From Actinomycetota bacterium (GTDB lineage: Bacteria; Actinomycetota; Acidimicrobiia; Acidimicrobiales; MedAcidi-G1), in the NCBI GenBank assembly GCA_014381945.1, contig JACNKQ010000036.1, forward strand, positions 14,739 through 78,738: a stretch of DNA of 64,000 bases, read 5' to 3'. Under the pieces are notes generated by a model. It made no database searches and was not told where the DNA came from. It saw only the letters and a list, made by a program, of their open reading frames with translations. How positions within the stretch are numbered: position 1 is the first letter of the stretch; every line of letters begins with the position of its first letter. The position numbers and the translations under genes were made by a program. Positions 1 through 64,000 of this stretch are shown here, one piece after another.

Positions 1-481
1 GCGGCGTGGCAGAGAGGTCACCGGCCGCAACGGCGTGCACCTCGCCACCGGTGCACAGCAACGCCAGGTCGGCCCGTCCAGCAGCAGGCACGAGGTCGTC
101 GGTGGGCGCTCCGGCGATCAGCAGCGCCGAACCGTCGGCGGCACGGCCCAACCACTCGTCGGCCATGGCCCCGGGGGCGTGGTCGCGCAGGATCGGAACG
201 GCCACGGCGGCATGCTCGGCGACCGGCTCGGGGCAGGCGGCGTAGCCCAGCTCCTCGAGCAGCAACACCAGGTCGCAGGTCGACATGCCGAGGCCGCCGT
301 GCGACTCGGGGGCGGCCACGCCGAGCACCCCGGTCGCCGCCAGGGTCTGCCAGAGGCCCGGAACCCGGCCCTCGGGGTCGTCCCATGCGGCCCGCACGGC
401 CGACGGCGTGCACTCCCCTGCGAGGATTTCCCTGACCGTGTCGGCGAAAAGGACCTGCTCGTCGGTAAAGGCGAAGCGCAT
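1..481 (-). CDS. acyl-CoA dehydrogenase, N-terminal part (gene runs off the left edge of the window)
   Basis: Manual translation from ATG 481-479 gives MRFAFTDEQVLFADTVREILAGECTPSAVRAAWDDPEG...GVLGVAAPESHGGLGMS, an ACAD-like N-terminal domain. The frame is open to position 1. It is absent from the ORF track because no stop lies in the window. It starts 13 bp after the stop of the upstream ACAD gene. Confidence 0.7.
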   Translation of the reverse strand, partial: MRFAFTDEQVLFADTVREILAGECTPSAVRAAWDDPEGRVPGLWQTLAATGVLGVAAPESHGGLGMSTCDLVLLLEELGYAACPEPVAEHAAVAVPILRDHAPGAMADEWLGRAADGSALLIAGAPTDDLVPAAGRADLALLCTGGEVHAVAAGDLSATP

Positions 482-494
482 CGTTCCAGCCCCC

Positions 495-1661
495 CTACTT
501 CCGCGGGAGGCCGAGCACCCGCTCGGCGATGATGTTGCGCTGGATCTCGTTTGTGCCTGCGTAGATGGGCCCGGCCAGGGCGAACAGGTAGCCCGCCATC
601 CACGAGCCGCCGTCGACGGCCCCGGGGGCGTCGGCCACCAGCTCGCCGCGTGAGCCGAGCAGGCGCAGGGCGGTGGCGTGCAGTTCGACGTCGAGCTCCG
701 ACCAGAAGACCTTCATCATCGACGCAGATGCGCCGAGGTCGCCGCCGGCCTGTAGCCGGGCGGCAGCGCCGAAGGTCTGCCACCGGTATGCGTCGGCGGC
801 GGTCCGGGCCCGCACCACCTGGTCGAGCACGCCGGGGTCGACGTCGTGCTCGGCGCTGATCCGGCGGTACAGGTCGGTGAGCCGCCCGGCGGCGGCGAGG
901 AAGCGACCCGGTGCCCGCAGGTTGAGGCCCCGCTCGCTCGATGTGGTCGCCATCGCGACGGACCAGCCCTCACCCTCTGCACCGAGCAGGTTCGACTCGT
1001 GGACCCGGCAGTCCGAGAAGAACAGCTCGGCGAATGCCGGCTCGCCATCGAGGCGTCCGACGGTGCGGCGCTCGAGGCCCGGACTGTCGGCCGGCACCAG
1101 CAGGTACGAAAGGCCCCGGTGGCGCTCCGAGTCGGGGTCGGTGCGCACGATGCAGAACAGCCAGTCGGCCCATGCGCCCCGCGAGCACCAGGTCTTCTGG
1201 CCGTTCAGCACGAAGTGGTCGCCATCCCGGACTGCCTTTGTGGCGATCGACGCCAGGTCGCTGCCGGAGTCGGGCTCGGACCAGCCCTGGGCCCAGATCT
1301 CGTCGCCGGAGGCCATGGCGGGTAGGAAGCGGTCGTGCTGTTCGGGCGTTCCGTAGGCGAACAGCGTCGGGCCGAGCAGCGTGATGCCGTTGGTGTTGAC
1401 CCGGCCCGGTGCACCCGAGGCGTAGTACTCCTCCTCGAACAGCAGCCACTCGACCAGGCCGACGTCGCGGCCGCCATACGCCTCGGGCCAGTTGACGACC
1501 GACCAGCGTGCATCGAACAGCACCTGCTCCCACCCGCGGTGCGCCTCGAATCCCTCGGGCGTGTCCATCGACGGCAGCGGATCGCCGGGGATGTTCTCTG
1601 CCAGCCAGGTCCGGACCTCGTCGCGGAACGCAGTCTGTTCGGGCGTGAAGCGCAGGTCCAC
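495..1661 (-). CDS. acyl-CoA dehydrogenase family protein
   Basis: 388-aa ORF with normal amino-acid composition. ACAD-like motifs are present (GWSEPDSGSDLASI; C-terminal YAGTNEIQRNIIAERVLGLP). It sits in tandem with a second ACAD gene. Confidence 0.9.
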   Translation of the reverse strand: MDLRFTPEQTAFRDEVRTWLAENIPGDPLPSMDTPEGFEAHRGWEQVLFDARWSVVNWPEAYGGRDVGLVEWLLFEEEYYASGAPGRVNTNGITLLGPTLFAYGTPEQHDRFLPAMASGDEIWAQGWSEPDSGSDLASIATKAVRDGDHFVLNGQKTWCSRGAWADWLFCIVRTDPDSERHRGLSYLLVPADSPGLERRTVGRLDGEPAFAELFFSDCRVHESNLLGAEGEGWSVAMATTSSERGLNLRAPGRFLAAAGRLTDLYRRISAEHDVDPGVLDQVVRARTAADAYRWQTFGAAARLQAGGDLGASASMMKVFWSELDVELHATALRLLGSRGELVADAPGAVDGGSWMAGYLFALAGPIYAGTNEIQRNIIAERVLGLPRK

Positions 1662-1670
1662 GGCGCCGTC

Positions 1671-2729
1671 TCAGGAGCCGCAGAGGCGGTCGAGGGCCTC
1701 GCCGGCCTCGGCCACGATCCTCGCAACGAGATCGGCGACCGAGGGGAGTTCGTCGATCGAGCCGACGCCCTGGCCGGTCGGGAGGATGCCCACCTCGGTA
1801 CGGCCGTCGACCATGGTGGCCCGGGTGAGCATCGGGGCGTTTGCAGCCAGCGCCACCTGTCCCCAGGTCAGGTCCTGGGCCTTCTTCATGCGGACGCCCT
1901 CTGAGATGAGTGCCCGCAGCGATGTACCGGTGAGGCGCCGGAAGCGCATGGCGTTGGCGGCCGCACGGGGGAAGCGGGTCAGGCGGGCGGCCTCCAGCCG
2001 GCGGACCATGTCGGTGGCGATCACCCGCTGCGGGGCGCCGTCGATGGCCGTGGTGACCACGGTGCCGGTGACCGGCGTGGCGAGGTACCGCTCCTTGACC
2101 GCATCCGGCACCGTGCTGTCCGTCGTGAGCAGGAACCGGGTGCCCATGGCTATGCCGTCGGCGCCCCATGCCAGTGCGGCGGCGAGTCCCCGACCGTCCA
2201 CGAAGCCGCCGGCGGCGATCACCGGCAGGTCGACGGCGTCGAGCACCTGCGGGATGAGCAGCGAGGTCGGTACGACGCCGGTGTGGCCGCCACCCTCGGT
2301 GCCCTGGGCTATGACCGCATCGACCCCCCACTCTGCAACCTTCTCGGCGTGGCGGCGGGCCCCGATGGTGGGGATCACCACGACGCCGGCGTCCTTGAGC
2401 CGGGCGACCGTGGCCTGGCCCGGGGCCTGTGCGAACGACGCCACCTTCACCTCGGCGGTGATGAGGTGCTCGACCCGTCGTTCGACGTCGTCGGCATCGG
2501 TGCGCATGTTGACGCCGAAGGGGGCGTCGGTGCCGGCCCGCACCTCGTCGATGGCGGCCACCATCTCGTCGAAGGTGAGCGTGGCGGCGGCGAGGATGCC
2601 GAGGCCGCCGGCGTCGGCCGTGGCGATGGCGAGCCGCGGTCCGGCCACCCAGCCCATGCCGGTCTGCACGATCGGGTACCGCACCCCGACCAGGTCGCAG
2701 AGCCGCGTGTGCAGCCGGGGGTCGCCCAC
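1671..2729 (-). CDS. ipdC: nitronate monooxygenase / 2-nitropropane dioxygenase family flavoprotein (IpdC-like enoyl reductase)
   Basis: 352-aa ORF with the motifs IVQTGMGWVAGPRLA, AQGTEGGGHTG and VIAAGGFVDGRG, typical of the NMO/FabK TIM-barrel family. It directly follows the CoA-transferase A/B pair, as ipdC does in actinobacterial steroid C/D-ring clusters. The symbol rests on synteny only. Confidence 0.8.
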   Translation of the reverse strand: MGDPRLHTRLCDLVGVRYPIVQTGMGWVAGPRLAIATADAGGLGILAAATLTFDEMVAAIDEVRAGTDAPFGVNMRTDADDVERRVEHLITAEVKVASFAQAPGQATVARLKDAGVVVIPTIGARRHAEKVAEWGVDAVIAQGTEGGGHTGVVPTSLLIPQVLDAVDLPVIAAGGFVDGRGLAAALAWGADGIAMGTRFLLTTDSTVPDAVKERYLATPVTGTVVTTAIDGAPQRVIATDMVRRLEAARLTRFPRAAANAMRFRRLTGTSLRALISEGVRMKKAQDLTWGQVALAANAPMLTRATMVDGRTEVGILPTGQGVGSIDELPSVADLVARIVAEAGEALDRLCGS

Positions 2730-2734
2730 GGGTC

Positions 2735-3502
2735 TCAGCGGAACTCGGCCCTGCGGAGGCCGTGGGGGTCGATGACCTCGCGGATGAGGCGCAGTTCCTC
2801 GTCGGTCGGCAGGCGGGACTCGGGCACCTCGTCGGGCACGAGCAGTTCGAAGCCGGTTGCTTCGACCACCTCATCGACCGTGACGCCCGGGTGCACCGAA
2901 ACGACCTGCATGCGCCGTTCGTCGTTGGCGAAGTCGAACACGCCGAGGTTCGACACGACACGTCGGATCTCGTGGTTGTCACGGATGAACGCCGAGAGCC
3001 CGGCCACCCGGTCGTAGCCGGGCCCCGACACCACGTCGACGGTCGGCACGAAAGAACGGGTCGAGTGGTTGGGCACCCAGTACGAGGTGACGTGGTTGAC
3101 GAGGTTCCCGGGGGCGCCCCGCAGACCCAGCAACTGCGCCTTCGGCTGTCGCCAGTCGCCGATGGCGGCCAGGTTCTGGTTGCCGCTGGCGTCGATCTGG
3201 CTGGCGCCCATCACGACATGGCGTCGGCCGGACCAGACGACGTCGAACACGTCCCGGTAGGGCATCCATGCCTCGACAAGGCGGGGGGCGTCGTCGTCGC
3301 CGACGGGGAGGACGTTGGCGGCCAGCACCGAGACGGCGTCGGTCATCACCATGTCGGGTTCGAAGGTGGCCCGGGCGAGGCGTCCGCCGATGATCGGCGT
3401 GGTGCCGATGGGATTGCAGAGGATCTCGCCGTCGCCGCGGAAGGCCTCCGCCATCGCGACCGCACAGACCTCGTCGAGGGTTGCCGGCGCTGGAGCGCTC
3501 AT
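2735..3502 (-). CDS. ipdB: CoA-transferase subunit B (IpdB-like)
   Basis: Track ORF 2735..3781 has a non-protein-like R/G-rich N-terminus. Protein-like sequence starts at ATG 3502 (MSAPAPATLDEVCAVAMAEAFRGDGEIL...). This ATG overlaps the subunit-A stop as ATGA. The product resembles a 3-oxoacid/glutaconate CoA-transferase beta subunit. Confidence 0.85.
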   Translation of the reverse strand: MSAPAPATLDEVCAVAMAEAFRGDGEILCNPIGTTPIIGGRLARATFEPDMVMTDAVSVLAANVLPVGDDDAPRLVEAWMPYRDVFDVVWSGRRHVVMGASQIDASGNQNLAAIGDWRQPKAQLLGLRGAPGNLVNHVTSYWVPNHSTRSFVPTVDVVSGPGYDRVAGLSAFIRDNHEIRRVVSNLGVFDFANDERRMQVVSVHPGVTVDEVVEATGFELLVPDEVPESRLPTDEELRLIREVIDPHGLRRAEFR

Positions 3503-4377
3503 GTGCCGCTCCCCCCGCGTGCATCGACCGCCGCAAGGTAGGCCTCGTGGCCGGGAGCATCGACGTAGCGCTCCCGGAACGCCGCCCAGGCCCCGGGGTC
3601 CTTCGCCGTGGCGGCGTACTCGCGCTGGAAGGCCTCGTCCCGGCCGTAGTCGGGCGGGCACTCGGTGAAGTGGGCGCCCCGGGGCGCCTCGACGACGCCG
3701 TCCACGAACAGCCGTGGGATCTTGAGCGTGTGGAAGGTGCCCTCGTCGAGTAGTTCTTCGGTGGGCACGACCTTCTCGCAACTCATGAAGGTGCGCCTGG
3801 CCGCCTTGGCGAAGAGGTCGTCGAAGTAGAGGTCGGGGCCGAGGAACTGGCCGTTGCCGCCGGCGTCGGCCCGGTTCATGTGGATCAGCGACACGTCGAT
3901 GTCGAACGCCGGGATGGCGACGAACTCCTCGTGGTGGCCGTCGGCGTCCGGGTACGGCGAGGCCACGGTGCGCAGGTCGGGGTTCATGGTGAGCATGTCG
4001 CTGCCGAGGCCGGCCCGGGTCGGATAGAAGGGCACCCGGTGGGCGGCGGCCAGAAGCCCCAGGTAGAAGGCGCCCTCGTCGAACTCGGCGAAATCGACGG
4101 CGCCGGTCTGGCGGGCCACCCGGAAGTGGGGTTCGAGGGGGATCGTGTCGAGCGACACGAAGCCGTAGACGACCTTGCTGACCCTGCCGGTGGCGCAGAG
4201 CAGGCCGATGTCGGGGCCGCCGTAGGCGACGATGGTGAGGTCGGTGAGGCTGCTGCGGGCGATGGCCCGCACCAGCGACATGGGCTTGCGGCGGGAGCCC
4301 CAGCCGCCGATGCCGATGGTCATGCCGCTTGCGAGTTCGGCAACCACCTCGTCCTCGGTCATCAGCTTGTCGGGCAC
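3499..4377 (-). CDS. ipdA: CoA-transferase subunit A (IpdA-like)
   Basis: The protein-like part of track ORF 3499..4962 begins VPDKLMTEDEVVAELASGMTIGIGGWGSRRKPM. The start is GTG 4377 (alternative ATG 4362). It continues ...EAPRGAHFTECPPDYGRDEAFQ..., resembling a CoA-transferase alpha subunit / IpdA. Confidence 0.85.
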   Translation of the reverse strand: MPDKLMTEDEVVAELASGMTIGIGGWGSRRKPMSLVRAIARSSLTDLTIVAYGGPDIGLLCATGRVSKVVYGFVSLDTIPLEPHFRVARQTGAVDFAEFDEGAFYLGLLAAAHRVPFYPTRAGLGSDMLTMNPDLRTVASPYPDADGHHEEFVAIPAFDIDVSLIHMNRADAGGNGQFLGPDLYFDDLFAKAARRTFMSCEKVVPTEELLDEGTFHTLKIPRLFVDGVVEAPRGAHFTECPPDYGRDEAFQREYAATAKDPGAWAAFRERYVDAPGHEAYLAAVDARGGSGT

Positions 4378-4416
4378 GCCGCCGATGGTAGGCGAGGCAA
4401 GCCCCCTGCGACGATC

Positions 4417-4431
4417 CTGACGGACTGTCAG
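4417..4431. promoter_or_regulatory. candidate operator, palindrome CTGACGGACTGTCAG (copy 1 of a recurrent motif)
   Basis: Lies in the 115-bp divergent spacer between ipdA (start 4377) and an SDR gene (start 4493). The same CTGAC-N5-GTCAG architecture recurs at 12870..12884 and 32353..32367. Confidence 0.45.
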
Positions 4432-4492
4432 AAAGAGAAACCGGTAGCGGGCGACGGGCGGGACCATCCCCGTACCGGGGTCGGGGACTAGC

Positions 4493-5293
4493 GTGCCCGT
4501 CGTGGACTCCCCCGCCGACCCCTCATCCGCCCTCGATTTCAACGGGCAGACCGTGCTCGTCACCGGCGGCACCCGCGGGCTGGGACGGGTGATCTGCCGT
4601 ACCTTCCTCGACGCCGGCGCTGACGTGGTCACCTGCGCCCGCAACGCCCCCGACAAGCCCGTCAAGTCGTCCGACGGCTCACGACAGGCCACCTTCGTAG
4701 CCGCCGACGTACGTGATCCCGACCAGGTCGGGGCCGTCGTCGCAGCCGCCGTCGAACAGACCGGGCGGCTCGACGTGCTGGTCAACAATGCCGGCGGCGC
4801 CCCGCCCGCCGAGTCCTCGACGGCCTCGCCCAACTTCAACGCCAAGGTCATCGCCCTCAACCTGACCAGTGCCCTGACGTTCAGCCAGGCAGCCCGCGGG
4901 GCTATGGCCGACTCGGGCGGGGTGATCCTCAACATCTCGTCCGTGAGCGGCACCCGCACCAACCCCGGCGGCGCCGCCTACGGGGCCGCCAAGGCCGGCC
5001 TCGCCAACATGGGTCGCACCCTCGCCCACGAGTGGGGGCCTGCGATCCGGGTCGTCACCGTCACCGTCGGGATGATCATCACCGACGAGGCGGCCGCCTT
5101 CTACGGCGACGGCGGACGCCGGGAGGCCATCGGCGGCCTGCTCGCCGCCGGCCGCATGGGCGAGCCCGAGGACGTGGCCGACATGTGCCTCGTGCTGGCC
5201 TCGCCGTTGGCCCGCTGGGTCACCGGCACCGAGGTCGAGGTGCACGGCGGCGACGAGCGCCCCGGCTACCTCGACGCAATCAACGACGCCTGA
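4493..5293 (+). CDS. SDR family oxidoreductase
   Basis: 266-aa ORF with a GTG start. Motifs: TGGTRGLG Rossmann motif, NNAG, and S...YGAAKAG catalytic motif. Confidence 0.85.
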   Translation: MPVVDSPADPSSALDFNGQTVLVTGGTRGLGRVICRTFLDAGADVVTCARNAPDKPVKSSDGSRQATFVAADVRDPDQVGAVVAAAVEQTGRLDVLVNNAGGAPPAESSTASPNFNAKVIALNLTSALTFSQAARGAMADSGGVILNISSVSGTRTNPGGAAYGAAKAGLANMGRTLAHEWGPAIRVVTVTVGMIITDEAAAFYGDGGRREAIGGLLAAGRMGEPEDVADMCLVLASPLARWVTGTEVEVHGGDERPGYLDAINDA

Positions 5294-5301
5294 CCGGGCC
5301 C

Positions 5302-5814
5302 GTGCCGCCGATCCACTGCTGGCGCTCCCCCAGGGTGGAGGTCCGCGAGGGTGCCCTGGCCGGCAGGGGCGTGTTCGCCGTCGAGCCCATCGCCGTCGGA
5401 GAGGTGGTCGCCGTCAAGACCGGGCACATCGTCGACCGTGACGAGGTCGTGCGCCTGACCGCCGAGATCGGCGACCAGGCCCTGCAGATCGACGACGACC
5501 TCTACCTCAGCCCCCGGACCGCCGAGGAGGTCGTCCAGACGGCGATCCTCATCAACCACTCGTGCGACGCCAACGTGGGCTTCCGGGGTCAGGTCATCTA
5601 CGTGGCCCTGCGCGACATCGCCGTCGGCGAGGAGCTCTGCCACGACTACGCCATGGACCGCACCGACGACTACCGGCTGGAGTGCCGTTGCGGCGCCGAC
5701 GTGTGCCGGGGTGTGGTGACGGGTAACGACTGGCGGCTCCCCGAGGTGCAGGCCCGCTACGAGGGCTTCTTCCTCGAGTACGTCAACGCCAAGATCGAGG
5801 CGCTCTCGGGCTAG
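5302..5814 (+). CDS. SET-domain protein (putative protein-lysine methyltransferase)
   Basis: The protein-like part of ORF 5032..5814 starts at GTG 5302, 9 nt after the SDR stop. SET signatures INHSCDAN and ELCHDY are present, plus a Cys-rich post-SET-like CRCGADVCRG. About 170 aa. Confidence 0.75.
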   Translation: MPPIHCWRSPRVEVREGALAGRGVFAVEPIAVGEVVAVKTGHIVDRDEVVRLTAEIGDQALQIDDDLYLSPRTAEEVVQTAILINHSCDANVGFRGQVIYVALRDIAVGEELCHDYAMDRTDDYRLECRCGADVCRGVVTGNDWRLPEVQARYEGFFLEYVNAKIEALSG

Positions 5815-6074
5815 CGGCCCGGGTCTTCGCCGATCTCGGCGAGTGCGTCGAGCACGGCACCCCGCAGCCTCCTGGCGATGTCGGGCGGGAGGTGCCCGGC
5901 GAGTCCCTGGCCGGGCCTGCCGACCTCCTCGACGGTGAGGATCACGCGGGGCTGGGCGTCTGCGTAGTCGTCGCTGATTGCGACCGCCCACGAGATCGGC
6001 GTGAGCTCGTCGTCCTCGTAGTCGGGCGGGTAGTCGGCGGGGTCGAACGGGTGGTCGTCGATGGATCGGCGCAT
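5811..6074 (-). CDS. hypothetical small acidic protein
   Basis: 87-aa ORF of normal, acidic composition (MRRSIDDHPFDPADYPPDYEDDELTPISW...). It is convergent with the SET gene and their 3-prime ends overlap by 4 bp. I recognise no family. Confidence 0.5.
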   Translation of the reverse strand: MRRSIDDHPFDPADYPPDYEDDELTPISWAVAISDDYADAQPRVILTVEEVGRPGQGLAGHLPPDIARRLRGAVLDALAEIGEDPGR

Positions 6075-6133
6075 GCAGACAGTGTGCCAGCGGCGGCCAG
6101 CGCCTAATTCCGACTAATCCGATCAGATTTGTG

Positions 6134-6162
6134 TTGATTCCACGGTTCGGCGTCTGTAGGTT
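6134..6162 (+). promoter_or_regulatory. candidate sigma-A-type promoter of the cysH operon
   Basis: TTGATT (6134-6139), a 17-nt spacer, then TAGGTT (6157-6162, fits TAnnnT). It lies in a locally AT-richer 130-bp spacer, about 43 nt upstream of the cysH ATG. Confidence 0.3.
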
Positions 6163-6204
6163 GATCGTCAATCCCGACCTACCTGATCGGAATTAGACGA
6201 CACC

Positions 6205-6903
6205 ATGCCGACAGCGACCCCGACCCCCGTTCAACTGCGCCGCCCGGCCGCCCTGTCCGCTGCCGAGGTCGACGCACTGAACGCCCTCTTCGAGGCGGCA
6301 CACCCCACCGAGATCATCCGCTGGGCCACCGGCACCTTCGGCGATGAACTCTGCCTCACCACCTCGTTCTCCGACACCCTGCTCATCGACCTGGCCGTGG
6401 CCGTCGACCCCGACATCGAGGTGGTGTTCCTCGACACCGGCCTCCACTTCGCCGAGACCCTCGCCACGCTGCGTCGGGCGATGGTCCGCTACGAACTCAA
6501 CCTGCGGGTCGAACGCCCAGACCCCGACGCCCCCGACCTGTTCGAGGTCGGCACCGAGGCCTGCTGCGCCTCCCGCAAGGTGGCACCGCTGGAACGGGCT
6601 CTGGCAGGCAGGCGGGCATGGCTCTCCGGCCTGCGCCGCGACGACCACGTCGGGCGCTCACACACGCCGATCATCCAGGTCGACCGCCGGGGCCTCGTCA
6701 AGGTCAACCCGCTCGCCGCCTGGCCGGCCGCCGAGGCCGACGCCTACGTCGCCGAGCACGGCATCGTCCTGAATCCGCTTCTGGCCGAGGGCTTCGGGTC
6801 CGTGGGTTGCTGGCCGTGCACGGAACTCCCGACCCCGGGCAGCGACGCACGCAGCGGCCGATGGGCCGACAGCGCAAAGACAGAATGCGGCATCCACCTG
6901 TGA
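6205..6903 (+). CDS. cysH: adenosine 5-phosphosulfate / phosphoadenosine phosphosulfate reductase
   Basis: 232-aa ORF with PAPS-reductase fold motifs. The Fe-S cysteines of APS-reductase type are present (ACCASRK ... GCWPCT), as is the C-terminal catalytic KTECGIHL. Confidence 0.9.
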   Translation: MPTATPTPVQLRRPAALSAAEVDALNALFEAAHPTEIIRWATGTFGDELCLTTSFSDTLLIDLAVAVDPDIEVVFLDTGLHFAETLATLRRAMVRYELNLRVERPDPDAPDLFEVGTEACCASRKVAPLERALAGRRAWLSGLRRDDHVGRSHTPIIQVDRRGLVKVNPLAAWPAAEADAYVAEHGIVLNPLLAEGFGSVGCWPCTELPTPGSDARSGRWADSAKTECGIHL

Positions 6904-7562
6904 ACGGCACCCCCTACCCCGTGAGCCTGGACCTCTCCGGTCGCAGCGTGCTGGTGGTCGGCGCAGGCGCCGTGGCCGCACGCAAGGCGTTCGGCCTGCT
7001 CGCCGCAGGCGCCCAGATCACCGTCGTGGCCCCGGAGGCCGTGCCCGAAATCACCGAGGCCGCCGACAACGGCACCCTCCGCTGGCACCGACGCACCTAC
7101 CGCCGGGGCGAGGTGGCGTCGTACCGCCTGGCCGTGGCCGCCACCGGCGATCCCGCCGTCAACGGTCAGGTCTACTGGGACGCCGAAGCCGCCGGCATCT
7201 GGCTCAACGCCGCCGACGACCCCGAACGCTGCTCCTTCACCCTGCCGGCCGTCGTGCGACGCGGCGACCTGCAGGTCGCCGTCTCCACCAACGGACGCTC
7301 GCCCGCCGTGGCTGCCTGGCTGCGCCGCTCCCTCGAGGACTCGATCGGCCCCGAGCACGCCGCCCTCCTCGCCCTCGCTGCAGAGGTGCGCGAGGACCTC
7401 CGGGCCGAACGGGGCACCACCGAGACCCCCGACTGGGAGGCCGCCCTCGACAATGTCCTGCTCGACCTGATCCGCAGCGACGACCTGGACGGCGCCCGCC
7501 TCCGGTTGCGCCGCGCCCTTGGGCTCCCCGGGGTCCCGAACCTCGTCGAGGTGGCGTCATGA
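6885..7562 (+). CDS. precorrin-2 dehydrogenase / sirohydrochlorin ferrochelatase (siroheme synthase N-terminal-domain type)
   Basis: The protein-like part of ORF 6618..7562 reads ...YPVSLDLSGRSVLVVGAGAVAARK...VSTNGRSPAVAAWLR... The start is ATG 6885, or GTG 6900 which overlaps the cysH stop as GTGA. Confidence 0.8.
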   Translation: MRHPPVNGTPYPVSLDLSGRSVLVVGAGAVAARKAFGLLAAGAQITVVAPEAVPEITEAADNGTLRWHRRTYRRGEVASYRLAVAATGDPAVNGQVYWDAEAAGIWLNAADDPERCSFTLPAVVRRGDLQVAVSTNGRSPAVAAWLRRSLEDSIGPEHAALLALAAEVREDLRAERGTTETPDWEAALDNVLLDLIRSDDLDGARLRLRRALGLPGVPNLVEVAS

Positions 7563-8356
7563 CCGTGTACCTGGTCGGTGCCGGACCGGGCGACCCCGAA
7601 CTGCTCACGCTGCGTGCCGCCCGCCTGCTGGCCGAGGCCGATGTGGTGGTCCACGACCGCCTGGTCGACCCCCGCGTGCTGGACCTCATCTCCCCCTGGG
7701 CCGAGGTCATCGACGTCGGCAAGCGCCCCGGCGGGCCTGCCGACGCCCAGGACCGCATCCACCGGGTGCTCGTCGATGCAGCCCGCAGGCATGCCGCCGT
7801 CGTGCGCCTCAAGGGCGGCGACCCCTTCGTGTTCGGCCGGGGCGGAGAAGAGGCCGAGGCCCTGCGCAGCGAGGGCATCGACGTCGAGGCCGTACCCGGC
7901 ATCACCTCCGCCATCGCCGGACCGGCCGCCGCCGGAATTCCCGTCACCATGCGGGGCCACGCCAGCGGCTTCACCGTCATCACCGGCCACCAGGACCCCA
8001 CCACCGCAAACAGCATCGACTGGGAGGCCGCAGCCAGGCTGGGCACAACGCTCATAGTGCTGATGGGTGCCTCCCGGGCGGGCCTCATCGCCGAACGACT
8101 GCTGCTCGGCGGCCTCGGCGCCGACACCCCCGTCGCCGTGGTCGAGTCGGCCGCCACACCCGACCAGCGGGTCGTCCGCACCGTCCTCGCCGACCTGCCC
8201 GAGACACCGGTCCACGCACCGGCCATCCTCGTCATCGGCTCGGTCGCCGGCCTCGACGTCACCGACTGCAACTCCCTCGACGAGAGCGCACTCAGCGACC
8301 TCGTCTCCACCGCACACGCCGCCAGCGAACACGGAGGTTCGTCATGGCTCAGTTGA
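7559..8356 (+). CDS. cobA: uroporphyrinogen-III C-methyltransferase
   Basis: 265-aa ORF: MTVYLVGAGPGDPELLTLRA...RLKGGDPFVFGRGGEE...VPGITSA. ATGA overlap with the upstream gene. Confidence 0.9.
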   Translation: MTVYLVGAGPGDPELLTLRAARLLAEADVVVHDRLVDPRVLDLISPWAEVIDVGKRPGGPADAQDRIHRVLVDAARRHAAVVRLKGGDPFVFGRGGEEAEALRSEGIDVEAVPGITSAIAGPAAAGIPVTMRGHASGFTVITGHQDPTTANSIDWEAAARLGTTLIVLMGASRAGLIAERLLLGGLGADTPVAVVESAATPDQRVVRTVLADLPETPVHAPAILVIGSVAGLDVTDCNSLDESALSDLVSTAHAASEHGGSSWLS

Positions 8357-10134
8357 CCAGCCCGCTCGATACCACACCGGTCGATCCGGAGTTCGCCGCC
8401 GACATCGACAAGTTCGAGGAACAGCTCGCCGGCTACCTCGCCGGACGGGTCCCCGAGGACGTGTTCCGGGTGTTCCGACTCAACAACGGCATCTACGGGC
8501 AACGTCAGGGCGGCACCAACCAGATGGTGCGCGTCAAGGTCCCGTACGGCGCCATGACCGCCGACCAGCTCGACGGCCTGGCCGACGTCGTCGTCGACCA
8601 CAGCCGTGGCTGGGGCCACATCACCACCCGCCAGAACATCCAGTTCCACTTCGTGGAGCTGACCGAGATCCCCCGGGTCATGCGTCGGCTGGCTGCGGTG
8701 GGGCTCACCACCCGGGAGGCCTGCGGTGACACCGTCCGCAACGTGCAGGGCTGCCACCTGGCCGGCGCCTGCCCCTACGAGGTACTCGACATCAGCGCAT
8801 GGTCAGAGGCCGCCTACCGGCACTTCGTCCGCAACCCCCTGGCGCAACGGCTGCCCCGCAAGTTCAAGATCAACTTCTCGGGCTGCGACACCGACTGCGG
8901 ACAGGCCATGTTCAACGACGTCGGCGTGATCGCCACCTCGCGCACGCACCCCGACGGCAGCGTCGAGCAGGGCTTTCGCGTCTACATCGCCGGGGGCCTC
9001 GGCACGACGCCGTTCCCGGCGCTGGCGCTCGAGGAGTTCACCTCCCGCGAGGACCTGCTGCCGACCATCGAGTCGGTCCTGCGGGTCTTCGACCAGACGG
9101 GCAACCGCGACAACAAGCTGCGGGCGCGCCTCAAGTGGGTCGTGGACCAGCTCGGAATCGACGAGGTGCGACGCCGGGTGATGGCCACCCGAAAGTTCCT
9201 GCCCGCATCGGCAACCTGGCCGGGAGGCATCCCGGAGATCGTCGCCGAATGGGGTGACGACCCGGCAGGCATTGCCGCCGACACCACCCCGACCCCGGTC
9301 GGCCAGGGCGTGCCCGTGTCGCTGGGCGCCAGGACCCCTTTCGACCGGTGGGCCGAGGCCAACGTCGTGCGCGGCGCCGCCAACGGCACCGTGTCCGCCT
9401 ACGCCTGGTGCGAGCTGGGCGATGTCACCGCCGACCAGTTCCGCTCCCTGGCCGCCATCGTGCGCGAGTTCGACGCCGACGTGCGGGTGACCAACCGGCA
9501 GAACTTCGTGCTCCGCGACCTCACCGAGGACCAGCTGCCGACCCTGTTCCAGCGGCTCGTCGACGCCGGCATGGCAACGCCCGGCGCCGAACTGCTGCGC
9601 GACGTCGTGGCCTGCCCCGGCGCCGACACCTGCAACCTTGCAGTCACCCAGAGCCGCGGACTCGCCAAGGCCATCGGCGAAGCCCTCGAGGCCGAGGGCC
9701 TCGCCGAGGTGGGCGGCGTGCGCATCAACATCTCGGGCTGCACCAACAGCTGCGGGCAGCACCACACGTCCGACATCGGATTCTTCGGCGCCGAGCGGCG
9801 TGCCCACGGCCAGTCGGCCCCCGGCTACCAGATGCTGCTGGGCGGCTATGTCGGCCAGGAGCAGATCCACTTCGGGCAGAAGGCCCTGCGCCTCCCCGCC
9901 CGAAACGCCCCCCAGGCCGCCGTGCAGGTGGTCCGCCGGTTCGTCGACGAACGCCAGGCCGGCGAGAAGTTCCCGACCTGGCTGGAGCGCTCCGGTGGCG
10001 CCAAGGAGGTGGCGATCGGCCTCAAGGACCTCGACCAGTTCCCGCTGCCCGAGGAGGGCCCCGACTACTACGTCGACTTCGACGAGACCGGCCCCTACTC
10101 GGCTGAGATCGGCGAGTCGGAGTGCGCCACCTGA
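8344..10134 (+). CDS. sirA: ferredoxin-dependent sulfite reductase (NirA/SirA type)
   Basis: The protein-like part of ORF 7519..10134 starts at ATG 8344 (MAQLTSPLDTTPVDPEF...). It has duplicated nitrite/sulfite-reductase ferredoxin-like halves and siroheme/4Fe-4S Cys motifs (ACPGADTCNLA ... SGCTNSCGQH). Confidence 0.9.
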   Translation: MAQLTSPLDTTPVDPEFAADIDKFEEQLAGYLAGRVPEDVFRVFRLNNGIYGQRQGGTNQMVRVKVPYGAMTADQLDGLADVVVDHSRGWGHITTRQNIQFHFVELTEIPRVMRRLAAVGLTTREACGDTVRNVQGCHLAGACPYEVLDISAWSEAAYRHFVRNPLAQRLPRKFKINFSGCDTDCGQAMFNDVGVIATSRTHPDGSVEQGFRVYIAGGLGTTPFPALALEEFTSREDLLPTIESVLRVFDQTGNRDNKLRARLKWVVDQLGIDEVRRRVMATRKFLPASATWPGGIPEIVAEWGDDPAGIAADTTPTPVGQGVPVSLGARTPFDRWAEANVVRGAANGTVSAYAWCELGDVTADQFRSLAAIVREFDADVRVTNRQNFVLRDLTEDQLPTLFQRLVDAGMATPGAELLRDVVACPGADTCNLAVTQSRGLAKAIGEALEAEGLAEVGGVRINISGCTNSCGQHHTSDIGFFGAERRAHGQSAPGYQMLLGGYVGQEQIHFGQKALRLPARNAPQAAVQVVRRFVDERQAGEKFPTWLERSGGAKEVAIGLKDLDQFPLPEEGPDYYVDFDETGPYSAEIGESECAT

Positions 10135-10183
10135 TCAGGCGTTGAACCACGGTTCGGCCCGTCCCGTCGGGCAGGATCAGGGG

Positions 10184-11137
10184 ATGGCGATCGATTTCGG
10201 GACCGAGGACACGCCCCCCTACGGGGTCGTAGAGCAGGTATCGCCGCTCGTGCGCAGGGTGGTGGCCCGCAATCCGTCGAAGTTCACCTACCACGGCACC
10301 GGCACGTTCCTGGTCGGACCACCCGAGGGTGGCCGTGTGGCGATCATCGACGCCGGGCCCGACGACGACGACCACGTGGCCGCCGTGCTGGCCGCCGTGC
10401 AGGGGCAGGGGGGGACCCACCTGCTGGTCACCCACACACACCCCGACCACTCGCCCGCCACGGCAGCGGTCCGGGCGGCGACGGGTGCTGCCACCTACGG
10501 CTTCGGGCCCCACCCCGAGGCCGCCATCCGGGCCCACGAGGATCGGAAGCGTCGTGCGATCGAGGCCGGCGACGAGCCCGAGTCCGAGGATGGCGAGGGT
10601 GCCGGCGACCTGGGCTTCGAACCCGACCATCCGGTCGTCGACGGCGTCATGATCGAGGGCGACGGGTTCACCTTCGAGTGCCTCCACACGCCGGGCCACA
10701 TCTCCAACCACGTGTGCTTTTCATTCGCCGAAGAGCAGACGCTGTTCAGCGGCGACCACGTGATGGGCTGGTCCACATCGGTGATCCCCGCCCCCGACGG
10801 CGACCTCAACGACTACCTCGACAACCTGCGGCGCCTGGTGGAGCGTGACGAGGTCCGCTACCGCCCCACCCACGGACCGTCGATCACGGATCCGGTCCCG
10901 TACGTCGAGGCGCTGGTCGCCCACCGGGAGGAGCGCGAGCGCCAGATCGTGGCGGCGCTGGCCGACGGCCCCCGCACCATCGCCTCGCTGGTGGCCGAGA
11001 TGTACTCCCACGTGCACGAGGACCTGCACAAGGCGGCCGGCGCATCCGTGTACGCCCACCTGCTGGCCCTGCAACGGGCCGACCGGGCGACGGTCGAGGG
11101 AGACCCCGGACCGAAGTCGGAGTGGGGCCTGACGTAG
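10184..11137 (+). CDS. MBL-fold metallo-hydrolase
   Basis: The protein-like part of ORF 9638..11137 starts at ATG 10184 (MAIDFGTEDTPPYG...). Contains the THTHPDH (HxHxDH) motif, later HTPGH, and GDHVMG. Confidence 0.85.
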   Translation: MAIDFGTEDTPPYGVVEQVSPLVRRVVARNPSKFTYHGTGTFLVGPPEGGRVAIIDAGPDDDDHVAAVLAAVQGQGGTHLLVTHTHPDHSPATAAVRAATGAATYGFGPHPEAAIRAHEDRKRRAIEAGDEPESEDGEGAGDLGFEPDHPVVDGVMIEGDGFTFECLHTPGHISNHVCFSFAEEQTLFSGDHVMGWSTSVIPAPDGDLNDYLDNLRRLVERDEVRYRPTHGPSITDPVPYVEALVAHREERERQIVAALADGPRTIASLVAEMYSHVHEDLHKAAGASVYAHLLALQRADRATVEGDPGPKSEWGLT

Positions 11138-11144
11138 GTCCGGG

Positions 11145-11924
11145 TTACGGGTGCCGGCTCGAAACCGAGACGACCTCGCCGGTCATGTAGGACGACAGGT
11201 CGCTGGCGAGGAACACCATGACGTTGGCGACCTCCCACGGTTCGGCGGCCCGGCCGAAGGCCTCGTCGGCCACGAGCCCGGCCAGGAGATCCTCGCTGCT
11301 GGTCCTGGCCAGGTGCGGGTGCATGGCGATGCTGGGCGCCACACAGTTGACCCTGACCCCGTGGTCGGCGGCCTCGACCGCCGCCGAACGGGTGAGCGCC
11401 ATGACGCCGGCCTTGGCCGCTGCGTAGTGGGCCTGTCCGGCCTGTGCCCGCCAACCCAGCACGGAGGCGTTGTTGACGATCACGCCGCTGCCGCGCCCGG
11501 TCATGTGGCGCAGCCCCGCCCGGGTGCAGCGCATGGTGCCGGTCAGCGTCACGTCGAGCACCCGGTGCCACTCTTCGTCGGTCATGTCGACCAGGGGCGT
11601 ATCGCCGCCGAGACCCGCGTTGTTGACCAGCACGTCGATGCGGCCATGGGCGTCGATGGCTGCGGCGAACAACGCCCGGACGTCATCTTCGACGGTGACA
11701 TCGCAGCGGACCGCCAGCGGGCGCTCGCCGACGAGTTCGGCCAACGCATCGGCCGCCTCGCCCAATCGTCGCTCGTGGACATCGGACAGGACGACCGTTG
11801 CGCCTTCTTCGACACAGCGCTTCGCGGCAGCGAAGCCGATGCCCGCACCGGCTGCGGCCGTGACGACCACGATCCTGCCGTCGAGCAGGGCCCGACCCGG
11901 CGGGTACTCGGGCACGGTGGTCAC
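11145..11924 (-). CDS. SDR family oxidoreductase
   Basis: 259-aa ORF with AAAGAGIG, NNAG and YAAAKAG motifs. The GTG start overlaps the upstream SDR stop (GTGA). Confidence 0.85.
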   Translation of the reverse strand: MTTVPEYPPGRALLDGRIVVVTAAAGAGIGFAAAKRCVEEGATVVLSDVHERRLGEAADALAELVGERPLAVRCDVTVEDDVRALFAAAIDAHGRIDVLVNNAGLGGDTPLVDMTDEEWHRVLDVTLTGTMRCTRAGLRHMTGRGSGVIVNNASVLGWRAQAGQAHYAAAKAGVMALTRSAAVEAADHGVRVNCVAPSIAMHPHLARTSSEDLLAGLVADEAFGRAAEPWEVANVMVFLASDLSSYMTGEVVSVSSRHP

Positions 11925-12844
11925 GCCGACGCCGCCTCGTCGGCGGCCCGCTTCTCGGCCATCTCCTTCATGCGTCGCTCGAGGTCTGCGAACATCGGCA
12001 TCTCCTCCCGGCCTACCGAGACCGGCAGTCTCTCAGCAATCTCGTCCACGGTGAAGACACCATCGGCGGTGGCGGTCATCTCCCGGACCTCGACGGGCTG
12101 GTTCCAGACGGCGATCCGGCTGCCGGTGCACGTGTAGGTCTGGGCGGTGATGTCCCTGGCTGCGTCGGAGAGCAGGTAGACGGCCAGCGGTGCGATGTCC
12201 CCGGGGGCGCCGGCCTCGATCTCGAACGGCACGTTCTCGGACATTCGGGTCATGGCGGTCGGGGCGATGCAGTTGGCGTTGATGCCGTAGCGGCGCAGGG
12301 CGAAGGCGGCGCTGCGGGTCAGCGAGATGACGCCTCCCTTGGCCGCCGAGTAGTTGGCCTGTGCCGTCGAGGCCACGAAGGCGCCGGAGGTGAAGCCGAG
12401 CAGGCTGCCGCCGGTCTCCTGCCTGCGCATGACCGCCGAGGCCGCCCGGTAGAGGGTGAAGTGGCCCTTGAGGTGGACGGCCACGACATCGTCGAACTCG
12501 GCTTCGGACATGTTGAACAGCATCCGTTCGCGCACGATGCCGGCGACGCACACGACGCCGTCGATGCTGCCCCAGGTCTCGACGGCGGTATCGACGATCT
12601 GCTGGCCGACGGCCATTTCGGAAACGTCGCCGGCTACAGCGACCGCCGTGCCACCGGCGGCTTCGATCTCGGCGACGACGGCGTCGGCGACTTCATTGGA
12701 CGGATCGAGGCCGTCGAGGGAGACGCCGTAGTCGGCGACGACCACGTTGGCGCCCTCAGCGGCACAGGCGAGGGCGATGCCCCGGCCGATGCCGTTGCCG
12801 GCGCCGGTGACGGCGACGTTCTTCCCTGCGAGGTGTCCGGACAC
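11921..12844 (-). CDS. SDR family oxidoreductase (long, about 300-aa type)
   Basis: 307-aa ORF with TGAGNGIGRG and YSAAKGG motifs plus a C-terminal extension. Confidence 0.85.
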   Translation of the reverse strand: MSGHLAGKNVAVTGAGNGIGRGIALACAAEGANVVVADYGVSLDGLDPSNEVADAVVAEIEAAGGTAVAVAGDVSEMAVGQQIVDTAVETWGSIDGVVCVAGIVRERMLFNMSEAEFDDVVAVHLKGHFTLYRAASAVMRRQETGGSLLGFTSGAFVASTAQANYSAAKGGVISLTRSAAFALRRYGINANCIAPTAMTRMSENVPFEIEAGAPGDIAPLAVYLLSDAARDITAQTYTCTGSRIAVWNQPVEVREMTATADGVFTVDEIAERLPVSVGREEMPMFADLERRMKEMAEKRAADEAASA

Positions 12845-12869
12845 GGATGCTCCTGTGCTTCGATCATTT

Positions 12870-12884
12870 CTGACGGTGCGTCAG
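12870..12884. promoter_or_regulatory. candidate operator, palindrome CTGACGGTGCGTCAG (copy 2)
   Basis: Lies in the 103-bp divergent spacer between two SDR genes (starts 12844 and 12948). It is identical to copy 1 at 12 of 15 positions. Confidence 0.45.
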
Positions 12885-12947
12885 GTCACCTTACCGGCGA
12901 CGCCCGCCCCATACGAAGCCACGGCCGGCATCACATAGAGTCGCCCT

Positions 12948-13769
12948 GTGGCTCCCCCCGACCCGCCCCCACCCGGCCCCGACGCCATCCGCCTCGACGA
13001 CCAGGTTGCCGTCGTCACCGGCGGCGGCGCAGGCATCGGCCGCGGCGTGGCCGAGGTGCTCGCAGCCTTCGGCGCCAGCGTCGCCGTCTGGGAACGCGAC
13101 GCCGACACGTCCGGCATCGGAGCCGACCTCGGCGGGCTCGGCCTCACGGTCGACGTACGAGAGGCCGACCAGGTCGAACAGGCCCTCGGCGACACGATCG
13201 CCGGCCTCGGAACGCCGACCATCCTCGTCAACAACGCCGGCGGTACCTTCCGGCAGCCCTTCCTCGAATCCACCCGGAACGGACGGGACGCGATCCACCG
13301 GGCGAACCTCGGACAGGTCCTGCTCTGCACGCACCTCGTAGCCGGGGCCATGGTCGATGCCGGGCTGGGAGGGAACATCGTCAACGTCACGTCCATCGAG
13401 GGAGACCGGGCCGCCCCCGGGTACGCCGCCTACGCCGCATCCAAGGCCGGCATCGCCAACTTCACCAGGAGCGCCGCCGTCGAACTGGCACCACACGGCA
13501 TCCGGGTCAACGCCGTCGCCCCCGACATCACCGCCACCGAGGGCATCCTCGAACGGGCGGGCGCCGACGCATCCCGCAGGTGGGCCGACCTCGTTCCGCT
13601 GGGCCGCGCCGGCACGGTCGCCGAGATCGGCACCGTCATCGCCTTCCTGGTGTCGGACCTGGCCGCCTACATCACCGGCGAGACCATCCACGTGGACGGC
13701 GGAACGGCCGCCGCCGGGGGCTGGTACAGGCACCCCGGCACCGGCGACCACGTGATCGGACCGCGCTGA
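12948..13769 (+). CDS. SDR family oxidoreductase
   Basis: 273-aa ORF with a GTG start. Motifs: TGGGAGIGRG, NNAG, YAASKAG. Confidence 0.85.
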   Translation: MAPPDPPPPGPDAIRLDDQVAVVTGGGAGIGRGVAEVLAAFGASVAVWERDADTSGIGADLGGLGLTVDVREADQVEQALGDTIAGLGTPTILVNNAGGTFRQPFLESTRNGRDAIHRANLGQVLLCTHLVAGAMVDAGLGGNIVNVTSIEGDRAAPGYAAYAASKAGIANFTRSAAVELAPHGIRVNAVAPDITATEGILERAGADASRRWADLVPLGRAGTVAEIGTVIAFLVSDLAAYITGETIHVDGGTAAAGGWYRHPGTGDHVIGPR

Positions 13770-13785
13770 TACCAACCCCTCGACC

Positions 13786-14568
13786 TCAGCGGGCGGGGAC
13801 GAGTCCCCCGTCGACCATCAGGCACTGCCCGGTCATGAAGCTGGAGGCGTCGGACACCATGAACAGGACGGCGCCGACCATCTCATCGGGTGACGCCAGC
13901 CGACCCATGAACGTGGCCCTCGCCATGCCAGCCACCGCCGCCTCACCGGTGTTGCGGACCATGTCGGTGTCGACCGGACCGGGAGCCAGGGCGTTGACGC
14001 GTATCCCCCCGGGGCCCCGGCCGGCCAGCTCGGCGGCCATGGAGCGGGTGAAGCTGAGCAGGGCGGTCTTGCCTGCGGCGTAGAGGGACCGGCCCGGGCT
14101 GGGCAGGAACGCACCCGCCGAGACCACGTTGACGACGGCGGCGTGCCCGGAGGCCTCTAGGTGCGGCAGGCAGGCCTGGACCAGCAGCACCGGCCCCCGG
14201 ACGTTCACGGCGAACGACTTGTCGAATCCGGCCACGGTAATCCCGCCCAACGGTTCGGCCAGGGCGTTGGCGGCGTTGTTCACGACGATGTCGATGCCAC
14301 CGAACGCCTCGACGGTGGCGGCGGCCAGGCGCTCGGCATCCTCGGACTCGCCGAGGTGGGCGGGGACCGCCAGCGCCTCGCCACCGGCCCCGCGGATGGC
14401 AGCGACCACCTCGGCGCAGGCGTCGGCCCTGCGGCTGGCGACTACCACCCGGGCGCCCTGGGCGGCCAGGGCCTCGGCCACTGCCCGGCCGATCCCGCGG
14501 CTGCCACCGGTCACGATGGCGACCCGGCCGGTCAGGTCGTGCAGGGCTGCGATCTCGGTTCGGTCCAC
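13786..14568 (-). CDS. SDR family oxidoreductase
   Basis: The protein-like part of ORF 13786..14802 carries TGGSRGIGRA, NNAA and YAAGKTA. GTG 14568 is preceded by GAGGAG 5 nt upstream. Confidence 0.8.
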   Translation of the reverse strand: MDRTEIAALHDLTGRVAIVTGGSRGIGRAVAEALAAQGARVVVASRRADACAEVVAAIRGAGGEALAVPAHLGESEDAERLAAATVEAFGGIDIVVNNAANALAEPLGGITVAGFDKSFAVNVRGPVLLVQACLPHLEASGHAAVVNVVSAGAFLPSPGRSLYAAGKTALLSFTRSMAAELAGRGPGGIRVNALAPGPVDTDMVRNTGEAAVAGMARATFMGRLASPDEMVGAVLFMVSDASSFMTGQCLMVDGGLVPAR

Positions 14569-14650
14569 GTGCGCTCCTCGGCTCTGGGCGACGAGTCTGG
14601 CCCGGTGGTCGGCTCGCCCACGCATCGGAACCTCGCCTACCGTCGTCGGC

Positions 14651-15565
14651 ATGCCCAGCGACCGCAGGATCCTCGTCACCGGCCTGACCGGCCAGATCGG
14701 CCATCCCGTGGCCCGGATCCTGGCGCAGGACAACGAGGTGTGGGGAGCCGCACGCTTCTCCGCCGAGGGCAGCCGCGAGCGGGCAGAGTCGATCGGGGTC
14801 ACGACGGTCGCGGTCGACCTCGAGACCGGCGACTACGACGGCCTGCCCGACGACTTCACCCACGTCGTGCACTTCGCAGCCTGGATGGGTCCCCGGCCCG
14901 ACCACGACCGGGCGCTGCGGGCCAACGCCGAGGCCACCGGCCTGCTGATGCAGCACTGCCGTTCGGCGGAGGCGTTCCTCGTGGCCTCGACCAACTCCGT
15001 GTACCGCCCCAACGACGATCCGATGTACCAGTACGTCGAGGGCGATCCGCTGGGCGACCCGGCCTCGCCGTTCAGCCCCACCTACTCGATGTCAAAAAAC
15101 GCCCAGGAGGCCGTGGCCCGCACCATGGCCAGAGCACTCGGCCTGCGAACCACCATCGCCCGCATCAACGCCAGCTACGGGCCCAACGGCGGCCTGCCCG
15201 CCTACCACGGCGACTGGGTGGCCGCCGGACAGCCGGTCCCCCTTCGGGCACCCGGCCCCAACGCCTACAGCCCGATCCACGAGGACGACCTGGGAGCACA
15301 GGTGGCGCCGCTGCTCGACGCCGCCTCCACACCTGCCACGATCGTGAACTGGTGCGGCGACGAGGTCGTGACCGCCGAGGAGTGGTGCGCCCTGTTCGGC
15401 GAATGCCTCGGGGTCGAACCCGAACTCGTCTACGGCGATGTGCCCGGCAGCCAGCCCGGCAGCGCCGCCGACCCCACACGGCGCATCGAACTCACCGGTC
15501 CGTGCACGGTCCCGTGGCGCGAGGGCATGGCTGCGATGATCGAGGAGCGCTGCACCGGATCCTGA
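14651..15565 (+). CDS. NAD-dependent epimerase/dehydratase family protein
   Basis: The protein-like part of ORF 14129..15565 starts at ATG 14651 (MPSDRRILVTGLTGQIGHPVAR...). An extended-SDR YSMSK catalytic motif is present. Confidence 0.8.
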   Translation: MPSDRRILVTGLTGQIGHPVARILAQDNEVWGAARFSAEGSRERAESIGVTTVAVDLETGDYDGLPDDFTHVVHFAAWMGPRPDHDRALRANAEATGLLMQHCRSAEAFLVASTNSVYRPNDDPMYQYVEGDPLGDPASPFSPTYSMSKNAQEAVARTMARALGLRTTIARINASYGPNGGLPAYHGDWVAAGQPVPLRAPGPNAYSPIHEDDLGAQVAPLLDAASTPATIVNWCGDEVVTAEEWCALFGECLGVEPELVYGDVPGSQPGSAADPTRRIELTGPCTVPWREGMAAMIEERCTGS

Positions 15566-15581
15566 CCAGAGGCGGCGCTGT

Positions 15582-16832
15582 TCAGTTGGTCGAGAAGGCG
15601 CAGGGCAGGTGCTTGACGCCGTTCACGAAGTTGGCCCGCAGCCGATCGGGTTCTGCGGTGGCATGGATGTCGGGGAACCTCTCCAGCAGGTGCCGGTAGA
15701 GCACCGAGATCTCCCGCCGGGCCAGATGCGCGCCGAGGCAGAAGTGCGGGCCGGGGCCGCCGAATCCGACATGGGGGTTCGGGTCCCGGGTGACGTCGAA
15801 ACGGTCAGGGTCGTCAAAGACGGCCTCGTCCCGGTTCGCCGAGTTGTACCAGAGCACCACCTTGTCGCCTTCAGAGAACGAGCGGTCGCCGAGCGTGACC
15901 CCGTCGGTGGTAACCGTGCGCCGGAAGTGCATGACCGGGCTCGACATGCGGACGATCTCCTCGACGGCTCCCGGGGTCACGCCGTCGATGTCGGCCAGCC
16001 AGCGTTCGCGCTGGTCGGGGTTCGCCGTCAGGTCGACGAGCCCCCAGGTGATGGCGTTGCGGGTGGTTTCGTTGCCGGCCACGCACAGCAGCACGAAGAA
16101 CGATGCCAGTTCCTCGGGCGTGAGCCGCTCGCCGTCCACCTCGGCGTTCACCAGCAGCGAGGTGAGGTCCTCGCCGTCGCCTCCCCGGCGTTCATCGGCG
16201 GTCCGGTTCATGATCTCGGCGAGGCCGGCCCCGGCGCCGAGCAGCGCAGCCAACGGATCGGCATCCTCGCCGATGTACTCGGGATCTCCCTGGCTGAGCA
16301 CGATGTTCGACATGTGGAACACCTCGTCGTTCAGGGCGGGGTCGATGCCCATCATCTCGCAGATGATGACGAGCGGCAGCCGGGCCGCCACCTCGGTAAC
16401 GAAGTCGCACTCCCCCCGGTCGGCGAGGCCGTCGAGGATCTCTGCGGAGATCCGCTCGACCTCTGCTTCGAGGCGCTGCACCATGCGTGGGGTGAACCCG
16501 GCCGACACGATGCGGCGCAACCGGGCATGGCGGGGGTCGTCGAGGCTGATCATGGACCCGAAGAACTCCCGGAACTCGGGCGGCAGGTCGGGGATGTTGG
16601 TGCCCTCGCCCGAGCAGAACCACTCCGGGTGGCGGCTGGCCTCGACGACGTCGGCGTGGCGGGTGACGGCCCAGTACCCGGGACCGGCAGGGAGGTACTC
16701 GCCGAAGTCCATCTCCTCGAAGAAGCGGATGGGGTCCTCCCGCCGGAGGGTGGCGAAGGCCGCCTCCCGGTCGGCCATCGGGAGGGTCCAGAAGCCCTCG
16801 ATGTCTGAGAGGTCGATTTCGTCGAGTCGCAT
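15582..16832 (-). CDS. cytochrome P450
   Basis: ATG 16832 (MRLDEIDLSDIEGFW...). I-helix AGNETT, EXXR (EEIVR), and heme loop FGGPGPHFCLGAHLAR. Resembles the actinobacterial lipid/steroid side-chain P450 families. Confidence 0.9.
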   Translation of the reverse strand: MRLDEIDLSDIEGFWTLPMADREAAFATLRREDPIRFFEEMDFGEYLPAGPGYWAVTRHADVVEASRHPEWFCSGEGTNIPDLPPEFREFFGSMISLDDPRHARLRRIVSAGFTPRMVQRLEAEVERISAEILDGLADRGECDFVTEVAARLPLVIICEMMGIDPALNDEVFHMSNIVLSQGDPEYIGEDADPLAALLGAGAGLAEIMNRTADERRGGDGEDLTSLLVNAEVDGERLTPEELASFFVLLCVAGNETTRNAITWGLVDLTANPDQRERWLADIDGVTPGAVEEIVRMSSPVMHFRRTVTTDGVTLGDRSFSEGDKVVLWYNSANRDEAVFDDPDRFDVTRDPNPHVGFGGPGPHFCLGAHLARREISVLYRHLLERFPDIHATAEPDRLRANFVNGVKHLPCAFSTN

Positions 16833-16899
16833 GGCACGACGGTAGGCCGTGGCCCGCCCGCTGGCCGAGCCGGAACGGCGCACAACTAGGTTCGGTGCC

Positions 16900-17325
16900 A
16901 TGGATTCCGACGAGTTGAGGAGCCTGGCCGACCGGCTCGCCATCGAGGACCTGCTCACCCGCTACGCCCACGCCGTCGACCGCCGCGACTGGGACCTCTT
17001 CCGGAGCGTGTTCACCGACGACGCCCGGATCGACTACACGTCGGCCGGTGGGATCGCCGGAGACCTAGACGAGGCCGTGGCGTTCCTCGAGGAGACCATG
17101 CCGATGTTCGAGATGACCCAGCACCTCGTTGCCAACGTCGACGTGCGGATCGACGACGACACGGCAACCGTGTCGGCCATGTTCAGCAACCCGATGCGAC
17201 TCCCCGACGGCGACGTCTGGTTCACAGGCGGCTGGTACCACCACGACCTCGTTCGCACCGACGAAGGCTGGCGCAGTCGGAACCTGCGCGAAGAGTCCGC
17301 CTGGTTCGACCGGGCGCCCTTCTGA
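16900..17325 (+). CDS. NTF2/SnoaL-like domain protein
   Basis: ATG 16900 (MDSDELRSLADRLAIEDLLTRYAHAVDRRDWDLF...), the typical SnoaL_4/NTF2-like opening. About 141 aa. Confidence 0.7.
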   Translation: MDSDELRSLADRLAIEDLLTRYAHAVDRRDWDLFRSVFTDDARIDYTSAGGIAGDLDEAVAFLEETMPMFEMTQHLVANVDVRIDDDTATVSAMFSNPMRLPDGDVWFTGGWYHHDLVRTDEGWRSRNLREESAWFDRAPF

Positions 17326-17393
17326 GCGACGCTCCCGACCCACGCTCTCCCTGACTCACGCTCAGACCGGCCCCTCCGACTACGTTCGCCGCC

Positions 17394-18581
17394 ATGTCCG
17401 GACCCCTCGACGGCATCCGCATCGTCGACTTCTCGGTGGCCCTGACCGGACCGCTGGCCGCTGGGATGCTCGTCGACCAGGGGGCCGACTGCATCAAGGT
17501 CGAACAGTCGCCCAGCGGCGACCTGGTCCGCTGGCTGGGAACATCGGTCGAGGGCATCTCCTCGATGTTCCAGATCGCCAACCGGGGCAAGCGGTCGGCC
17601 ACGATCGACCTCCGACAGGACGAGGGCCTCGCAATCGCCCTGGACCTCATCGCAGCAGCCGACGTGGTCGTCCAGAACTTCCGGCCGGGGGTCGCCGAGC
17701 GCCTCGGGATCGCCTACGCGGACGCAGTCGCCGTGACCCCCGACGTCGTCTATGCCGACATCACCGGATTCGGACCGACCGGCCCAGCCAGCGGCCGCCG
17801 CGTCTACGACACCGCCATCCAGGCCGCCTCGGGGCTGGCCGCCAGCCAGACGGGAATCAACGACGACCGGCCACGGCTGCTCAAGCAGCTGGCCGCCGAC
17901 AAGATCACCGCCTACACCGCCTGCCAGGCGATCACCGCCGCCCTGCTCGCCCGGGAACGCGGCCACGGCGGCCAGCACCTCGAGCTCTCGATGCTCGACG
18001 CCTGCATCGCCTTCCTGTTCGTCGATGGCGCCGACCACGAGATCGTCCTCGACGGCGACCACGACGGCCCCCAGAGCGTCGCCGCCAACAACACGCCCCT
18101 CGAGTTGGCCGACGGGTTCGCAACCGTCGCCGTGCCCGGCGACGTCGAGTTCCACGGCGTGGCGGCGGCCTTCGGCATCGACAGCTCCGACCCGGACCTG
18201 GCGACGCTCCGGGACCGCGTGCACAACCCCGACAAGGCACGTGAGGTCCACCTTGCGATCAGAAGGGCGTCGCCGACCATGACGATCGCCGAGGCGGAGG
18301 TCGCCCTGGAGGCCAACGGCGTGCCGTTCGGCATCGTGCGCGCCGTCCACGAGGTCGCCGACGACCCCCAGGTGATCGCCAACGAGGTCTTCGCCGAGCA
18401 CGACCACCCCGTCGCCGGTCGGATACGCCAACATCGTCCTCCGACACGGTTCCACGGCACGCCGGCCGAGCTCCGGGAGAGTTCGGCACCGACCCTCGGC
18501 CAGCACACCGACGATGTCGTGGCCGGGACGGGGCGCGGCGACCGCCTCGACGAACTCCGGTCGGCCAATGTGATCGGATGA
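17394..18581 (+). CDS. CaiB/BaiF family (type III) CoA-transferase / racemase-like
   Basis: 395-aa ORF beginning MSGPLDGIRIVDFSVALTGPLAAGMLVDQGADCIKVE, the canonical family III opening. Confidence 0.85.
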   Translation: MSGPLDGIRIVDFSVALTGPLAAGMLVDQGADCIKVEQSPSGDLVRWLGTSVEGISSMFQIANRGKRSATIDLRQDEGLAIALDLIAAADVVVQNFRPGVAERLGIAYADAVAVTPDVVYADITGFGPTGPASGRRVYDTAIQAASGLAASQTGINDDRPRLLKQLAADKITAYTACQAITAALLARERGHGGQHLELSMLDACIAFLFVDGADHEIVLDGDHDGPQSVAANNTPLELADGFATVAVPGDVEFHGVAAAFGIDSSDPDLATLRDRVHNPDKAREVHLAIRRASPTMTIAEAEVALEANGVPFGIVRAVHEVADDPQVIANEVFAEHDHPVAGRIRQHRPPTRFHGTPAELRESSAPTLGQHTDDVVAGTGRGDRLDELRSANVIG

Positions 18582-18619
18582 GGGCGATCGGATGAGGGCG
18601 ATCAGATGAGGGCGATCAG
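18578..18619 (+). repeat. 3 tandem copies of a 14-bp unit ATGAGGGCGATC(G/A)G
   Basis: Read directly: 18578-18591 atgagggcgatcgg, 18592-18605 atgagggcgatcag, 18606-18619 atgagggcgatcag. The next ATG (18620) is the NUDIX gene start. Confidence 0.9.
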
Positions 18620-19369
18620 ATGACCGGAGAAACCCGCGAGCAACGCCGGTACGACGCCTGGGTCCGCCTCCACGCCGAGGCCGGAACCACCGAACTCATT
18701 CCGGCGGCGACTGTCCTGGTCCTGCGCGACGGGGCCGACGGCCTCGAGGTCCTGATGCTGCGGAAGAACTCGAAGATCGTCTTCGGGGGCATGTGGGTGT
18801 TCCCGGGAGGCCGCGTCGACGACGATGACACCGTCCGGGACGGCAACGGCGAGCCCGACGAGTTGGCGACAGCGGCCCGGGCGGCCGCCCGCGAGGCCGC
18901 CGAGGAGGCCTGCATCGCCGTCGACCCCGAGGCGCTGGTGTGGTTCGCCCACTGGGTGCCCCCGCCCATCACGCCCAAGCGCTTCTCGACATTCTTCTTC
19001 GCCGCCCGGGCGGCACCGGGGGTGGACGGGATCGTGGAGATCGACGAAGGCGAGATAGTGGACCATGCCTGGATGACCCCGGCCGGGGCGATGGCCCGGC
19101 GGGACGCCGGCGAAATCGAACTGGCACCGCCCACCTGGATGAGCCTGAACCTTCTGGCAGCCCGGTCGACCGTTGACGAGGCGCTCGATGCGCTGGCCGA
19201 GATCGAACCGGGGTTCTACGAAACACACATCGGCAGGTCCGACGACGGCACCGTGGCAATGTGGGAGGGCGACGCAGGCTACGAGGCCGGCGACCCGTGC
19301 CTGGAGGGCCCCCGCCACCGACTGACGATGCGCGACGGCGGCTACATCTACGAGCGCACCGGCTGCTGA
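18620..19369 (+). CDS. NUDIX hydrolase
   Basis: 249-aa ORF with a Nudix-box-like segment GGMWVFPGGRVDDDD...AAAREAAEEA. Confidence 0.8.
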   Translation: MTGETREQRRYDAWVRLHAEAGTTELIPAATVLVLRDGADGLEVLMLRKNSKIVFGGMWVFPGGRVDDDDTVRDGNGEPDELATAARAAAREAAEEACIAVDPEALVWFAHWVPPPITPKRFSTFFFAARAAPGVDGIVEIDEGEIVDHAWMTPAGAMARRDAGEIELAPPTWMSLNLLAARSTVDEALDALAEIEPGFYETHIGRSDDGTVAMWEGDAGYEAGDPCLEGPRHRLTMRDGGYIYERTGC

Positions 19370-19431
19370 CCCCCAGGCACCTCCGACAAAGCGGAACGAT
19401 GTCCTGACGGGTAGGACCTACCATCTCCCGG

Positions 19432-21765
<2,334 letters not shown>

Positions 21766-21815
21766 CGTTTCGCCCGACGAACGGCCACAGGGAAAACGCC
21801 CACGAGGGAGTCGAC

Positions 21816-23084
21816 ATGCCGGACACCGATCAGGGGCTTTTCACCACCGCACTGGCACAGTTCGAGCGCGGCGCCGAGTTGATCGGCATGCCCGCCGACC
21901 TGCGGTCGATCATCTCGCAGCCCAAGAACGAGATCATCGTCAACTTCCCAGTCCGGATGACAGACGGGAGCTACCGGGTATTTCGCGGCTACCGCATCCA
22001 GCACAGCAACCTGTTGGGTCCCTACAAGGGGGGCGTCCGGTTCCATCCGGCGGTCGACCTCGACGAGGTCAAGGCACTTGCCTCCTGGATGACCTGGAAG
22101 TCGGCCCTCTGCGACATCCCGTTCGGAGGCGCCAAGGGCGGCATCGCCTTCAGTCCCCGCGACCACGACGAGGACGAACTCGAGCGCATCGTCCGCCGCT
22201 TCACCCACAGCCTCGGTGGCAACATCGGCCCGGACCACGACATCCCGGCCCCTGACCTCGGCTCGAACGCCCAGTCGATGGTGTGGATGATGGACACCTA
22301 CGCCAACTCGACGGGTGCCACCGAGCGCCAGAACGTCAAGAGGGTCGTCACCGGAAAGACGCTCGAGACCGGCGGCAGCCCCGGCCGCGAGAAGGCCACC
22401 GGCCAGGGTGTCGTGTTCTGCCTTCAGCACTGGGCCGACGAAGTCGGGTTCGACCTCTTGGGTGCCACGGTCGCTATCCAGGGCTGGGGCAACGTCGGGA
22501 GCGCCACCGGTCGGATCCTTCAGGTCCACGGGGCAACGGTCACCGCAGTGGCCGACCATCAGGGCGCCGTCGCCGACGAGGACGGGATCGACGCCTTCGA
22601 GCTCACCGACTGGGTGCGCGAGCGGGGCACCGTGAAGGGCTTTCCAAATGCAGGCTGGATCGACGACGACGACTTCTGGTCCTCCGACGTGGACATCTTC
22701 ATCCCTGCGGCAATCGAGAACCAGGTGCGCGCCGACAACGCCCCCGGGATCCGCGCGAAGGTCATCGTCGAGGCCGCCAACGGGCCGACGACCCTCGAGG
22801 CAGAGCGCCTGCTCCAGGACCGGGGCGTCGACATCCTGCCCGACGTCCTGGTGAACGCCGGAGGCGTCATCGTGTCGTACTTCGAGTGGGTGCAGAACCG
22901 CTCGGCTCAACGCTGGTCGCTCGACGACGTCGACTACAGGTTGCGGGACGTGCTCTGGAAGGCCTGTGATGCCGTCGTCGAGGCTCGCAGGGACTACGAG
23001 GTCGAGTCCCGCCGGGACGCCGCCTACGCCGTGGCCCTCAGCCGGCTCCAGGCCGTCTACCAGCAGCGCGGCATCTTTCCCTGA
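21816..23084 (+). CDS. gdhA: Glu/Leu/Phe/Val dehydrogenase family, glutamate dehydrogenase
   Basis: ATG 21816, preceded by GAGGGAG 5 nt upstream. Contains ...GPYKGGVRFHP...PFGGAKGG...GWGNVGS.... About 422 aa. Confidence 0.9.
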   Translation: MPDTDQGLFTTALAQFERGAELIGMPADLRSIISQPKNEIIVNFPVRMTDGSYRVFRGYRIQHSNLLGPYKGGVRFHPAVDLDEVKALASWMTWKSALCDIPFGGAKGGIAFSPRDHDEDELERIVRRFTHSLGGNIGPDHDIPAPDLGSNAQSMVWMMDTYANSTGATERQNVKRVVTGKTLETGGSPGREKATGQGVVFCLQHWADEVGFDLLGATVAIQGWGNVGSATGRILQVHGATVTAVADHQGAVADEDGIDAFELTDWVRERGTVKGFPNAGWIDDDDFWSSDVDIFIPAAIENQVRADNAPGIRAKVIVEAANGPTTLEAERLLQDRGVDILPDVLVNAGGVIVSYFEWVQNRSAQRWSLDDVDYRLRDVLWKACDAVVEARRDYEVESRRDAAYAVALSRLQAVYQQRGIFP

Positions 23085-23122
23085 TCCAGAGGGGATCGCC
23101 GGCCGTTGCTACGGTCGACCCC

Positions 23123-23776
23123 ATGGGCACCCGGACGCTTGTGTGTGGCGCCGGTGGCCTGACCTACGAGTTGGTCGACCGGCTTCGTGAACGTGGCCAC
23201 CTCGTCGAGGGCGTCGCTACCGCTTCGCTGGTGGTCCGGGCCGATGCCGGTACGGCCGTCGATGCCGCAGCAGATGCGCTGGGGGCATTGGACCTCGTCG
23301 TCCACGTACTGGGGTCCCCGGGGCATCCGACCCCCCTGGTCGACCTTTCGACCGACGAATGGGTAGCCGCCTGCGAGGAGCCGATGGTGGGCGCCCTCCA
23401 TCTGCTCCAGGCCTGTCGCCCGCATCTCGGTCCCGGCAGTCGTGTCGTCCATGTGGTGCCCACGTCCGCCATGGGAGGTGCACCGGGGTTCGCCGCCACG
23501 GCAACGGCGGCCGAGGGGATCCGGGCCCTGAACAAGAGCGCCGCCCGCCAGTGGGGTGCCGATGGGATCACGGCCACCGTGGTCGCCGCAGCCCCCGAAC
23601 TGCTCATCGGTCCGGCGGCGAACTCGGCGGGTGGTGCCCTCACCGGCCCGGCACTCGGGCGCACCGGTGGGGCGGAAGACCTGGCTGGGATCATCGACAC
23701 CCTGGCCTCGCCCGATGCCGCCTTCACGACCGGTTCGACGATCGTCGCCGATGGCGGCACCTGGATGGCTCCGTGA
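23123..23776 (+). CDS. SDR-like protein lacking the catalytic Tyr/Lys (probably non-catalytic)
   Basis: 217-aa ORF with an SDR-like fold (VCGAGGLT...; C-terminal ...FTTGSTIVADGGTWM). Where SDRs carry YxxxK the sequence reads FAATATAAEGIRALNKS. Confidence 0.65.
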   Translation: MGTRTLVCGAGGLTYELVDRLRERGHLVEGVATASLVVRADAGTAVDAAADALGALDLVVHVLGSPGHPTPLVDLSTDEWVAACEEPMVGALHLLQACRPHLGPGSRVVHVVPTSAMGGAPGFAATATAAEGIRALNKSAARQWGADGITATVVAAAPELLIGPAANSAGGALTGPALGRTGGAEDLAGIIDTLASPDAAFTTGSTIVADGGTWMAP

Positions 23777-24549
23777 GCACGGATCGCGGCGTGGGGCTGC
23801 TCGACGGCCGGGTGGCGCTGATCACCGGCGGTGCCGCGGGCATCGGCCTCGGCATCGCCACGGCGATGGCGAGGGAGGGTGCGGCGGTGGTGCTGGCCGT
23901 CCGCCGTACCGAAAACGGTGGGCCGGCCGCCGAGGCGCTGCGCTCCGGTGGACACCGGGCTCTCTGCATCCGCTGCGATGTCACCAGCCGTGACGATCTG
24001 GAGGCCGCCGTGGCCGCCACGGTCGGGGATTTCGGCCGGTTGGACTGCTTCGTCCACAATGCCGTCGGTGGCAACGTCGCCCCGGGCCCGATCGAAGGAA
24101 TGGACGACGGCTGGCTCGGCCTGCTCGCCACGACTGTGAGGGCCTCGTTCGACGCCGCGCAGGTGTCCCACCCGCATCTGGCGGATGCAGGAGGGTCGTT
24201 CATCCTCATGGCATCCGCTGCGGGGATGGAGGGAAGCGCCAACCTTCCCGCCTACGCCATGGTCAAGGCGTCACAGCGGGCCCTTGCAAAGAGCCTGTCC
24301 CGGGAATGGGGGCCGTATGGAATCCGCGTGAACTGCATCGCTCCGGTCGCCCGCACGCCGGCCATGGACCGCGCCTATCGGGCGAATCCGAATCTGGAGG
24401 AACAGTTGGTGGGCCGTACCCCGCTGCAACGGATCGGTGATCCGACCGACGACATCGGGCCGGTGGCGGTGTTCCTCGCCAGCGACCTGGCCCGGTTCGT
24501 GACCGGCCAGACGATCGTGGCGGACGGTGGCGGGTTCCTGGGGCTCTAG
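23773..24549 (+). CDS. SDR family oxidoreductase
   Basis: GTG 23773 overlaps the upstream stop (GTGA). Motifs: TGGAAGIGLG, HNAV, YAMVKAS. Confidence 0.85.
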   Translation: MSTDRGVGLLDGRVALITGGAAGIGLGIATAMAREGAAVVLAVRRTENGGPAAEALRSGGHRALCIRCDVTSRDDLEAAVAATVGDFGRLDCFVHNAVGGNVAPGPIEGMDDGWLGLLATTVRASFDAAQVSHPHLADAGGSFILMASAAGMEGSANLPAYAMVKASQRALAKSLSREWGPYGIRVNCIAPVARTPAMDRAYRANPNLEEQLVGRTPLQRIGDPTDDIGPVAVFLASDLARFVTGQTIVADGGGFLGL

Positions 24550-24579
24550 GGCTTGCAGCCCGGGGTTGAAAGAAGCGCC

Positions 24580-24945
24580 TCAGTTCGCCCGGGTGAGTGC
24601 GGCGGCAGCCCGTTGGGCGGCAACCTGGCGACGCCCGATGATGGGGGTGGTCGGGGCGAAGCCGGCGGTGGCACGCTCAGATTCGGATTCGCCGCCCCAG
24701 TAGCCCAGCTCACGGTTCTGGCGGGCGTAGTCCTTGCAGGGGCCGGCAACGGGGCAGGAACCGCACAGTTGGTCGGCCTTGGCCTCCCGTCGGACCCGGG
24801 CCTCGGGGCGTTCGGCAAAGGGGGCGAAGAACAGGTCGCTCTCTCCATGGCAGGCGGCGTCGTCGACCCAGGTCATCCGGTCGTCCGCCAGCAGGGTTGC
24901 CGCTGCCTCGGTCAGGTCATCGATGCGGTCAGCCAGGTCGGTCAT
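24580..24945 (-). CDS. WhiB family transcriptional regulator
   Basis: 121-aa ORF with four Cys in WhiB spacing (AACHGE...LCGSCPVAGPC), a GYWGG turn, and a basic C-terminal tail. Confidence 0.85.
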   Translation of the reverse strand: MTDLADRIDDLTEAAATLLADDRMTWVDDAACHGESDLFFAPFAERPEARVRREAKADQLCGSCPVAGPCKDYARQNRELGYWGGESESERATAGFAPTTPIIGRRQVAAQRAAAALTRAN

Positions 24946-25182
24946 TGTGGGATCTCCTCGTCTGTCTCGATGGAGGCGGCCCCTCTGCCGTCCCCCTCAT
25001 CCACGGCACGCGAACGTACGCCCTTCTGTGACGCCGGTACAGGGATTTGCGATGATTGTTAGAGAATCTATCTATCTCTATTTGTGATTGATAAGCCAGC
25101 GTCACATACCTTCCCACGATTACTCCCCGGTAGCAACCGCGCGAACCATCCCCAAGTCGGCAGTCGGACGCCGCAGGATGCC

Positions 25183-26202
25183 ATGCTCTCCCCGATGGAC
25201 TCCCACCACCGGGCCGGCGACCCCGGCCCCTACTTCGACGACCTCTCGGTTGGACAGCTCCTCGACCCCGCCCCCGCCGTCACTATCGACGAGGGCGAGG
25301 CCGCCGTCTACCAGGCCATCTGTGGCGACCCCCTCGCCCTGGCCCTGAGTGCACCGCTGTCCGAGGCCGTGACCGGAACGCCCGGGCGCCTGGCCAACCC
25401 GGCACTCGTCATGCACATCTCGATCGGACAGAGCACGGTCGCCACCCAGCGGGTCGTGGCCAACCTCTTCTACAGGGGCGTGGCACTGAGCCAGGTCGTC
25501 CGGCTCGGCGAGACCCTGCACACCACGGTCGAGGTCCGCGGGCTGCGCGAGACCACCCGTCGCGACGACCGTCCGCCCCGGGGGCTGGCCCTGCTCGGCA
25601 TCCGTACGGTCAGGGTCGACGACGGTGCCCCCGTAGTCGACTACGAGCGCTGCGCCATGCTGCGGTTCCGCGACGAAAACTCCGACACCGGCCACTCCGA
25701 CGACCTGGGCGCCCCATCACCCGAGGTCGACCTGGCCGACTGGACCGACCGGGTGCCGGCGGGCTGGGACCCCTCCCCGCTGGCTGCCGCCGCCGACAGC
25801 AGATGGGCCGTCGGCGAGACCCGTGCCGACCTGCTGCGCGACACCGTGACCGCAGCACCCGAGTTGGCCAGGCTCAGCCAGAACCTTGCGCCCGTGCACC
25901 GCGACGCCGCCGCCAACGAGGGGGGCCGACGGCTCGTCTACGGCGGCCACACCATCGGCCTGGCCCAGGCGTCGCTGGTTCGCCGCATGCCAGGCACCGC
26001 CACTGTGCTGGGCTGGCAGTCCTGCGACCACCCCGCACCCGTGTTCGAGGACGACGTGCTGTCGTGCCGCCACACCCTGCTCGACGAGCAGTCGGTCGCC
26101 GGAGGTCGCCTGCGTGCTGTCCGCACCGAGGTATCCGCCGAACGCGACGGTGGAGACGTCGGCCCGGTCCTCGACTGGCGGCTCGTTACGTGGGGCGCCT
26201 GA
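25183..26202 (+). CDS. MaoC-like (double hot-dog) acyl dehydratase/hydratase
   Basis: About 340 aa from ATG 25183 (alternative 25195). It has an N-terminal hot-dog half (...YFDDLSVGQLL...) and a C-terminal half (...RLVYGGHTIGLAQ...). The start is uncertain. Confidence 0.7.
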   Translation: MLSPMDSHHRAGDPGPYFDDLSVGQLLDPAPAVTIDEGEAAVYQAICGDPLALALSAPLSEAVTGTPGRLANPALVMHISIGQSTVATQRVVANLFYRGVALSQVVRLGETLHTTVEVRGLRETTRRDDRPPRGLALLGIRTVRVDDGAPVVDYERCAMLRFRDENSDTGHSDDLGAPSPEVDLADWTDRVPAGWDPSPLAAAADSRWAVGETRADLLRDTVTAAPELARLSQNLAPVHRDAAANEGGRRLVYGGHTIGLAQASLVRRMPGTATVLGWQSCDHPAPVFEDDVLSCRHTLLDEQSVAGGRLRAVRTEVSAERDGGDVGPVLDWRLVTWGA

Positions 26203-27412
26203 CCCCCTGGGTCGCAACCATGCCGCGGTCGACCAGCGAGCCGATCTCGGCTGCGGCGAGGCCGAGGTCGTCGGCGAGCACCTCTTCGGTGTGCTCGCCC
26301 AGCCGTGGCGCCGTCGCCGCACCCCGACCCTCGGCACCGGCACCGCTGAACGCCAGCGGCGATCCGGGCACCAGGTGGCGCCCCACGCCGGGCTGGTCGA
26401 GGTCGGCGAACAGCGGGTTGGCGGTCGAGCACCGCGGATCCTCGGCAACGAGTTCGAGGAAAGTGCGGTAGGGACCCCAGCACACTCCCTCGGCGTCGAG
26501 GCCGTCGGCCACCTCGGCCAGCGTGCGGGCGGAGAACCACGGGCCGAACAAGTCCCCCAGACGGTCCCTGGCCAGGAAGCGTTCGCCCTCGTCGGCGAAG
26601 TCGACACCGAGTTCGTCGGCCAGCGCCGCCACGGCGTCGGTCGTGCCGGTGGCCGCCTGCAGGCCCCGCCACTGCTTCGGACTGATCGCCACGACCATCA
26701 CCCGGCGGCCGTCGCCGGTCGCAAAGTCGCTGCCGTAGGCGCCGTAGAGGTCGTTGCCGATGGCCTCCCGCTGGGTACCGAGCACCTGGGCCTCGGCCAG
26801 CGAGCCCAACATCCCGACGGTCGCCAGCGCCACGTCGACGAGCGCCAGGGTCACAAGGTCGCCGACGCCCTCGAGGATCCGTCGCCGGTCGGCGGCCAGC
26901 AGGCCCAAGGCGGCCATCTGCCCGCACATCAGGTCCCAGGCCGGCACGACGTTGTTGACGGGCCTGGGGTCGTCGGCGTGGCCGGTGGCCGACGGGTAGC
27001 CCATGGCGCAGTTGACCGTGTAGTCGACGGCGGTCGTGCCATCGTGATTGCCGGTGATTGCCACCATCACGAGGTCGTCGCGTCGTCGGCGCAGCGCCTC
27101 GTACGACAGCCAGCCGACCGCCGGGAAGTTGGTGAGGAAGTTGCCGGACCGGCCGATCAACTCGCCGACCAGGTCCTGTACCTCGGGCTCTCCGAGGTTC
27201 ACGGCCAGCGAGCGCTTGCCCTTGTTGAGCCCGTTCCAGTAGAGGCTGATGCCGTCGGGGGTGAGCGGCCACCTTTGGTGGTCGATGCCACCGCCGATGC
27301 GGTCGAAGCGGATGACGTCGGCCCCCAACTGGGCCAGCGTCATGCCACCCGACGGTGCGGCTACGAAGGCAGAGCCCTCGACGACCGTCAGGCCAGCGAG
27401 AGGTAGCGACAC
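26186..27412 (-). CDS. CaiB/BaiF family (type III) CoA-transferase
   Basis: 408-aa ORF (MSLPLAGLTVVEGSAFVAAPSGGMTLAQLGADVIRFD...). Its 3-prime end overlaps the convergent MaoC-like gene by 17 bp. Confidence 0.85.
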   Translation of the reverse strand: MSLPLAGLTVVEGSAFVAAPSGGMTLAQLGADVIRFDRIGGGIDHQRWPLTPDGISLYWNGLNKGKRSLAVNLGEPEVQDLVGELIGRSGNFLTNFPAVGWLSYEALRRRRDDLVMVAITGNHDGTTAVDYTVNCAMGYPSATGHADDPRPVNNVVPAWDLMCGQMAALGLLAADRRRILEGVGDLVTLALVDVALATVGMLGSLAEAQVLGTQREAIGNDLYGAYGSDFATGDGRRVMVVAISPKQWRGLQAATGTTDAVAALADELGVDFADEGERFLARDRLGDLFGPWFSARTLAEVADGLDAEGVCWGPYRTFLELVAEDPRCSTANPLFADLDQPGVGRHLVPGSPLAFSGAGAEGRGAATAPRLGEHTEEVLADDLGLAAAEIGSLVDRGMVATQGVRRPT

Positions 27413-27417
27413 TCGCC

Positions 27418-27885
27418 CTAGCTCAGTGCAGCGATGTCGGCCAGCAGGTCGGCGGCGTGCTCGTCGAGGGTCGTCGAGGCGTTGAGGTCGTACGACCTGG
27501 CAATTGTGCCGTCGGGGGCGATCAGGTAGCTGATGCGCAACGGGTAGTCGGCCAGGCCATCGTCGGCCGGCCGGGTCGCCTCGTAGGCGGCCCCCATGGT
27601 GCGTTCGGTGTCGGCCAGCAGGGCATATGGGAAGCCCTCGCTTTCGGCGAACGCCTTCTGCTCCTCGACGGTGTCGAAGCTGGCGCCCACTATCACCGCA
27701 TTGGCGGCGCTGAACTCGGGGGCTCGATCACGGAGCCCCCCTCCCTGGATCGTTCAACCGGGGGTGCTGGCCTTGGGGTACCACCACAGGGCCACCCATT
27801 TGCCGGCCATGTCGTCGAGGGTGACGGTGTTGCCGTCCTGGTCGGGAGCCGAGAACGCCGGCGCCGCTGTTCCTGTTTCGAGCAT
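27418..27885 (-). CDS. bcp: Bcp/PrxQ-type peroxiredoxin with in-frame TGA at the peroxidatic Cys position (candidate selenoprotein; alternatively a pseudogene)
   Basis: ATG 27885 has AGGAGAGG 7 nt upstream. The frame reads MLETGTAAPAFSAPDQDGNTVTLDDMAGKWVALWWYPKASTPG-TGA(27756-27754)-TIQGGGLRDRAPEFSAANAV, then continues in frame into track ORF 27418..27696. Total 155 codons, matching Bcp length and motifs. Confidence 0.65.
27718..27740 (-). promoter_or_regulatory. SECIS-like mRNA hairpin downstream of the in-frame UGA
   Basis: mRNA GGGGGCUC-CGUGAUC-GAGCCCCC forms a perfect 8-bp stem with a 7-nt loop. The stem starts 13 nt after the UGA. Confidence 0.5.
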
Positions 27886-27962
27886 CTTTGGGCCTCTCCT
27901 GATCATCGGCCTCTGGTGGCCGTCGTTGCCGACCCTAGTCCCCGGCCCCGCTGGCGGCAGGT

Positions 27963-30434
27963 TCAGTCGTCTTCTGCAGGAACTGGTGCATCAACCGAGA
28001 CCGAGCCTACAGATACGGCATCGTCGGGCTCCGGCGGAACTTCGAGGATCTCCACCTCGCCGTACTCTGGTTCGAGGTCGGCGCAGGTGACGTAGGCGGC
28101 GTCCATGCGATCCTGGAACTCGTCTGTCCAGTCCGCGTTCCACCAGGCGGCGCCCAACTCCGTTTCCATGCACGCGTCGTGTTCCGCCCAGGACTCCTGG
28201 AGTGCGATCTCCTCGAGCAGGTCCGCCTGCCGGTCGGCCGGCGCAAGCTCGAGGCAGCCCTTCAGGGTTTCGAGGTAGCTGGACGAGGGGTCCTGTTCGG
28301 TGTACCACACGTCCATGCACGCGTTGAACGGCTCCATGGCCTTGGTCTCGTCGAGGGCTGCGAGCATCTCGGCCTGCATCTCCTCGGGGGCGAGCGGTAT
28401 GCAGGAGGCCCAGACCTCGTTGTAATACGCAGAGTCCCACTGTCCGCCTGCGATTCCCACGCCCTCCTCCATGCACGACGTGTAGGGCACCATGGGCTCG
28501 GTGAACTCGAGCTCCGCCAGGATCTCGGACCGCGTCTCCCCGGAGAGCACGTCCAGACAGGCCCTTTGGGCAGCGACGTAGTCTGCGGTTCGCCACACGT
28601 CGTCGGGCATCTCCCCGTCGATGCAGTCGTCCCATGCTCCCCATTCCCCGCTGTCGTCCCAGCCGCTGCCGTCACTGTCGATGGATTTCAGGTCGACGGA
28701 ACGCGAACACGCCCCGTAGGCGAAGCCGCCACCCTCCGATGTGGCGTTGACGGGGTCGCCGCAGCCGGAGGCCAGCTGTTCGTCGGAGGAGCCGGGCTCG
28801 GAGTAGTCCCAGAGAATGTCGCAACTGAACATGTCGCCGTCGCTGCAGTCCTCGGCGAGCATGTCCGAGTCGACCGGCGCCAACGCCGAATCGAAGCCCA
28901 CCGATCCGGCGGTGGCACTCTGCGAATAGCCGTCGTCCATCTCCGCATCGCCGCCCATCATCTCCATGGGAGCCATGATGGCCTCGCTCGCCACCAGGGG
29001 GGCGAACAGCATGTCCTCGAGGTCGAGGCCGTCGAAGGCACCCGAGAGGGCTGCATCTAGCACCACGGCCAGGTACTCGACCACTGTCTCGACCGGGCTG
29101 AGGTACCACGAGCCGTCGATGCGACGGGCCACGACGAACAGGCCGTCGACGCCGAGGCCGGGCACGGCGTCCTCGAGGCAGCCCTCGTGCAGGCCCGTCG
29201 AGCGGTCGGGTCCCTGCTCGCCGGGCAGTTCACCCAGGTAGTCGAACACGGCGCAGGTGCCCCGGATCGTCAGCGTGGCATCGGCGCTCGCCCCGCCCGC
29301 ACCCTCGGGAAGGGTCACGGACCCGACCACGTGCAGCACGGCATCGGTCACCACCACCTTGGTGCGCTCGTCGTCGAGCTTCTCCTCCGTGGTTCCGATC
29401 TCGAGCGTGATGTCGAGTGCCGGCTCCATCTCGGTGGCGAGCCCCTCGATCATCTCGGTCATCTCATCGGCATCCATGCCCTCGGTCATCGACTCGTTGA
29501 CCTGGTCGGTAATGCCCTGGAACATCGGCAGGTGGTCGAGGAACACGGCCATCTCGTCGGGTGCGACCGGCAAGGCACCCTGGAGGGGATCCGACGGGTC
29601 GATCGACGGCACCAGCACACCGGTGCGGATCTGGTCCAGGACGGTCTCAATCTGGGCGTCGAGGTCGAAGCCGTTCACCTGGTCGACGACCTGCTGGAGC
29701 ACACCCGAGGCCGTGTCGGTACCGGGCGGCATGTCGACCGAGGAGCCCTCGTAGTCGACCGGGGGCAGGTCGAAGAGCATCCGGGCGTATTCGAAGGTGG
29801 TGTAGAGCGGGCTCACGAACCAGCGGCCGCGCTCGTGGACGACCATCACGAAAAGCTCGGAGGGCGGCCGGACGTCGAGGATGCCGTCCGGCTCGTATGC
29901 GGCGGCCTCGTCGGCAAGCATCTCGTTGATCTCGGCGAGGGTGATCGACTCGTCGACCGGCTCGGCATCGCCACTCAAATTCGCGTCCATGGACGACGGG
30001 TCGACCGTGACGCCGAGATCGCCGTCGACCAGGTACACCTTGTGGACCCGCTCGTGCAGCGCATCTACCCGGATGTCGAGGTCGGCAACCTGGATGTCGA
30101 TGCCGGCAAGAGGATTGTCGCCGGCCAGCCCGCCCTCTTTTTGTGCCAACTCGATCACGCGCCCGTAGAGGTCGACGGCGTGGCCGATCTCGGAGGGCGG
30201 GAGCATGGCTGCGGCGCCCACGACGTCTTCGGCGGCCAGGGCGACGGCCAGCCCGTTGACGGCCTCGGCGGAAGAAGCAGCACCGACCACCGAGCCCTCG
30301 GATGCAGAACGCAGGCTCAGGACAACGGCGACGATGACCGCTGCTGCGATCAGGGCCCCCAGGAGTGTCCAGCGCTTCGAGCCTGAGGCTCCCGTGGTTG
30401 CCTCTACCGGTGTCGGGACTGTCGTTGTTTCCAT
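27963..30434 (-). CDS. hypothetical, very acidic, N-terminally membrane-anchored protein with C-terminal Cys-x27-Cys repeats
   Basis: 823-aa ORF of coherent composition with one N-terminal TM segment (WTLLGALIAAAVIVAVVLSL). It is D/E-rich and carries three C-x27-C-M-[ED] modules in its last 200 aa. I recognise no family. Confidence 0.75.
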   Translation of the reverse strand: METTTVPTPVEATTGASGSKRWTLLGALIAAAVIVAVVLSLRSASEGSVVGAASSAEAVNGLAVALAAEDVVGAAAMLPPSEIGHAVDLYGRVIELAQKEGGLAGDNPLAGIDIQVADLDIRVDALHERVHKVYLVDGDLGVTVDPSSMDANLSGDAEPVDESITLAEINEMLADEAAAYEPDGILDVRPPSELFVMVVHERGRWFVSPLYTTFEYARMLFDLPPVDYEGSSVDMPPGTDTASGVLQQVVDQVNGFDLDAQIETVLDQIRTGVLVPSIDPSDPLQGALPVAPDEMAVFLDHLPMFQGITDQVNESMTEGMDADEMTEMIEGLATEMEPALDITLEIGTTEEKLDDERTKVVVTDAVLHVVGSVTLPEGAGGASADATLTIRGTCAVFDYLGELPGEQGPDRSTGLHEGCLEDAVPGLGVDGLFVVARRIDGSWYLSPVETVVEYLAVVLDAALSGAFDGLDLEDMLFAPLVASEAIMAPMEMMGGDAEMDDGYSQSATAGSVGFDSALAPVDSDMLAEDCSDGDMFSCDILWDYSEPGSSDEQLASGCGDPVNATSEGGGFAYGACSRSVDLKSIDSDGSGWDDSGEWGAWDDCIDGEMPDDVWRTADYVAAQRACLDVLSGETRSEILAELEFTEPMVPYTSCMEEGVGIAGGQWDSAYYNEVWASCIPLAPEEMQAEMLAALDETKAMEPFNACMDVWYTEQDPSSSYLETLKGCLELAPADRQADLLEEIALQESWAEHDACMETELGAAWWNADWTDEFQDRMDAAYVTCADLEPEYGEVEILEVPPEPDDAVSVGSVSVDAPVPAEDD

Positions 30435-30859
30435 GCCGTCAGGCTACCGCCGACCATCGACAGTGTCCCGGCAACCCCGGTCAGCCAGAACCCCTTGCCG
30501 AGATCCGTGGCATCGGCCGCCGAGGCGGCCACGGCAACCACGGCGACGGCCAGCAGCACGACCCCTCCGAGCAGCGCATGGGCGGGTCGTGCCCGGGGAG
30601 GACCCGGCCATGTCAGGAGCAGAACCGACGCCGCTCCGACCAGCGGTACCAGGTACCAGGCGATCCCCACCCAACCGGGCGGCCCACCACCCAGGTCGTC
30701 ACCCACAGCCACCCAGAGCTCGGCCATCCTGAACCCGGTGACCGGAGAGCCGGCCACCTCGACCCATGTGACCCAGCCGCCCAGGATCGTTCCGACGGCA
30801 CCGAACGCCACCAGCCCGGCATGCAGGCGGTCCGACGCAGGATTCAGGGCCGGGGTCAC
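30404..30859 (-). CDS. hypothetical integral membrane protein (about 4 TM)
   Basis: 151-aa hydrophobic ORF. Its GTG start overlaps the upstream ALDH stop (GTGA). Its 3-prime end overlaps the next gene's start by 31 bp. Confidence 0.6.
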   Translation of the reverse strand: MTPALNPASDRLHAGLVAFGAVGTILGGWVTWVEVAGSPVTGFRMAELWVAVGDDLGGGPPGWVGIAWYLVPLVGAASVLLLTWPGPPRARPAHALLGGVVLLAVAVVAVAASAADATDLGKGFWLTGVAGTLSMVGGSLTAWKQRQSRHR

Positions 30860-32316
30860 GACAGCCAGGAGACCGCCTGGACCTCGCTGTAGGCCTCGAG
30901 CCCCCAGACGCCGCGGTCGCGGCCGATGCCCGACATCTTGAAGCCGCCGAACGGGGCCTCGTTGTGGGGCTGGATGCTGTTGAGCGCCACGTTGCCGGTC
31001 TGCAGGCGCCGGGCTATGCGGTGGGCCCGGGCGGTGTCGCCGGCGTAGACGTAGCTGAACAGGCCGTAGTCGGAGTCGTTGGCGATCGCCACGGCCTCGT
31101 CGTCGCCGTCGTGCGGAAGAACCACGACCACCGGCCCGAACGCCTCCTCGCGGACGCAGTGCATGTCGGGGGTGCAGTCAGCCAGCAGGGTGGGCGCCAC
31201 GAAGTAGCCGGCCATCTCGGGGCGCTCGCCGCCGGCTACGAGCGTGGCCCCGGCATCGACGCCGCTGCGGACGAACGCCTCGACGCTGTCGCGCTGGCGC
31301 TCGCTGATCAGCGGACCGACCAGGGTGTCGTCGTCCAGCGGGTCGCCGACCTTGAGCATCCCGGAGACGGCCTCGAGGGTCGTGACCAGCTGGTCGTAGA
31401 GGCTGCGGTGGCAGATGACCCGGGTGGGTGCCGTGCAGATCTGGCCGCTGTGGAAGCCCCACACGCTGGCGATGGCCTGCACGGCGGCGTTCACGTCGGC
31501 ATCGTCGGTCATGACCAGGGCGCCCTTGCCTCCGAGTTCCATGAGCACACGGGTCATGGTGGCAGCGCCGTTGGCGTAGATGGCCGCACCGACGGGCGAC
31601 GAGCCGGTGAAGCTGACCATGTTGACGTTCGGCGATGCCACCAGCGCAGCGGGCACGTCAGGCCCCGACGAGGTCAGGACGTTGACGACGCCCGGTGGGA
31701 AGCCGGCGTCGGTTACGGCCCGGCCGAGGCGCAGGATGCCGAGCGGGTCCTGGGGGGCGGGCTTGATGATGCAGGTGTTGCCCATCGCCAGCGCCGGTGC
31801 GATCTTGCCGGCCACGTTCACCAGCGGGAAGTTGTAGGGGGTGATGCAGGCGACCACCCCGACCGGCTGGCGATGCACTACGGCCCCGATGAGGCCGGCC
31901 GGGCCGAGTGCGGAGGCCCCGGCGGCCATGGGCTTCTCGGCGACATCGAGGTCGCGGGGCCTTGCGTAGTAGCGGAACCGGTCGACGAAGGTGCCGCCCA
32001 ACTGCAGGGTCTGCGCGATCTTCATGGTGGCGCCGGTCTCCGCCTGCACGAGGGGCGCCCAGTCGGGCGAACGCTCGGCCAGGATGTCGGCCAGGCGGTC
32101 CAGCAGTGCGCACCGGTCCGCCATGGGGGTGTCGCGCCAGCCGGGGAGCGCCCCGTTGGCGGCGGTGATGGCCGCCTCGGCGTCGGCGACGGTGGCCTCG
32201 GGGGCGTGGCCGACCACCTGGGTCGTGGCCGGATCGACGACCTCGTAGCTGGCGGAGGTGGTGACCTCGTCGCCACCGATGACGAGCTTCCACTGCTCCT
32301 GGGGGTCGATCACCAT
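30856..32316 (-). CDS. NAD(P)-dependent aldehyde dehydrogenase
   Basis: ATG 32316 is preceded by AGGAG 5 nt upstream (MVIDPQEQWKLVIGGDEV...). Contains ...FTGSSPVG..., ELGGKGA and ...GQICTAPTR... (catalytic Cys). Confidence 0.9.
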   Translation of the reverse strand: MVIDPQEQWKLVIGGDEVTTSASYEVVDPATTQVVGHAPEATVADAEAAITAANGALPGWRDTPMADRCALLDRLADILAERSPDWAPLVQAETGATMKIAQTLQLGGTFVDRFRYYARPRDLDVAEKPMAAGASALGPAGLIGAVVHRQPVGVVACITPYNFPLVNVAGKIAPALAMGNTCIIKPAPQDPLGILRLGRAVTDAGFPPGVVNVLTSSGPDVPAALVASPNVNMVSFTGSSPVGAAIYANGAATMTRVLMELGGKGALVMTDDADVNAAVQAIASVWGFHSGQICTAPTRVICHRSLYDQLVTTLEAVSGMLKVGDPLDDDTLVGPLISERQRDSVEAFVRSGVDAGATLVAGGERPEMAGYFVAPTLLADCTPDMHCVREEAFGPVVVVLPHDGDDEAVAIANDSDYGLFSYVYAGDTARAHRIARRLQTGNVALNSIQPHNEAPFGGFKMSGIGRDRGVWGLEAYSEVQAVSWLS

Positions 32317-32352
32317 CGTCGCTCCTGGTCGGTGTGCCCCGGCCGGGGGGGC

Positions 32353-32367
32353 CTGACTGTTCGTCAG
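32353..32367. promoter_or_regulatory. candidate operator, palindrome CTGACTGTTCGTCAG (copy 3)
   Basis: Lies in the 162-bp divergent spacer between the ALDH (start 32316) and the amidohydrolase (start 32479). Same CTGAC-N5-GTCAG frame as copies 1 and 2. Confidence 0.45.
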
Positions 32368-32478
32368 ATGGTAGGAGCCAGCCGACCGTCGACCCAACGC
32401 CGCCGCCCCGTGCGGCCCCCACCCCGGTCCCTCGGTACCGTGGTCGTGGTTCAGCCTGGGTCTGATCGGAGGGTCCGA

Positions 32479-34182
32479 ATGCTCGACACGGTGGTTCGCG
32501 GCGGCTGGATCGTCGACGGCACCGGCGGCGATCGGCGGCGTGCCGACCTCGGCATCGCCGACGGAAGGATCGTGGCCATCGGCGACATCGACGACGACGC
32601 CTCCCACACGATCAACGCCGACGACCGGGTGGTGGCCCCGGGGTTCATCGACGTCCACACCCACCTCGACGCCCAGCCCTTCTGGGACGGCACCCTCAGC
32701 CCGTCGCCCCTGCACGGCGTGACCTCCGTGGTCGGAGGCAACTGCGGCTTCTCGATCGCCCCCCTGTCCGACGACCCTGACGACGGTGCGTACCTGATGC
32801 GGATGCTGGCCCGGGTCGAGGGCATGCCACTCGCATCGCTCCAGCAGGGCGTTCCCTGGAACTGGCGTACCACAGCCGAGTACCTCGACGCCATAGAGCC
32901 GCACCTCGCCGTCAACGCCGGATTCAAGGTCGGACACTCGGCCCTGCGCCGGGTGGTGATGCACGAGGAGTGCACCGGGCGCGAGGCCACACCCGACGAG
33001 TTGACCGACATGTGCGGCCTGCTGAGGGACGGGCTGGCGGCGGGGGCGCTCGGGTTCTCGTCATCGTGGTCGCGCACCCACAACGACGCCGACGGCCACA
33101 TGGTCCCGAGCCGCTACGCACACCGCGACGAGCTCATCGACCTCTGCCGGGTGGTCGGCGAGTTCCCCGGCACGGGCATCGAGTTCCTGCCGATGGCCGG
33201 ACAGCACGAGGACTGGGCCGTCGAGCTGATGACCGACATGTCGCTGGCCGCAGGCGGCCGCCAACTCAACTGGAACGTCCTCACCGTCACCGCCGCAAAC
33301 CTCGAAGATGCCCGCACCCGGATGCGGTCCGGCCCCTACGCCGCCGAGCGTGGCGCCAGGGTCGTGGCCCTCACGGTGCCCTTCACCTTCGGGCTGCGCA
33401 TGTCGTTCGCCAGCGGCTTCATCCTCGATGCCCTTCCCGGCTGGGAGGAGGCGATGCTGCTCCCGAAGGAAGCCAAGAAGCGCCTGCTCGCCGACCCCGA
33501 CCAGCGGCGCCGCCTGGAACGCATGGCGCAACAGGACAGTCCCTTCCGGGGGCTCGCCAGGTGGGAGACGCAGGTCATATTCGACACGTTCGCACCGGAA
33601 AACAACGGCTATGCGGGCCGCACGGTCGGCGACGTGGCCGCCGAACTCGGCAGGGAGCCCTTCGACACCCTCATCGACATCGCACTGGCCGACGACCTGC
33701 TGACCTCTTTCGGCCGGGAGGACCCCCTCCAGTCCCGGGAGGACTGGGAGGCCCGGATCGGCATCTGGCGGGACGAGCACGTCGTGGTCGGCGCATCCGA
33801 CGCCGGTGCACACCTCGACATGTTCGGCACGTTCAACTTCACCACCCGCCTCATCGAGGGAGCCGTACGGGAACACGGCCTGATCGACATCGAGGAGGCA
33901 GTGCACCTGCTGACCGCCAGGCAGGCCGACCTCTACGGCCTGGTCGACCGCGGCCGGATCGCCGAGGGGGCCCACGCCGACCTGGTCGTGTTCGACGAAC
34001 ACAGCATCGGATCCGATCCGCTCAGCCTGCGGGCCGACCTTCCCGGCGGCGCCGCCCGCCTTTACGCCGGCTCGTCCGGCATCGACGAGGTGCTGTGCGC
34101 CGGCGTTCCCGTGGTGAGCGGCGGTGACTTCACCGAAGCCCGCCCGGGCCGGGTCCTGCGAAGCGGCACCGACACCCTCTGA
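32479..34182 (+). CDS. N-acyl-D-amino-acid deacylase family amidohydrolase
   Basis: ATG 32479 is preceded by GGAGGG (MLDTVVRGGWIVDGTGGDRRRADLGIADGRIVAIGDI...PGFIDVHTHLD...). About 567 aa, with the D-aminoacylase-type architecture. Confidence 0.85.
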   Translation: MLDTVVRGGWIVDGTGGDRRRADLGIADGRIVAIGDIDDDASHTINADDRVVAPGFIDVHTHLDAQPFWDGTLSPSPLHGVTSVVGGNCGFSIAPLSDDPDDGAYLMRMLARVEGMPLASLQQGVPWNWRTTAEYLDAIEPHLAVNAGFKVGHSALRRVVMHEECTGREATPDELTDMCGLLRDGLAAGALGFSSSWSRTHNDADGHMVPSRYAHRDELIDLCRVVGEFPGTGIEFLPMAGQHEDWAVELMTDMSLAAGGRQLNWNVLTVTAANLEDARTRMRSGPYAAERGARVVALTVPFTFGLRMSFASGFILDALPGWEEAMLLPKEAKKRLLADPDQRRRLERMAQQDSPFRGLARWETQVIFDTFAPENNGYAGRTVGDVAAELGREPFDTLIDIALADDLLTSFGREDPLQSREDWEARIGIWRDEHVVVGASDAGAHLDMFGTFNFTTRLIEGAVREHGLIDIEEAVHLLTARQADLYGLVDRGRIAEGAHADLVVFDEHSIGSDPLSLRADLPGGAARLYAGSSGIDEVLCAGVPVVSGGDFTEARPGRVLRSGTDTL

Positions 34183-34219
34183 ACACCGGGGACCACGGAC
34201 GGGGAACGAGGAACCAACC

Positions 34220-34879
34220 ATGGCCGGACACCGATCCTTCTTCCTCGACGAGGACCTCGACGCATACGTGCAGGCCCACTCACCACCCGTCGACGACGTG
34301 CAGCGGTCGCTGATCGAGGAGACCGACTCGCTCGGACCGGTCGCCCGGATGCAGGTGGCACCCGACCAGGCAGCGTTCCTCGCACTGCTGGTCGCCGCCG
34401 TCCGCCCGAAGTTCGCAGTCGAGGTGGGCACCTTCACCGGCTTTTCCTCGCTCGCAATCGCCCGTGCGCTCCCAGAAGGCGGCCGCCTGCTGTGCTGCGA
34501 CATCTCCACGGAGTGGACCGACATCGCCCGCCGGCACTGGTCCATGGCCGGCGTCGACGACCGCATCGACCTCGTAATCGCCCCCGCCATCGAGACCCTG
34601 CAGGCGCTGCCCGACGCACGGCACGTCGACTTCGCCTTCCTCGACGCCGACAAGGCCGGATACCTCGCCTACTACGAGGAGTTGGTGCCCCGCATGTCGC
34701 CCCACGGCATAATCGCCGTCGACAACGTGCTGTGGTCCGGCAGGGTGCTCGACGCCGGGACCGAAGACACCGACACCGTGGCGTTGCAGGAGTTCAACGA
34801 CCACGTCATGGCCGACGACCGGGTCACCTCGGTGCTGCTCTCCGTGGGCGACGGCGTCAACCTCATCCGCCCCGCCTGA
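34220..34879 (+). CDS. class I SAM-dependent O-methyltransferase (caffeoyl-CoA OMT family)
   Basis: ATG 34220. Contains ...VEVGTFTGFSSLAIARAL...FLDADKAGY...VDNVLWSG... Confidence 0.85.
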   Translation: MAGHRSFFLDEDLDAYVQAHSPPVDDVQRSLIEETDSLGPVARMQVAPDQAAFLALLVAAVRPKFAVEVGTFTGFSSLAIARALPEGGRLLCCDISTEWTDIARRHWSMAGVDDRIDLVIAPAIETLQALPDARHVDFAFLDADKAGYLAYYEELVPRMSPHGIIAVDNVLWSGRVLDAGTEDTDTVALQEFNDHVMADDRVTSVLLSVGDGVNLIRPA

Positions 34880-34988
34880 GGCATGTGGCACACCGGCCCG
34901 GCTCGGCCCCTCCGGTCGGGTGCTGGGTAGGCTCGATCCCTACCGGCCGGTAACCGACCGGATCGCGCAGCAACCAGGAGCCCCCACC

Positions 34989-36191
34989 ATGGCCGAAGCA
35001 GTCATCGTCGCCACCGCCCGCACCCCGATCGGACGGGCCGCCAAGGGCAGCCTCGTCGAGGCCCGCCCCGACGACATGTCCGCCTTCATCATCGACGACA
35101 TCCTGGGCAAGGTCCCGGAACTCCCCCGCGACCAGGTCGAAGACGTCATCTGGGGGACCGGGCAGCCCGGCGGCGAACAGGGCTACAACGTGGCCCGTGT
35201 CGCTGCACTCCTGGCCGGACTCGACGCTCCCGGCGTCACCGTCAACCGCTACTGCTCGTCGTCGCTGCAGACCATCCGCATGGCCGCCCACGCCATCAGG
35301 GCCGGCGAGGGAGATGCCTTCATCGCCGGCGGCGTCGAGTGCGTCAGCCGCTATCAGTTCGGCGCTGCCGACAACGGCCCGCACAACGACCGGTTCGCCG
35401 ACGCCGAAGCCCACACCGCAGGGCGCACCGGTGAGGGCACCGACACATGGAGCCCTCCGGAGGGACTGCCCGACATCTACATCGCCATGGGCCAGACCGC
35501 GGAGAACGTCGCCCAGCACATGGGAGTCTCCCGCCAGGCTCAGGACGAATGGGGCGTGCGCTCCCAGAACCGGGCCGAAGCCGCCCAGAACCGCGGCTTT
35601 TTCGAGCGCGAGATCACCCCCTACACGCTCCCCGACGGCACCGTCGTCAGCCGGGACGACGGCATACGCCCGGGCACCACCTACGAGAAGGTCTCACAGC
35701 TCAACCCGGTGTTCCGGCCCGACGGCACCGTCACCGCCGGCAACGCCTGCCCGCTCAACGACGGCGCCGCCGCCGTGGTCGTCATGAGCGACACCCGGGC
35801 CGCCGAGCTCGGGCTCAACCCCCTGGCCCGCGTCGTCTCTTCCGGCGTCTCGGCCCTCGACCCCGAGATCATGGGACTGGGCCCCATCGGTGCCATCGAA
35901 CAGGCCCTCGGCCGGGCCGGCATGACCGCCGACGACATCGACCTGTTCGAGATCAACGAGGCCTTCGCCGCCCAGGTGCTGCCCTCCGCCGACGCCATCG
36001 GCATCGACCTCGACAAGCTCAACGTCAACGGTGGCGCCATCGCCCTGGGCCACCCGTTCGGCATGACCGGCGCCCGTATCATGACCACGCTGCTCAACGC
36101 ACTCGAGGACTCCGACAAGGAGTTCGGCGTCGAATCCATGTGCGTGGGCGGCGGCCAGGGCATGGCGATGGTCGTCCAACGCCTGAGCTGA
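34989..36191 (+). CDS. acetyl-CoA C-acyltransferase (thiolase)
   Basis: ATG 34989 has AGGAG upstream (MAEAVIVATARTPIGRAAKGSL...). Active-site motifs NRYCSSSLQ, NGGAIALGHPFG and CVGGGQG are present. Confidence 0.9.
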   Translation: MAEAVIVATARTPIGRAAKGSLVEARPDDMSAFIIDDILGKVPELPRDQVEDVIWGTGQPGGEQGYNVARVAALLAGLDAPGVTVNRYCSSSLQTIRMAAHAIRAGEGDAFIAGGVECVSRYQFGAADNGPHNDRFADAEAHTAGRTGEGTDTWSPPEGLPDIYIAMGQTAENVAQHMGVSRQAQDEWGVRSQNRAEAAQNRGFFEREITPYTLPDGTVVSRDDGIRPGTTYEKVSQLNPVFRPDGTVTAGNACPLNDGAAAVVVMSDTRAAELGLNPLARVVSSGVSALDPEIMGLGPIGAIEQALGRAGMTADDIDLFEINEAFAAQVLPSADAIGIDLDKLNVNGGAIALGHPFGMTGARIMTTLLNALEDSDKEFGVESMCVGGGQGMAMVVQRLS

Positions 36192-36226
36192 CTGCAGGCT
36201 TCTCCGGTGCCCTGGCGGGGCGCTTG

Positions 36227-37045
36227 TCAGAGAACGAGCGGCGAAGAGCGGTTGCGGATACCGCGGACCAGGTTGAGCGCCGCCATCGTCGACGACTTCG
36301 GATTGTCCGGCAACGGATGGCCGCTGATCGTGAATTCGAGCCGGCCGAAGCCTCCGATTGCCGTGATCTCATGCCGGTTCCCGGTCGCCATCGGATCGGC
36401 TACGAGCCTGACCTGCGTGGCCTCGAGACCTACTCCGGCGAGGGCGGTGGTGACAACCACGTTGGCGTTCTTCGGGAACTGCGACGCCGCATCTGTGGCC
36501 GTCCCGGCGAACAACACCTCCGGTCCGTCGAGGTCGTCGAGGTCGCATCTGTCCTCGGCCGGTGTTCCCCGCCATGCGACAGGTGGCTTGATGACCCGGT
36601 GTTCGACGCTCTCGAGACCCATGATGCTCGCTGCAGCAAGCGCATCGACGGCCCCTATGGCACCGGGATGAACCTGAACGTGGGCACCGTGGCCGGCGGC
36701 GATGCCCAGTAGTTCCTCGAGCAACGCTGTGTCGGCGAACGCCGACGCGGACGAAACGATGAGGTCGGCGCCCGCCAGAAGAGCGGCACGGCCCCACGGA
36801 CCGACGCTCTCACGACCGGCAGCCTCGGCGACCACGTCGGGTCGTGTCGATGCGAGTTCGTCCGGGTCCGTTATCAGCCGGGCAAGGCCGGGAAGGTCGG
36901 AATGCGGACCTGATCCGGCACGCACGGCGACAGCGACAATCTCTACCGGAGCACCGGCGAGCAGACGGGAAGCGGTCCGGGCGATCGCTCCCCAGCCCAC
37001 GAGGGCGACGCGCAGTACAGGTCTGTTCGATTCGGCTGGCGCCAC
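36227..37045 (-). CDS. nadX: L-aspartate dehydrogenase-like protein (NadX family)
   Basis: The protein-like part of ORF 36227..38092 starts at GTG 37045, 5 nt after the upstream stop. It reads ...LRVALVGWGAIA..., HPGAIGAVDAL, FPKNANVVVT, DNPKSS, close to T. maritima NadX motifs. Confidence 0.7.
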   Translation of the reverse strand: MAPAESNRPVLRVALVGWGAIARTASRLLAGAPVEIVAVAVRAGSGPHSDLPGLARLITDPDELASTRPDVVAEAAGRESVGPWGRAALLAGADLIVSSASAFADTALLEELLGIAAGHGAHVQVHPGAIGAVDALAAASIMGLESVEHRVIKPPVAWRGTPAEDRCDLDDLDGPEVLFAGTATDAASQFPKNANVVVTTALAGVGLEATQVRLVADPMATGNRHEITAIGGFGRLEFTISGHPLPDNPKSSTMAALNLVRGIRNRSSPLVL

Positions 37046-37050
37046 GGTGC

Positions 37051-38004
37051 TCAGATCCGGAGTCCGCACTGTTCGAACGCCTCGCGGGTGATCCGCTTCT
37101 CGTCGTCTGTCAGCTCGAGCAGCGGAGCCCGGACACGGCCACCGACCTGCCCGAGGAGCTCCTGCCAGTACTTCTGGTGCGCATGGGGCTTCTCCGGGGG
37201 CCGGGTTCGCTTGAGGGCCGCCCTTACCGGATCGAGGCTCGCACTGACCGCCCGGGCCTCGTCGGCCCTCCCGGCGAACGCAGCCATGGTGTATTCGTGC
37301 ATCCGCCGGTCCGCTGCCGTCTGCAGGAGAAACGGCGGCGACGAACACAGGTAGAGCCGCCAGTCCAACTCCAAGATGTTGTCGAGCCACTCGTCCTCGG
37401 AGGCGGTGCTCACCTGGATGCGGTCGGCCGCCAGCGTGGTGAGTTCCGAATACATCGGTCGGGGCACGCTGTACTTGATCGCCACCACGTTCTCGAGGTC
37501 GGCGAGGCGGTTGCACAGTTCCGGCGACATGAGGTAGCCGCTGTCTGGATGGCTCCACAGGGCGATGCCGATGTCGACGTGTTCGGAGATGGTCCGGTAG
37601 TAGTCCATGAGGGTCTCGTCCTGGGCTGTTGTGAAGTGCAGCGCAGGTGCGTGGACGACGATGTAGTCGGCGCCGACGTGCTCGGCGTGGCGGGCCAGGT
37701 CGAGAACGATGTCCATGTTCTGGTCCGAACAGGACATGATCGTCTGGCCCCGTCCACGGGTGGCTTCGACTGCCAGCTCGAACGTCCGCTTCCGTTCCTC
37801 GACCGTCATCGAGAAGAACTCGCCCTGTTTGCCGGCGACGAAGAGCCCTTCGATGCCGAGGTCCCCGGTCCAGTGGCGGATGTTTTCGCGAAAGCCGTCC
37901 TCGTCGAGACGGAGGTCCTCGGTGAACGGCATGAGAGCGGCGGCCCAGATGCCCGTCATGTGCCTGCGGGCGTGGTCCTTTGCGTCGCTTCTGGCGTAGT
38001 CCAT
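37051..38004 (-). CDS. dihydrodipicolinate synthase (DapA) family class I aldolase/dehydratase-like protein
   Basis: 317-aa ORF of DHDPS-family layout with a candidate Schiff-base Lys in VVAIKYS. Specificity is unknown. Confidence 0.8.
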   Translation of the reverse strand: MDYARSDAKDHARRHMTGIWAAALMPFTEDLRLDEDGFRENIRHWTGDLGIEGLFVAGKQGEFFSMTVEERKRTFELAVEATRGRGQTIMSCSDQNMDIVLDLARHAEHVGADYIVVHAPALHFTTAQDETLMDYYRTISEHVDIGIALWSHPDSGYLMSPELCNRLADLENVVAIKYSVPRPMYSELTTLAADRIQVSTASEDEWLDNILELDWRLYLCSSPPFLLQTAADRRMHEYTMAAFAGRADEARAVSASLDPVRAALKRTRPPEKPHAHQKYWQELLGQVGGRVRAPLLELTDDEKRITREAFEQCGLRI

Positions 38005-38024
38005 GTCTGCGCTCCGAACCGTGT

Positions 38025-39461
38025 TCAGGCAGTGGTGGTGCTGTGGGAGACGCTCTTGACCGCCAGGTAGTGGTGGAGGCCCTCGGTGCCACCCTCGCGG
38101 CCGTATCCGCTGGACTTGACGCCGCCGAAGGGTGTCTCCGGAAGCGACGCCTCGAGCGTGTTGATCGAAAGATTGCCGGCCTCGACCCGGTCGACCATGC
38201 GGTCGATGTAGTCGGCCCGGTTGGTGAAGCCGTAGGCGGCGAGTCCGTAGGGAACCGAGTTGGCGCGTTCGATCGCCGTGTCGAGCGAGTCGACCGGGTT
38301 CACGATGGCGACTGGGCCGAAGGGTTCCTCCTGCATGATCCGGGCGTGTTCGGGCACGTTGGCGAGGACGGTCGGTTCGTGGAAATAGCCGGTCGTGCCG
38401 ATCCTGCCGCCGCCCGTGGTCACCTCGCCTCCTGCGTCTGTGGCGTCGGCGATTAGTTCGACGACCGCAGCCAGGCGGCGGTCGTTGGCGAGCGGTCCCA
38501 TCTCGACACCGGGCTCCATGCCGTCGCCTACGACCGTGGCTGCGCTACGGCGGGTGATTCCCTCGAGGAACTGTTCGAAGACGGACTCGTGGACGAAGAA
38601 GCGGGTCGGCGAGGTGCATACCTGTCCGGCGTTGCGCATCGCCCGGATGGCCGAAGATTCTGCCGCTGCATCGACGTCGGTGTCCTCGCACACGATCACC
38701 GGGGCGTGTCCGCCGAGTTCCATCAGGACCGTTGTCATGTGGTCGGAGGCGAGACCGGTCAGGTGGCGTCCGACCGCAGTTGAGCCCGTGAAGGCAACCA
38801 TGCGAATCGCGTCGCTGGAGATGAGGCGTTGCGAGATGTCGGCCGGGACCCCGAAGACGAGGTTCAGCACGCCGGCCGGCAACCCTGAGTCGTGGAATGC
38901 CTCGGCGATGTGCAGGGCACCCGCAGGGGTCTCCTCGGCCGCTTTGAGGACCAGCGAGCATCCGGCGGCCAGGGCTCCGGCGACCTTGCGTGCAGGCTGG
39001 CTCAGCGGGAAGTTCCAGGGCGAGAACGCTGCGACCGGCCCGATCGGCTGGTGGTGGACGATGTGCCTGATGCCCGGCCCGCTGGGTATCACACGACCGT
39101 AGGTCCGGGTCGCCTCGCCGGCGTCCCATTCGAGGAACTCGGCTCCCCGGATCACCTCGGCCCTCGCCTGCTCGAACGGCTTTCCGTGCTCGAGCGTGAT
39201 CGAGTGTGCGATCTCGTCCTGGCGGGCCCGCAGGAGAGAAGCCGCCGACCGGATGAGGTCGGCCCGATCACCCGGGGATGTGGTGCGCCACGTCTCGAAT
39301 CCGGTTGCTGCTGCGGCCAGCGCATCGTCGAGCGCTTCGGTGTCGGCGACGGGGATCTGGCCGATGACGGCCTCGTTGGCCGGGTTGACCACCGGCAGGG
39401 TCTCTGCGGTCGTACGCCAGGATCCACCGATGTAGAGCTTCAGTTCCGGGTACTCGTTCAT
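38025..39461 (-). CDS. NAD(P)-dependent aldehyde dehydrogenase (succinate-semialdehyde DH-like)
   Basis: 478-aa ORF (LKLYIGGSWR..., FTGSTAVG, ELGGHAP, GQVCTSPTR). Confidence 0.9.
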   Translation of the reverse strand: MNEYPELKLYIGGSWRTTAETLPVVNPANEAVIGQIPVADTEALDDALAAAATGFETWRTTSPGDRADLIRSAASLLRARQDEIAHSITLEHGKPFEQARAEVIRGAEFLEWDAGEATRTYGRVIPSGPGIRHIVHHQPIGPVAAFSPWNFPLSQPARKVAGALAAGCSLVLKAAEETPAGALHIAEAFHDSGLPAGVLNLVFGVPADISQRLISSDAIRMVAFTGSTAVGRHLTGLASDHMTTVLMELGGHAPVIVCEDTDVDAAAESSAIRAMRNAGQVCTSPTRFFVHESVFEQFLEGITRRSAATVVGDGMEPGVEMGPLANDRRLAAVVELIADATDAGGEVTTGGGRIGTTGYFHEPTVLANVPEHARIMQEEPFGPVAIVNPVDSLDTAIERANSVPYGLAAYGFTNRADYIDRMVDRVEAGNLSINTLEASLPETPFGGVKSSGYGREGGTEGLHHYLAVKSVSHSTTTA

Positions 39462-39498
39462 GGGTCGCTCGTCGTCTTTCGGCGTCGGTGGATGGCGG

Positions 39499-40311
39499 CT
39501 AGAAGCCGGTTCGGATGGCCCAGAGGTCGGGGAAGGTCGGCCGGAACAGTGTCGTGGCCAGGTAGGCGGCGCCGTCGGAGCCGCCGGTGCCCATCTTCGT
39601 TCCGATGGTTCTGCGAACCATCATGAGGTGGCGGTAGCGCCACTCCTGGAGGCCTTCGTCGAGGTCGGTGAAGGTCTCTACGAGGCCGACGAACCCGTCG
39701 TCGTCGAAGTTGGCGATCATCGTTGCCTGGAGTTCCGGGCTCTCGACGATCGGCATGCGCACATCGCGTTCACGCACCTCGACCGGGACGGCGAGACCCT
39801 GACGGTGCATCACGCCGACGAAGGCGTCCCACAGCGTGGACGCTTCGTAGCGTGCGTCGAGCCGGGTGCGCTCGTCGCCGTCGAACCAGTCGAGTTGGAT
39901 CCGGTCCTTGGTGCCGAGGGCGAACTCCAGTTCGCGGAACTGTGCTGACTGGAAGCCGCTGGCGTTGGCCAGAAACGATCGGAAGCTGGCGAACTCGGCT
40001 GGCGTCATCGTCTCGAGGACATCGATCTGCCCGACCAGGGTCTTCATGATCTTCAGCACCCGCTTGAGGCGTTGACGGGCGCCGTTGACGTTGTCGTCGT
40101 CGAGCTGTTCGACGACGAAGTCGATCTCGTGGAGCATCTGTTTGAACCAGAGCTCGTAGACCTGATGGATGATTATGAAAAGTGTCTCGTCGTGTTCCGG
40201 CTTTCCGGTCGACGGGTCTAGAGAGACGCACCGCTGCAGGGACAGCAGTTCGGGCACCATCAGGTAGTTGCCGTAGGTGAACTCGTCGTCGTTTTCGAAG
40301 GGGAGGCTCAT
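39499..40311 (-). CDS. kynA: tryptophan 2,3-dioxygenase
   Basis: 270-aa ORF (...YGNYLMVPELLSLQ...HDETLFIIIHQVYELWFKQ...GTGGSDGAAYL...). ATGA overlap with the KMO stop. Confidence 0.9.
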   Translation of the reverse strand: MSLPFENDDEFTYGNYLMVPELLSLQRCVSLDPSTGKPEHDETLFIIIHQVYELWFKQMLHEIDFVVEQLDDDNVNGARQRLKRVLKIMKTLVGQIDVLETMTPAEFASFRSFLANASGFQSAQFRELEFALGTKDRIQLDWFDGDERTRLDARYEASTLWDAFVGVMHRQGLAVPVEVRERDVRMPIVESPELQATMIANFDDDGFVGLVETFTDLDEGLQEWRYRHLMMVRRTIGTKMGTGGSDGAAYLATTLFRPTFPDLWAIRTGF

Positions 40312-41657
40312 GAGACCGAGAGCGCATCGTGGTCGACGAGCGGGTCGAGAGCGGGGAGCCTGGGCAGGGCTGCGACCAGGGCATCGACGTCGACCGACGG
40401 GTCGGCGATGGCCGATGCGATGATCTCACCCTGTGCGGCTGCACGGTCCTTCGCTTCGGCGTACGGCATGGTCGAGAACATCACCATGCTGTACCGGGGG
40501 CTCAGGTGTTCGGGATGGCGCTTCTCCAGATCGAGGGCCAACGTTCTCCTGGCGACATAGTCGGGGTCGACCACGCCGGCCCGCATCTCGATGTAGTTGT
40601 CCAGCGCCATGTCGGCGATTGCGTCGGTGCTGGGCCTGCGTTCCGTCTCATATCGGTGGAACGCCCCGGCGATGTCGTCCGGCGTAGCGCTGAGGTGGCG
40701 GTCCAACAGCCGGGCGGACTCCATGGCGGCGTTCATTCCCTGGCCGTGGAAGGGAACGATTGCGTGGGCGGCGTCGCCCAGGAGCATGGCCCGGTCCTCG
40801 TAGCTCCAACCGGTGGCCCGGACGGTGCCGAGCACGCCGGTGGGGTTGGCGCCGAACTGGTCGGCGAGGTCGGGCATGAGCGCTGCGACGTCGGCGAACT
40901 CGGCTTCAAAGAAGGTCTCGACCGCTGCAGCAGAATTGAGCGAATCGAACGTCTCGGTCGGTGCGAAGAGGGTGACGGTGAAGTCTCCGGCGGGGTTGGC
41001 GAGTGCGATCAGCATGAGATCACCGCGGGGCCAGATGTGCAGGGCGTTGGGATCCAGACGGTGGTCGCCGTTGTCGTCGGCTGGGAGGGTGAGCTCTTTG
41101 TAGCCGTGGCCGAGCCGGTCGGTTCTCCATCGGCAGGCACCGGTGGCGGCGATCGCCATGCGGACCGGTGACCCGGCCCCGTCGGCGCCGAACACCACAC
41201 CGAACGGCTCCGAGGTCCCGTCATCGAAATGCAGCAGGGACCTGTCGAGGTCGACGGAGGCGATGTGCCGGTCGAATTCGATGGTGACCCGTCCGGTGGC
41301 CTCGGCGGCGTCGAGCAGGATTGCGTTGAGGTCGTTGCGCGACACCGAGTGGATGACCTCGTGGGCCCTTGTTCCGTACGGCTGGAGTTCGGGGTTCGGT
41401 TGATCTACGGCATGGACCATGCGGCCCCGCATCGGGATGGTGATGGCGTCGACCTGTTCGATGACGCCGACGTCGATGAGGGGCACGGTCCCGCGGGTTG
41501 CGAGGGCGAGGTTGATCGAGCGGCCGGCCCCGATCTCTGTGGTCCGAAGATCGGAGCGGCTTTCGTAGACGGTGACATCGTGGCCCTGACGTCCGAGGTA
41601 GGTGGCGAGCAGCGCTCCTGCAGGACCGGCCCCGGCGACGACGATCGGGGTCCTCAC
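40308..41657 (-). CDS. kmo: kynurenine 3-monooxygenase (FAD-dependent)
   Basis: GTG 41657 overlaps the kynureninase stop (GTGA). Reads VRTPIVVAGAGPAGALLATYLGRQGHDVTVYESR...GDAAHAIVPFHGQGMN... Confidence 0.85.
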   Translation of the reverse strand: MRTPIVVAGAGPAGALLATYLGRQGHDVTVYESRSDLRTTEIGAGRSINLALATRGTVPLIDVGVIEQVDAITIPMRGRMVHAVDQPNPELQPYGTRAHEVIHSVSRNDLNAILLDAAEATGRVTIEFDRHIASVDLDRSLLHFDDGTSEPFGVVFGADGAGSPVRMAIAATGACRWRTDRLGHGYKELTLPADDNGDHRLDPNALHIWPRGDLMLIALANPAGDFTVTLFAPTETFDSLNSAAAVETFFEAEFADVAALMPDLADQFGANPTGVLGTVRATGWSYEDRAMLLGDAAHAIVPFHGQGMNAAMESARLLDRHLSATPDDIAGAFHRYETERRPSTDAIADMALDNYIEMRAGVVDPDYVARRTLALDLEKRHPEHLSPRYSMVMFSTMPYAEAKDRAAAQGEIIASAIADPSVDVDALVAALPRLPALDPLVDHDALSVS

Positions 41658-42919
41658 GTGACGATCCCGTCGAGCATGCCGACGAACCTGTCGATGTCGG
41701 CGAAGGTGTTGTACAGCGGTACGGACGCCACCCGGATCACATCGGGATGGCGCCAGTCGCAGAAGACGCCTGCTTCGGTCAGGTCGGCAAACACCCGCCT
41801 GCCGTCGCCTGCAGTGACGCGCAGGGAGAGCTGGCACCCACGTTCCGCCATGGCGGCAGGCGTGATGTTTTCGACACGGTCGCCCAGGCTTTCGGCGAGC
41901 CGGCGGTCGAAGAACTCGATCTGCCGTTCCGACTTGTGGCGGAGCGCTGCAACGCCGCCTGCATCATCGAACATCTCGAGGGATGCCCGAAGCGCCGCCA
42001 TCATCAGGATGGGGCCGTTGGACACCTGCCACGACTCGGCCGTGGGGATCGCATCGAATTCGGACGTCATCTCGAACCGGGTCGCCTTGTTGGTGCCCCA
42101 CCAGCCGAGGAACTTCGGCAGCGCCTGATCGGCGACATGGCGTTCGTGTACGAACGCTGCGGCGACTGCGCCTGGACCGCCGTTGAGGTACTTGTAGGTA
42201 CACCAGGCGGCGAAGTCGACGCCCCAGTCGTGCAGGTTCAGTGCGACGTTGCCCGCTGAGTGGGCGAGGTCGAACCCGACCGTCGCTCCGACCGCATGGC
42301 CGGCCGCCGTGATGTCCGCGACAGGTAGCACCTGGCCCGTGTAGTACTGCACGCCGGGCAGGAGCACGAGGGCCAGCTGGTCGCCGTGTTCGGCGATGGC
42401 AGCGAGAATGTCGCTGTGGCGCAACGTGTCCTCGCCTTTGCGGGGTCCGATGAGGACCAGCGACGTCGCCGGATCAAACCCGCGTTGACGTATCTGGGAT
42501 TCGGCGGCGAAGTGGTCGGATGGAAAGGCGTGTTGTTCGATGAGGATCTTGTGTCGGTCCGGTGTGGGCCGGTAGAAGCTCACCATCAGCATGTGGAGGT
42601 TGACGGTTAGCGAGTTCATCGCCACGACCTCGTGCGGTTCGGCGCCGACGAGCCGTGCCAGCGGGGCGGTCAGCAGTTCGTGGTAGTGCTCCCATGCCAT
42701 TTCTCCCGTGTCGTGGCCGGCGGCGCCCAGGTTGCCCCAGCGCTGGAGTTCGGCTTCGACATGGTCGCGGGCGGCTCTGGGGAGCGGACCGAGCGAGTTG
42801 CCCACGAGGTAGATGCCTTCTGGCAACTCGAACTCGTCTCGGAACCGGGCGAGGGGGTCCGAGGCATCTAGGTCGGCGGCGCTGGGAGCGGCCGTGTCGG
42901 GGATCGGCGTGTCGTTCAC
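41654..42919 (-). CDS. kynU: kynureninase (PLP-dependent)
   Basis: GTG 42919 overlaps the 3-HAO stop (GTGA). Contains ...LVGNSLGPLP..., FDLAHSAGN and WCTYKYLNGGPG (PLP Lys). Confidence 0.9.
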   Translation of the reverse strand: MNDTPIPDTAAPSAADLDASDPLARFRDEFELPEGIYLVGNSLGPLPRAARDHVEAELQRWGNLGAAGHDTGEMAWEHYHELLTAPLARLVGAEPHEVVAMNSLTVNLHMLMVSFYRPTPDRHKILIEQHAFPSDHFAAESQIRQRGFDPATSLVLIGPRKGEDTLRHSDILAAIAEHGDQLALVLLPGVQYYTGQVLPVADITAAGHAVGATVGFDLAHSAGNVALNLHDWGVDFAAWCTYKYLNGGPGAVAAAFVHERHVADQALPKFLGWWGTNKATRFEMTSEFDAIPTAESWQVSNGPILMMAALRASLEMFDDAGGVAALRHKSERQIEFFDRRLAESLGDRVENITPAAMAERGCQLSLRVTAGDGRRVFADLTEAGVFCDWRHPDVIRVASVPLYNTFADIDRFVGMLDGIVT

Positions 42920-43470
42920 AGGCGACCGTTCGTTCCCGGATGCAGTGCACCGCAGTTCGGGCAGGTGCGTGCTTCTTCGTCTGCGTGGAACGAGTCGAAC
43001 AGCGGTGGCAGGTCCTTGTCGATCGCCTGGAGTTGGACCTCGACCCGGTGTACGAGGTGCGCACAGTCGAAGCAGACCCATTCGAAACCGTCGAGTTCGC
43101 CGGGGTTGCGCTGGTATTCGACGACGAGTCCGATCGATGCGGGATCGGGACGTTGGGGCGAATGCCGGACGCCACCAGGTAGGAGGTAGACGTCTCCTTC
43201 CCGTATGGGCATGGCATAGGGCTCGGTTCCGTCGCCGGGCCAGATCACGAGGTTCATGTCTCCCTGGATCTGGTAGAAGAACTCCTCGCGGGGGTCATCG
43301 TGGAAGTCGCACCGTTGGTTTCCCCCGCCGACGATCATCACGATCATGTCGGCCTCCCGCCAGATCTGGCGGTTGGCGACGGGCGGGGTGAGCTCGTCGC
43401 GGTGGTCCCGGATCCAGGTGCCGAGGTTGAACGGTCGCCGGTCCGCCGGGCTCGGGTCGTAGACGGTCAT
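42916..43470 (-). CDS. nbaC: 3-hydroxyanthranilate 3,4-dioxygenase
   Basis: 184-aa cupin ORF (...CDFHDDPREEFFYQIQGDM...GDVYLLPGGVRHSPQR...) with a C-terminal rubredoxin-like CFDC...CPNC site. Confidence 0.9.
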   Translation of the reverse strand: MTVYDPSPADRRPFNLGTWIRDHRDELTPPVANRQIWREADMIVMIVGGGNQRCDFHDDPREEFFYQIQGDMNLVIWPGDGTEPYAMPIREGDVYLLPGGVRHSPQRPDPASIGLVVEYQRNPGELDGFEWVCFDCAHLVHRVEVQLQAIDKDLPPLFDSFHADEEARTCPNCGALHPGTNGRL

Positions 43471-43495
43471 GCCCGTCTCCTTCGTGGTGGTCGGT

Positions 43496-43981
43496 TCATG
43501 CCGTCAGGACCTCTCCGTCGGCGGGAACTCCGGAACGGGATTCGACCAGGGCGGTCAACTCCTGAAGTCGGGCGACCAGTTCGGAGAGATCGCCTGCGCC
43601 GGCCAACGCCTCTGCCTCGAGACGCGTGGCTTCGGTGATGAGGGTGGCCGTCAGCGTCGATCCGGCCGGCGTGATGGTGGCCAGCCGTTGGCGGCGATCG
43701 ACGGTGCTCACCGTTCTGGTGACCAGCCCTCGCTGTTCGAGCCGCCGCAGGGCATGGGTCACGGTGGGTTGGGGGCTCAGCGCTGCTGCAGCCAACTCGG
43801 CGACGCTGAGTTCGCCGAGTTCCTGCAGGACTGCGAGCACCCGCCATTCCGAGCGTGCGACGCCGGAGCGGGTGAGCACTGCGTAGAACGGTGCCGACAG
43901 CGCCTGGTCGGCCTGTCGTATGAGGTACGGGAGGTAGCGGCCGAGAAAGCCCTCTGAGTATCCCCCCTCATGTCGTGCCAC
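43496..43981 (-). CDS. MarR family transcriptional regulator
   Basis: Winged-helix core ...WRVLAVLQELGELSVAELAAAALSPQPTVTHALRRLEQRGLV.... I place the start at GTG 43981, because the track's TTG 44017 coincides with a perfect -35 hexamer. The mRNA would be leaderless or nearly so. Confidence 0.8.
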   Translation of the reverse strand: MARHEGGYSEGFLGRYLPYLIRQADQALSAPFYAVLTRSGVARSEWRVLAVLQELGELSVAELAAAALSPQPTVTHALRRLEQRGLVTRTVSTVDRRQRLATITPAGSTLTATLITEATRLEAEALAGAGDLSELVARLQELTALVESRSGVPADGEVLTA

Positions 43982-43988
43982 GCAGCGG

Positions 43989-44017
43989 AGAATAGATTCA
44001 TACGAATGGGATGTCAA
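43989..44017 (-). promoter_or_regulatory. strong candidate promoter of the marR-kynurenine operon
   Basis: On the minus strand: TTGACA (44017-44012), a 17-nt spacer, TATTCT (43994-43989). The in-frame GTG lies 7 nt downstream, in a locally AT-rich patch. Confidence 0.5.
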
Positions 44018-44109
44018 CAGCCGCCGCTGTTCGACAGCCGCTACCTGTCAGATCCCAGGTGGCCCCGGGCCCAAGGATCCAGGCAGTTGCCGACGGAGAG
44101 TCGCTGAAA

Positions 44110-44125
44110 GCAGGCCGGGGCCTGC
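44110..44125 (-). terminator. weak candidate terminator hairpin after ilvC
   Basis: mRNA GCAGG-CCCCGG-CCUGC followed by UUUC, 20 nt after the ilvC stop. The stem is short and the U-tract poor. Confidence 0.25.
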
Positions 44126-44144
44126 CAGATGGACGAAGAGGGCG

Positions 44145-45176
44145 CTACCCCTGGCCGCCGGAGGCGTCCTGGACCGAGACCTTGCCGGCGCTGATCCACG
44201 GCATCATGGCCCGCAGTTCCTCGCCGACCTTCTCGATACGGTGCTCCCTGCCCTCGGCCTCCAGGCGGTGGAAGTTCTCGCGACCCGAGCGGGCCTCGGC
44301 GACCCACTCCTCGGCGAAGGCACCGGACTGGATCTCCGACAGGATCTCGCCCATGGTGGCGCGGACGCTGTCGTCGATGACCCGGGGGCCACGCGAAAGG
44401 TCGCCGTACTCGGCGGTGTCCGACACCGAGTAGCGCATGCCGCCGATGCCCTGCTCGTACATGAGGTCCACGATGAGCTTCAGTTCGTGGAGGCACTCGA
44501 AGTAGCAGATCTCAGGCTGGTAGCCGGCGTCGACGAGCGTGTCGAAGGCGCTGCGGACCAACTCGGTCATGCCACCGCACAGAACCACCTGCTCGCCGAA
44601 CAGGTCGGTTTCGCACTCCTCGGTGAACGTGGTCTCGATGACCCCGGCCCTGGCGCCGCCGATGCCGTCCGCATATGCGAGAGCCAGCGCCTTGGCACCA
44701 CCCGTCGGATCCTGCTCGACGGCGATGAGGCACGGCACGCCGCCACCCTCGACGTAGGTGCGGCGCACCAGGTGGCCGGGTCCCTTCGGGGCGATCATGA
44801 TCACATCAACGTCCTCGGGTGGCGTGATGAGGTCGAAGCGGATGTTGAACCCGTGCGAGAACGCAAGGGCGTCGCCGCGGCTCAGGTTCGGGGCGATGTG
44901 CTCCTCGTAGATCGCAGCCTGGTCGGTGTCGGGCAGCAGCAGCATGACGACATCGGCCCATGCCGTGGCATCGGCTATCGACTTCACTGCGAGTCCTGCC
45001 TCGGTGGCCTTGGCGACCGAGCTCGAGCTCTCGCGCAGGCCGACGCAGACGTCGATACCGGACTCCTTGAGGTTGAGCGCATGGGCGTGGCCCTGCGAGC
45101 CGTAGCCCAGGATCGCCACCTTGCGGTCCGCTATCGCCGAGCGGTCGACATCCTGTTCGTAGTACACGTTCGCCAC
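44145..45176 (-). CDS. ilvC: ketol-acid reductoisomerase
   Basis: 343-aa ORF (...[21 protein letters not shown]...), with a GTG start preceded by AGGAG 8 nt upstream. Confidence 0.95.
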
Positions 45177-45206
45177 GGGAGGTTCTCCTGTTTCTTGGGT
45201 GTTGTT

Positions 45207-45278
45207 GGTCGAAAGGGTCGAAAGGGTCGAAGGGGCCGAAAGGGTCGAAAGGGCCGAAAGGGCCGAAGGGGCCGAAGG
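45207..45278. repeat. 8 tandem copies of a 9-bp unit GG(T/C)CGAA(A/G)G in the ilvN-ilvC spacer
   Basis: Read directly: ggtcgaaag ggtcgaaag ggtcgaagg ggccgaaag ggtcgaaag ggccgaaag ggccgaagg ggccgaagg. A degenerate ninth unit follows. Confidence 0.9.
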
Positions 45279-45293
45279 GGTTCGGGCGCCGGG

Positions 45294-45803
45294 TCAGGCG
45301 TCCTCGTCGAGGACGGCCAGGGCGACGCGGCCCGTGCGCTGCAGTTCGACGATGCCGAAGGGGCGCAACAGGTTCTCGAACTCGTCGATCCGCTTCGGCG
45401 GGCCGACCAGGGACAGCATCATGCGGTCGGCGCCCACCGACAGCACCTTGCCGCCGGCCCGGTCGAGCTGCTCGACGAGTTCGTCCCGACGGTCCGGCTC
45501 GGCCTCGACGGTCACGATCATGAGCTCGCGTTCGACTGCGCTGCCGGGGTGGAGTTCCCGGATCTCGACCACGTTGACGAGCTTGTCGAGTTGCTTGACG
45601 ACCTGGTCCAGCGGCGCCGACTCGAGATCGACGACGATCGTGAGGCGGCTGAAGCGGTCGTCGTCGGTGGGCGCCACGGCCAGGGACTCGATATTGAAGC
45701 CGCGGCGTGCGAAAAGGCCGGCGACCCGGGCCAGCACCCCGGACTTGTTCTCGACCGTGACCACGAGCGTGTGGTACCGGTAGTCGGGTTCTGCGACGTT
45801 CAT
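45294..45803 (-). CDS. ilvN: acetolactate synthase small (regulatory) subunit
   Basis: 169-aa ORF with an ACT domain (HTLVVTVENKSGVLARVAGLFARRGFNIESL). ATGA overlap with the ilvB stop. Confidence 0.9.
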   Translation of the reverse strand: MNVAEPDYRYHTLVVTVENKSGVLARVAGLFARRGFNIESLAVAPTDDDRFSRLTIVVDLESAPLDQVVKQLDKLVNVVEIRELHPGSAVERELMIVTVEAEPDRRDELVEQLDRAGGKVLSVGADRMMLSLVGPPKRIDEFENLLRPFGIVELQRTGRVALAVLDEDA

Positions 45804-47542
45804 CGGGGCTGGTCCGCCTGCAAGGGGGGCACGACGAGGTCCGAGTTGGTGGCGCCGGAGGGCACCATCGGGTACACCTTCTCCTCGGCCATGACCCGGA
45901 AGTCGATGACGACCGGGCGGTCGTCGATCTCGTTGGCCTTGGTGATGGCGGCGTCGATCTCGTCAGGATCGTCGACGCGCATGGCCTCGCATCCCATGGA
46001 CTGCGCCCACATCTTGTAGTCGGGCACATCCTTCGACAGGAAGACCTCGGAGTAGCGCTCGTCGTAGAACATCTCCTGCCACTGCCGGACCATGCCCAGG
46101 TACGAATTGTTGAGCAGCGCCACCTTGATCGGGAACCCCTCGACGGTGGCGGTGACGAGCTCCTGGGCGGTCATCTGGAAGCAGCCGTCGCCGTCGATCG
46201 CCCAGACCATGCGGTCGGGCATGCCGGCCTTTGCGCCTATGGCCGCCGGGATGGCGTAGCCCATCGTGCCGAGGCCGCCTGAGTTGATCCAGGTGTAGGG
46301 GTGGTCGAAGTTCCAGTACTGGCTGGCCCACATCTGGTGCTGGCCGACGCCCGAGGCGACGATCGTGTCGTCGGGCGAGAGGTCGCGCAGGCGCTCGATG
46401 ACGTACTGGGGCTTGAGTGCCTGGCCGGGCACCCATGCCTCGTAGACCAACGGGAAGCGCTCCTGCCAGCCACTCACCCGCGAGCGCCAGGCAACCCGGT
46501 CGGCGTCGCCGAGGCCGTCCGCCTGCAACTCTGCGACCAGTGCCTCGATGGCGACGCGGCAGTCGCCCCGGATGGCGACATCGGCGCGGCGGACCTTGCC
46601 CAGTTCTGCACTGTCGATGTCGACGTGGACGATCCTGGCGTCGGGGGCGAAGCCGTCGAGGCGGCCGGTGACACGGTCGTCGAAGCGGGCCCCGAGGGCG
46701 ACGAGCAGGTCGGCCTCCTGCATGGCGGTGACGGCCGTGAAGTTGCCGTGCATGCCGGGCATGCCGAGGCACAGGTCGTGGCTGTCCGGGAAGGCGCCCC
46801 GGGCCATGAGCGTGGTGACGACGTGGATGCCCGTCAGCTCGGCGAGTTGACGCAGCGCCTCGGCGGCACGGGCCTTGAGGATGCCCCCGCCCACGTACAG
46901 GACCGGGCGCTCGGCGGACCGGATCAGGTCGGCGGCAGCGGCGATGTCGGCTTTGTCTACCCCGGTGTCCGGGTTGTAGCCCGGGAGGTCCATCTCGATG
47001 TCGTCCGACCACTCCATCGCCGAGGCGGGGTTGCCGGGGTCGACGATGTCCTTGGGGATGTCGACCAGCACCGGGCCCGGACGGCCCGTGGTGGCTATGT
47101 GGAAGGCCTCCTTGACGACGCGTGGGATGTCCTGCGCCTCGGTGACGAGGAAGTTGTGCTTGGTGACCGACATGGTGATGCCGGTCGTGTCGCACTCCTG
47201 GAAGGCATCGGTGCCGATTGCGCCCACAGGGACCTGTCCGGTGATGCAGACCATCGGCACGGAGTCGAGGTGGGCGTCGCACAGGGCGGTGACGGCGTTG
47301 GTGGCGCCGGGCCCGCTGGTGACCATGAGGACCCCGGGCCTGCCGGTGGCATGCGCATAGCCGGATGCCATGTGGCCGGCGCCCTGCTCGTGGCGGACCA
47401 GGACGTGGCGGATCGACGAGTCGATGAGCGGGTCGTAGACCGGGAGGATCGCCCCGCCGGGCAACCCGAACAGCAGGTCGACGCCCTCGTTCTCGAGGGC
47501 CCTGATCAGCGCCTGACCGCCGTCCATGGGTGTCGTCGTCAT
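45800..47542 (-). CDS. ilvB: acetolactate synthase large subunit
   Basis: ATG 47542 (MTTTPMDGGQALIRALENEGVDLLFGLPGGAILPVYD...). The ThDP motif ...GGLGTMGYAIPAAIGAK... is present. About 580 aa. Confidence 0.9.
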   Translation of the reverse strand: MTTTPMDGGQALIRALENEGVDLLFGLPGGAILPVYDPLIDSSIRHVLVRHEQGAGHMASGYAHATGRPGVLMVTSGPGATNAVTALCDAHLDSVPMVCITGQVPVGAIGTDAFQECDTTGITMSVTKHNFLVTEAQDIPRVVKEAFHIATTGRPGPVLVDIPKDIVDPGNPASAMEWSDDIEMDLPGYNPDTGVDKADIAAAADLIRSAERPVLYVGGGILKARAAEALRQLAELTGIHVVTTLMARGAFPDSHDLCLGMPGMHGNFTAVTAMQEADLLVALGARFDDRVTGRLDGFAPDARIVHVDIDSAELGKVRRADVAIRGDCRVAIEALVAELQADGLGDADRVAWRSRVSGWQERFPLVYEAWVPGQALKPQYVIERLRDLSPDDTIVASGVGQHQMWASQYWNFDHPYTWINSGGLGTMGYAIPAAIGAKAGMPDRMVWAIDGDGCFQMTAQELVTATVEGFPIKVALLNNSYLGMVRQWQEMFYDERYSEVFLSKDVPDYKMWAQSMGCEAMRVDDPDEIDAAITKANEIDDRPVVIDFRVMAEEKVYPMVPSGATNSDLVVPPLQADQPR

Positions 47543-47590
47543 GTGTCCTGCTGAAGGTGGTCGGGAGGGGTGGGATACGTGCTCGGCAAC

Positions 47591-47630
47591 CGTGCCGAAA
47601 AAGCGAACGACCTCCCGCAACGGGAGGTCG
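47591..47630 (-). terminator. hairpin plus U-tract in the ilvB leader (candidate attenuator, or ilvD terminator)
   Basis: mRNA CGACCUCCCG-UUG-CGGGAGGUCG forms a perfect 10-bp stem (47630-47608). It is followed by UUCGCUUUUUCGG. It lies about 55 nt upstream of the ilvB ATG and 113 nt after the ilvD stop. Confidence 0.45.
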
Positions 47631-47742
47631 GTGGCACGCGGACGGTGGGTCCGGTGCCTACCGCAGTACCCGTACCTCGTGCGCCGTGCTCATGGCTGAC
47701 AAGTATCGCCGGGCGGTGGACCGGCGACAACCTGCACGACTT

Positions 47743-49446
47743 CTACGCCCGGGTGACGGCGCCCTGGTCGGCGCCCTGGGCGAGGGCGGCGTACTTGGCG
47801 AGGAAGCCGGACGTGTAGCGGGGCTCGAAGGGCTTGAGGTCGGCCCGCCGCTCGGCCAGCTCGTCCTCGTCGACCATCAGGTCGATGGTGTGGGAGGGCA
47901 CGTCTATGACGATGCGGTCGCCCTCGGCGATGAGGGCGATGGGTCCGCCGTCGACGGCTTCGGGGGCGACGTGGCCGACGCAGAAGCCGTGTGTGCCACC
48001 TGAGAAGCGGCCGTCGGTGATGAGCGCCGCATCTCCGCCACGGCCGGCGCCCTTCATGGCGCCGGTGATGGCGAGCATCTCGCGCATGCCGGGGCCGCCC
48101 TTGGGTCCCTCGTAGCGGATGACGACGATGTCGCCGGCCTCGATCTCGTCTGCCAGCACGGCGGCCATGGCGGCGTCTTCGCCGTCGAACACCCGGGCTC
48201 GACCATCGAAGTAGTCGACGTCGAGGCCGGCCACCTTGACCACGGCCCCCTGTGGGGCCAGCGAACCGGAGAGCACGGCGATACCGCCGATGTCGTGGAT
48301 GGGGTCGTCGAAGGCGTGGATGACCTCGCCGTCGGGGGCGGGCGGGTCGAGCAGCACCAGGTTCTCGGCGACGGTGCGGCCGGTGACGGTGACCTCGTCG
48401 CCGTGCAGGAGGCCCTCGTCGAGGAGCATCTGCATCACGACCGGCACACCGCCGATGCGGTCGATGTCGACCATGTGGTAGGCGCCGTGCGGCTTGGTGT
48501 CGGCGAGGTGCGGCACCCGGGCGGCGATCCGGTTGAAGTCGTCGAGTTCGAGGGCCACGCCGGCCTCGAAGGCGATCGCCAGCAGGTGCAGCACGGCGTT
48601 GGTGGAACCCCCCAGCGCCATGACGACGGCGATGGCATTTTCGAATGCGGCCATGCTCATGATCTGGCGGGGCCGGATGTCCTGGCGGATCAACTGCATG
48701 ACGGCGGTACCGCTGGCGTAGGCGCTGTCGCCACGGCGGCCGTCGATTGCGGCGGCCGATGCCGAACCCGGCAGCGACATACCGATCGCCTCCCCCACGG
48801 CCGCCATGGTGTTGGCGGTGAACATGCCGGCGCAGGCGCCGATGGTCGGGCAGGCGGCACGCTCGATGGCGAGCAGCTCGTCGTCGTCGATGCCGCCCAC
48901 GGCGTGGGCGCCGACGGCCTCGAAGACGCTGACCACATCGAGCTTCTGGCCGCCGTGTTCGCCCGGCATGATCGAGCCGCCGTACACGAACACCGATGGC
49001 AGGTTTATGCGGGCGGCTGCCATGAGCATCCCGGGCAGGGACTTGTCGCAGCCGGCGAAGCTGACGAATGCGTCGAAACGCTCGGCGTGCATGACCGCCT
49101 CGACCGAGTCGGCGATGATCTCGCGGCTGACGAGGCTGGCGCGCATTCCCTCGTGGCCCATCGAGATGCCGTCGCTGACGGCGATGGTGTTGAACTCCAT
49201 GGGGAAGCCGCCGGCGGCGGTGACGCCCTCCTTGCAGCGCCCGGCGAGCGCCCCGAGGGGCATGTTGCAGGGAGTGACCTCGTTCCACGACGAGGCGACG
49301 CCGACCTGGGCCTTGCCGAAGTCGTCCTCGGTCATGCCGACGGCACGCAGCATGGCCCGGGCGGGTGCGCGGCTGTCACCGTCTGTGACCTCGTGCGAGC
49401 GGGGCTTCATGTTGGGCGAGGTCGGTGGGTTCGTGGAGTCACTCAT
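47743..49446 (-). CDS. ilvD: dihydroxy-acid dehydratase
   Basis: ATG 49446 (alternative 49410). Contains ...[25 protein letters not shown]...[10 protein letters not shown]...CDKSLPG... Confidence 0.9.
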
Positions 49447-49504
49447 GGCCTGCAGGCTAGGGGCGGGCAGGGGCCGTGGCATCGGCGGGGCCTACGATCC
49501 CAAC

Positions 49505-50809
49505 GTGCGTCCGGTCGATCGAGAACTGCTGCGGCTGGCGGTCCCGGCGCTGGGTGCGCTGCTCGCCGAGCCGCTCTACGTGCTGGCCGACACGGCGGTG
49601 GTCGGGCACCTTGGAACGTCGGAGCTGGGCGGTCTGGCGGTCGCCTCGGCTGCACTGCTGTTCGGCTACGGGCTGTGTGTGTTCCTCGCCTACGGGACGA
49701 CGGCGGCGGTCGCCCGGCTGACCGGCGCCGGGCTGGACCGCAGGGCCGCCCACCAGGCGGTGCAGGGGCTCTGGCTGGCACTGGGGCTCGGCGTGGTGCT
49801 GGCGGTGCTGGGCGCCGTGTTCGACGGTCCCCTGCTGCGCCTGCTGGGGGCCGAGGGCGACGTCCTGGACCAGGCAGGCACCTATTTCAGGATCAGCCTG
49901 CTGGGAACACCGGCGATGCTGATGATGCTGGCGGGTGTCGGCTACCTGCGGGGAGTCAAGGACACGGTCCGCCCGCTGTGGGTGGCGGCCGGCACGGCCG
50001 TTGTGAACCTGGTGCTCGAGGTTGTCCTCATCTACGGGTTCGACCGGGGCATCGGGGCTTCTGCGGCGGCGACGGTCGTGGCCCAGTGGCTGGGTGCCGG
50101 CTGCTACCTGGCGTGGATCAGCCGCGGGGTCCGGCGCCTCGACGTGTCGCTGGCGCCGGACGTGCGGGTCATAGGTCGCCTGCTCGGTGTGAGCGCCGAG
50201 CTCATGGTCCGAAACCTGTCCCTGACCGGCACGTTCCTCGTCGCCACGGCGGCGGCGACCCGGATCGGCGTCGTGGACGTGGCCGCCCACCAGGTGGCGT
50301 TCCAGGTCTGGGTGGTGCTGGCACTGTCGATGGATGCCGTGGCGATCGCCGCCCAGGCGGTGGTCGGCAACCTGCTGGGTGCCGACGACCCGGACGGCGC
50401 CCGGGCGGTGGGGAGGCGCGTCATCGGCTGGTCGATCGCCATCGGCGCCGTGCTGGGTGGGGTGATCGCCGCCTCGCACGGGGTGCTGGGCCGGGTGTTC
50501 TCGGCGGACGAGGCAGTGGTCGCCCTGGCGGGCTTCCTGCTGCTGCACGTGGGGCTCATGGCGCCGCTTTCCGGGGTGGCGTTCGCCCTCGACGGGATCC
50601 TCATCGGTGCCGGCGACCAGCGGTTCCTGGCGTGGGCGATGACCGGCGCCGCAGCAGTGGCGGTGCCGGTGATGGTGGCGACCCGGCTGGCGGACCTCGG
50701 GATCGGACCGCTGTGGGCCGGCATCTGGGCATTCATGGTTGTTCGGGGGATCAGCCTGTGGGCCCGCTTCCGCAGCGGCCGCTGGCAGGTCGTGGGTGCC
50801 GGAACCTGA
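49505..50809 (+). CDS. MATE family efflux transporter (DinF-like)
   Basis: GTG 49505 (VRPVDRELLRLAVPALGALLAEPLYVLADTAVVGHLG...). About 12 TM segments. Divergent from ilvD. Confidence 0.85.
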   Translation: MRPVDRELLRLAVPALGALLAEPLYVLADTAVVGHLGTSELGGLAVASAALLFGYGLCVFLAYGTTAAVARLTGAGLDRRAAHQAVQGLWLALGLGVVLAVLGAVFDGPLLRLLGAEGDVLDQAGTYFRISLLGTPAMLMMLAGVGYLRGVKDTVRPLWVAAGTAVVNLVLEVVLIYGFDRGIGASAAATVVAQWLGAGCYLAWISRGVRRLDVSLAPDVRVIGRLLGVSAELMVRNLSLTGTFLVATAAATRIGVVDVAAHQVAFQVWVVLALSMDAVAIAAQAVVGNLLGADDPDGARAVGRRVIGWSIAIGAVLGGVIAASHGVLGRVFSADEAVVALAGFLLLHVGLMAPLSGVAFALDGILIGAGDQRFLAWAMTGAAAVAVPVMVATRLADLGIGPLWAGIWAFMVVRGISLWARFRSGRWQVVGAGT

Positions 50810-50832
50810 TCCGGCGACGGCGAACCTCGGGG

Positions 50833-51618
50833 TCAGCCCCCCAGCACCACCGAGGGGTCGGGGACGAGGTGGCGGGCCAGCCACTGGAAGGTCCGCCAGC
50901 CGATGGTGTCGCACCCGAGGGTGCCGGCGACGGCCTTGGCGGCGTCGTCGGAGATCGGCACGGCGTCGGGGGCCTTGACGTGGACCTCGGCGACCCGTTC
51001 GGCCAGTGCGAACAGCCCGACCGCCTCCCCGGGTGATGCTCCACCGGTGAGGAGCCCGTGGTTGCGCAGGATGCACAGGTGGGTGGCGCCCATGGCCCGG
51101 GCGATCGCACGTCCGCCGTCGAGGGCGGTTACCTCGAGGTCCTCGCCCCGGTAGATCGACTGGTCGTAGACGAACACGCACGACTCCTGCGAGATCGGCT
51201 GGAAGGGCCGCACGTTGGCAGACCATGGTGTACCGAATGCGGTGTGGGTGTGCGCCGCCGAGACCAGGTCGGGGCGGGCGTCGAGGATCGGCCAGTGGAT
51301 GTTGTGTGCGGCGTAGTTGATGCCGCCCCCGGAATGCCCTTCGACGACCGATCCGTCGGGCCCGACCAGCGAGAGGTTTTCGATCGTGGCCGCCCAGAAC
51401 GGAATTCCGTGGGCGAGCACCCAGAAGTGGTCGGGGCGTTCGGGGTCGCGGGCGGTGATGTGGCCGTCACCCAGCTGGCCCCAGCGCATCGCAGAGAAGA
51501 TGCGGTACCCGATGGCTACCTCCCACCTGCGCAGGAGCCGCATCTCGGCAGGGTCGACGGGTGCCGGCGGGTCGACCTCGTAGCCCATCTCGGGGTAGCG
51601 GCCGAGGTCGAGCGCCAT
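50833..51618 (-). CDS. class II aldolase/adducin family protein
   Basis: 261-aa ORF (...GDGHITARDPE...HTHTAFGTPWS...LRNHGLLTGG...). Confidence 0.8.
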   Translation of the reverse strand: MALDLGRYPEMGYEVDPPAPVDPAEMRLLRRWEVAIGYRIFSAMRWGQLGDGHITARDPERPDHFWVLAHGIPFWAATIENLSLVGPDGSVVEGHSGGGINYAAHNIHWPILDARPDLVSAAHTHTAFGTPWSANVRPFQPISQESCVFVYDQSIYRGEDLEVTALDGGRAIARAMGATHLCILRNHGLLTGGASPGEAVGLFALAERVAEVHVKAPDAVPISDDAAKAVAGTLGCDTIGWRTFQWLARHLVPDPSVVLGG

Positions 51619-51620
51619 GG

Positions 51621-53066
51621 TCAGGCTCCCTGTCCATCGGCCCGCTGGGCCAGCAGCTCGTTGACGATCCGGCCGTCGGCCTGGCCCCGGGTGGCCTTCA
51701 TGACCTGGCCGACGAAGAAGCCGGCCTTTTTCCTGCGTTCCTTGTCGTCGCCACCGACGAATCCGTCCCAGTCGTCGGGGTGTTGGGCGATGATCCGGTC
51801 GACCAGGGCTTCGAGTTCCGAGGTGTCCATTGCCTCGAAGCCGTGGGCGGCAGCGTGCGCTGCGGGGTCGCCGCCGGAGGCGACGAGGTCGGCGAGCACG
51901 GTCTTGGCCTGGGTGGCGGTGAGGTCACCGCCGGTCTCCATCGCCACGAGCGCAGCAAACGGGGCGGCGGTCAGTTCTCCGGCGCCGTCGGCGAGGTTGT
52001 TCTCGACGTGGACCAGAACCCGTTCGGCGTCGGCTCCTGCGGCGATGGCGTCGACCGCCAGGTCGTCCATCCCCCGTTGGACGGTGAGCGCCGTGTCAGA
52101 AGGCTCGACGCCGGCGGCATCGGCCAGGCGCCGGCGCCGCTCGCGGGGCAGCATCGGCAGGGCGGCACGGATCTCGGCGATCCACTCCTCGGAGGGTTCG
52201 ACGGGCACCAGGTCGGGTTCGGGGAAGTAGCGGTAGTCGTAGGCCTCTTCTTTTGAGCGGAGCTTGTGGGTGCGTCCGTCGTCCTCGTTCCAGTGGCGGG
52301 TCTGCTGTTGGACCCGTTCGCCCGACTCGAGGAGGTCGACCTGGCGCCGGGCCTCGTATTCGATGGCGCGGCCCATGGACCGCAGCGAGTTGATGTTCTT
52401 GACCTCGCAGCGGGTGCCGAGTTCGGTGGTGCCCTGGCGTCGCACCGAGACGTTGCAGTCGACCCGCATCGATCCCTCCTCCATCTTCCCGTCGGATGCG
52501 CCGATGGCGACGAGGATGGACCGCAGCTCTGACACGTAGGCCCGGGCGTCTTCGGCGCCTCGCATGTCGGGGGCGCTGACGATTTCGATGAGCGGCACGC
52601 CGGACCGGTTGTAGTCGATGAGCGAATGGCCGGCTTCGTGGATGCGACCACCGCCGCCCACGTGCGTGGACTTGCCGGTGTCCTCCTCGAGGTGTGCCCG
52701 TTCGATGCCGATGCGGCGGCCGTCGGGCAGTTCGAGGCTGCCGATGCCGTTGATCGGGAGGTCGTACTGCGATATCTGGAAGTCCTTTGGCATGTCCGGG
52801 TAAAAGTAGTTCTTGCGGGAGAACACGGACGGCTGGATCACGCAGTCGAGTGCCAGGCCGACGCGGATTGCCAACTCGACGGCCTTTTCGTTGAGCACCG
52901 GCAGCGAGCCGGGTAGGCCCAGCGACACGGGGTCGATGTTGGTGTTGGGCTCGCCGCCGAACCGGTTGAGTGCCGAGGAGAACATCTTGGTGACGGTGGC
53001 CAGCTCGGCGTGGACCTCGAGGCCGATCACGACCTCCCATCCCGGGATCAGGGCCTGGTCGCTCAT
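51621..53066 (-). CDS. gatB: Asp-tRNA(Asn)/Glu-tRNA(Gln) amidotransferase subunit B
   Basis: 481-aa ORF ([21 protein letters not shown]...). ATGA overlap with the gatA stop. Confidence 0.95.
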
Positions 53067-54505
53067 GGCGCCGTCCCTTCGAGCACAGCGGCCGCCCGGA
53101 ACATGGTGGCCTCGGCGAGTGCGGGTGCCAGGACCTGCACTCCTACCGGCAGGCCGTCGTCGCCCGTTCCGAACGGCACGGACATGGCCGGATGGCCGGC
53201 GAGGTTCGACGGGATCGTGCAGACGTCGGCGAGGTACATGAGCATCGGGTCGTCGGTCTTGTCGCCGAGGGGGAACGCCGTGGTCGGGGCGGTCGGCGAC
53301 AGCAGCAGGTCGAAGGATTCATAGGCCCGGGAGAAGTCACGCTGGATCAGGGTGCGGACCTTCTGGGACCTGCCGTAGTAGGCGTCGTAGTAGCCGGCCG
53401 ACAGGGCGTAGGTGCCGAGCATGATGCGGCGCTTGACCTCGTCGCCGAAGCCGGCGGTGCGGGTGGCGGTGTTCATCTCGGGGGCGGTGTCGGCGTCGAC
53501 CCGCAGGCCGAAGCGGACGCCGTCGAAGCGGGCCAGGTTGGACGAGGCCTCGGCGGGGGCGATCAGGTAGTAGGCGGACAGGCCGTAGATGGTCGACGGC
53601 ACAGAGGCGTGCTCGACGGTGGCGCCGGCGGCCGCCAACGCCTCGGCGGCCTGTTCGACCCTGGCCCTTACGTCTTCGGCGATGCCCTCGACGGAGGCTG
53701 CCTGGTCGGGTCCGCCCATGAGCTCGGAGATGATGCCGATGCGCAGTCCCTCGACGCCCTGTCCGAGGACTCCGAGCAGGTCGGGGGAAGCCTCTGGGAT
53801 CGATGTGGAATCGCGGGGGTCGTGGCCGCCGATGGCTTCGAGAAGCAGGGCGGCGTCCTCGACGGAGGCGGCGAACGGGCCGACCTGGTCGAGGCTGGAG
53901 CCGAAGGCCACGAGCCCGTAACGGGAGACCCGGCCGTAGGTGGGCTTGACCCCGACGGTGCCGCAGAGGGCTGCCGGCTGGCGGATGGAGCCGCCTGTGT
54001 CGCTTCCGAGGGCAAGCGGTGCGAACCCTGCGGCCACGGCGGCCGCCGAGCCACCGGACGACCCGCCGGGTACCCGGCTGGTGTCGAGCGGGTTGCGGGT
54101 CGGGCCGAAGGCGGAGTTCTCTGTCGAGCTGCCCATGGCGAACTCGTCGCAGTTGGTCTTGCCGATGACGACGGCGCCGGCTGCGACGAGGCGTTCGACG
54201 GCGGTGGCGTCGTACGGCGGGCGCCAGCCCTCGAGGATCCTCGAACCACACGTGGTGTCGATGCCCCGCGTGCAGAGGTTGTCCTTGAGGGCGACCGGCA
54301 CGCCGGCCAGTGGGCCGGGGTCCTCGCCCTCTGCGATGCGCCGGTCGACGTCGTCGGCCTGTGTGAGGGCCTCGTCGGCCATCACCAGGTTGAAGGCGTG
54401 GATCTCGTCCTCACGGGCGTCGATGGCGGCCAGGTGTTCCTCGACCACCGAGCGGGCGCTGCGCTCGCCGGCCCTGACGGCGTCTGCGGTGGATCGGGCG
54501 CTCAC
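53063..54505 (-). CDS. gatA: Asp-tRNA(Asn)/Glu-tRNA(Gln) amidotransferase subunit A
   Basis: GTG 54505 overlaps the gatC stop (GTGA). The amidase signature ...[32 protein letters not shown]... is present. Confidence 0.95.
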
Positions 54506-54825
54506 GGCGCCTCTCCGAGCACCGGCGGGACCCGGAATCGGCCGTCCTCGACCGAAGGTGCGGCGTCGAGTACCTCTGCGCGGATGTCGGCTCTGGTTCC
54601 CGGTTCGGGCTCGTCCAACCGCAGCACGTTGACGAGGGGCAACGGGTTGGCCATCGGCGGCACACCGTCCAGGTCGAGCGCCTCGAGGTCGGCTGCGTGG
54701 TCGAGCACGTCGGCCAGCTGCCCGGTGAATGCGTCGAGTTCGTCGTCGGTCAGCGCCAGGCGCGCCAGGTCCGCCACGTGGGCGACGTCTTCCCGGTTGA
54801 GGCGCGGCTTCTCGGGCATGGTCAC
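54502..54825 (-). CDS. gatC: Asp-tRNA(Asn)/Glu-tRNA(Gln) amidotransferase subunit C
   Basis: 107-aa ORF (...[27 protein letters not shown]...). Start is GTG 54825 or ATG 54819. Confidence 0.9.
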
Positions 54826-54855
54826 GGCAGTGAGGGTAGGGCCACGTCCGGCGAG

Positions 54856-56787
54856 TCAGTCGACCGGGTCGTCGGGGCTCTCCGAGCCGTCGACGGGCGT
54901 TTCGGCACCTTCGAGGACCAGGACGACCCGTTCGACCGGTGATGCCTCGTCGCCGGCGATCGGGGTCTGCGAGGCGACAGTTCCGCCCTCCTGTCCGTCT
55001 GTCGGTCCAACGACCTCGATGATCCGGAAGCCGGCGGCGGCCAGGCGGGCCTCGGCGGCTACCAGCTCGCGGCCGACCACGTTCGGGACGGGTCGAGGGA
55101 CAGGCCCGGTCGACACGACGACCTCTATTGCCGCACCGAACGGCACCTCCTCGTCGGGGGCCGGGGTGAGCGAAACGACGGCGCCCGCTGCCACAAACTC
55201 GTCGTGGGCCTCCACGATCGTCGCCTCGAGGCCGAGGGCGGTCAGGGCGGCAACGGCCTCCTCGGCGGAGCCCTCGACGAGTCCGACCGGCACGGTGCGG
55301 GGTGCAGCACCGGCGGAGACGATCAGGTCCACGCCCCCGCCCCTGGGCAGCTCGTCGACCACGGCGGCCACCTGGAGGACGATCCCCGCCTCGACCTCGT
55401 CGTCGTGGGCCTCGGCGACCGTGCCGACCGTCAGGTCGGCGGCCTCGAGCAGCCGGGTGGCCTCGGGGATGCTCAGCCCCACGAGCCCGGTCGGTACGGC
55501 CACCCGGGTGGAGCCCAGGGAGACGACGAGGACGACCGTCCCGCCCTCCTCGAGCTCGGCGCCCCTGTCGGGTTCGGTGGCGATCACCTTGCCCTCGAGG
55601 GTGCCGTCCCGTCGTTCGTAGCGGAGTTCGACCACCCAGCCGGACTCCTCGACCGTGGCGACGGCATCCGCCTCGTCGACACCCCTGAGGAGCGGCATCA
55701 GGGCGGTCGAGTCCTGGCTGCCCTGCCAGAGCGCTGCGCCTCCGAGGACGGCGCCGACCACCATCAGGCCGGCCACCAGCACCCACGGGGCCCGCCGGCT
55801 GGGGCCGACTGTCTTTTCCTGTCTCGGTTCCGATGGGGCCCTGGCCCTGGGTACGACCGGGACCTCGCCGGAAAGCGGGGCGGCGCCGATCTCTCCGGGG
55901 CCGACGAGCGGGAGGGGCTCGGGCCGCAGCAGGCCGGTCGATGCATCGAGGAGCATCTGTCCGAACTCGGCGGCGGTGGGACGGCGGTTCGGGTCTACGA
56001 CACCGGCCCGGGCCACGGCAGGGCCGAGGGGTCCCAACGATGCCGGTACGGGTACGTCCCGGCGGCGACGGGCACGCAGCGTGCCGACCAGGGTGTCCTC
56101 GACGAACGGCAGGTGGCCGGTCACGGACTCGACGAGCACCAGCGCCAGCGCGTAGACGTCGGAGCGGCCGTCGAGCGGCTGCCCCTTGGCCTGTTCAGGC
56201 GACGCGAAGCGGGCGGTGCCGACTATTCCCTCCACGAAGATGTCGGTCCGCGACGTCTCGGCCAGCGCACCCGCCAGTCCGAAGTCGGAGATCTTGAGGT
56301 GGCCGTCCTGGCTGAACAGCAGGTTGGCCGGCTTGAGGTCGCGGTGCACGACACCCATCTGGTGGGCGTGGTCGAGCGCCCGGCAGACGTCGAGGCCGAC
56401 GACGAGGGCCTGCGAGTGCGACAGGGTCCGGCCCGTGGCGAGAAGGCTGCGGAGGCTGCCACCGGCGAGGTACTCGGTGACTAGGTAGGCGGAGCCGTCG
56501 ACCCCCCAGTCGTAGACTGTGAGGATGTTGGGGTGCTGGAGGCCGGCGGCGATGCGGGCCTCCTCTCCGAGCTTGTCGACGAACACCGGGTCGCCGGCAA
56601 GGGCCTCGTGGAGCACCTTGACGGCGACGTGTCGTCCCAGGTCGAGGTCGTCGGCGGCGTAAACGGTGCCGGAGGCTCCGGTGCCGATCGCCCGGCCGAG
56701 GGCATAGCGGCCGCCGAGCACGCGGGCTGGAGGCTGGTCGGGCCCCGGCCCCGTCGGTCCTGAGTCCGGTGGGGATCCGTCGGTCAC
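54856..56787 (-). CDS. Ser/Thr protein kinase with a TM segment and about four C-terminal PASTA-like repeats
   Basis: 643-aa ORF with Hanks motifs [27 protein letters not shown] and SPEQ. It has one TM ([20 protein letters not shown]), followed by repeated PASTA-like modules of about 65 aa. Confidence 0.9.
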
Positions 56788-56862
56788 GGCGGCGAGGCTA
56801 CCTGTACTCGGCCGGCAGGTTGGTCGCAGGCAGCTGGTCTACGTGAGACCAACAGGTGACAC

Positions 56863-56977
56863 AAGTGACACGAGGCCCGTCCCCCTATCACTTGGCAAGT
56901 GACACGAGGCCCGTCCCCCTATCACTTCCGTCCCCCTATCACTTCCGTCCCCCTATCACTTCGTCCCCCTATCACTT
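56863..56977. repeat. nested direct repeats: 2 x 31-bp unit (period 34), then 3 shorter units; core CGTCCCCCTATCACTT x5
   Basis: AAGTGACACGAGGCCCGTCCCCCTATCACTT occurs at 56863-56893 and 56897-56927. CCGTCCCCCTATCACTT occurs at 56928-56944 and 56945-56961. CGTCCCCCTATCACTT occurs at 56962-56977. Confidence 0.9.
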
Positions 56978-56985
56978 GCTAGCTC

Positions 56986-57432
56986 GTGACCCGGCGGGTG
57001 ATCGCTAGCCTGCGCCGCGTGAACCGCCGGAACGCCCTCGTCATCAGCGTGCTGTTCGCACTGGGGGCCGGTGCGATGACGGCTGCAGTGCTGGTGGCCG
57101 GCAGCGGCAGCGGCGACGTGGCGGTCGATTCGAACCCTGCTGTGCGTGAACTCCTGCCACCACGCAACGACTCCGTCCTGCCGCAGTCAAACGTCGGGGC
57201 GATCCTGTCGGCTGGCTGGTCCGGTGAGATCATCCACATCGGCGGCACGGTCATCCCGCTCGATCAGCAGCGGCTCGAGCCGGCGCTCAACTCGGTGGTC
57301 TTCCGGCCGGGCGAAGGGCTGGCGTTGCGACGGCTGCCGCCCGGCGACCTGTGTGCCACGGTGCGCTACTGGCCGACCCGTACCCCGGACCGCACGGCCA
57401 CGATCGACTGGTGCTTCCGCGTCGACAGTTGA
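56986..57432 (+). CDS. hypothetical membrane-anchored protein
   Basis: 148-aa ORF with a GTG start and one N-terminal TM (ALVISVLFALGAGAMTAAVLVAG). Composition is plausible. I recognise no family. Confidence 0.5.
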   Translation: MTRRVIASLRRVNRRNALVISVLFALGAGAMTAAVLVAGSGSGDVAVDSNPAVRELLPPRNDSVLPQSNVGAILSAGWSGEIIHIGGTVIPLDQQRLEPALNSVVFRPGEGLALRRLPPGDLCATVRYWPTRTPDRTATIDWCFRVDS

Positions 57433-57451
57433 GGCGCTCTGGTTGTGGGAT

Positions 57452-59512
<2,061 letters not shown>

Positions 59513-59573
59513 TCAAGTCTACCGGCGGCCCCCTCGGCGGCCGGGAAGCACATGGTTCCCGTAGCGTTGCATC

Positions 59574-60440
59574 GTGCAGCGAGAGAGCATTCCCGTCTGG
59601 GCCCTGCGCGCCACATGGCTGGTGCAGCCCGTGACGCTCGGGCCGGCGCTGGCCGACGGGCTCCACAACCTCGACGGCCGCACATTTCTCTCGGTAGCCG
59701 TGTGGGTGCTCTGGGGGCTGGGCCTGCTGGCGACGCTGGTCCCCCGCCCGGTCACACTGACCGCAATCCGCATCGGCGGCCCGGCGGCGGCGGCGCTCTC
59801 GGTGTGGACGGCGACCGCGGTCGACGACACGACCCTCGTGGTGGTCGGCCTGGTCGGCGCCTTCGTGCTCGGCGTGCTCTCCCTCTGGCCGGCGGTCGCC
59901 GACGCCTGTGTCGACGGCGCCTCCTACGGCGACGAGAAGCGATTCCTGCTGCGGGCGCCCGGCCCGGTGGTGCTGGCCCTCGGCCCCATCGCCTGGGCGC
60001 TGGCCGTGGCCGGCGTCGTGGCCGGACCGCTGTTGCTGGCGGCCGGGGACACGGCGGTAGGCGTAGCCGCCTGTGTGGCCGGGCTGCCGATCGCCGCCGC
60101 CTCGGTGCGGGCGCTCCACCACCTGCACCGCCGTTGGATCGTGCTGGTTCCGGCCGGGTTCGTGCTCCACGACCACCTGGCCCTGGCCGACCCCACGCTG
60201 GTTCCGCGCGACGCGATCGCCTCCGTCGGTCCGGCACCGGCCGACACCGACGCCCACGACCTCACCCAGTCGGCCCGTGGACTGCTCCTCGAGGTGCGCT
60301 GCCGGGAGCCCCACGACCTGCGCCCCGCCAGCCGCGACGGCTCCGCCGAGGTGGTGGTCACCGAGGCGTTCCTGTGCGCCCCCACCCGCCCCGACGCCGT
60401 CCTCGCCGAGGCAAGGCGCCGCCGACTGCCGGTGGGCTGA
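59574..60440 (+). CDS. hypothetical integral membrane protein
   Basis: 288-aa ORF with about 5-6 hydrophobic segments followed by a soluble C-terminal region. I recognise no family. Confidence 0.55.
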   Translation: MQRESIPVWALRATWLVQPVTLGPALADGLHNLDGRTFLSVAVWVLWGLGLLATLVPRPVTLTAIRIGGPAAAALSVWTATAVDDTTLVVVGLVGAFVLGVLSLWPAVADACVDGASYGDEKRFLLRAPGPVVLALGPIAWALAVAGVVAGPLLLAAGDTAVGVAACVAGLPIAAASVRALHHLHRRWIVLVPAGFVLHDHLALADPTLVPRDAIASVGPAPADTDAHDLTQSARGLLLEVRCREPHDLRPASRDGSAEVVVTEAFLCAPTRPDAVLAEARRRRLPVG

Positions 60441-60570
60441 GGCGCCACAGTTCGATCGGGGTTCCCACCGCTTCTCTGTGGACCCACGGCCCTCGGAGTC
60501 CCCGGAGCGGACCGGCGATCTCGCGCTGAACAGGTCGGCAGACCTGCGCCAGACCCCCCGACTCGTCCGA

Positions 60571-61455
60571 CTACAGGGCCTCTATCGTCTCGACCATTGT
60601 GTCGAGTGTGAACCGTGACGCCATCAACGCGGCGAGGCTGATCTTCGGCTCGCGCATCACCTCGTCGTCATAGCCGAGCGCGTGTGCCACTTCGTCGAAC
60701 TCGAACACGAGGTTGCGTAACCGCTCGGGCGTGAACCCGTCAGGGCGGAGTTCTCTCGGAACACCGCTCCAGTCGATCGAGCCATCAGCGTCGAGCCTGA
60801 TCTGATTGTCATCACGGGAGTCGACGCGCGGACGATAGAGAAAGTTGTGCGCCAACTGCCCCGCCTCGTCGACGAAGAACCGCCCCTGAGTGGTGACCAG
60901 TTGGACGACAGGCGCAGCAGCACCCTCGATGATCCTGGTCGATCCGGTCTCGACGGCGAAGACGACCACCGTCTGACCCTCGTAGGCCCAGAACGTTCCC
61001 ATGGAGTAGCCGCTGCCCCGGATGTAACCGTCTTCCTGGGAAACCACGAACTCAGCGTTGACCGAACCCCTCAGCACATCCACGATCTTGATCACCGTCT
61101 CGCGAAATATCGTCGTGTGAGCAGCGATCCGGCGCTCGTCCTCCTGGTTCTCGCCCTCCGCGAAGACGACGGCGTCGTCCGGGCTTCCCGGACCGGCGCT
61201 GACAACCTCGCCGACAATGACGAGGTCCGATGCCTTGGCCATCTCCTGAACTGACCCGAACGCGTATTCGCGAGCATCACCCTGACTCTGGGGGAAGTCA
61301 ATTTGGCTGACCGCCGCCCGCTGCTCATCGGTCGCCGATGAAGCAACGTTTTCGTCAGAACCTGAGGTGGAACATGCCGTACCCGGGATGAGGAGGCAGA
61401 GCACAATGCAGGAGACTGCGGGTAGCGATATGGGACGGGGGAAGACGGCTGCCAT
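60571..61455 (-). CDS. hypothetical lipoprotein
   Basis: ATG 61455 (MAAVFPRPISLPAVSCIVLCLLIPGTAC|STSG), a lipobox-like signal. GC is lower than the surroundings. I recognise no family. Confidence 0.6.
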   Translation of the reverse strand: MAAVFPRPISLPAVSCIVLCLLIPGTACSTSGSDENVASSATDEQRAAVSQIDFPQSQGDAREYAFGSVQEMAKASDLVIVGEVVSAGPGSPDDAVVFAEGENQEDERRIAAHTTIFRETVIKIVDVLRGSVNAEFVVSQEDGYIRGSGYSMGTFWAYEGQTVVVFAVETGSTRIIEGAAAPVVQLVTTQGRFFVDEAGQLAHNFLYRPRVDSRDDNQIRLDADGSIDWSGVPRELRPDGFTPERLRNLVFEFDEVAHALGYDDEVMREPKISLAALMASRFTLDTMVETIEAL

Positions 61456-61475
61456 GTGGTGTTGCTCCCGTCCAA

Positions 61476-62093
61476 CTAGTACCACGTGTTGAGGTGATTG
61501 ACGTCATGGCTCGTGTAGTTGGTTTCAGTCCAATCCTGAGACATGCATCCCGGGTCGGGATCGTTCGGCGCCAGGAACCGATGGCCAAGCCCGACGCTGT
61601 GGCCCATTTCCTCACAGAGGAGTGATCGAGCCTCTGTCGTCGAGTAGGGCGTGACGTCGTTCGACGTGTCGATCCTTACTCTTCCGCTCGTGCACGACCC
61701 AAGATTGTAGGTCCCAACCGGATCAAGACACTTCCAACCGCCGTAAACCAAGCTTGACGCATAGAAGTTGGCGTCGTAAACCCATACATCGCCGGTACCA
61801 CCGGTTGGCGTGTAGGAGGCGTTCAGGTCGGTGGGATTCAACTGATTCGTGATCACCCATCCCACCGCATTCTGGACGACGCTGGTCAACCAGTCACCTC
61901 GGTACAGTGGCGTGTTGTCGGGAACATAGGTTCCGATGTCGTTGCTGGCAGAAGCAGGCGCCCACATCACAGCAACTGCGACAGCGCTGGTCACTGCAAT
62001 ACGTCGGAGGGTGCTCAACCTCCGCCTAACACGTCCACCGCGACCATTGCCCGAATCACTGCCAACCGGAGTCCGGTCGCGCGTCCACCGCAT
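61476..62093 (-). CDS. secreted metzincin-like protein with variant zinc motif
   Basis: 205-aa ORF with an RR-containing signal peptide (RRRLSTLRRIAVTSAVAVAVMWAPASA|S). The motif EEMGHSVGLGH matches the HExxHxxGxxH frame except for the first His. Confidence 0.6.
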   Translation of the reverse strand: MRWTRDRTPVGSDSGNGRGGRVRRRLSTLRRIAVTSAVAVAVMWAPASASNDIGTYVPDNTPLYRGDWLTSVVQNAVGWVITNQLNPTDLNASYTPTGGTGDVWVYDANFYASSLVYGGWKCLDPVGTYNLGSCTSGRVRIDTSNDVTPYSTTEARSLLCEEMGHSVGLGHRFLAPNDPDPGCMSQDWTETNYTSHDVNHLNTWY

Positions 62094-62431
62094 GAGACCG
62101 ACTGTAACGCCGAACCAACTCGCGTGTCGAACGCCCGAACATTTCGGTCACGCGCTGTCAGATTCAGTAAGTGAATTCACCGCGCTCTTCGCCCTGTTCA
62201 GGTGTCTTCATGCAAGGTATTCACCTTCAGTCAGTAGAGATACTAACGACACTGATCTCCAGCGTACGAGGTCATGTCCCCCTCCGTTACACCATTACCT
62301 GGGACTCAACTCAACGAGTTGTGTGGGGCATCGCTTGCTGGAACGACAAGTGAAATCTGAGCTTCCTTTGAATGAAGCCTCGACAAGACGACCGTGGGTG
62401 TCGGGCAGGCTGGCCAACCGATGTGCATTCC

Positions 62432-63466
62432 TCAATTGGCGGTGGCGCCGCCGAGGACCTGGTCGGCCTCGTAGAACGCGACGCTCTGGCCGGGGGCGAC
62501 GCGGCGGTGCGGTGCGGCCCAGCGGACACTGCCGCCCACCAGCTCCGCCTCGACCGCTGCGCCGTGGGCGCTGACCTGGGCCAGCACCGGGCCGGTGGCC
62601 GGGCCGTCGGCCCATGAGAACCCTCCGACCGGGGTGGTGTCGACCAGCAGGTCGTCGGCGTTGCCGACCGTGACCGTCGCCGTGGGCATGTCGACGGCGA
62701 CCGCGTAGCGCGGCTCGGCGGCACCGGCCAGTTCCATGCCCCTGCGCTGGCCGACGGTGACCAGCTCGACGGCATCGACCCGCCCCACCTCGGCGCCGGT
62801 GGCGTCGACCACCCTGCCCGGTGTGAGCGGGATGCGGCGGGAGAGGAAGTCGCCGCGGCCGTGCTCCCTGGTGATGAAGCAGACGTCCTGGCTGTCGGGC
62901 TTGCCTGCTGTGCGCAGGCCGAGTGAGGCGGCCCTCCGGCGCACCTCGTCCTTGGTGAGGTCGCCGACGGGCAGCTCCAGGCCCGACAGCTGGTCCTGGC
63001 CGAGCATGTGCAGCACATACGACTGGTCCTTGGCCGGGTCGGCGGGCCTGGCAATGCGCCGGGTGCCGTCGGAACGAGTAGCCACGCGGGCGTGGTGGCC
63101 GGTGGCGAGGCGGTCGAACCCGAGGGCCCGCGCCCGGTACAGCAGCCGGTCGAACTTGACATGCCGGTTGCACTCGATGCACGGGTTCGGGGTGCGCCCG
63201 GCGGCGTGTGCGGCGACATAGGGATCGACCACGTGGCGGTCGAAGTCGTCGCCCAGGTTGAACACGTGGTGCTCGATGCCCATGGCGTCGCAGACCCGGC
63301 GGGCGTCGTCCACGTCGGAGACGGCGCAGCAGCCCGAGTCGGACTCGCCACCCCAGAGCCGCAGGGTCACGCCCACGACCTCGCGGCCATCCTCGAGCAG
63401 CATTGCGGCGGCCACCGACGAGTCGACGCCGCCGGACATGGCGACCATCACCGGCGGGGCGCTCAC
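62432..63466 (-). CDS. mnmA: tRNA-specific 2-thiouridylase
   Basis: GTG 63466 overlaps the upstream stop (GTGA); the alternative start is ATG 63448. Contains the PP-loop MVAMSGGVDSSVAA and ...NPCIECNRHVKF... Confidence 0.9.
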   Translation of the reverse strand: MSAPPVMVAMSGGVDSSVAAAMLLEDGREVVGVTLRLWGGESDSGCCAVSDVDDARRVCDAMGIEHHVFNLGDDFDRHVVDPYVAAHAAGRTPNPCIECNRHVKFDRLLYRARALGFDRLATGHHARVATRSDGTRRIARPADPAKDQSYVLHMLGQDQLSGLELPVGDLTKDEVRRRAASLGLRTAGKPDSQDVCFITREHGRGDFLSRRIPLTPGRVVDATGAEVGRVDAVELVTVGQRRGMELAGAAEPRYAVAVDMPTATVTVGNADDLLVDTTPVGGFSWADGPATGPVLAQVSAHGAAVEAELVGGSVRWAAPHRRVAPGQSVAFYEADQVLGGATAN

Positions 63467-64000
63467 CTGGCGTGCTCCCGCAGGCGGGCCACGGCGGCCG
63501 GCACGGCGGCGAGGGCGTGGTCGACCTCGGCGTCGGTGGTGCCGAACCCCAGCGACAGGCGCAGCGAGCCGACGGCGGCGGCACGGTCGACGCCCATGGC
63601 GGCCAGCACGTGCGAGGGCTCCTGGGCGCCGCTGGCGCACGACGAGGCGGCGCTGGCACTGATGCCGTCACGCTCGAGCAGGAAAAGCAGCGCCTCGCTC
63701 TCGATGCCGGGGAAGCAGACGTGGGCGATGCCCGGCGTCCTCGGCACGCCGTCGGGGACGGTCCGACGGGCGTCGGGAACCGCCGAGAGCAGGCCCGCCT
63801 CGAGCCGGTCGCGCAGCGCCCCGACCCGGGCGGCTGTGGCATCCCGGTCGGCGGCGACGAGCGTGGCCGCCACACCCAGACCCACGATGGCCGGGACGTT
63901 CTGCGTGCCGCTGCGGCGCTCCCGTTCCTGGCCGCCGCCGCGCAGCATCGGGGCGACGGTGGCGCCGTCGCGCAGCACCAGGGCACCCGCCCCCTTGGGG
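63463..64000 (-). CDS. iscS: cysteine desulfurase (class V aminotransferase), C-terminal part; gene continues beyond the window
   Basis: The frame is open to the window edge (...PKGAGALVLRDG...GGGQERERRSGTQNV...SASSCASGAQEPSHVL...). It is followed by mnmA, as in other actinobacteria. Confidence 0.85.
   Translation of the reverse strand, partial: PKGAGALVLRDGATVAPMLRGGGQERERRSGTQNVPAIVGLGVAATLVAADRDATAARVGALRDRLEAGLLSAVPDARRTVPDGVPRTPGIAHVCFPGIESEALLFLLERDGISASAASSCASGAQEPSHVLAAMGVDRAAAVGSLRLSLGFGTTDAEVDHALAAVPAAVARLREHAR

Follow-up and report, generated by a model that had tools for sequence, protein, structure and literature searches.

The window, a stretch of 64,000 nucleotides, carries on its minus strand a gene (27418..27885, hereafter prx) that we interpret as encoding a selenoprotein, more precisely a peroxiredoxin of the Bcp/PrxQ type. 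This assignment draws on the translation, on Pfam and structure matches, and on 80 orthologues of the same architecture. The gene opens with an ATG at 27885-27883, preceded by a Shine-Dalgarno-like AGGAGAGG (27893..27900, minus strand), which was read from the sequence and is separated from the start codon by a 7-nt spacer. The product begins with MLETGT and the frame reads ...WWYPKASTPG up to an in-frame TGA at 27756-27754, which is codon 44. Another 111 codons are open beyond it, and a TAG at 27420-27418 closes the frame. The full product thus amounts to 155 codons, i.e. 154 standard ones and one that we take to encode selenocysteine (Sec). The ORF of 92 aa that a mechanical list of ORFs places at 27418..27696 is the tail of the same frame. 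The start codon, the ribosome-binding motif with its spacer, the TGA, the 111 further codons and the total length had all been described in the original prediction, and the coordinates it gave were correct throughout.

Downstream of prx lies a gene for a type III CoA-transferase (26186..27412, minus strand; Pfam CoA_transf_3). Its GTG start at 27412, supported by a conserved N-terminus, stands 5 bp past the prx stop, the distance originally predicted, and in about 24 related loci the homology to CoA-transferases begins at residues 1-4 directly after prx. Because only 5 bp separate the GTG from the prx stop, the two genes are probably co-transcribed. A scan for promoters and terminators, which is uninformative for actinobacteria, found no sites of either kind, and thus nothing terminator-like between them. 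Upstream of prx there is a gene on the same strand at 27963-30434, of 775-823 aa, for which a Pfam search returned no match; in clades further removed, the place upstream of prx is taken by an aldehyde dehydrogenase gene. A GC3-based screen of the window gave no second selenoprotein candidate, only gene ends and adjacent genes.

The protein family is that of the original prediction. When a cysteine is placed at the U position, the protein matches Pfam AhpC-TSA at 6e-31, over nearly the full profile, and Redoxin at 7e-15. The score for PF00578, also with C for U, is 107.4 bits against a cutoff of 26, and the match extends over residues 5-129 and profile positions 2-122 of 124. All 14 matches among solved structures are of the BCP/PrxQ type. 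The best models in NCBIfam are Bcp (93 bits) and PrxQ (75 bits), with AhpC at 37 bits. Yet the score of 93.1 bits for NF006960, the equivalog model of the thioredoxin-dependent thiol peroxidase, is below the cutoff of 140, and the score of 36.5 bits for NF040737, the model of PrxU, is below the cutoff of 270. Judging from these profiles, the window protein is Bcp-like and not an equivalog of E. coli Bcp, and it is best described as a putative Sec-containing Bcp/PrxQ-like peroxiredoxin.

Orthologues were obtained by scanning one genome per species and retaining the 80 best loci, which together with the window protein make a set of 81. Nearly all of these loci are from metagenome-assembled genomes (MAGs) of marine, sponge-associated or sediment Acidimicrobiales, among them MedAcidi-G1, G2B, G3, Sva0996, Ca. 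Aldehydirespirator and Ca. Poriferisocius, and a few are from soil MAGs labelled Mycobacteriales. The orthologues are 52-90% identical to the window protein, and identity among them goes down to 42%. Their frames are open to about codon 155. Codon 44 is TGA in all 81 sequences, and TAA, TAG, TGC and TGT occur there in none. It had been expected that a Sec peroxiredoxin would be unusual in a high-GC actinobacterium. This did not hold, since the TGA is found in 80/80 orthologues, most of them from Acidimicrobiales, and the family is a long-known and abundant one in the sea. The same TGA is also seen in several assemblies of the source organism.

The sequence on either side of the TGA evolves as coding sequence. 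Pairwise dN/dS has a median of 0.26 in codons 1-43 and of 0.29 in codons 45-110, so both halves of prx are translated and subject to selection. Of the 16 neighbouring genes, 11 end in TGA as an ordinary stop codon, from which we take the genetic code to be standard. A reassigned code, in which TGA would stand for Trp or Gly, is ruled out by the same count. We also screened about 1.4 Mb of sequence, comprising the window and the loci, blindly for in-frame TGAs flanked by open frame, 6,495 sites in all. The TGA of prx formed by far the largest cluster, spanning 79 loci, and every other cluster in this comparative screen was an off-frame artefact.

The TGA of codon 44 (27754..27756, minus strand) stands where these enzymes have their peroxidatic cysteine. 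It aligns with the peroxidatic Cys of the Xanthomonas BCP/PrxQ structures (YPKDSTPGCT against YPKASTPG[TGA]T), and the homologues that use cysteine have TGC at this place, in agreement with the comparison to E. coli Bcp in the original prediction. The PxxxTxxU motif of the window protein is P37-K-A-S-T41-P-G-U44. The catalytic Thr of this motif, codon 41 (27763..27765, minus strand), and the active-site Arg of peroxiredoxins, codon 117 (27535..27537, minus strand), which lines up with the Arg in BCP structures, are both invariant in the 81 sequences. Together with position 44, equally invariant, they correspond to the Thr-C_P-Arg active site of peroxiredoxins. P37 is variable in a few orthologues; T45, R52 and D53 vary little or not at all.

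Cysteine is wholly absent from the window protein, and likewise from 65/81 orthologues. At the resolving position of Bcp, five residues after the peroxidatic one, the window protein has Gly, as had been noted, and only 4 of the 81 sequences have a Cys (UTIEAC). Hence prx would encode a predominantly 1-Sec enzyme, mostly free of Cys. Since the window protein has no Cys, a 1-Sec type with an external reductant is the expected arrangement.

A hairpin (27718..27740, minus strand) begins in the mRNA 13 nt past the UGA. Its 23 nt, GGGGGCUC-CGUGAUC-GAGCCCCC, form a 5' arm at 27740-27733, a loop at 27732-27726 and a 3' arm at 27725-27718. Published criteria for bacterial SECIS elements (bSECIS) ask for a loop of 3-9 nt with a G among its first two positions, a stem of 4-16 bp, a distance of 16-37 nt from the UGA to the apical loop, and an MFE no higher than -7.5 kcal/mol (PMC13188914). 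The hairpin of the window lies within all of these limits: its loop has 7 nt with a G at position 2, its stem has 8 bp, of which 7 are conserved, the loop begins 21 nt past the UGA, and the folding energy is -16.2 kcal/mol. The geometry is thus the one expected of a bacterial SECIS, as the original prediction had it. The same holds, in the same register, for 71/80 orthologues. Five further ones, derived from soil, have a shifted 7-bp stem and a 5-nt CGUGA loop. Two others (L011 and L035) keep all 7 pairs with a folding energy just above the -7.5 kcal/mol limit, L052 has a weak, interrupted stem, and L045 has no stem in the register of the window. The loop core CGUGA is present in 79/80 orthologues, and this conservation includes the synonymous third position of an Arg codon (CGU).

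Taken as a single sequence, the 66-nt region folds no better than its dinucleotide shuffles (z = -0.44). This is expected in a context of about 70% GC, where the test cannot discriminate. Since the single fold is not above chance, it is from the comparative data that the hairpin draws its significance. We aligned 76 distinct sequences, gap-free and of 72 nt each, spanning the TGA and the hairpin. In this alignment, 83-84% of the cells of the stem show standard pairing; once the 3' partners are displaced by 1-3 columns, the figure is 52% or less. Compensatory changes are found at four of the eight stem pairs tested. They include pair 28-40 (CG 29, UG 23 and UA 22), pair 27-41 (GC 64, AU 6 and CG 1) and pair 24-44 (GC 55, AU 4 and UA 2). 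Double changes occupy 36 cells, compared with 4.7 in column shuffles, and the observed value was reached in 0/500 shuffles. The original prediction had asked whether the hairpin shows compensatory changes, and the stem does carry them. The claim of a perfect 8-bp stem stands for the window, where all eight pairs are present, but not for the family: the outermost pair is unpaired in 63/76 sequences, and the conserved core is therefore the inner 7 bp.

Other searches on the same region were less informative. RNAalifold, run on the 76-sequence alignment, did not recover this stem and gave instead a weak, unrelated helix of four pairs. A scan of the window against Rfam at gathering thresholds returned no match, and Rfam has no usable model of the bacterial SECIS. 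An outer helix, UGAAC/GUUCA, is paired in 86% of cases yet shows no double changes, and we do not claim it. The overlap of the hairpin with coding sequence can be followed in the protein, where Leu or Phe at residue 50 varies jointly with Ala or Thr at residue 55 through base pair 28-40. In this way the putative SECIS visibly constrains the protein sequence at these two residues.

Three homologous genes of Cys type serve as a control. Codon 44 is TGC in each. Of the 7 core pairs they preserve only 3-6, most of these weak, and the hairpin is missing from their MFE folds. The Arg codon of the loop is CGC in each of them, versus CGU in the Sec forms. One of these genes, P0002, is 72% identical to the Sec forms, which places it inside the diversity of the clade. 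Since the three Cys-type genes examined lack the hairpin, it appears to be kept only where the UGA is kept. The comparison of homologues thus separates into two kinds, i.e. 80/80 orthologues with TGA and three Cys-type genes with TGC and no hairpin. The orthologues all carry the TGA, nearly all of them together with the hairpin, and not the TGC without hairpin that would have spoken for a degraded gene.

Comparison thus shows a common architecture, the conservation of the TGA, purifying selection, the alignment of the catalytic site, covariation in the stem and the loss of the hairpin in Cys forms. In particular, conservation, covariation and the Cys-type controls support the proposal of a selenocysteine peroxiredoxin made in the original prediction. 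We consider it very probable that prx is a Sec-decoding gene for a Bcp-type peroxiredoxin and that its SECIS is functional. The ribosome would then read through the UGA of codon 44 and not stop there. The hairpin 13 nt downstream, with its CGUGA apical loop, would act as the bacterial SECIS element: SelB-GTP carrying Sec-tRNA(Sec) would bind the loop and bring selenocysteine when the UGA arrives in the A site. In the finished enzyme, with T41, U44 and Arg117 as its predicted active site, the selenolate of U44 would attack the peroxide and become a selenenic acid. An external thiol reductant of thioredoxin or mycoredoxin type, and not an internal resolving Cys, would then regenerate the enzyme directly. 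To our knowledge, no Sec-containing enzyme of the Bcp/PrxQ type has been characterised biochemically, PrxU being the only Sec peroxiredoxin characterised so far.

The machinery required for Sec decoding lies elsewhere than at the locus, if it is present. Searches with E. coli SelA, SelB and SelD (tblastn) found no selA, selB or selD in the window or in 86 related loci, and ARAGORN found no credible tRNA gene, tRNA-Sec included, in the same sequences. A 102-nt 'tRNA-Trp' called by ARAGORN in L060 was a false positive, with no tRNA or credible Rfam match (one sRNA, 12 bits, E = 0.98). When plasmids were searched for SelA, the only actinobacterial match among those listed was from Tsukamurella. 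In the literature, Actinomarina, of the sister order Actinomarinales within the Acidimicrobiia, has selA, selB, selC and selD in 84/84 complete genomes (bioRxiv 10.64898/2026.04.03.716425). Among sponge Acidimicrobiia, SelA, SelB and SelD are present in bin76; in bin134, which is about 90% complete, one SelD is annotated and neither SelA nor SelB (PMC5649159, Table S4). The latter is the MAG that supplies locus L035, in which both the TGA and a fully paired stem are found. We judge the literature support for Sec machinery in this lineage to be indirect and mixed.

These observations bear on an explanation in which the UGA is recoded to a residue other than Sec, either to Cys by a SelB-dependent tRNA-Sec-like tRNA, or to Trp or Cys by near-cognate read-through at a low level. 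The conservation of the codon and the hairpin prove recoding and not the identity of the inserted residue. In addition, tRNA-Sec-like tRNAs carrying other amino acids have reportedly been described, the window and the 86 loci gave neither sel genes nor tRNA-Sec, and SelA and SelB are not annotated in bin134. Yet a plain TGC would be a simpler way to encode Cys, and the nested homologues that have TGC have lost the hairpin. Catalysis would be lost with Trp or Gly in the peroxidatic place, and this is at odds with the invariance of T41 and R117. The Cys route would have no need of SelD, which bin134 has. Finally, the gene matches the established TxxU family of Sec peroxiredoxins (PMC2398784). 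We therefore regard insertion of a residue other than Sec as improbable.

A split protein devoid of selenium is less probable still. Here a 43-aa N-terminal peptide and a restarted C-terminal protein of 92-111 aa would assemble into a thioredoxin fold. Downstream GTG and ATG codons do exist, and gene callers use them. But the predicted restarts vary among orthologues (92, 98, 110 and 111 aa), a conserved ribosome-binding site or start is not evident, and the codons between the TGA and the restarts are conserved as protein, as T45, R52 and D53 show. Such an assembly would also be missing the catalytic residue, and in a split gene TAA or TAG could equally stand where the stop is always TGA. Neither a split gene nor a pseudogene nor an assembly error yields the observed pattern of TGA conservation, selection and clustering, and on this ground we exclude them. 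The idea of a nonsense pseudogene, or of a sequencing or assembly error, with a dead gene and a coincidental hairpin, can draw on the weak single-sequence fold and on the two short ORFs given by gene callers, but it is effectively refuted by the identical TGA across 81 independent genomes and several assemblies of the source organism, by a dN/dS of about 0.3 downstream of the TGA, by the invariant catalytic residues and by the compensatory changes in the stem, in line with the original view that a simple pseudogene was unlikely.

Read as a Sec-decoding gene, prx falls into a known family. 'Prx, TxxU' is an established bacterial selenoprotein family, listed among the validated ones with its PxxxTxxU motif (PMC13188914). 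A survey of 5,200 genomes found a Prx selenoprotein in 78 organisms (PMC5029168). In the selenoproteomes of the Sargasso Sea and GOS, Prx selenoproteins are among the most abundant (PMC1088965, PMC2398784), with 253 sequences in 34 GOS samples (PMC2398784). The family is defined by an in-frame UGA at the position of the redox Cys of Cys homologues (PMC2398784, PMC1794560, PMC13188914). The Sargasso set was filed under COG1225 (Zhang, Fomenko and Gladyshev 2005, PMC1088965). The window gene has its UGA at the redox Cys, in a TxxU context, and the codon is conserved with coding sequence on both sides. It shares with the marine family the PF00578 domain, the TxxU motif (T41-P-G-U44), the marine habitat, the abundance of Cys homologues and a SECIS placed right after the UGA. 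We infer that the window protein belongs to the Sargasso and GOS Prx set from motif, domain, COG and habitat, and not from a direct alignment. COG1225 we take to be the Bcp-type COG, and thus the same subfamily as the window protein.

The differences from the marine sets concern mostly what can be said of the organisms. The Sargasso and GOS papers dealt with short anonymous reads lacking a lineage, whereas the family of the window is placed in genomes of Acidimicrobiales and related Actinomycetota. Beyond those sets, the present data show the strict retention of the TGA, the covariation of the hairpin and a 1-Sec character largely without Cys. PrxU (NF040737), which was characterised experimentally and is among the validated cases (PMC13188914), resembles the window protein in having Sec at the peroxidatic position, the PxxxTxxU motif and a UGA followed by a SECIS. 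Yet it is a different Prx subfamily, with a profile of 233 positions against the 155 aa of the window protein, which is closest to Bcp/PrxQ. With the Cys-type BCP/PrxQ enzymes (E. coli Bcp, NF006960; Xanthomonas campestris, 5iiz and 3gkk) the window protein has in common the fold, the length, the sequence YPK-x-STPG-[C/U]-T and the Arg. It differs from them in its putative Sec in place of the peroxidatic Cys and in its Gly in place of the resolving Cys at +5. The hairpin has no essential difference from the consensus bacterial SECIS (the bSECISearch model, as given in PMC13188914), its loop having a G at position 2 followed by U. Hence the window gene is a lineage-assigned addition to a selenoprotein family known from ocean metagenomes since 2005-2008, and it brings no new mechanism or new kind of element.

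One might go further and speculate that these proteins constitute an obligately selenium-dependent, Cys-free '1-Sec' clade of Bcp, kept as Sec across the radiation of aerobic marine and sponge Acidimicrobiales, as the TGA in 81/81 species representatives would suggest. We put this forward tentatively, giving it somewhat less than an even chance. If it were true, Sec would not be simply interchangeable with Cys in these organisms, and prx may be among the selenoproteins that maintain the Sec trait in these aerobes. Independently of this, the 81 orthologues, with their covarying SECIS, and the nested Cys forms, whose SECIS has decayed, provide a comparative set for a family known mainly from anonymous reads.

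The gene also illustrates how such proteins are rendered in public data, where its mis-annotation recurs, either as "hypothetical proteins" of 43 aa and of 92 or 110 aa, or with a Trp at the active site. Gene callers split prx into a 43-aa piece and a piece of 92 or 110 aa, or else print W at the site. As a result of this mis-annotation, the antioxidant capacity and the selenium dependence of the abundant marine and sponge-associated Acidimicrobiales are under-reported. In our protein search the public relatives often had only 92, 98, 110 or 111 aa and started just past the TGA. Two full-length relatives print a Trp ("PGWT"), which is the signature of a gene call on TGA under code 4, and other public relatives print "PGCT".

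Pairing within the SECIS hairpin (27740-27718) of the peroxiredoxin gene (27418..27885, minus strand) leaves a mark on the protein that the same nucleotides encode. In the gapless alignment of 76 sequences over 72 nt spanning the TGA and the hairpin, columns 28 and 40 correspond to positions 27735 and 27723 of the window. There, CUC (Leu50) pairs with GCC (Ala55), whereas UUC (Phe50) pairs with ACC (Thr55), or with GCC by wobble. In the aligned sequences, a single RNA base pair thus links two protein residues, 50 and 55, an amino-acid covariation imposed by the SECIS.

Five loci from soil MAGs, labelled Mycobacteriales or Acidimicrobiia, carry a shifted SECIS, whose loop is CGUGA in L072, L073, L075 and L076 and CGGGA in L049. 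Three of them (L072, L075 and L076) have a 7-bp stem around this loop, e.g. GGCGCUG-CGUGA-CAGUGCC, and the shifted stems of L049 and L073 are interrupted. It is thus the arms that moved, the loop having stayed fixed. In two further orthologues the TGA is retained, but the usual register holds no good hairpin: L045 (10001-10474) lacks a stem there and L052 (5783-6256) has only a weak, interrupted one. The source of L045 is labelled Deltaproteobacteria, which suggests either mis-binning or horizontal transfer.

The sponge MAG bin134 (L035, MPNQ01000016.1) encodes a TGA-type peroxiredoxin with a fully paired SECIS. The published COG table of this bin, which is 90% complete, counts one SelD, zero SelA and zero SelB. 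The two zero counts could mean that the genes fall in a gap of the bin or that they are divergent, or could have a more interesting cause.

The inferred peroxiredoxin selenoprotein is wrongly annotated across public databases (proteins P0001, P0003, P0004 and P0007, and the genes called in the same-organism contigs L081-L086). Records divide the gene into ORFs of 43 aa and 92/110 aa, name the product 'hypothetical protein', or show Trp at the Sec position, a residue that probably stems from gene calling under code 4. The start of the downstream CoA-transferase gene (26186-27412, minus strand) is affected as well. Public calls place it at an internal ATG, 75 nt past the peroxiredoxin gene, giving 385 aa. 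Homology to the 408-aa ORF that opens at GTG 27412 reaches residues 1-4 in many loci, so the public start is probably too short.

Of the three Cys-type homologues compared, P0005 (L089:3001-3477) and P0008 (L090:2360-2836) have a different neighbourhood: they adjoin gpsA and a CofC-family gene and are not beside CoA-transferase or aldehyde dehydrogenase genes; this gene-order comparison covers these two, the third (P0002, L091) being on a 1.7-kb contig. Directly upstream of the window peroxiredoxin, on the same strand, an ORF of 775-823 aa (27963-30434) ends 78 nt before its ATG and has no Pfam family on record. Its conservation is limited to the closest relatives: tblastn found it in 11 source sequences, i.e. 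the window itself, five same-organism contigs (L081-L086) and L001-L005, the latter at 45-67% identity. About 200 nt upstream of the peroxiredoxin gene of the orthologue locus L060, ARAGORN called a 102-nt 'tRNA-Trp (cca)' (5108-5209, minus strand); this segment has no tRNA match in Rfam and the call is probably a false positive.

At a larger scale, GC skew in the window is negative from 4 to 36 kb and positive from 36 to 60 kb, changing sign at about 36000, and cumulative skew has its minimum near 36 kb. This switch may mark a point where the genes change orientation, or else a landmark of replication.
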